Virus record (IMG/VR): IMGVR_UViG_3300032257_000007
Length of the DNA stretch: 20,000 nt
Direction: 5' to 3' (one strand)
Source of the DNA: an uncultured virus (IMG/VR IMGVR_UViG_3300032257_000007)
Taxonomy: Duplodnaviria; Heunggongvirae; Uroviricota; Caudoviricetes
Shown here: one piece after another, positions 1-20,000 of the stretch
How positions within the stretch are numbered: position 1 is the stretch's first letter
Layout: each line of letters opens with the position of its first letter
The notes under the pieces: model-generated
Database searches by the model: none
Told to the model about the DNA's origin: nothing
What the model saw: the letters and a program-made list of their open reading frames with translations, nothing else
Program-made: the position numbers and the translations under genes

Positions 1-105
1 GTCGTATCTCTGAATACCATCATGTTCACCAAAGAACATCTTCACGTCTTCAATACTATCTTTACTTTTGCTAAAGTCTAAAATATAATCTGATGCTGTA
101 TCCAT
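1..105 (-). CDS. nrdB: Ribonucleotide reductase class I beta subunit, N-terminal 35 aa (runs off the left edge; not in ORF track)
   Basis: ATG at 105 after AAGGTG; translation MDTASDYILDFSKSKDSIEDVKMFFGEHDGIQRYD resembles the NrdB N-terminal MFFG...RYD motif (E. coli EPMFFGQPVNVARYD); context of other nucleotide-metabolism genes. Confidence 0.65.
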   Translation of the reverse strand, partial: MDTASDYILDFSKSKDSIEDVKMFFGEHDGIQRYD

Positions 106-117
106 CCCTATCACCTT

Positions 118-732
118 CTAGCTTTCGCTAATTAAAACAGTGTTGTCTGTCATATAAGTGACGAACTTGTTGTAGATAACGAATGTGTTCTCTTCTGGTA
201 TTACAGAAACATAAACATCTTCATCGATAAATAGGTGAGCCATCTTTTGGATATTTGAAAAATCCACTAATGACATATAGCATTTCTTCTCTTGAATAAA
301 CAGAGCGATTTCTTCAATCTGAGCCTTGTCTTCAATAAAGAAGTCTCGAGAATTGCTCTCATCTATCTCTTTGCTTCTTGAAACAGTTGCCTGCATCTTA
401 CCAAGAAGACTTTTGTATTCTCCACCTTCTATCCCCATAGGCAGAACGTAGTCTTGCTGTGCAGCAGAGTCGTATAAAGATACAGTAGCATCAGTGCCGA
501 TAGAGACATCGTCAAATGAACTCATCTGGCTAAGATTGTTTACTAGCATTGTGTAAGATATCTGTCTCTCATCTTTCCCTGCGGTTTCAGTTGATATGAA
601 GATAGTGTGCAACGCATCCCATGAGCGAAGCGATAACCCCATCCCATCAACATAAGCAAAAGGCATAACCCCCTCTAACTTTTTGGTCCCAAATACTTTT
701 ACAAGTACGTCAAAATTCTTTTTAGTTATCAT
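118..732 (-). CDS. Hypothetical protein (204 aa), possible sliding-clamp-like fold
   Basis: Start moved to ATG 732 (MITKKNF), overlapping the end of the upstream gene. Helix/strand pattern loosely resembles DNA clamp domains; function speculative. Confidence 0.75.
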   Translation of the reverse strand: MITKKNFDVLVKVFGTKKLEGVMPFAYVDGMGLSLRSWDALHTIFISTETAGKDERQISYTMLVNNLSQMSSFDDVSIGTDATVSLYDSAAQQDYVLPMGIEGGEYKSLLGKMQATVSRSKEIDESNSRDFFIEDKAQIEEIALFIQEKKCYMSLVDFSNIQKMAHLFIDEDVYVSVIPEENTFVIYNKFVTYMTDNTVLISES

Positions 733-1120
733 ATTCTTTGGCCTTCTCGAATAATGCATCCCATTTACGGTCATGCAGTGTTATATTATTATAGATACAA
801 ACTGACTGTATCCAGACTAGGTGAGAAGAAAGTTGATCCCCACTTATTTCCGTCATTGAAGCTGGATATCCAAATATCTCATAGAATGACCGAAGTCTCT
901 CTACTGGTATTTTTGTCCTCTTCTTTGAAGGCTCTTTGTCTGTCTTAGGATAGTCCGAATCTAAGAGCTTGAGCATTATTTTAATGCCCTCTATATCCAT
1001 TTTCTTAGTGTCTAAGATAACAAGGTTCTTGCCCACTTCGACTTCTATCTTCTTATTAGAGTCAAGAATATCAGCAAGTGTTGCGTGGAACTTCTTATTA
1101 AATTGCCCCGATACTATCAC
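722..1120 (-). CDS. Hypothetical protein (132 aa)
   Basis: GTG start overlaps the dUTPase TAG stop at 1120; coupled to the downstream gene. Confidence 0.75.
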   Translation of the reverse strand: MIVSGQFNKKFHATLADILDSNKKIEVEVGKNLVILDTKKMDIEGIKIMLKLLDSDYPKTDKEPSKKRTKIPVERLRSFYEIFGYPASMTEISGDQLSSHLVWIQSVCIYNNITLHDRKWDALFEKAKEYDN

Positions 1121-1755
1121 TATGCAACCAGGTATCTTTCTTGTAGAAGTAGACCCAGGTCATCATCAAAGTGGTTGCTGTAAGCGATGTTGTTAATAAG
1201 CTCTGCCATCACAACATTGTCTTCAACACCATTCCACATCTTTTTGTATGTACCATCAGCATAGCCATTGCTTTGTCTGAAGGTGTTCAATACAGCTTTC
1301 CCGAAGTATAGTTTTTGAATATCATCAAAAGTCATGCCGATTGAACCAGCAGCTTTCATAACACTCTTAGCGATAACAACGGATGATTTGTCTGTAATGG
1401 AAGCCTTAATTACATTTTCCATATGATGAAGAACAGATTCTAAGTCACTTGTATGATCAAGTGTGTCAGTTTCTACGATTGCTTTTAACTCTTTTTCAAG
1501 TTTGTCGTCAATTATGATTTCTTCTTCTACCATCATAGATAGAACAAAGTGCCATATATCAACCAACTCAACTTTTGCATTTTCAATGTCAGCAGAACCA
1601 TGCTTCCACCATTTCCATGGGAATGAGTCAACTAACTCAGCACCCTCCAATAAGATCGCTCTTCTCCAGTTGTGACCTTTCTTTCCCCAATCCTTACCAG
1701 TAGTCTTGGTATTGACGCTGTTTTGGGTGTCTATCATTTTTCTTAAATCGTGCAT
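1120..1755 (-). CDS. dut: Dimeric all-alpha dUTPase (Campylobacter/trypanosomatid type, dUTPase_2)
   Basis: Motifs WRRAILLEGAELVDSFPWKWWK, KVELVDIWHF, KAVLNTFRQSNGYADGTYKKMWNGVEDN; SD AAAGGA. Confidence 0.93.
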   Translation of the reverse strand: MHDLRKMIDTQNSVNTKTTGKDWGKKGHNWRRAILLEGAELVDSFPWKWWKHGSADIENAKVELVDIWHFVLSMMVEEEIIIDDKLEKELKAIVETDTLDHTSDLESVLHHMENVIKASITDKSSVVIAKSVMKAAGSIGMTFDDIQKLYFGKAVLNTFRQSNGYADGTYKKMWNGVEDNVVMAELINNIAYSNHFDDDLGLLLQERYLVA

Positions 1756-1778
1756 TTAGTTCCTTTTGTATTTTTTTT

Positions 1779-1816
1779 AAAAAGGGTTAAGCAGTATACA
1801 GAATATATTCTTAACC
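1779..1816 (-). terminator. Putative intrinsic terminator hairpin with an embedded -10 box (TATACT, 1798-1793) for the dut operon
   Basis: Minus strand GGTTAAG-18 nt-CTTAACC followed by CTTTTT, in the intergenic gap between the transglycosylase and dut genes. Confidence 0.5.
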
Positions 1817-1841
1817 AACTTTAAATTTTTATTTGTCTACT

Positions 1842-2435
1842 CTATTTTAAAGATACAACATTTTGAAGAAACTCTGTCTTGCCATTTTGACTGACTATGA
1901 CATAGTCATTAGACCAGAAAAATCTGTCTTCTAGCAGTCCATGTTTTGTTTCAAACGCTTTGATCTCTTTTATCTTCTTGGTTATTTTAGACGCATAACC
2001 ACGACCTCTTTTAGAGTTAAAAGACCATCCGTTGTTGTAGCTTCCCCATACTTTAGCCCAGTCTCGACCATGAACACTGATCCAGTATTTCAATTCATCA
2101 ATAGACTCTTTGGCAGCAAAGTCTTTGTCCATGACAAGCTTTGATGCGAATCTATTTCTGTTCGCTTTTGTATCTTTCAGGTTGTGTCTCTTAAGAACAC
2201 TCACAATGTTGTTTTGCCATATCCCAAAGTCTTTTGAGGCTATGTTGATTATGTTTAATCCACCCTCGGACTCGATAGAAGCAATCGCTGCCATTGTGTA
2301 TGAAAGGTCATTAGCAGACCCATAAATCTTTGACTCAGCAAGAACTCTTAATTGATCTTCTGAGTAACTACTTATGTTGTCTGCAAACAAAGCAGAGCAT
2401 AACATTAAAATTTGAATCAGTATCTTCTTAGCCAT
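1842..2435 (-). CDS. Secreted lytic transglycosylase (SLT/lysozyme-like fold), 197 aa
   Basis: Start moved to ATG 2435 (SD GGAG). Signal-peptide-like MAKKILIQILMLCSALFA; SLT motifs AIASIES (catalytic Glu), DFGIWQ, GSYNNG. Confidence 0.8.
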   Translation of the reverse strand: MAKKILIQILMLCSALFADNISSYSEDQLRVLAESKIYGSANDLSYTMAAIASIESEGGLNIINIASKDFGIWQNNIVSVLKRHNLKDTKANRNRFASKLVMDKDFAAKESIDELKYWISVHGRDWAKVWGSYNNGWSFNSKRGRGYASKITKKIKEIKAFETKHGLLEDRFFWSNDYVIVSQNGKTEFLQNVVSLK

Positions 2436-2841
2436 ATAAACTCCAAACTGCCATTTTAGGTTCAAGAGCTTGTAGCTCTGGTGAATATTGTATCCCTGCG
2501 GACCAATAAAAATCTTTTTCAACTTCATCTATCATCTCATCACTAGCGACTGGATGAAGAAAGATGTCGACGCCCGTCTTTGCCTTGAAAGCATTTGCTA
2601 GATTAGCATACAACTGATCAAGCCCCTCGGCAATAGTCTCATACTCAATCTGCTCCATTTCTGGCTCACCTTCATATAAAGCCTCTGTGTCACCATCTCT
2701 AAGTGAACGTGCCAAGCACTCATAGTCAGAGTCTATATCTTTCAAAGCTCTGTCTATAGCCTTAACCTCTTGAGGGCAAGTCTTTTCAACAGTACTTTCT
2801 TTGATTATAACTGCCCAGCAACCATAATGTTCCATTCCCAT
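2428..2841 (-). CDS. Hypothetical acidic protein (137 aa)
   Basis: SD AAGGA; overlaps the start of the downstream gene; fits the operon. Confidence 0.8.
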   Translation of the reverse strand: MGMEHYGCWAVIIKESTVEKTCPQEVKAIDRALKDIDSDYECLARSLRDGDTEALYEGEPEMEQIEYETIAEGLDQLYANLANAFKAKTGVDIFLHPVASDEMIDEVEKDFYWSAGIQYSPELQALEPKMAVWSLYG

Positions 2842-3021
2842 CTATCTGTCCTTCCCAACAATTGTTGCAATTAAATCTTCACCGCTCATAGATTTGAGCT
2901 GCTCTGATGTTACATTTTTTCCAAACATTTCTTTAACAATGCCTGGATACCTATTTTTGTCCACCCTGTCATAACCATTATTTTTAATAAAGGCCTTGAC
3001 CACACTACTTGCTAGGGACAC
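2842..3021 (-). CDS. Small hypothetical protein (59 aa; not in ORF track)
   Basis: GTG start, (M)SLASSVVKAFIKNNGYDRVDKNRYPGIVKEMFGKNVTSEQLKSMSGEDLIATIVGKDR*; TAG abuts the next ATG; fills the operon gap; weak SD. Confidence 0.6.
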   Translation of the reverse strand: MSLASSVVKAFIKNNGYDRVDKNRYPGIVKEMFGKNVTSEQLKSMSGEDLIATIVGKDR

Positions 3022-3157
3022 TAGCTTTATCCATTTCAGCTACAATCGCATCTTCTTTTTGAGCCTTGTATAAATCATGTTGTCTTCCTTCATAATCTGC
3101 ACATGCATCTTCAAACTGCTCTGGTGTATCATAGTCATCACTACTTGGACATGCCAT
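3005..3157 (-). CDS. Small acidic hypothetical protein (50 aa; not in ORF track)
   Basis: Strong SD AAGGAGG; MACPSSDDYDTPEQFEDACADYEGRQHDLYKAQKEDAIVAEMDKASVPSK*; overlaps the thyX end. Confidence 0.7.
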   Translation of the reverse strand: MACPSSDDYDTPEQFEDACADYEGRQHDLYKAQKEDAIVAEMDKASVPSK

Positions 3158-4091
3158 TTAAAACTACCTCCTTCTTCAAGTCTCTGTACTGTTCAAGCAA
3201 TCCTCTGATAGCAAAAGAGAATTCTTGAGTCTCTGGTTGAGTCCAGTTCTTTGGACCGCCATCATCCATGTAAGCATTTCTCTCACGAAGAAAGTGAGGC
3301 CATGCATCATCATCATTGATTAGACCAGTAATCACAAACTCTTTCATCTTAAAGTAGTAAGGTGCACGACTGTAAATTTCTCTTGGGTATCCAAGTTCTT
3401 TTAAGAAGTCCTGTACTTTAGATTGGGGAGCGTGATTTATCATCCAGTCCACAAAGTTTTCTGCACACATTCCATTCGGAGGGTTTACATAGTCCATTGA
3501 GTATTTTCTGATAATGTCACGTCTTGTGATGGGGTTGTTCTCGAGGTCTAGTCTTTCATCTAGGTCGTCTGGTAGCCAATAGTCAGCTTCTTCTGATACA
3601 CGATCACTCTGTGATTCAGTAGATAACTGAGTGTGGGTTACAATTTGAGCCCATACAAACATAGGTGCTTTGATTCTGAATGCAGCGAATACTTGATTGT
3701 CATCCGAGTAAGGAATTTTCTCATACTCTGCACCAGCTTCAATAAGTGCTCTCATATTTGTATACAGCATCTCCGACTTAGGATCGGCATGAGAGAACTT
3801 TGCAAGTTTGATAGCCTTCTCGTGTTCTTCTATACCAAGATCTTCAGCCTGGTTAAAACTCATAGTTACAGGCATAAACTCGAAAGGCCTAGAAGGTCTC
3901 CCGCTTTCTGCTTCTGTCATTAAAGCTTTGTACCGCTTAGGTGGGTTAGCACTTTTATCTTTTCCTCTACTGATAGCAGCAAGCTCTGTTGTCCAGTGAA
4001 TTCTGGCATCTTCATTTGCATTGCTTCCAGTCGGGTCTAAAAACTCAATGTAACCATTTCCGTATTCTCCAATACTAACTCTCTTCTCCAT
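3141..4091 (-). CDS. thyX: Flavin-dependent thymidylate synthase ThyX-like protein, divergent
   Basis: PSRPFEF, FRIKAPMFVWAQIVTHTQLSTESQSDR (RHRx7S-type motif read as THTx7S), HFLRER and TQPET (cf. AQxEI). Confidence 0.75.
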   Translation of the reverse strand: MEKRVSIGEYGNGYIEFLDPTGSNANEDARIHWTTELAAISRGKDKSANPPKRYKALMTEAESGRPSRPFEFMPVTMSFNQAEDLGIEEHEKAIKLAKFSHADPKSEMLYTNMRALIEAGAEYEKIPYSDDNQVFAAFRIKAPMFVWAQIVTHTQLSTESQSDRVSEEADYWLPDDLDERLDLENNPITRRDIIRKYSMDYVNPPNGMCAENFVDWMINHAPQSKVQDFLKELGYPREIYSRAPYYFKMKEFVITGLINDDDAWPHFLRERNAYMDDGGPKNWTQPETQEFSFAIRGLLEQYRDLKKEVVLNGMSK

Positions 4092-4452
4092 CGTCTACCT
4101 TTTTTCTTCTCAGCCCAAGTTCTTTTTTGTATCTCTCAAGCTTATTTAACTTCTGGTCCATCTTTTTTCCGACAACCATAGCCAAGTTCATTCCGCTACA
4201 CATGTTCATCCAAATCCTATACTCTCTAAGATCTCGAATTGCATCATATTTCCTACGAAGTAATGTAGCTTCATTCTCCAGTATGTCATATGAAACATCT
4301 ATTGCAAGTTCATTGCAGTCTATCGAATCAGTATCCACACCATGTGCAGAAAGTGTCTTCTCTAGTCTTTTAGATAACTCCGTAGTAAAATCATCTACTG
4401 ATGCTCCATACACTGTACTGATGTCGTATCCAAACATCGGTGCATTTTTCAC
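4075..4452 (-). CDS. Hypothetical protein (125 aa)
   Basis: Overlapping start/stop coupling with both neighbours. Confidence 0.75.
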   Translation of the reverse strand: MKNAPMFGYDISTVYGASVDDFTTELSKRLEKTLSAHGVDTDSIDCNELAIDVSYDILENEATLLRRKYDAIRDLREYRIWMNMCSGMNLAMVVGKKMDQKLNKLERYKKELGLRRKKVDDGEES

Positions 4453-4718
4453 TTTTTACTCTTCTTTTTCTTAGCTTTTTTCTTTTCTTTACGCTTCAAT
4501 CTTTTGATTTCACGATCAGCATAGTACATAACTTTTTCAAGATTTCTGATAGGAGTATCTTTATCATGAAGTCTGTACAATGCTAAAAAAGCTTCTCCGA
4601 CACTATGATTCATGTCTTTGTGTTCAAGTAGTCCTACTGCGTCTTTGATCCATTTCGGAACATCGTAGTAGCTACTATAGCCGCCATCTTTGTCTTTTTT
4701 ACTTAGCTTTTTTCCCAA
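4449..4718 (-). CDS. DUF3310-like (T7 gp1.7-related nucleotide-kinase-like) protein with a Lys-rich tail
   Basis: GGYSSYY...LEHKDMNHSVGEAFLALYR...K...RNLEKVMYYADREI resembles the DUF3310 pattern (GN..KY..R...K....DL.KA.WY). Confidence 0.55.
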   Translation of the reverse strand: MGKKLSKKDKDGGYSSYYDVPKWIKDAVGLLEHKDMNHSVGEAFLALYRLHDKDTPIRNLEKVMYYADREIKRLKRKEKKKAKKKKSKK

Positions 4719-5050
4719 ACTAAACCTCTCCCAAATAGTTCAACATCTATCTCAAGAACCTCATTTGAGGCATTGATTATAGTTGAAACGTCATCTTCAA
4801 TAGCTTTTATATCTTCTTTGCTTACGTTATCAGCATCAAGTAAAGCACCCATGAGTAATTTCAAAGCAGCAGTAGATCTGTCCAATGTGTAAGTAAGCAT
4901 TGATAAATGCATTCTCTCATCTTCAGTAAGTGGAAGTAAGCCTTTTGAGCTCATTACCGCATCTACGTCCTTGCTTTCTATAGTGGTTGGATCAAGAGCG
5001 TGGCCGTCAATCCATAGTAGTTTTTTGTTCGATGATTGGTTTGTAGCCAT
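4703..5050 (-). CDS. Hypothetical protein (115 aa)
   Basis: Start moved to ATG 5050 (MATNQSS) with SD AAGGA. Confidence 0.7.
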   Translation of the reverse strand: MATNQSSNKKLLWIDGHALDPTTIESKDVDAVMSSKGLLPLTEDERMHLSMLTYTLDRSTAALKLLMGALLDADNVSKEDIKAIEDDVSTIINASNEVLEIDVELFGRGLVWEKS

Positions 5051-5228
5051 TTTCATCCTTGTAAACAAGTTTTTGTTTTATGAGTTCTTTAATTGCAGGT
5101 TTTGCCCATTTCTCGGCTTTTTTTCTCGGTTGTTCAAAGTAGAGCCCTACATCCATGGCGGATATCGCTTTATCTTTTCCGAATCTTTTTATACACCCTA
5201 AGATGTCTTTTTGCTTAGGTGTCAACAT
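5007..5228 (-). CDS. Small winged-helix DNA-binding-like protein (73 aa)
   Basis: MLTPKQKDIL...ISAMDVG...AIKELIKQKLVYKDENGY is a typical wHTH pattern (LT..Q..IL; L...L...GLV plus wing). Confidence 0.6.
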   Translation of the reverse strand: MLTPKQKDILGCIKRFGKDKAISAMDVGLYFEQPRKKAEKWAKPAIKELIKQKLVYKDENGYKPIIEQKTTMD

Positions 5229-5276
5229 TTAACTGTCTCTCTCGCCATTCATATAGGCTCCTTGTCTGTTTTGGTA

Positions 5277-5285
5277 ATTGTACCA
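5277..5285 (-). promoter_or_regulatory. Putative extended -10 promoter TG-G-TACAAT
   Basis: Intergenic after ssb; SD AAGGAG follows at 5263-5258. Confidence 0.5.
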
Positions 5286-5287
5286 CA

Positions 5288-5305
5288 AGACACCTTACGG
5301 TGCCT
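5288..5305 (-). terminator. Stem-loop after ssb (AGGCACC-GTAA-GGTGTCT, GNRA loop); weak terminator or 3' stabiliser
   Basis: 7-bp stem with one G-U pair overlapping the ssb stop; poor U-tract. Confidence 0.45.
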
Positions 5306-5879
5306 AGAATGGAATTTCATCCTCATCGATGTCAATCTCTGGGATAGCAGATGCATCAGGCATTTGCTGTGCTGCAGCAGGTGCTTGCTGTTGTTGTTGC
5401 GGTGCACCTTGCTGTTGATTGGCTTGCTGGTTGCCATACTGCTGGTTGTTTTGCTGACCACCATATGATTGTTGTTGCTGGTTTCCATAAGACTGTTGGC
5501 TATTGTCATAACCACCTTGCCCTCCACCTTGACCAGCAGCTTTTGCTTCTGCATCAGCTTTTGAATCCATCATCTGCATTGTCTCAACGATAACAGTATG
5601 CTTTGAACGCTTGCTACCATCTTGAGCAACCCATTGGTCAAAATTCAATCTACCTTCAACAAGGATCTTGCTCCCACGTCTAAGGTACTGGTTTGCAACT
5701 TCTGCAGAACGACCAAAGAAAGTGATGTCAATAAAACATACTTCTTCTTTCTTTTCACCATTTTGAGTAAACTTACGACTAGTTGCGATTGCTGTGTTTG
5801 CAATAGCAGTTCCGCTCTGTGCATAACGCAGTTCGATATCACGAGTCAAGTTTCCTACAAGTACTACTTTGTTAAACAT
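5304..5879 (-). CDS. ssb: Single-stranded DNA-binding protein, bacterial (Campylobacterota-like) type
   Basis: MFNKVVLVGNLTRDIELRY OB fold, GSKILVEGRL, Q/G-rich linker, acidic tail IDIDEDEIPF. Confidence 0.97.
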   Translation of the reverse strand: MFNKVVLVGNLTRDIELRYAQSGTAIANTAIATSRKFTQNGEKKEEVCFIDITFFGRSAEVANQYLRRGSKILVEGRLNFDQWVAQDGSKRSKHTVIVETMQMMDSKADAEAKAAGQGGGQGGYDNSQQSYGNQQQQSYGGQQNNQQYGNQQANQQQGAPQQQQQAPAAAQQMPDASAIPEIDIDEDEIPF

Positions 5880-5913
5880 ATTTTTCCTTCTTTTTTTAGT
5901 TCTTCGACTATTT

Positions 5914-7386
5914 TTATAGGATAGGCATACTAACCTGTCCTGTTGTTTCTGTCGTAGGTATTATACCATCTTTTTCTTCATTTGCGGCACTAGAATCAAC
6001 ATTTTCTGAATATTCTGCGTCTATTGAGTCGTCTACATATTCTACTACTTCAGCAGGTATATAGTCATTCATAAACGATGCCGTAATTGCTTTAAATCCG
6101 AGTTCAACAGATCCAGTTGGACCATCTCTGTTTTTACCTATGATTGCCTCTGCGTGCTCCACCTCTGGACGATGATATTCACCATCCTTTTCAACATCCC
6201 ACTCTTTCTCACGATAGTATTCTTGTCTGTACAGGAATACAATCATGTCGGCATCTTGCTCAATTGAACCAGAACCTTGTAAGTCGGACATCATAGGTCT
6301 TTTGTTATCTCTGGTCTCAACAGATCTGTTTAGCTGAGATAATAAAACCACGGTGACTTTGAAGTTTTGGGATATCCTCTTCAGCATCTTAGTGATTTCA
6401 CCAAGTTCTGTAGGAGCATGTCCTTTTTCGTCAAGTCTCATCTGAAGAAGGTGATCTACAAGAATTGTTTTTATCAAAGGGTTGTTTTTTATCCTTTTGA
6501 TAATATCTATTTCTAGTTGCTTTCTTGTGAGACCACTTCTATCAATGATTTGGAATAGGTCGTCTGAATTCTCGAAAAATTCAAGAGTCTCATTAAATCC
6601 AGTTATGTTCTTAACTGCACCCATCTTCATCGATGACAACGGTTCTTGACACTTAAAAGATATCAATCTTGAGAGTGCATTTTTATCTGCAACCTCCATG
6701 GAATATAGAAGTGCCCCTTCGCCTCTTAGTATTGCAGAGATGATAGGACTACTCATAAAGCTCGATTTACCCATAGAAGGTCTGGCAGCAACTACTGTCA
6801 AACCATTTTCTACAAATCCACCAATCTTATTGTCAAAGTTGTAATACCCTGTTCTAAAGAATGGAGGCTTCTCTCCACTTGCTGCCTTGTCCATATCAGA
6901 ACGGATGTCAGCAGTAATATGTTCCATCTTCCTTGGCTCACCAACCGTCTTAATACCCATCTGCATAGCTTCGACTTTGTCCATGACATCAACAATAGCT
7001 TTACTGCTGTCATCTTCCGATGCAACAAGCTTCTTGATTTCAAAAGTCAGCTCCATCAATCTTCTTTTCTGAGCATAGTTCTTGACTACGTCCAAATAAG
7101 CTTTGACGTTAGATATTGGGTTTGACGATAGGATCTCAAGGATAACACGCTCACCATCGCTTATCTTTTTGGATAGCTCTGGTAAGATGAATGTTTCGTC
7201 CATCGGCTTTCCAGCTTCTTGTAACTCACCCATAATCTGAAAGATTGTCTGGTGTGCTGGTAGATAGAAGTCTTCTGCCGATAAACTCTCTGCAACTAAG
7301 TCGAACTGTTCGTTCTCAAAAATCACAGAGCTTATGATACTCCCTTCGACATTTATGTCAAAGAGTTTTAAATCGTCTTCATTCAT
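5914..7386 (-). CDS. dnaB: Replicative DNA helicase DnaB
   Basis: N-domain EDFYLPAHQTIF; Walker A AARPSMGKS; SMEV; ILVDHL; LSQLNR; SGSIEQDAD; KNRDGPTG. Confidence 0.96.
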   Translation of the reverse strand: MNEDDLKLFDINVEGSIISSVIFENEQFDLVAESLSAEDFYLPAHQTIFQIMGELQEAGKPMDETFILPELSKKISDGERVILEILSSNPISNVKAYLDVVKNYAQKRRLMELTFEIKKLVASEDDSSKAIVDVMDKVEAMQMGIKTVGEPRKMEHITADIRSDMDKAASGEKPPFFRTGYYNFDNKIGGFVENGLTVVAARPSMGKSSFMSSPIISAILRGEGALLYSMEVADKNALSRLISFKCQEPLSSMKMGAVKNITGFNETLEFFENSDDLFQIIDRSGLTRKQLEIDIIKRIKNNPLIKTILVDHLLQMRLDEKGHAPTELGEITKMLKRISQNFKVTVVLLSQLNRSVETRDNKRPMMSDLQGSGSIEQDADMIVFLYRQEYYREKEWDVEKDGEYHRPEVEHAEAIIGKNRDGPTGSVELGFKAITASFMNDYIPAEVVEYVDDSIDAEYSENVDSSAANEEKDGIIPTTETTGQVSMPIL

Positions 7387-7919
7387 TTCTTACTCTCGAT
7401 CATCTTATCTGACGCTTTTATCAGATTAGAATATTTCAGTTTTGATATGTCTGTTGCCGACTCTTTGAAAATCTTCTTGAGATAATCAAAGTATCCGACA
7501 GTAAACATGCCTTCACCTATAGATTCAAGTCCACCAACTTTATCTATGGTCATTAACTCTGTTGAACCAAACATAGGAGCTTTGGACTTCAACCATTTTG
7601 ACGGAATATATCCAGGGCTCCTTCCCTCTTCTTTAGATTTGCAGTTAAGAGTGTAAACAGTTTTAAGATTAGCCTTAAACTCTTCAAATCTCTTCTCTAT
7701 ATGATCTTCATACATCTTTGGAACACTGTAATCTTCTGCCAGCTTTTTAACAAGTGGCAAAGTTATGTACTCTGCAGCAGTAGTAAGTTTCGTATAGAAC
7801 TCAAAAATAGAATCGTCTTTGTCTGCAAGACCAGCTATTATGTCCTTCAAAATCTTTTCATCAATCTTGTCGAGCTTTAGCCTATCTTGGATAATTGACA
7901 GTAGTTCAATGTGTTTCAT
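7383..7919 (-). CDS. Hypothetical protein (178 aa), positional candidate for helicase loader
   Basis: TGATG overlap with the initiator stop and ATGA overlap with dnaB; no Walker A motif. Confidence 0.75.
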   Translation of the reverse strand: MKHIELLSIIQDRLKLDKIDEKILKDIIAGLADKDDSIFEFYTKLTTAAEYITLPLVKKLAEDYSVPKMYEDHIEKRFEEFKANLKTVYTLNCKSKEEGRSPGYIPSKWLKSKAPMFGSTELMTIDKVGGLESIGEGMFTVGYFDYLKKIFKESATDISKLKYSNLIKASDKMIESKK

Positions 7920-9283
7920 CAATCATGTCCTTCTATTTCAGGCAATGGTAAGCCAGGTATGTTTGGCACTCCGACGTTTGTCTCTTGGTATCTATCTTCA
8001 AATGCTTCAGTCCACTCATGTCCATGCAAGTGCACGTACAAGTTATTTCTTAATTCATCTATGTGAAAGATAACTTTTGTTTTATCCAGCTTTGACCTTG
8101 GATGTTTAATTTGCAGAGCTAGATAGTCTGGGCCAGTATACTGTACCCATTCATGTCTCTCTCCATTAGTGATCAGTGATGTAGAAACATCATTGTCCAC
8201 ACCTATTTGAACTTGCAGTAAGCTAGTACGTCTGATTAAGTCATCTGAATTCAACGGACCTTGTAGAGTTAAGTCTTCTAAGTATCTCTGCTTAGCAGTC
8301 TTTGTAGATCCATGCTTAATTGCCTCTCGAGTTTTAACCTCGAGGAGCTTCTCTTCGTAGCCACCCTTAATGAAATCGTTGTAGTATTTATGATTTGCAT
8401 CTCTAATACCACTCAGAAAGCTTGATAGGTGACAAGGTCTTAATTCAAACATCTTACTCTCTGAATACTTTTGCACGGCTCTCACTATGTCGTCATGAGG
8501 ATACAACTCTACTGATTTCTCGTACTCCTTAAATGCTTGAGGCTTTTTGCCTTTCATAGAAGTATGAGCTGGATAGAGTTTCCAGATAAATTCAAAGAGA
8601 GGAGAGTAATTAATCACTGTCTTTTGAGGTTTATCCTCAACAGGCGTGATAGGCTCGTTTGAGCCAATAACTTTCTCTGCTGTAGTCTCTTTAGTATTCT
8701 CTGTAGTAGTCTCTGACGTAGTAGGTGCAATCTGACCCGTACCTATAGTGTCCGTTGACCCATAGGTATGGTGCTCAGTAGCCCGTACTATAGTGTCCAA
8801 TGACCCATCACTATAGTTGTCATTGACTCCTACTATGGGGTCCTCTGACTCCAAGTATGGTGCTCTATGACCCATACTATTGTCTTCTAGGCCTTCTAGT
8901 TCATCTTCTTCGATGAATTCACTTTCATCTATCATGCAAGCCTCTTCGATAGCCTCTCTGAAGAGTACCCAATCTATCTGGTAGTAAGATCTTCTAGGTT
9001 GGCTTGCACGCTTATATTTTACAAATGGTAGTTTTAGTATAAACTTTTTTGCTCTTTTGACCTCGTCTTTGGTTAACCCAGTTTCCTTGACCAATCCTTC
9101 ATTTGTTTTATAAAACCATTTCTCCGTGACAGTTGCCCAATACAAAATCTGAGATAACATAAGAACAGAGTTAGGGCTAGTGATTATTTTCCTTAATACT
9201 GGATAGTAAGCTACGGGCCTTTGTCCGTTCTCAGACATTATCTTCTGAAGCACATTAGTTCTGTCTTCTGTTTTCTTTTTCAT
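7919..9283 (-). CDS. Phage replication initiator (lambda O / replisome-organiser-like)
   Basis: N-terminal wHTH (LSQILYW...WFYKT...ETGLT); internal repeat array; TTSETTTENTKE linker; FEFIWKLYP...K..AFKEY domain; upstream of dnaB; SD GGAGG. Confidence 0.85.
   Translation of the reverse strand: MKKKTEDRTNVLQKIMSENGQRPVAYYPVLRKIITSPNSVLMLSQILYWATVTEKWFYKTNEGLVKETGLTKDEVKRAKKFILKLPFVKYKRASQPRRSYYQIDWVLFREAIEEACMIDESEFIEEDELEGLEDNSMGHRAPYLESEDPIVGVNDNYSDGSLDTIVRATEHHTYGSTDTIGTGQIAPTTSETTTENTKETTAEKVIGSNEPITPVEDKPQKTVINYSPLFEFIWKLYPAHTSMKGKKPQAFKEYEKSVELYPHDDIVRAVQKYSESKMFELRPCHLSSFLSGIRDANHKYYNDFIKGGYEEKLLEVKTREAIKHGSTKTAKQRYLEDLTLQGPLNSDDLIRRTSLLQVQIGVDNDVSTSLITNGERHEWVQYTGPDYLALQIKHPRSKLDKTKVIFHIDELRNNLYVHLHGHEWTEAFEDRYQETNVGVPNIPGLPLPEIEGHD
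8733..8887. repeat. Seven degenerate 22-23 bp tandem repeats (iterons; putative replication origin)
   Basis: Units start at 8733, 8756, 8779, 8801, 8824, 8846, 8868; consensus about TGACCCRTA(N)CTATRGTGTC on +; period is not a multiple of 3. Confidence 0.8.
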
Positions 9284-9298
9284 TTTGCTCCTCCAGCA

Positions 9299-9607
9299 TC
9301 AGAAGTGATCAACCTCTTCTACTACAAAATAGCAATCATATTTTTTACGTATAACACCATTTAAAGTAACGATAAAGCTGTTTAGACCTTCTAAAAAACT
9401 ATCGCCCTTCTGAATTCGGAGCATAATTTTATCCCCATCTACATAAAGATCTGATAAAAGATGATCTATCCTACGGTACACAGAGTCCATCTTTTTGCCA
9501 TTATCACTAGGGAAGAATGCGTCAGTGTCGACTGCAAACCAGTCATACTTAGACGCAATATAAGTTGCAAAATTCTTCCAATTCATGTCTTTTGGTAAAG
9601 CAATCAT
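9299..9607 (-). CDS. Hypothetical protein (102 aa)
   Basis: Start moved to ATG 9607 (MIALPKD); ATGA overlap with the upstream stop. Confidence 0.75.
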   Translation of the reverse strand: MIALPKDMNWKNFATYIASKYDWFAVDTDAFFPSDNGKKMDSVYRRIDHLLSDLYVDGDKIMLRIQKGDSFLEGLNSFIVTLNGVIRKKYDCYFVVEEVDHF

Positions 9608-9915
9608 CTTAAAACACCAGAGCTTTCTGAGAAAGAATCCCATGCTTGGGTTGAAGCTTCAGTATAGATAGGATTGTTCATACTTTCCATATCTACAGAC
9701 TCTATAGCTTCGATGTTAGGAGTCTCATCAAACATACTGTTTAAGTCCTCTCCCTGAAAATCAGACATAGCAAATACAAGCTCTCTGTCCGATGCATTGT
9801 TTAGGACTTTCCAACAATACGTCTCTTTTTCTTTCAATGTCATTTCGTTCCAGTTTTCAGGCTGGTTGACTTTTATTAATCCCTGTCTAAGGAATCGTAT
9901 ATCGATTGTTCTCAT
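9604..9915 (-). CDS. Hypothetical protein (103 aa)
   Basis: SD AAAGGA; coupled to the downstream gene. Confidence 0.8.
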   Translation of the reverse strand: MRTIDIRFLRQGLIKVNQPENWNEMTLKEKETYCWKVLNNASDRELVFAMSDFQGEDLNSMFDETPNIEAIESVDMESMNNPIYTEASTQAWDSFSESSGVLR

Positions 9916-10095
9916 TACTGCTTCCTTTTCTTAAATCCGAATTTAAACCTATATTTGCTAGGTTCAATAAAACACTGATCCATTTGTGTAGGAAGATTGG
10001 ATACCAAGGCTTCAGCTTCTTCTACAAGATGCTTGCCGTGTTCGGCACCTGTTCTCCATTTCCTGTCTACAATTGCTAATTCCTGCAACCACTGA

Positions 10096-10329
10096 TTAAG
10101 TGGCTTTGGTTTTAGTCGTAGCTCTCTTCTTCGTCGTTGTCGTTGTTGCCGCTGTTTTGCGACGTGGTGTGGTCTTTTTAATTGGCGAGGCTGCTTCCTT
10201 TTTTTGGGCTGCAGAGCTTGCTCTGGTTCTCCCAGTATCAATATCGATACTTGAGATTTTCCCTCCATTAGGAAGTAGAGCTGCTGCCAGCTCCTTTTCA
10301 GTTATTTCAACCGTCAGTTTGATCTTCAT
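10096..10329 (-). CDS. Small basic protein with K/R/T/A-rich tail (77 aa), possible DNA binder
   Basis: Start moved to ATG 10329 (SD AGGAG), MKIKLTVEITEKEL...KKTTPRRKTAATTTTTKKRATTKTKAT. Confidence 0.7.
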   Translation of the reverse strand: MKIKLTVEITEKELAAALLPNGGKISSIDIDTGRTRASSAAQKKEAASPIKKTTPRRKTAATTTTTKKRATTKTKAT

Positions 10330-11239
10330 TTTGCTCTCCTCTGAAGCTTTCAGCAAGTACAGGGATCTTTCCAAATCTCTTACCTTCCTTACCTTCTTTT
10401 GAGACTAGGTTGTGTTTCTCAATGAAATCTGAGTCAACAGTTTCTTCATCGATCATAACCCACTCACCGCTGACCTGGTATGCAATCCCACACTCATCAA
10501 ATAGTTTTGAAACAATAGAAACATCATCGCTTCCACTCTTCATCATATCTTCTAGTGCGTTTGCTGCAACTGGTGGTTCTACACTCTTTTTGATTTTAGA
10601 TAAGTCAGAGCTTTCATTGTCAATAGCAACTGCATCTGCAAACTCTTTAGAGATATCGATACTCTTAAGTGTGTTTTTCAATGCAACCTTTTTTGCCATT
10701 TCAAAATACCATGTTTTCCATGGACCGCTTGTGCCAGATTTAGATGCTTTCTTGGCTTGCTCAATATGTTCCAATGTAACTGTTCCATATTTACGCTCAC
10801 CATTAGCCATCTTGATGTCAACCAAGACACCAATAAACTCACCCTGAGCTTTAAATGGTTCAACCTTGTACGTAAGTCCATCTTCTGTAATCTCTACAGT
10901 ATCGCCTTCATAGATAAGATATGTGTTGATCATCTTAACTGCACCATTTCTATATGCAAGCTTTTGCAGATAGTTGTGTGAGAATGACACTTCAATCTTT
11001 TGTCCATAAGGAACAAAATAGATGTCATCATGACTCGTTAGAGTAGGATCAGGTATCATCGCTTTAAGCACAGCTTCTGCAATCACAGGAGCAGGCATTG
11101 CACCAACCTTTGGTGTCTTGGCGATGATCATATTCATCTTGTTCATAAGCAGAGCGTTGTCTACATCTGAGTTCTGCTCAGTGATTAATGCTACTGCGTG
11201 CTCTTGTACGTTTTTGTACGGTACTACTTCTTGACTCAT
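10307..11239 (-). CDS. recT: RecT/Red-beta family single-strand annealing protein
   Basis: IYFVPYG, IYEGD, SKSGTSGPWKTWYFEMAKKVALK; directly downstream of the exonuclease. Confidence 0.88.
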   Translation of the reverse strand: MSQEVVPYKNVQEHAVALITEQNSDVDNALLMNKMNMIIAKTPKVGAMPAPVIAEAVLKAMIPDPTLTSHDDIYFVPYGQKIEVSFSHNYLQKLAYRNGAVKMINTYLIYEGDTVEITEDGLTYKVEPFKAQGEFIGVLVDIKMANGERKYGTVTLEHIEQAKKASKSGTSGPWKTWYFEMAKKVALKNTLKSIDISKEFADAVAIDNESSDLSKIKKSVEPPVAANALEDMMKSGSDDVSIVSKLFDECGIAYQVSGEWVMIDEETVDSDFIEKHNLVSKEGKEGKRFGKIPVLAESFRGEQNEDQTDG

Positions 11240-12169
11240 TTAGTTTCCTTCAAAGTTATTTGCTTCTTCGAGAGCATAGCGGTGCCAGCTCGGCATTGCT
11301 TTTACAACAAATAATGGCTGTGCACCACTTGCTTGGTCGACTCCGTTATATCCATACCAGTTGTCATTATTAAGACACCATGCGTATACATCAAGAAGTC
11401 TATTTACTTTAGACATTTCAAGTTGTATATCATTGTCCTCGAGAATGATTACGGAGTGCATATAAGGAGCTTCTTTTTCTACAGCAATAAACCCAAACAT
11501 GTTGGCTTTCTCACCAGCCATGCGTGCAGTATTGATATAGAATGCTGCTTGAATTCCATATCCAAGGTTAGCAGCATCTTTCATAAAAATGTCTGGCTTA
11601 GCGTTCTTTGTCGATTTAAGATCAAGGAACATGCCATCCATATTTATATCAACTTTTACCTTAATGATAATATTGCGTTCATGGTCTACAACGTAGATTG
11701 CTTTCTCTCTGGTTGTATTTTTGTTGATCACAATTCCATCGTAAGTGTTTGTACCAGAGGTGTCTTTAGGGCGTCTAAGCGATGTTAGAATGCCATTAAG
11801 CATTTCACCGTCTTTTGCTCTCAAGATAATCTGAGGATCTTCTTTGTGCTCATTAGCAAAGATCTTCCACTTTCGATCAGTCTTCTTGTCTACAGGTGCA
11901 AATAGGAATTCGTCTTCAAAATCATCATTTTCAAGAATAAACTTATGGATAGCATTACCAACGATAAGTGCTTCAGTCTTTTCTTGAGGTCCAGCATCTT
12001 TTGCATGCTTGTACGTTTCAGGACATTCTTTGTCTATTTGTTTTAGACCACTGGCACTGATACCAGGCGAGTTATGATAGAAGTCATCATCGACATCACA
12101 CCATTGTCCCATTATAATCCCGTTCTTCTCAAGGAATTTTATATCTTTTTCTATATCATACTTCATCAA
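11240..12169 (-). CDS. RecE-like (exonuclease VIII / DUF3799) PD-(D/E)XK exonuclease
   Basis: YHNSPGISASGLK, GNAIHKFILE, KVKVD, DLKST, GYGIQAAFY, FIAVEKEAPY. Confidence 0.9.
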   Translation of the reverse strand: MMKYDIEKDIKFLEKNGIIMGQWCDVDDDFYHNSPGISASGLKQIDKECPETYKHAKDAGPQEKTEALIVGNAIHKFILENDDFEDEFLFAPVDKKTDRKWKIFANEHKEDPQIILRAKDGEMLNGILTSLRRPKDTSGTNTYDGIVINKNTTREKAIYVVDHERNIIIKVKVDINMDGMFLDLKSTKNAKPDIFMKDAANLGYGIQAAFYINTARMAGEKANMFGFIAVEKEAPYMHSVIILEDNDIQLEMSKVNRLLDVYAWCLNNDNWYGYNGVDQASGAQPLFVVKAMPSWHRYALEEANNFEGN

Positions 12170-12551
12170 TTTCTCCCTTGAAGAATTTAGTTAAGTCTTG
12201 AGCTCTAGCTAACAGCTCAGAAACCACTTTTGAATATCTTACAGCCATCATTGTGAATGGTTTTTGGAATGAAGATACTGGAACCTCTTTCCCATCTGTC
12301 ACTACAATGTGGTCTTCAGTAATATCCACTGCTCTTCCTCTGAATACGATAATGAAAGATACATATGAAATACCATCTTCTTTAATATCGAATGCCCATT
12401 TAGTTGCAGAAATCTTAACGAACCCGATGTCTTTAAGATCATGTATTACTCTAGATTTGGCTGAGAGATTATCTCTGTTGTCATTTGTGTATTTTTCTAA
12501 AGAGTGTGTCAGCTCTAACAATTCTCTCTTTAGCAACTCCGTGTCATTCAC
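12156..12551 (-). CDS. Hypothetical protein (131 aa)
   Basis: GTGA overlap with the NYN gene stop; SD AAGGAG. Confidence 0.8.
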   Translation of the reverse strand: MNDTELLKRELLELTHSLEKYTNDNRDNLSAKSRVIHDLKDIGFVKISATKWAFDIKEDGISYVSFIIVFRGRAVDITEDHIVVTDGKEVPVSSFQKPFTMMAVRYSKVVSELLARAQDLTKFFKGEIDEV

Positions 12552-13117
12552 GTAATCTCCTTCTCTATGTGCTTTATGTTTGGGTTGAATAGCTCATGTA
12601 AAGCAATACTTCTGAACTGCTTCAGATTGTTCGACATGTTTTCTTTGTGCGCTATCACGATGATCTCAGTCCCATAATGTTCCTGTACATACTTTAAAGC
12701 ATTAAGCATGTCGTCATCCCCACTCAGTATTATTAATCTTTGGTACTTAGAGCCTAAAGTATGTATTGCATGAATAATTTCTCCATCCATGTCACACTCT
12801 TCATATTCATATACCGTGCGTGTTCCCTTAATATCGATTATGTTATCAAGCTTCTTGACAATTTTCTCGACTACTTCAAACCCCTGCGATCTTAAGAAAT
12901 CCAAGAATCTGATGTTCTTCCCATATCTCTGATCATCTTTACTAAACGCTTTTGCAAACGCATGAAAGTTGAAATGCACATCTGGGAATGTTTTTAAAAT
13001 AAGTTCTTTTGCTAAAAGCATATCTACTTTTGGCAGAAGGTATTCGTTGCGTCTATGAGTGATTGGTGTTTTCAAATTTTCCATATCACACAAGACGAGC
13101 GTTCCTAGCTTATTCAT
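12548..13117 (-). CDS. NYN-domain (LabA/DUF88, PIN-like) putative ribonuclease, 189 aa
   Basis: Start moved to ATG 13117 (SD TAAGGA); motifs LCDMEN, ECDMD, ILSGDDDM, S..L. Confidence 0.82.
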   Translation of the reverse strand: MNKLGTLVLCDMENLKTPITHRRNEYLLPKVDMLLAKELILKTFPDVHFNFHAFAKAFSKDDQRYGKNIRFLDFLRSQGFEVVEKIVKKLDNIIDIKGTRTVYEYEECDMDGEIIHAIHTLGSKYQRLIILSGDDDMLNALKYVQEHYGTEIIVIAHKENMSNNLKQFRSIALHELFNPNIKHIEKEIT

Positions 13118-13208
13118 CGTCTGGTTCCTTAGATGCTCTTCCGAGCAAGAAACCAAAACCTATAATAGCTAAGAGTATTCCACCAATTACTGTGCCTATA
13201 CTCATCAT
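13110..13208 (-). CDS. 32 aa single-pass membrane peptide (not in ORF track)
   Basis: SD AAAGGA; MMSIGTVIGGILLAIIGFGFLLGRASKEPDDE*; overlaps the NYN start. Confidence 0.7.
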   Translation of the reverse strand: MMSIGTVIGGILLAIIGFGFLLGRASKEPDDE

Positions 13209-13266
13209 CTATCCTTTATCCTTAATTAGTCCACTAAACCTCAAATAGATTATTAGCTTCACCAAT

Positions 13267-13294
13267 AGTATATACCATTTTTTTGCTGGCTTAA
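13267..13294 (-). promoter_or_regulatory. Putative promoter of the leftward operon (TTAAGC-16 nt-TATACT)
   Basis: Lies in the divergent intergenic region; resembles Campylobacterota housekeeping-sigma promoters. Confidence 0.45.
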
Positions 13295-13354
13295 TTCTTT
13301 TTTTTTGGGTATTATTACATTCAGTTAAAATAAGAAGAAACGGAGTTAAAAGTC

Positions 13355-16027
13355 ATGAAAATAGAAGATTTTTGGAGTTTTTTACGGGAAAATAGCGATT
13401 TTTTCAGTAAAATGGCCACTTTTTCGTCAATTAAGATTGATTTTAAAAGAGGCATTTATTATATAGATGACGGTTGGATGGCAGATCCTTTCTTTTTAAT
13501 CCTAAGACTTTTTAGAGACAAATTTAATGAGCTTGGCCCATCTAATGACCAGGAGTTTACCCGAATACAGAAGATGTTAAATGCTTCTAGAATTAAGACC
13601 CCATTCGGTAAAAAAGAGTATGACTCTTATGTAAATGTCGAAACTCGAAACCAAACACTCCTTAACCTGCTAGAGGTGACTCTTGGTGCCAATGATGGCA
13701 AGTTTATGATCCCAACGAAAGAGTATTCCAATCAAAAGTTTAAGGATATCTCAAATGATATGGAGAACGTATTCTCAGGATTGTTTATTTATGAGCACCG
13801 AGAAGCACGGTATTATGTTGATATTTACGACAGACTGACTGGGTTTGAAGTATTCCTCGATAATGGAACAATCTATATACCAGTTAGGTTTGAGGGCATA
13901 CATCGGTCAGCGTTTAAAGAAGACTCACTTAGAAAAGTCGATATAGAGGGAGAGGTATCGATCTCAGATATGTCTTTCACATTATCCCTTGAGGATAGGG
14001 ATGCTGTCTATATCCCAGAAGAGTACACGGACAGCATTATTAACGTAGCAAGGTACTTCAGAGTATTTGATATAGTTAACGAGGATGACCAATTCATTCT
14101 TAATACAGCTGAGTCAATCTACAAGTATGCTTATGACGACCCTTCCATAAAAGCAAACGGGGTATTATTTACGAGCTACCTTGCCGATCTGATGATATCA
14201 AAATACACAGAGTCTGGCTCATCTTCAATTGCCGCTCTCATTGATATAGCAAGGGTTGCCTCTGCTATGACAAAAGTGCACAAGAGTGTGTTGATAGATA
14301 ACATCTCGAAAGATATTAGTGGTGAGGTCATAGAACTTGTTAAACCATACATAGATGGGTCGGATGATAATCATGTTGCTAAGATTAGCGAGCTTACAAT
14401 TAAGTCTAATCTTGAATTCTGCTCCAGGGTAATCAGACTCAATGGGGACCCAAGTTCAATTAGGTTCTTCAATAAGAAGATGAAGTATTACAAGGACTTT
14501 AATGTAGACAGAAATGGGGTTCTTAACGACCTTATTCCTGAGCTTGGTGGCTTCAGATACATAGCATCATTCTGTAATATTTCAAGTGACAACGTACCAG
14601 CTGGGTATACTTCAGTAGACTCTTTTATTATATACGCAATACTGAAAGTTGTTCAAAGTGAGTTCGGATCACTTCCTGTGTTTGATAGGTTCTATGGGGA
14701 TGGGATACATTCAATATTTGACAAGATTGTGTTTAACTCAAGTGATGGAGTGCACGGCCTTGATGGTAAGCATGGATACAATGGAGTCCTTTTACAGCCA
14801 GCTGATATAGATGTTAAAATTCCAAAGCTTAGAGCGACAAAGCAGTCAACCGAGTCAGCAATCTCTGAAATAGTTGATGCCTTTTCGGGGTTTGTATCTG
14901 GATCAGAGGACAGAGATATGCTTGCTGCAGTACTCACAGCATCCTCTTTAGTTGTGCCTATATTGAAGAATGCAAACAAACCAGTCATGGCTATCTATGG
15001 GTGCGGTCCGTACACTATGGATGGGGCAAAAAAGAAGATTTTTAATGGTGTGTTTAAGAACGCACATGTTGTTAATACAGACAGCGACTTTGTCATCAAG
15101 AATATAGCCGATGGAAGCAGTTGTATGCTTGTGACAACAATGAATAAGTCAATCAATAAGGTTCTAAACAAGCTTGCTACAGAGAGGTTTGGGTCAGAAA
15201 CTATAAGTAGGTTCAAAAACACGGATAATGTAGTAAAAACCACCAATACAGCCCCGATTTTGGTGTTTACAGAGGAAATGTGGCTTATAGATGAGTCGAT
15301 TGTGTTCAATTTTCCAGCTAGAGCAAGCAGTGAAGCGGGGTCCTTCTTGTATGAAGACGATGATGTGTCTGGAACTATTGCATCTTTCGTCATGAGCAAT
15401 GAGAAGAAGCTGCTTTCACTCGAAGAAAAGTTTGTTGCCAAGGTGAAAAAGGAGCTAAAGAAGAAAAAAATGACTTCAAAACACCCTTATGTTGACTTTT
15501 TTGAGAAGATTCTGGCTTCTATGTGTTTAGTTGAAGCAACAGGCTTCATGGATGGATGGGAATTCCACGATAAGATGCATTCTGTCTATTTCAATGATGA
15601 TAACATCAGATATTCTGTGAATTTTGAGAAATTAATACTCTCTATACAGAATGGTTCTTCAAAAGTTGAGGATAAGTTACACGACCAGAACTTAAGAATG
15701 AATCAAAACGGAGATTCTGTTGCTGTAGACAAGGTTTTTCACATGTCATACCTTGAGAAAGAAGAATCTGATGTATATGTACTTCTTTTTGACAAAAGAG
15801 TTGTGTACAAGGCTTTAAAAGCTGATTTAAACATAGGATATGTGGAATTTGTCCAAGCAATAGAAGCTCTTAAGTCGTATATAAACATAGAAAATGCAAT
15901 GAGAAACTACAGACTAGGGTCAGACAAGACAAAGACCATTTACAACTGGTATTTAGAATTATTTGATGGTGTAAAAGATGATTTTGGATGTATAAAAATA
16001 AACAAAAAGTCCTTTTATGGCCTTTAA
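13355..16027 (+). CDS. 890 aa protein, possible degenerate primase-helicase (Zn-ribbon/TOPRIM/DUF927-like remnants)
   Basis: Long ORF with SD GGAG. Remnant motifs SIKIDFKRGIYY...ADPFFLI, VYIPEEYTD, SSLVVPIL...PVMAIYGCG without GK[ST]. The CDS is secure; the function is tentative. Confidence 0.6.
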   Translation: MKIEDFWSFLRENSDFFSKMATFSSIKIDFKRGIYYIDDGWMADPFFLILRLFRDKFNELGPSNDQEFTRIQKMLNASRIKTPFGKKEYDSYVNVETRNQTLLNLLEVTLGANDGKFMIPTKEYSNQKFKDISNDMENVFSGLFIYEHREARYYVDIYDRLTGFEVFLDNGTIYIPVRFEGIHRSAFKEDSLRKVDIEGEVSISDMSFTLSLEDRDAVYIPEEYTDSIINVARYFRVFDIVNEDDQFILNTAESIYKYAYDDPSIKANGVLFTSYLADLMISKYTESGSSSIAALIDIARVASAMTKVHKSVLIDNISKDISGEVIELVKPYIDGSDDNHVAKISELTIKSNLEFCSRVIRLNGDPSSIRFFNKKMKYYKDFNVDRNGVLNDLIPELGGFRYIASFCNISSDNVPAGYTSVDSFIIYAILKVVQSEFGSLPVFDRFYGDGIHSIFDKIVFNSSDGVHGLDGKHGYNGVLLQPADIDVKIPKLRATKQSTESAISEIVDAFSGFVSGSEDRDMLAAVLTASSLVVPILKNANKPVMAIYGCGPYTMDGAKKKIFNGVFKNAHVVNTDSDFVIKNIADGSSCMLVTTMNKSINKVLNKLATERFGSETISRFKNTDNVVKTTNTAPILVFTEEMWLIDESIVFNFPARASSEAGSFLYEDDDVSGTIASFVMSNEKKLLSLEEKFVAKVKKELKKKKMTSKHPYVDFFEKILASMCLVEATGFMDGWEFHDKMHSVYFNDDNIRYSVNFEKLILSIQNGSSKVEDKLHDQNLRMNQNGDSVAVDKVFHMSYLEKEESDVYVLLFDKRVVYKALKADLNIGYVEFVQAIEALKSYINIENAMRNYRLGSDKTKTIYNWYLELFDGVKDDFGCIKINKKSFYGL

Positions 16028-16030
16028 CTG

Positions 16031-16060
16031 TTGACTTTTGAAGGATTGTAACAGTATAAT
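16031..16060 (+). promoter_or_regulatory. Sigma70-type promoter TTGACT-18 nt-TATAAT
   Basis: Near-consensus boxes in the intergenic gap, followed by a small 5' hairpin AGCTC-AATCAC-GAGCT (16070-16085) and SD AGGAG. Confidence 0.7.
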
Positions 16061-16119
16061 ACTCATCACAGCTCAATCACGAGCTAGGTTATACAAAAAA
16101 AATAAGACAGGAGAACACA

Positions 16120-16323
16120 ATGGGTAAAGATTACTCTAATATGTCAACCGAACAAATCATGGAAGAAGTTATTTCAATCTTCAAAGAAGTTGAAAATGAC
16201 TGGGAAAAGCTTAAAGATCGTCAAAATGCTGCGGCAGGACGTCGTATTCGTAAATCACTTGACGAGGTTGCTCGTATCAAGGTAGACTTACGTAAAGTAA
16301 TGTTGGCTGAAGAACGCTCATGA
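16120..16323 (+). CDS. Hc1/histone-H1-like small helical protein (67 aa)
   Basis: QNAAAGRRIRKSLDEV.......RK matches the GNKAAGxRxRKxxxEL pattern of the Hc1-like family. Confidence 0.7.
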   Translation: MGKDYSNMSTEQIMEEVISIFKEVENDWEKLKDRQNAAAGRRIRKSLDEVARIKVDLRKVMLAEERS

Positions 16324-17024
16324 AAGCAATGTTTGTAGCCCCAGACTTAGCTGTCTTGGCTCAAATGCTTTCCGCCTCAACAAGTAAAGAAAAACTTGTT
16401 GAGAACATGAAAGCTTTAGTTGAGAGCGATAATTACGAAGACAGACTTAAAGCAATTACTGAAAATCCGTCTAACTTAAGATTCTCGTGGATCAAGTTTG
16501 ACAAAAACGAAGAAAATTTGGAGTTCTTTACATCTTTATTGTTGCTTTCTGCTAACAATAACTATTCAACGTCTACAAAAGACCTGGTTATGACTCAAGA
16601 CTGTACATTTGTTAACAGCAATCTTCTTGACGCTTATAAGCAGGTTTCTCAAGGCGAAGATGCTAATATTGATCTTGACCTGACAGACAAGATTAATAAA
16701 GACAGACTTATGTCGTTATGTGAAGACATGTTTGATGAGCCGCAATTCGTAGAGTTATTCTCTACTGAAAATGGACCTCAGATGTTTATGCTAGCTGGAA
16801 ACTTTTGTGTGGATACATGGGGAATGTTGTCTACAATCGGTACAGTTTCTCAGAGAAGCTATGCTCTTTCTACTGGAGATGGTAAAGAGAAAGTTCCTGG
16901 TATCTGTGTGATGTTTGGTTTGTCTATGACAACACTTCTTCATATTGAAGCTAACGCTGAAAAGATGCCTAAGCATATTGAAGAGGATTTAAAATCTCTT
17001 CCGAAAGCGCAGGAGCCTAAGTAG
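16320..17024 (+). CDS. Hypothetical protein (234 aa)
   Basis: ATGA overlap with the upstream gene; TAG overlaps the next GTG. Confidence 0.85.
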   Translation: MKAMFVAPDLAVLAQMLSASTSKEKLVENMKALVESDNYEDRLKAITENPSNLRFSWIKFDKNEENLEFFTSLLLLSANNNYSTSTKDLVMTQDCTFVNSNLLDAYKQVSQGEDANIDLDLTDKINKDRLMSLCEDMFDEPQFVELFSTENGPQMFMLAGNFCVDTWGMLSTIGTVSQRSYALSTGDGKEKVPGICVMFGLSMTTLLHIEANAEKMPKHIEEDLKSLPKAQEPK

Positions 17025-17449
17025 TGAGAAATCTTAGCTTCTTCGTCATCACTCAAACTAAAGAACAGTACCCTCATGTACTTGCCTCTTCGTTTGAGAG
17101 AGGAATGATATATCCTTATCCTCATGCTTATATTTACAAGATGGATGAATCGGATGAAGAGTATACTTTTGTGAGAATGAGACCATTGCACGAAAGATGT
17201 GCCACTGTTAGAGACTCAAGGTTGAATAACAACGGCATAGGGATAGTCCTTTATAATCCTACTGGCAATCCTCTTACGGAGAAAGCTAAGAAGCTCATTG
17301 CTACTGTGATCAGAAACTTCGTTGATGATTTTGGTATAATTCAGTACCAGATTGTAACGGATGAATCTTCTGCCGATGCATTCGTGGATACACTCGATTT
17401 CCCTGCGATGGTAGATGCGTCTCCATCAGCTTTTACGAAAAGGACTTAA
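17024..17449 (+). CDS. Amidase_2/T7-lysozyme-fold protein, predicted catalytically inactive (141 aa)
   Basis: GTG start, SD AGGAG. FFVITQT, YPHAYI, RMRP, NNNGIGIVL, PLTEKAKKLIATVI...DFGI follow amidase_2 motifs in order; Zn ligands absent. Confidence 0.65.
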   Translation: MRNLSFFVITQTKEQYPHVLASSFERGMIYPYPHAYIYKMDESDEEYTFVRMRPLHERCATVRDSRLNNNGIGIVLYNPTGNPLTEKAKKLIATVIRNFVDDFGIIQYQIVTDESSADAFVDTLDFPAMVDASPSAFTKRT

Positions 17450-17451
17450 CA

Positions 17452-17664
17452 ATGGTAATTCTAGTTAAAGATCAAAATGGAACAGAAAAAGCTCTTAGAC
17501 TTGGAGACTTATCTTGGAGAGCGACAGAACTTTCTAATGATAATTCAAAAGTTGAATTAAGCATAGACCCTGATATTGTAGTTGTTATTGACAAACTACA
17601 GTACGAATCAATCAAAGATAGACTTTCAGCATCTGGTGAAATTTTAGATCTTACTACCTTCTAA
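17452..17664 (+). CDS. Hypothetical protein (70 aa), small beta-rich domain with a C-terminal helix
   Basis: SD AAGGA; lies in operon just before the RNAP gene. Confidence 0.8.
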   Translation: MVILVKDQNGTEKALRLGDLSWRATELSNDNSKVELSIDPDIVVVIDKLQYESIKDRLSASGEILDLTTF

Positions 17665-17674
17665 ATCAATAATA

Positions 17675-17713
17675 TGCTAAAATACGCAAAACAACATAAA
17701 GGTTTTTGCGTAT
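17675..17713 (+). promoter_or_regulatory. Extended -10 promoter (TGCTAAAAT, 17675-17683) overlapping a hairpin that sequesters the RNAP start codon
   Basis: ATACGCAAAA (17682-17691) is the perfect reverse complement of TTTTGCGTAT (17704-17713); SD-like AAAGGT in the loop; the AT of the ATG is in the stem. Confidence 0.65.
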
Positions 17714-20000
17714 GGCAACCTTCAGAAAACTTAATAGAAATCATAAAGAAACAGACCAAGCTGTAAAGAACAAGATACTATCTGCGGTAGCATCGGTATT
17801 TCCTATCGAAGGAAACATGTTCAGACTAGAGGCTTCTAACTTTCAAATCAAAGAATCAGACTCATCGTTAAGTGACGTTAAAAGTGCTCTAGTAAAGGGT
17901 TCTTCAATAATGTCTAGCATCAGTGCAAACCTTGTGCTTATTGATAAACAGTCAGGTAAGCGAGTCGATTCTAAGACAAGATCTATTATGAGAGTTCCTG
18001 ACTTTACAAGCAAAGGTTCTTTTGTAGTTGAGGGTAACTCATACACTATCCCATATCAGCAGAGACTTAGACCTGGTGTCTATACTATGAAGAAAAGAAA
18101 TGGAGAGATTAACTCCATGTTTAACCTTGGTAAAGGTAGAAACTTCAACATTAAGATAGATAAGAGTGGTATCTTCAGAATTAAAATAGGTTCATCTCAT
18201 GTTTCTTTATATTCAATCCTTAAAGACCTTGGAGAGTCTCCATCTGCTATGGAAGCTATTTGGGGTAAAGAACTGTTCCAGCTCAACTCAAAGACGTACT
18301 CAACAACAGACTCAGCTAAATTTCTAAAAGCATTTAAATACTCTACTGATGACTTGCCAGAGAACACAGACGTAAGAAAAGAACTTACTGATGCTATCTC
18401 TCAGTCTACAGTAAACAAGAATGTTATGATCCATACGGTTGGTGTAGATAAAGAGACAATTGATTCATCTGTAATCCTTGCTGCCTCTAAGAGACTTCTT
18501 GGAGTGTATAAAGGAACTGAGGACCAGGACGACAGAGAGAATATGATGTTCAAACAAGTTATGGCACCAGAAGATATGGTGTCAGAAGCATTTGTTAAGA
18601 ACTCAAGAGAAGAACTTAATAAGCTTAAATTCAAACTAAATAACCCAGACATGTCGAAGGTTGATGATGTGTTTGGATCAAGCACTTCTGCTTTGACTAG
18701 ACCGATCAAAAATTTCTTGACAAGTTCTAAAGCTACAAGACTTGGAGAAGAGTATAATCCTCTTATGATGCATACAACTGGACACTTCATCACTCCGATG
18801 GGAGAAGGTGGTGTCGGTGATGACAGAGCGCTTAATCTTGACACTAAAGCAGTCCATGCGAGTCACTTTGGGTTTATTGATCCGCTAGTATCACCAGAGG
18901 GTTCTAAAGTCGGTGTTACTCTTGCCGTTACTGGTAACTCATATGTAGATGAAACTGGTGCTCCTGCAATTGGTGTATTGAATGCTAAGACAGGAAAGAA
19001 AGAGATTGTAACTGTTGCCGAGTTATGGGATAAGAATGTAGCGTATCCTATTTCAAAAGAAAGAATCAAGTCCGATGGGATTATGGTTCGTAGAGGTAAT
19101 GAGGACTTTAAGGCGAAGACGAAAAAAGATGTTGACTATATCATTGAGAAGCCTTCAGATATGCATGCTCCTTCAAGCAATATGGTTCCTCTTATTAACT
19201 CATCTGATGCGAATAGAACGAATATGGCTCAAAAGCATTTACAGCAAGCTCTATCAATTAAAACAAGGGAGAAGCCACATGTTTCAGTTGGACACGATGG
19301 CAAGGATTTTGCCGCAGTTGTTTCTTCTGAGTCTGGTCATTTACCTCATGCATCAATGGCTGGTGAAGTTACGAAAATAGACGACAAGTTCATCTATATT
19401 AAGGGTGAAAAAGGGCAAGAGAAAGTTGACTATGTGCAAAACATGCCTCTTGCAAGAAAGACTTTTATTGACCATAAGCTTCTAGTCAAAGTTGGGGATA
19501 AGGTTAAAAAAGGTCAAGCCTTAGCAGACTCTAACTTTACCAAAGACGGGCACATGGCTCTTGGTAAAAATGTAAGAACCGCATGGCTTTCAATGCCAGG
19601 TAATAGAAATGATGGGATTATTATTTCTGAATCAGCATCTGAGCAGTTTACTTCTGAGCACATGTATAAAGAGAACGTGCATATCAATGCAAGTGAATCT
19701 CTTGACATGAAAAAGTTTAACAACTTATTCCCAAGTGTAGTATCTAAGTGGGGTGGTTCAAACTATGACACTCACGGTGTGATAAAGAAAGGGACAAAGC
19801 TTACCAAAGGACAACCTCTTGTATTTAAGCTTGCTAAGACAGATGCTAGACAAATCAAGACTAAGCTAGAGAAAGTTATGCATAAACCTTTTAAAGCTGT
19901 TGTATCTACATGGCACCACCAAGATCCAGGTGAGGTTATTGATATTGAGAGAGGTGCATCTGAAATCAGAATCACTGTCAAGGTTGAAAGTAAAGCCAAG
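17712..20000 (+). CDS. rpoB: Phage-type multisubunit RNA polymerase beta subunit (RpoB-like), partial, at least 763 aa (not in ORF track)
   Basis: Translated by hand with no stop to the window end. Motifs GSFVVEG...QQRLRPGVY, DDREN, NPL...MGEGG, VHASHFGFIDPLVSPEGSKVG, VPLINSSDANRTNMAQKHLQQA, VKVGDKVKKGQALAD, MALGKNV...NDGIIISE. Confidence 0.95.
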   Translation, partial: MATFRKLNRNHKETDQAVKNKILSAVASVFPIEGNMFRLEASNFQIKESDSSLSDVKSALVKGSSIMSSISANLVLIDKQSGKRVDSKTRSIMRVPDFTSKGSFVVEGNSYTIPYQQRLRPGVYTMKKRNGEINSMFNLGKGRNFNIKIDKSGIFRIKIGSSHVSLYSILKDLGESPSAMEAIWGKELFQLNSKTYSTTDSAKFLKAFKYSTDDLPENTDVRKELTDAISQSTVNKNVMIHTVGVDKETIDSSVILAASKRLLGVYKGTEDQDDRENMMFKQVMAPEDMVSEAFVKNSREELNKLKFKLNNPDMSKVDDVFGSSTSALTRPIKNFLTSSKATRLGEEYNPLMMHTTGHFITPMGEGGVGDDRALNLDTKAVHASHFGFIDPLVSPEGSKVGVTLAVTGNSYVDETGAPAIGVLNAKTGKKEIVTVAELWDKNVAYPISKERIKSDGIMVRRGNEDFKAKTKKDVDYIIEKPSDMHAPSSNMVPLINSSDANRTNMAQKHLQQALSIKTREKPHVSVGHDGKDFAAVVSSESGHLPHASMAGEVTKIDDKFIYIKGEKGQEKVDYVQNMPLARKTFIDHKLLVKVGDKVKKGQALADSNFTKDGHMALGKNVRTAWLSMPGNRNDGIIISESASEQFTSEHMYKENVHINASESLDMKKFNNLFPSVVSKWGGSNYDTHGVIKKGTKLTKGQPLVFKLAKTDARQIKTKLEKVMHKPFKAVVSTWHHQDPGEVIDIERGASEIRITVKVESKAK

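Follow-up and report, generated by a model that had tools for sequence, protein, structure and literature searches.

The window analysed here, a 20-kb stretch of DNA that forms the terminal part of a 77,665-base virus record (estimated completeness 72%), encodes a 141-residue protein of predicted amidase_2 fold. To judge from the sequences of its family, this protein is very probably a pseudoenzyme without canonical amidase activity. Its gene is most tightly linked to the gene that overlaps it upstream in 7 of 7 loci and encodes a 234-residue protein (P234). This link was missed in the first-pass annotation of the window, which had instead connected the dead amidase with the phage RNA polymerase (RNAP). 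The explanation that we prefer, with a probability of roughly 40%, is that the protein has become a binding partner of P234 in a module, likely a late one, for assembling or loading the virion head. We favour P234 as the partner because it is the most constant link of the dead-amidase gene.

Genomic setting

The features discussed below are collected in Table 1. Relatives of the cassette were found in six further loci (L001, L002, L007, L008, L010 and L011; L009 is the L007 contig). Two aspects of the sequence suggest that the host of the phage is probably a member of the Campylobacterota. The solved structure closest to the SSB of the window is 2vw9, which we take to be the Helicobacter pylori SSB, and the promoter-like sites of this genome are similar to the Campylobacter jejuni -10 element with its T-rich TG extension, as characterised in the cited part of PMC3824568. 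The 890-residue protein encoded upstream of the cassette is without family assignment; it is conserved in L001, L010 and L011, and its gene is transcribed away from the replication arm.

Table 1. Features of the window; positions are window positions unless prefixed G000, which denotes the coordinates of this genome.
Feature	Position	Strand	Remarks
Replication genes	window	-	dUTPase, ThyX-like, SSB, DnaB, RecT, exonuclease
Divergent ThyX-like protein	3141-4091	-	replication arm; under Pfam cut-off (E 0.00059)
NYN-domain nuclease	12548-13156	-	replication arm; E 5.7e-9
Plus-strand gene order	window	+	890-aa gene, Hc1-like gene, P234, 141-aa dead amidase, 70-aa gene, front half of RNAP gene
890-aa protein	13355-16027	+	
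Sigma-70-type promoter-like site, TTGACT-18-TATAAT	16031..16060	+	heads the Hc1-like/P234/dead-amidase/70-aa run
Hc1 (histone H1-like) family protein, 67 aa	16120..16323	+	Pfam Hc1 E 7.2e-8, over cut-off
P234, 234-aa protein, constant upstream partner gene	16320..17024	+	stop codon overlaps dead-amidase start
141-aa predicted amidase_2-fold protein without zinc ligands	17024..17449	+	GTG start 17024, stop 17449
70-aa protein gene	17452..17664	+	in 5/6 informative loci; absent in L010
Extended -10 element TGnTAnAAT	17675..17683	+	directly 5' of RNAP gene
9-base inverted repeat	arms 17683-17691/17704-17712		covers likely ribosome-binding site, reaches RNAP start codon
Fused beta/N-terminal beta-prime RNAP gene, 5' half	17712..20000	+	Pfam Rpb2_6 E 6.2e-11
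Divergent sigma-like protein (L055)	G000:C1:5407-6021		missed by Pfam
Beta-prime C-terminal part, separate gene (L055)	G000:C1:15433-17181		Rpb1_5 E 2.8e-18

A predicted amidase fold without its metal site

The reading frame was confirmed as the second gene 5' of the RNAP gene, with the 70-residue gene between the two. The amidase fold, which had been proposed by eye from a comparison with T7 lysozyme, is borne out as a prediction. An AlphaFold model built from 32 sequences reached a pLDDT of 89 and a pTM of 0.84, and Foldseek searches with this model ranked amidases at the top in both libraries. Among 48,161 representative chains, the 18 that scored Z≥5 against the model were all amidase_2 or PGRP structures, and the next fold reached only Z 3.7. 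The closest were the Clostridium proteins LysC/LysCS (Z 14.2-14.3, rmsd 2.4 Å over 122 residues), while PGRPs scored 12-13.3 and T7 lysozyme 12.7-12.8. Profile-profile alignment of the 32-row family with nine phage amidases gave a probability of 83% (E 9e-6, 74 columns), and in the Atlas the protein reached a TM of 0.71 against Amidase_2 clusters. Sequence similarity is faint: the Pfam Amidase_2 match of the window protein is sub-threshold (17.4 bits against a gathering score of 26, E 0.0059), Amidase_2 was detected in 10 of 26 family members (best E 0.00033), and searches of solved structures with the single sequence or a profile matched no amidase. An amidase_2/PGRP fold is thus well supported as a prediction, without specific likeness to T7 lysozyme.

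The active site of T7 lysozyme comprises His17, His122, Cys130 and Tyr46, as set out in the cited section of PMC4573324, and the His/His/Cys zinc triad is retained in all nine aligned phage amidases. In profile alignments T10 of the window protein falls on His17, P33 on Tyr46, T61 on the His of the GAH motif, and T112 or D113 on His122. The by-eye pairings of T10 and P33 therefore hold, as do the alignments originally proposed for the NNNGIGIV and LTEKAKK segments; the pairing of T10 is further backed by the structure (model residue 1 corresponds to T7 residue 8) and by a global alignment. Loss of the zinc ligands, likewise claimed for the window protein, extends across the family. Histidine is found at positions 6-14 in 0/29 rows, at 112 or 113 in 0/32 and at 114 in a single row of 32. 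Cysteine occurs after residue 107 in one row of 32, outside both candidate registers for Cys130; these lie at about 117-121 by the structural end-point and at 133 by sequence, and although the register is unsure the result is the same either way. With all three zinc ligands missing, the protein is likely inactive as an amidase. The catalytic tyrosine is a more nuanced case: it is replaced by proline in the window as proposed, but three of 31 rows (P0026, P0028 and P0029) retain Tyr46.

The family comprises 31 relatives of the window protein, giving a 32-row alignment with 21-74% identity, in which R53, P54, D64, G73 and D102 are invariant and G27, Y30, H34, R63, S65, G104 and F137 nearly so. 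The residues that appear to be newly conserved map to the former groove region (C59 in 25/32 rows, R63, D64 and S65) and to the end of the long helix (D102 and G104). Mean column identity is 0.43 for helix 1 (residues 13-26), among the least conserved parts of the protein, 0.64 for residues 27-38, and 0.63 for the former groove region (50-75), which is among the best conserved. Mismatch at first, second and third codon positions is 0.30/0.23/0.53 against L001, 0.26/0.22/0.58 against L002 and 0.42/0.28/0.66 against L010. Third positions thus vary about twice as much as first and second positions, which indicates that the gene is conserved as a protein. No longer or fused forms occurred among the 13 matches (92-145 residues) of an unrestricted search of representatives, and no relative was found in 50,697 annotated phage records or in GTDB genome contigs. 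Two scans of viral contigs with the window protein or its close relatives, and one with the window RNAP, returned no locus. A further candidate locus, L003, was dropped as a false match.

P234 and the gene cassette

The P234 and dead-amidase genes overlap by 1, 14, 14, 14, 14, 17 and 14 bases in the seven loci. Profiles of the two proteins match the identical seven loci among L001-L021, and both genes are missing from G002, G007, G008 and Salmonella phage Arash. Their divergence is similar, with identities of 21-59% for P234 and 26-61% for the amidase, and of 43-64% for the RNAP. The P234 family counts 20 members, in which TW, G and F residues are invariant; no Pfam, PHROG, PDB or Atlas assignment was obtained for it. 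The idea, formed by eye, that P234 might be a dead ThyX was unsupported by hhalign, which gave probabilities of 0.1-0.3% against five ThyX-like proteins.

The surroundings of the pair are more variable. On its 5' side stands the portal gene in L007 and L008, the 890-residue and Hc1-like genes in the window, L001 and L010, the Hc1-like gene in L002, and a homologue of the 890-residue gene in L011; in L007 and L008 the Hc1-like gene is absent from this position. In L010, the dead-amidase gene lies immediately 5' of the RNAP gene. The promoter-like site ahead of the run agrees with the consensus at 11 of 12 positions, the best of 18 sites in 13000-18000, a total that is at chance level. An identical -35/-10 pair occurs at the same place in L001, L002 and L010. 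In these three loci and the window, the cassette thus stands behind a -35/-10 site and the Hc1-like gene, away from the portal, and it could there be expressed earlier.

Linkage to the RNAP gene

The RNAP gene runs off the end of the contig; in relatives it encodes about 1,440 residues. Full-length relatives with the DxDGD motif are present in L007 and L008, and the window RNAP is 28% identical to Arash Gp206. Synteny with this gene, to which the first-pass annotation had drawn attention, is conserved: the dead-amidase gene lies at most one gene from the RNAP gene in 6 of the 6 loci with downstream DNA, counting L001, whose contig holds just the first codons of the RNAP; the L002 contig ends inside the dead-amidase gene. 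The pair also remained beside the RNAP gene where the portal had moved off (window, L001, L010 and L011), in what was a single rearrangement.

The RNAP family also exists without the dead amidase. The gene accompanies 4 of the 14 RNAP loci found by scanning and is not seen in the other 10, of which L020 has hardly any upstream DNA. Searches of whole records did not find it in any of 10 more distant RNAP-bearing records, which included the complete isolates Arash and Vibrio phage D69 and otherwise ranged from 9 to 92% in completeness (the L019 and L020 records are not among them); the same search recovered both of two known carriers used as a positive control. In a midpoint-rooted RNAP tree of 15 rows, from which L001, L002, L006, L019 and L020 were left out, the five carriers form one clade with support of 96/97. 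Since the carriers are a single clade, the linkage counts as one event, and the gene was likely gained once. The portal gene is also close to the RNAP gene in Arash, D69, L017 and L021, at most two genes to its 5' side. The RNAP neighbourhood thus holds the portal, and adjacency to the RNAP gene is therefore adjacency to head genes as well.

Of six carrier loci, five have an extended or plain -10 element (TGnTAnAAT or TATAAT) no more than 60 bases from the RNAP start, as do three of six non-carrier loci; in the background, 3-9% of 60-base windows contain one. A -10 element also heads the dead-amidase cassette in 6 of 7 loci. Given separate elements before the cassette and the RNAP gene, there may be two transcription units with similar timing. 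The inverted repeat that reaches the RNAP start codon may control RNAP expression, either as an operator or by forming a hairpin in the RNA. In L001 it carries one paired change on both arms; the form was not seen in L008, L010 or L011.

Other parts of the transcription machinery lie elsewhere in this genome. A separate gene, some 60 kb away from that of the fused RNAP, encodes the C-terminal part of beta-prime; the two parts share one frame in L018-L020. The divergent sigma-like protein has a homologue in L014 (E 1.2e-8), in which Sigma70_r3 is detected over the cut-off, and it is a candidate specificity factor of the phage RNAP. We considered whether the module substitutes for a missing sigma factor and rejected this, as Sigma70_r2 was undetected in carriers (0/3) and in the non-carriers G002, G003 and G007 alike; the presence of the sigma-like gene counters the idea further.

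A model for the dead amidase as a partner of P234

In the model that we propose, an ancestor of the carrier clade would have captured a plain amidase_2 gene, with lysis left to other enzymes such as the product of the GH108 gene in the complete relative G009. The metal site would have decayed, and the former peptide groove would have been remodelled, with R53, C59 and R63-D64-S65, into a binding surface for another protein. Translational coupling through the overlapping codons would then supply P234 and the dead amidase one to one.

Several observations are consistent with such a course. The GH108 lysin of G009 is a clear match (E 5.1e-18), and no Amidase_2 match above the cut-off was found in five records; lysis therefore seems to be independent of the dead-amidase gene. 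Inactivated enzymes in structural roles have a precedent in viruses, as described in the cited portion of bioRxiv 10.1101/2022.11.22.517515. The RNAP of Arash, Gp206, gave the most spectra in purified particles, and the authors of that work warn in the cited part of their paper that enzymes may have been carried over (PMC10585845). Upstream of P234 in L007 and L008, the -10 element is of the same type as the one ahead of the head protease gene in this genome. This -10 motif stands before 19 of 59 left-arm genes of this genome and 2 of 28 replication-arm genes (Fisher p 0.014, a post hoc comparison). The left-arm enrichment was not reproduced in G009 (11/23 against 3/4) or G010 (3/26 against 3/13), and the structural names assigned by PHROGs in the left arm are those of the protease and portal only. 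The promoter class is thus a weak indication that the module is late. Many genes of the left arm (G000:C1:1-52300) carry TGnTATAAT 16-35 bases before their start, with no -35 box, and the host sigma-70 enzyme may accordingly read the virion genes.

Some points count against this model or leave room for another. In phage operons, stop and start codons often overlap. The possible earlier expression of the cassette where it stands away from the portal also speaks against it. Furthermore, the persistence of the pair beside the RNAP gene after the portal had moved fits an interaction with the RNAP as well.

Alternative explanations

The chief alternative is binding to the two-barrel RNAP, by the dead amidase on its own or together with P234. 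By analogy with T7, it would then be either an accessory subunit or a silencer of newly made RNAP until packaging or ejection. Linkage to the RNAP gene was kept through a change of upstream neighbours and, in L010, the loss of the 70-residue gene, and the like -10 elements before the cassette and the RNAP gene make equal timing likely. Zinc is unnecessary for the inhibition of T7 RNAP by T7 lysozyme, and the interaction region spans residues 2-52, according to the part of PMC5445346 cited here. Part of the stretch matching that region, residues 27-38, is well conserved in our family, but helix 1, which also lies inside it, is not. T7 lysozyme inhibits its polymerase through an N-terminal tail, as stated in the cited passage of PMC10138996, and this tail is missing here: the His17 column is preceded by 9 residues in 26 of 29 rows, as in plain amidases, by 4 in two and by 23 in one, against 17 in T7 lysozyme. 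Several further points argue against a role at the RNAP. Ten of ten more distant records carry the RNAP without the dead amidase, the RNAP gene has a -10 element of its own in 5 of 6 carrier loci, the carriers represent one clade and hence one event, and the target, a beta/beta-prime enzyme, is unrelated to the single-subunit RNAP of T7. Moreover, the second RNAP subunit and the sigma-like gene are encoded far off in the genome, so that partners of this RNAP need not be its neighbours. Of the regulatory role first suggested for the protein, the non-catalytic fold and the conserved proximity to the RNAP stand, but a T7-like mechanism is unsupported, and the analogy with T7 lysozyme is weak. Overall, we consider binding to the RNAP unlikely.

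A more specific form of this idea is slightly less probable again. Here P234 and the dead amidase would be an accessory module that, through the rebuilt groove and not an N-terminal tail, silences the newly made form of a virion-packaged RNAP of bacterial type or escorts it into the head.

The protein might instead be a non-catalytic binder of peptidoglycan, like some PGRPs, serving as a wall anchor for the virion or lysis machinery or as a scavenger of wall fragments. The first-pass annotation had offered a sensor of this kind as its second option, and the amidase fold without zinc ligands is as that option would have it. PGRPs score well against the model, the former groove region is well conserved, and 18 of 32 rows retain Asn in the GxN motif. 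On the other hand, the groove Tyr is missing from 28 of 31 rows and the GAH His from all 32, if the PGRP columns map as assumed here, and these losses weaken the case. The groove Tyr and GxN Asn columns presumably correspond to Tyr242 and Asn269 of PGRP-I-alpha-C. Both residues are among those reported to bind ligand in the cited part of PMC13078761. An export route is also hard to see, in that the highest 19-residue hydropathy among the 29 full-length rows is 1.56, with no hydrophobic segment, and the median pI is 5.6. Tail or lysis genes are not nearby in the window, L001, L008, L010 or L011; L007 has a GH108 gene after that of the RNAP, encoded on the opposite strand. We regard peptidoglycan binding as distinctly improbable.

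Similarly improbable is an enzyme with new chemistry, in which the zinc site would have been replaced by H34, R53, C59, R63, D64, S65 and D/N113. Across sequences of 21-74% identity, these polar positions show little or no variation; however, H34 and R53 are motif residues inherited with the fold (the His of GYH, and GR), and C59 is replaced by Asn or Thr in 7 of 32 rows.

An active amidase with unusual metal ligands, or a decaying pseudogene, is very improbable. The former might be suggested by the 7 of 29 rows with Glu in the His17 column, the 31 of 32 with Asp or Asn at 113 and the three that keep Tyr46. The window protein itself, however, carries Thr, Pro and Thr/Asp in these places, and all nine phage amidases compared retain His/His/Cys. 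Decay is excluded by the intact reading frames of 32 relatives together with the excess of third-position changes.

Relation to known systems and significance

Returning to our preferred reading of the dead amidase as a partner of P234, comparison with known proteins shows what the family has kept and what it has changed. With the amidase_2 endolysins (PF01510; LysC/LysCS of Clostridium intestinale, 6ssc and 6srt; 7f5i; Ts2631, 6fhg) it shares a predicted fold (Z 12.9-14.3, rmsd 2.4-2.8 Å, 122 residues), traces of the GYH, GR and GxNxxSIGI motifs, and a short N-terminus of the kind found in 5 of 9 phage amidases. It differs from them in its low identity (11-16%), in the missing His/His/Cys triad and GAH His, in the mostly lost Tyr, in the new RDS and DxG motifs, and in the position of its gene beside portal and RNAP genes. 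T7 lysozyme (gp3.5; 1lba, 1aro_L) has the same predicted fold and likewise comes from a phage with its own RNAP, but it is an active amidase with a tail that acts on a single-subunit enzyme, whereas the present family is tailless, only 10-11% identical, and accompanies a two-barrel beta/beta-prime RNAP. Non-catalytic animal PGRPs (PGRP-S, PGRP-SA and PGRP-I-alpha-C; Z 12.2-13.0) also have this fold without zinc; they keep their groove residues and bind peptidoglycan, in contrast to the phage family with its replaced groove Tyr and GAH His and no export signal seen.

Arash (OQ632216.1; PMC10585845, in the part cited) and D69 share the RNAP architecture and the portal-RNAP neighbourhood with the carriers. 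They have a gene of 92-97 residues between portal and RNAP and no amidase-fold gene, and Arash is also without P234. A parallel in kind is offered by the exapted enzymes of orthopoxviruses, which, in the cited text of bioRxiv 10.1101/2022.11.22.517515, similarly keep a fold with a disrupted site, faint sequence homology and a conserved gene; here the virus is a tailed phage, the fold is amidase_2, and the structural role is a proposed one.

The exaptation of dead enzymes in viruses and the existence of non-catalytic PGRPs are already known (cited parts of bioRxiv 10.1101/2022.11.22.517515 and PMC13078761). Our literature search, whose coverage excluded most subscription journals, found no description of an inactive phage amidase family tied to an RNAP, and the terms amidase and lysozyme do not occur in the available portion of the mReC paper (PMC7481178). 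The family offers a clean case of a phage pseudoenzyme, a predicted lysin fold that lacks the zinc site across one clade and sits in a fixed two-gene module by the RNAP gene. It also carries a warning for annotation, in that structure- and embedding-based searches will label the protein an endolysin. P234 and the dead amidase are two small candidate accessory components of the head, or of a phage RNAP that has received little study. Should binding to the RNAP prove true, the amidase fold would have been recruited twice, independently, to control unrelated polymerases.

Follow-up and report, generated by a model that had tools for sequence, protein, structure and literature searches.

The polymerase frame and its genomic surroundings

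The window, meaning here the whole 20,000-nucleotide stretch of viral DNA that was analysed, ends inside a plus-strand reading frame which matches letter for letter the first residues of P0002, a database protein of 1445 aa, and represents the 5' 53% of the gene for that chain (Table 1). The 763-codon frame open to the window edge that an earlier, sequence-only reading had described is thus confirmed. The gene starts with an ATG at 17712, and a TTG at 17706 lies two codons upstream in the same frame. Pfam analysis of the window part identified Rpb2 domain 3 (residues 349-409; 22.3 bits, cut-off 21) followed by Rpb2 domain 6 (residues 582-749; 42.5 bits, cut-off 23.4, and 138.4 bits in full-length P0002), i.e. 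in the canonical order. The family profile best matched solved bacterial beta chains at E 1.5e-125, and its positions 19-984 are colinear with residues 27-1060 of the solved beta chain 8gzg_C (E 1e-122). The canonical order of RpoB motifs claimed in the sequence-only reading therefore holds, as does its claim of very low likeness to cellular RpoB, the identity of the window protein being 23-32%. The window edge cuts through the beta part and stops 2 residues short of the GDK...GNKG active-centre lysine motif, VGDKLSARQGNKG, which starts at residue 764-765 of P0002, just where it had been expected; K767 and K775 are invariant across 20 family members in the alignment. The beta part, which is devoid of lineage-specific inserts, was also correctly called compact, since it comprises ~985 aa against 1070-1383 aa in the solved bacterial and plastid beta chains compared. 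A scan of IMG/VR with the window polymerase as a single protein gave no match.

Table 1. Features of the window discussed in the text.
Feature	Position	Strand	Basis or remark
SSB gene, Campylobacterota type	5304..5879	-	phrog_44, E 3.8e-41
DnaB-like replicative helicase	5914..7386	-	phrog_19, E 1.9e-82
890-aa ORF of no known family, opening the plus-strand block	13355..16027	+	no Pfam or PHROG match
Sigma-70-like promoter match: TTGACT, 18 nt, TATAAT	16031..16060	+	11/12; gap 5' of the Hc1-like ORF
Hc1-like ORF, 67 aa	16120-16323	+	Hc1 PF07432, E 7.2e-8
234-aa ORF	16320-17024	+	ORF list
141-aa ORF with weak Amidase_2 match	17024-17449	+	E 0.0059, below Pfam cut-off
70-aa ORF	17452-17664	+	ORF list
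AAGG, putative ribosome-binding site, nine bases 5' of ATG 17712	17699..17702	+	read from sequence
First 763 codons of the 1445-codon RNA polymerase (RNAP) beta::beta-prime-N fusion gene	17712..20000	+	stop-free; equals P0002 residues 1-763

Four co-directional, tightly packed ORFs (16120..17664) lie immediately 5' of the polymerase gene and probably form one transcription unit with it. The Hc1-like, 234-aa and 141-aa ORFs occur in the same order in the related locus L083 (39-48% identity), where the preceding 890-aa ORF also has a syntenic counterpart (42% identity over the full length). Atlas leads for the 890-aa protein pointed to DUF927, Toprim and Prim-Pol clusters, none of which reached the level needed for naming it; it is possibly a primase-helicase. 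As the sequence-only reading had noted, rplJ and rplL are absent upstream, the positions before the polymerase gene being occupied by these five co-directional ORFs. The promoter match in the gap before the Hc1-like ORF is a lead only, because the total of sigma-70-like matches in the region (18, against a shuffle mean of 15.7) is not above chance. More widely, the polymerase gene lies amid replication and recombination genes, with those for SSB, DnaB, RecT and an exonuclease upstream and those for RecA and an HU-like protein downstream, and the genes around the frame are of phage type by PHROG assignment. The earlier identification of a phage-encoded, multisubunit-type RNAP gene is supported.

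Fusion to beta-prime-N and a probable separate beta-prime-C

In full-length P0002, the two Rpb2 domains are followed within the same chain by Rpb1 domain 1 (weak) and Rpb1 domain 2 (PF00623; 46.5 bits against a cut-off of 25.3), and the family profile matches residues ~161-560 of solved beta-prime (E ~1e-80). The Mg site is present as DYDGD at residues 1353-1357 and aligns with the NADFDGD segment of solved beta-prime; its aspartates D1353, D1355 and D1357 are invariant in 20 family members, and the chain ends ~90 aa beyond it. The whole of beta and beta-prime-N being in one chain, both catalytic barrels (GDK...GNKG and DYDGD) are therefore on it. The 3' part of the gene was also seen as DNA on locus L177, with 100% identity over residues 772-1445. 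The downstream search advised in the sequence-only reading thus found both the GDK...GNKG motif and a beta-prime part with all three Mg aspartates, whereas the proposed unsplit enzyme with intact beta and beta-prime has to be given up: beta is fused to beta-prime-N only, the cut falls ~90 aa after the Mg site, and relatives encode the C-terminal half of beta-prime by a gene of its own. Bacterial beta-prime carries a four-cysteine zinc finger at its N-terminus. P0002 contains no cysteine in its 1445 aa and therefore has no such finger; cysteines are likewise absent from five other members of the subclade and from the family member P0023.

The position of beta-prime-C was followed in 80 IMG/VR relatives, in which it is part of the same frame (49), a separate downstream ORF (18) or not found within the locus (12), with one case running off the locus end. 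The closest relative with a long record (G001) has a 588-591-aa ORF with Rpb1_5 (E 2.9e-25), ~25 kb from its fusion gene and on the opposite strand. P0002 covers residues 12-1461 of the one-chain relative P0020 and this ORF covers residues 1466-2034, so that, mapped onto single-chain relatives, the end of one piece lies within 5 residues of the start of the other. No beta-prime-C gene was found in the parts of the 134-kb contig covered by the window (17.7 kb upstream of the polymerase gene) and by L177 (5.8 kb downstream of it), and the 890-aa upstream ORF was rejected as a candidate, as it has no similarity. Eight of the best 150 representatives appeared to consist of beta alone; their alignment consensus continues into the beginning of beta-prime, and they are therefore further-split or truncated forms and not a free beta.

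It is highly probable that the window frame is the front of a whole beta plus beta-prime-N fusion chain which has a separate beta-prime-C partner and constitutes the phage's own RNAP. By analogy with the relatives, this very phage would also encode the partner, and beta-prime-C, bearing the second zinc site as well as Rpb1 domain 5, would be made from a separate ~590-aa gene elsewhere in the genome and dock onto the fusion chain, giving a two-chain, alpha-less core. As in RNA polymerases generally, this half would also contain the bridge helix and the trigger loop.

Clade, family size and probable host

In a quick-search tree of 36 phage rows (including Salmonella phage Arash and Vibrio phage D69) and, as the only cellular sequences, 18 bacterial RpoB, phage and bacterial sequences were separated by a branch with support of 100. 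The window belongs to a 9-row subclade (support 100), the stem of which measures 0.97 changes per column. Family HMM scores were 790-1570 bits for the phage rows and 290-420 bits for cellular beta. The protein hence does not nest within the RpoB of other bacteria or of Campylobacterota, nesting in the latter being what the sequence-only reading had named as a refutation of its view, and it does not behave as an orthologue of cellular rpoB, lying outside the bacterial clade and with ribosomal-protein genes absent upstream. When species genomes were scanned with the family alignment, only cellular rpoBC operons were recovered, at 23-32% identity, and these served as outgroup. An exhaustive search returned 950 clusters at 50% identity (E<=1e-30), of which the best 150 all belong to the fused phage polymerase family, and IMG/VR holds at least 369 relatives of the fused polymerase. 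Full-length clusters of the window's subclade (50% identity) number only about three in a set of 1.84 billion representatives. The contigs of the largest relatives in this phage group reach ~180-200 kb. Alpha (PF01000) was found in none of five related records, with the control found in 14 of 14 genomes. Three of five related records contain the sigma domain PF04542, which was found neither in G001 (47% complete) nor in the complete one-chain record G611.

The suggestion of an epsilonproteobacterial host made in the sequence-only reading gained support from three neighbouring genes. The SSB is matched at E<=1e-30 in all 121 Campylobacterota genomes, the best full-length matches reaching 63-71% amino acid identity, and in only 3 of 201 Pseudomonadota genomes (best 42%); nucleotide identity of ssb to Campylobacterota genomes is up to 77%. 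For DnaB, the organism-named matches ranking below phage relatives are all from Campylobacterota (4 of 4; 36-39% identity). For RecA the difference is slight, 56-57% against 51%, with 3 and 2 genomes behind the two values, and at E<=1e-125, a threshold too strict to be informative, RecA matched none of the 121 Campylobacterota and none of the 201 Pseudomonadota genomes. The phage-type polymerase itself was found in none of 301 Campylobacterota genomes at E<=1e-150. With the 20-kb window as DNA query, 254 of 401 Campylobacterota genomes were matched; 150 of the matches were listed, with 215 more beyond them, and those listed are due to ssb homology, apart from one to dnaB, and include no short near-perfect match of the kind expected from a CRISPR spacer. 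On gene similarity, this microbial-mat phage probably infects Campylobacterota of a sulfur mat. In a literature search, no paper was found on phage multisubunit polymerases with a Campylobacterota host.

The fused phage polymerase family is huge and almost undescribed, and the literature searched contains no statement of beta fused to beta-prime-N or to whole beta-prime in these phages; in the part available, one paper treats the second polymerase piece as a redundant fragment. As naturally alpha-less forms of the bacterial core enzyme, in one chain or in two, its members are useful for studying polymerase assembly and evolution and the independence of large phages from host transcription. What the window contributes to this family is a distinct subclade together with a probable host among the Campylobacterota.

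Alternative readings and comparison with known polymerases

Seen alone, the window displays only beta domains, and its polymerase might be a free-standing, unsplit beta with a separate intact beta-prime partner, as in the multimeric-RNAP-encoding Caudovirales (mReC) of Weinheimer and Aylward 2020, whose annotation table, in the part available, assigns beta (COG0085) and beta-prime (COG0086) to different, mostly adjacent genes in 22 rows (PMC7481178). This is very unlikely, given that P0002 continues stop-free through domains 1 and 2 of beta-prime until ~90 aa past DYDGD, with the remainder of beta-prime a separate gene in relatives. A jumbo-phage polymerase of the phiKZ/AR9 type, with beta and beta-prime each in several polypeptides, would agree with the failure to find alpha in relatives and with weak PHROG matches to phrog_3295 (E 4.4e-11) and phrog_18919 (E 6.7e-5), both of which bear the name 'RNA polymerase beta subunit', but the best match by far is to the unnamed phrog_24349 (E 4.4e-37), and an intact beta fused to beta-prime-N is the opposite of the multi-piece architecture as described in the accessible part of the source, making this reading extremely improbable. 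That the gene is a cellular rpoB, on a fragment of host chromosome or recently captured from Campylobacterota by a mobile element, can be discounted almost entirely. The window SSB is clearly Campylobacterota-like, and Helicobacter rodentium was the top match of the species-genome scan; however, that rank is due solely to the natural fusion of beta with beta-prime in Helicobacter (a 2908-aa ORF), which yields one long match at 27% identity. The Helicobacter HMM score (388 bits; Aliarcobacter, 372 bits) is no higher than those of other phyla, the support-100 branch parts Campylobacterota RpoB, together with the remaining bacterial sequences, from the phage clade, and the neighbouring genes are of phage type.

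The preferred reading, a phage RNAP made of the fusion chain and a beta-prime-C partner, leaves two views of its use. By analogy with Arash, the two-chain enzyme is probably the only RNA polymerase of the phage; transcription of the phage would be independent of the host enzyme and would probably use a phage sigma-like factor, and the polymerase may perhaps be carried in the virion. Among the homologues listed, seven carry PF01551 and one carries PF01476 and PF18013 fused to the polymerase; we take these to be cell-wall-hydrolase and LysM domains, and their presence would fit ejected virion proteins. According to the available part of the Arash report, Gp206 gave the most spectra of all virion proteins, Gp216 and the sigma factor Gp10 were also present, and no virion enzymes are more abundant than Gp206 and Gp216 (PMC10585845). 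Packaging of the window polymerase can be proposed only tentatively from this relative, which is 28% identical. Alternatively, the same enzyme may be a non-virion polymerase, made early by the host polymerase from a host-type promoter and then running middle and late transcription, to which we give a somewhat less than even chance. Consistent with it, the gene is inside a replication and recombination block and an 11/12 sigma-70-like match (16031-16060) precedes the operon; against it, that match is no better than chance in the region, some homologues bear the presumed cell-wall-hydrolase domains, and Arash, the only relative with virion proteomics, has both chains among its most abundant virion proteins in the data accessible. 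Placement downstream of a host-type promoter, within the replication module, would point to host-launched, non-virion use, and a broader proposal combines this use with a deep, rarely sampled subclade of mat Campylobacterota phages having a cysteine-free fusion in the replication module and a partner tens of kb away. As a whole this proposal is rather unlikely; if true, it would give the fused polymerase family its first host link beyond the cultured Salmonella and Vibrio phages.

Like the mReC phages as described in the accessible part of their report, the window stems from a large tailed phage known from metagenomes, with beta/beta-prime homologues apart from the cellular clade; for the window contig this separation was seen against 18 bacterial RpoB. 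The sequence-only reading had assigned the enzyme to such a deep-branching lineage with intact beta and beta-prime; the nearest described relative is of the Arash type, and the available mReC table rows show separate genes. None of the 80 IMG/VR loci matched, by metagenome identifier and length, the accessible part of the mReC list (80 of 97 contigs). As reported in the parts available, some mReC contigs have two beta/beta-prime sets and mReC capsids match PF07068, the T4 Gp23-type major capsid (PMC7481178), and another study placed a mat-virus gene, labelled there 'beta and beta prime', at the base of mReC (PMC10159854). PF07068 was found in none of five relatives' records, the complete Arash genome included, with the controls equally silent. 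The phiKZ/AR9-type enzymes, which include virion and non-virion forms, are cut into four or five polypeptides according to the accessible part of the source (PMC7598289). They share with the present family their phage-encoded kinship to cellular beta/beta-prime and the lack of a recognisable alpha, whereas the window enzyme has beta joined to beta-prime and a single cut, which falls within beta-prime.

Two cellular lineages offer partial parallels. In Helicobacter, as in the phage, a single frame runs from beta straight into beta-prime, but the Helicobacter fusion is a normal cellular enzyme: it has all inserts and the complete beta-prime, and in the tree it falls with the cellular sequences (P0100, a natural fusion of 2886 aa, has all beta and beta-prime Pfam domains). 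The two fusions are independent. In cyanobacteria and plastids, beta-prime is likewise split into an N-terminal chain with the Mg site (gamma) and a C-terminal chain, and solved gamma chains of 624-625 aa (8h3v_E, 8syi_D) match the phage chain. The phage cut falls ~70 residues earlier, query residue 638 of 674 aligning to about residue 518 of 624 in gamma, and phage beta-prime-N, unlike gamma, is also fused to beta.

The closest cultured and nearest described relative is the enzyme of Salmonella phage Arash, which comprises Gp206 (1525 aa) and Gp216 (606 aa) and whose chains are called simply beta and beta-prime in the accessible part of the report (OQ632216; PMC10585845). The fused-and-split layout is thus not new, being present in this cultured phage, and unannotated equivalents occur in Vibrio phages D69, D148 and D181. 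Arash and the window have in common a beta::beta-prime-N chain of ~1450-1530 aa, matching colinearly over its full length (28% identity, E 6e-85), and a separate beta-prime-C of ~600 aa, as in Arash, is predicted for the window phage. Arash falls in the same phage clade and in another subclade, and the gene settings differ: the Arash gene lies directly 3' of an annotated portal gene and that of D69 3' of the unannotated portal counterpart, with beta-prime-C 1-7 kb downstream of the fusion gene in both, whereas the window gene lies amid replication genes with no partner within 5.8 kb, the partner being 25 kb off in the closest relative. Of the cultured relatives, Arash infects Salmonella, and the others have Vibrio hosts by name.

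The polymerase gene and its full-length form

The polymerase gene is represented in the window by 763 stop-free codons that run from an ATG to the window edge (ORF list and translation), with AAGG nine bases 5' of the ATG. The sequence-only reading of this frame as beta-type was borne out by Pfam matches to Rpb2 domain 3 (residues 349-409) and Rpb2 domain 6 (582-749), both of which exceed the curated cut-offs. The best PHROGs family was the unnamed phrog_24349 (E 4.4e-37), and the families named RNA polymerase beta gave weak matches only. A search among longer proteins recovered P0002, a 1445-aa protein from a 134-kb contig with 100% identity across the window part; its first 763 residues are exactly the window translation, and VGDKLSARQGNKG, the motif that had been forecast to come next, begins at residue 764. 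Beyond this point, P0002 comprises the remainder of Rpb2 domain 6, a weak match to Rpb1 domain 1 (1093-1176) and Rpb1 domain 2 (1305-1374), the last containing DYDGD at 1353-1357, 88 residues before the chain end. The 3' half was confirmed as DNA by L177, a metagenome contig with 100% identity to P0002 residues 772-1445. A family profile built from 20 members and compared with solved bacterial chains was colinear with beta over profile positions 19-984 (best E 1.5e-125) and also matched beta-prime residues about 161-560 (E about 1e-80), the beta part being about 985 aa long compared with 1070-1383 aa in the solved beta chains listed. Based on the domains of P0002, the L177 DNA and the colinear profile matches, P0002 is a whole beta that continues without a break into the N-terminal half of beta-prime. 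Of the earlier reading as an unsplit phage polymerase, the phage multisubunit type thus stands, whereas the unsplit architecture does not; it was misjudged because the window ends within the gene.

An exhaustive search of 1.84 billion representatives returned 950 cluster representatives at E<=1e-30. Classified roughly, the best 150 of these comprised 62 one-chain forms, 48 with beta plus the N-terminal half of beta-prime, 8 that ended soon after beta, 10 fragments and 22 unclassified sequences; the 8 apparent 'beta alone' forms are not free beta and actually extend into the beginning of beta-prime. Intein or homing-endonuclease domains (PF14528, PF14890 and PF05204) interrupt many family members among the homologues listed, and for the Vibrio phages D181 and D148, the polymerase match falls in two pieces with an annotated homing endonuclease underneath.

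The complementary half and the proposed enzyme

An HMM of the C-terminal part of beta-prime (beta-prime-C), made from 13 one-chain relatives, was searched against the ORFs of 80 IMG/VR loci with relatives of the gene. Beta-prime-C lay in the same frame as beta at 49 of the 80 loci (chains of 1808-3033 aa), formed a separate downstream ORF at 18, ran off the locus end at one and was absent within the locus from 12, some of these being cut by contig ends. There was no match among the window ORFs, in the 5.8 kb by which L177 extends 3' of the polymerase gene, or in the flanks fetched for the closest IMG/VR relatives of the window protein, L083 (65% identity) and L082 (49%). The whole record of L082 (G001; 76 kb, 47% complete) encodes a 588-591-aa ORF with Rpb1 domain 5 (E 2.9e-25), on the other strand and about 25 kb away from the fusion gene. 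When aligned to the one-chain protein P0020, P0002 spans residues 12-1461 and the G001 ORF residues 1466-2034; on P0022, another one-chain form, the P0002 match ends at 1476 and that of the ORF begins at 1481. Because the two chains cover adjoining segments of both proteins, they are complementary halves, not duplicates.

Cysteine is absent from all 1445 residues of P0002, and likewise from five other subclade members (P0003, P0006, P0011, P0015 and P0016) and P0023. Bacterial beta-prime has an N-terminal zinc finger, which therefore cannot be present in P0002. The separate beta-prime-C ORF of G001 has six cysteines, and the consensus of the beta-prime-C alignment contains a C...C..C cluster, which we take to be the second zinc site.

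In the proposed enzyme, both catalytic barrels sit on the single fusion chain. The bridge helix, trigger loop and jaw belong to the C-terminal half of beta-prime and would have to be supplied by the separately made chain. Five related records, among them the complete genome of Salmonella phage Arash and two records that are at least 90% complete, gave no alpha homologue (PF01000; control, 14 of 14 genomes), and the covalent joining of beta to beta-prime may stand in for the alpha platform. Sigma-70 region 2 was detected in three of the five records, and not in the half-complete record of the closest relative or in a complete one-chain record.

Gene neighbourhood and probable host

The upstream minus-strand genes encode SSB, DnaB, a replication initiator, RecT and an exonuclease. 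No ribosomal-protein gene occurs among the upstream co-directional ORFs, in agreement with the earlier statement that rplJ/rplL do not precede the gene. The 890-aa ORF shares 42% identity with the syntenic ORF of L083, and its atlas leads, all short of the naming bar, were DUF927, Toprim and Prim-Pol (primase-helicase-like) clusters. A sigma-70-like promoter match (11/12) lies ahead of the Hc1-like ORF, such matches being no commoner than chance in the region. The polymerase gene is flanked by two small DNA-binding proteins, an Hc1-type histone-like protein upstream and an HU-like protein downstream. An HNH-like endonuclease is also encoded downstream on L177, as is RecA, a RecT/exonuclease pair being present in the window already.

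Coordinates of features in the window and on related contigs
Feature	Location	Strand	Remarks
SSB	5304-5879	-	
202-aa ORF	12548-13156	-	NYN ribonuclease-type domain PF01936, E 5.8e-9; heads the replication/recombination block
890-aa ORF	13355-16027	+	no Pfam or PHROG family; upstream of polymerase gene, co-directional
Hc1-like protein, 67 aa	16120-16323	+	PF07432, E 7.2e-8; upstream of polymerase gene
ORFs of 234, 141 and 70 aa	between Hc1-like ORF and polymerase gene	+	ORF list
Polymerase gene (window part)	17712-20000	+	open to window edge
RecA, full	L177 2095-3096	+	PF00154, E 6.6e-98, plus RecA C-terminal domain; directly 3' of polymerase gene
HU-like protein	L177 4729-5082	+	PF00216, E 5.4e-11; downstream of polymerase gene
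Helicobacter rodentium rpoB-rpoC	L002 8612-17335	+	one frame
Cobetia phage Carin-5 sigma-factor and polymerase genes	L167 4077-10902		

The sole run containing most of the window stretch carries a microbial mat metagenome label and may be the source itself. At E<=1e-30, a match to the window SSB was present in all 121 Campylobacterota genomes sampled (best full-length matches 63-71% amino acid identity) and in 3 of 201 Pseudomonadota genomes (best 42%); identities to single genomes of four other groups were 27-38%, and one Bacteroidota genome gave no match. The 5' part of ssb reaches 77% nucleotide identity with Campylobacterota over about 340 bases. This closeness to cellular Campylobacterota SSB, and distance from other phyla, suggests that the gene was exchanged with the host lineage fairly recently. 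Below its phage relatives, all four organism-named matches of the window DnaB were Campylobacterota (an Epsilonproteobacteria MAG, Sulfurimonas, Sulfurovum and Hydrogenimonas; 36-39%), and the L177 RecA was 56-57% identical to three Campylobacterota, whereas one genome each of Pseudomonadota and Desulfobacterales gave 51%. The Campylobacterota-type host guessed at earlier thus has support of one kind, gene kinship (SSB, DnaB and RecA), no CRISPR or prophage link to Campylobacterota genomes being found among the matches listed, and a Campylobacterota host is probable for this phage.

Tree position and comparison with known phages

The beta-part family HMM scored phage members at 790-1570 bits (Arash 913, Vibrio phage D69 881), complete cellular beta ORFs at 290-420 and the beta of Cobetia phage Carin-5 at 232. 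In a quick IQ-TREE analysis (LG+C20, 55 rows, 982 columns; no archaeal or eukaryotic outgroup), 36 phage rows were set apart by a support-100 branch, and 18 bacterial RpoB formed their own support-100 group on the opposite side, along with the Carin-5 beta, whose branch is very long and placement uncertain. Helicobacter, Aliarcobacter and P0100 grouped together as Campylobacterota within the bacteria, next to Pseudomonadota and Desulfobacterales; the phage polymerase lies outside the cellular clade, as had been proposed. The window's subclade (nine rows, support 100, stem 0.97) is apart from the Arash/D69 group, and the window represents a distinct subclade of a known but poorly described kind of polymerase, probably with a new host phylum. 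Helicobacter rodentium topped the species-genome scan because its rpoB and rpoC are one 2908-aa frame, and not through kinship with the phage gene.

The closest cultured relative was Arash (tblastn, 28% identity over 98% of the query, E 6e-85), followed by Vibrio phages D181, D148 and D69. The Arash portal gene is followed by that for Gp206 (1525 aa), which is annotated as beta; a gene 4.8 kb downstream encodes the 606-aa Gp216, recognized by the beta-prime-C HMM as the C-terminal part of beta-prime. Among the homologues listed, polymerase chains are fused to PF01551 in seven and to PF01476 with PF18013 in one (together P0033, P0062, P0063, P0076, P0088, P0097, P0108 and P0080); we take these to be M23 peptidase, LysM and phage lysozyme domains. 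Such cell-wall-type domains would be in keeping with ejection of the polymerase from the virion across the cell wall. According to the Arash report, Gp206 is the virion protein with most spectra, Gp216 and the sigma factor Gp10 also being detected (PMC10585845). By analogy with Arash and these homologues, the polymerase of the window's phage may be packaged in the virion, against which counts the position of its gene within a replication/recombination block.

Carin-5, a cultured marine phage, is laid out differently: after the gene for a sigma factor come two separate genes for polymerase products of 1083 and 927 aa. Both carry a beta annotation, and the 927-aa product is the beta homologue. 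The paper on multimeric-RNAP-encoding Caudovirales (mReC) describes 97 phage contigs whose beta and beta-prime form a clade separate from the cellular ones; in the accessible parts of that paper 'fused' is applied to crAssphage only, and 22 annotation-table rows have beta and beta-prime matches on different genes (PMC7481178). Several mReC contigs carry two separate beta/beta-prime sets, such as genes _92/_94 and _130/_132 of one 277-kb contig (PMC7481178, supplementary file 4), which hints at two polymerases per genome. In the openly accessible papers searched, no statement of the fusion-plus-split layout was found. A mat virus at the base of mReC was reported to have one gene for 'beta and beta prime' and a second 'non-homologous' RNAP fragment, read by its authors as relaxing selection on the first (PMC10159854). 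For the fused phage polymerase family, a second gene of this sort represents the complementary half.
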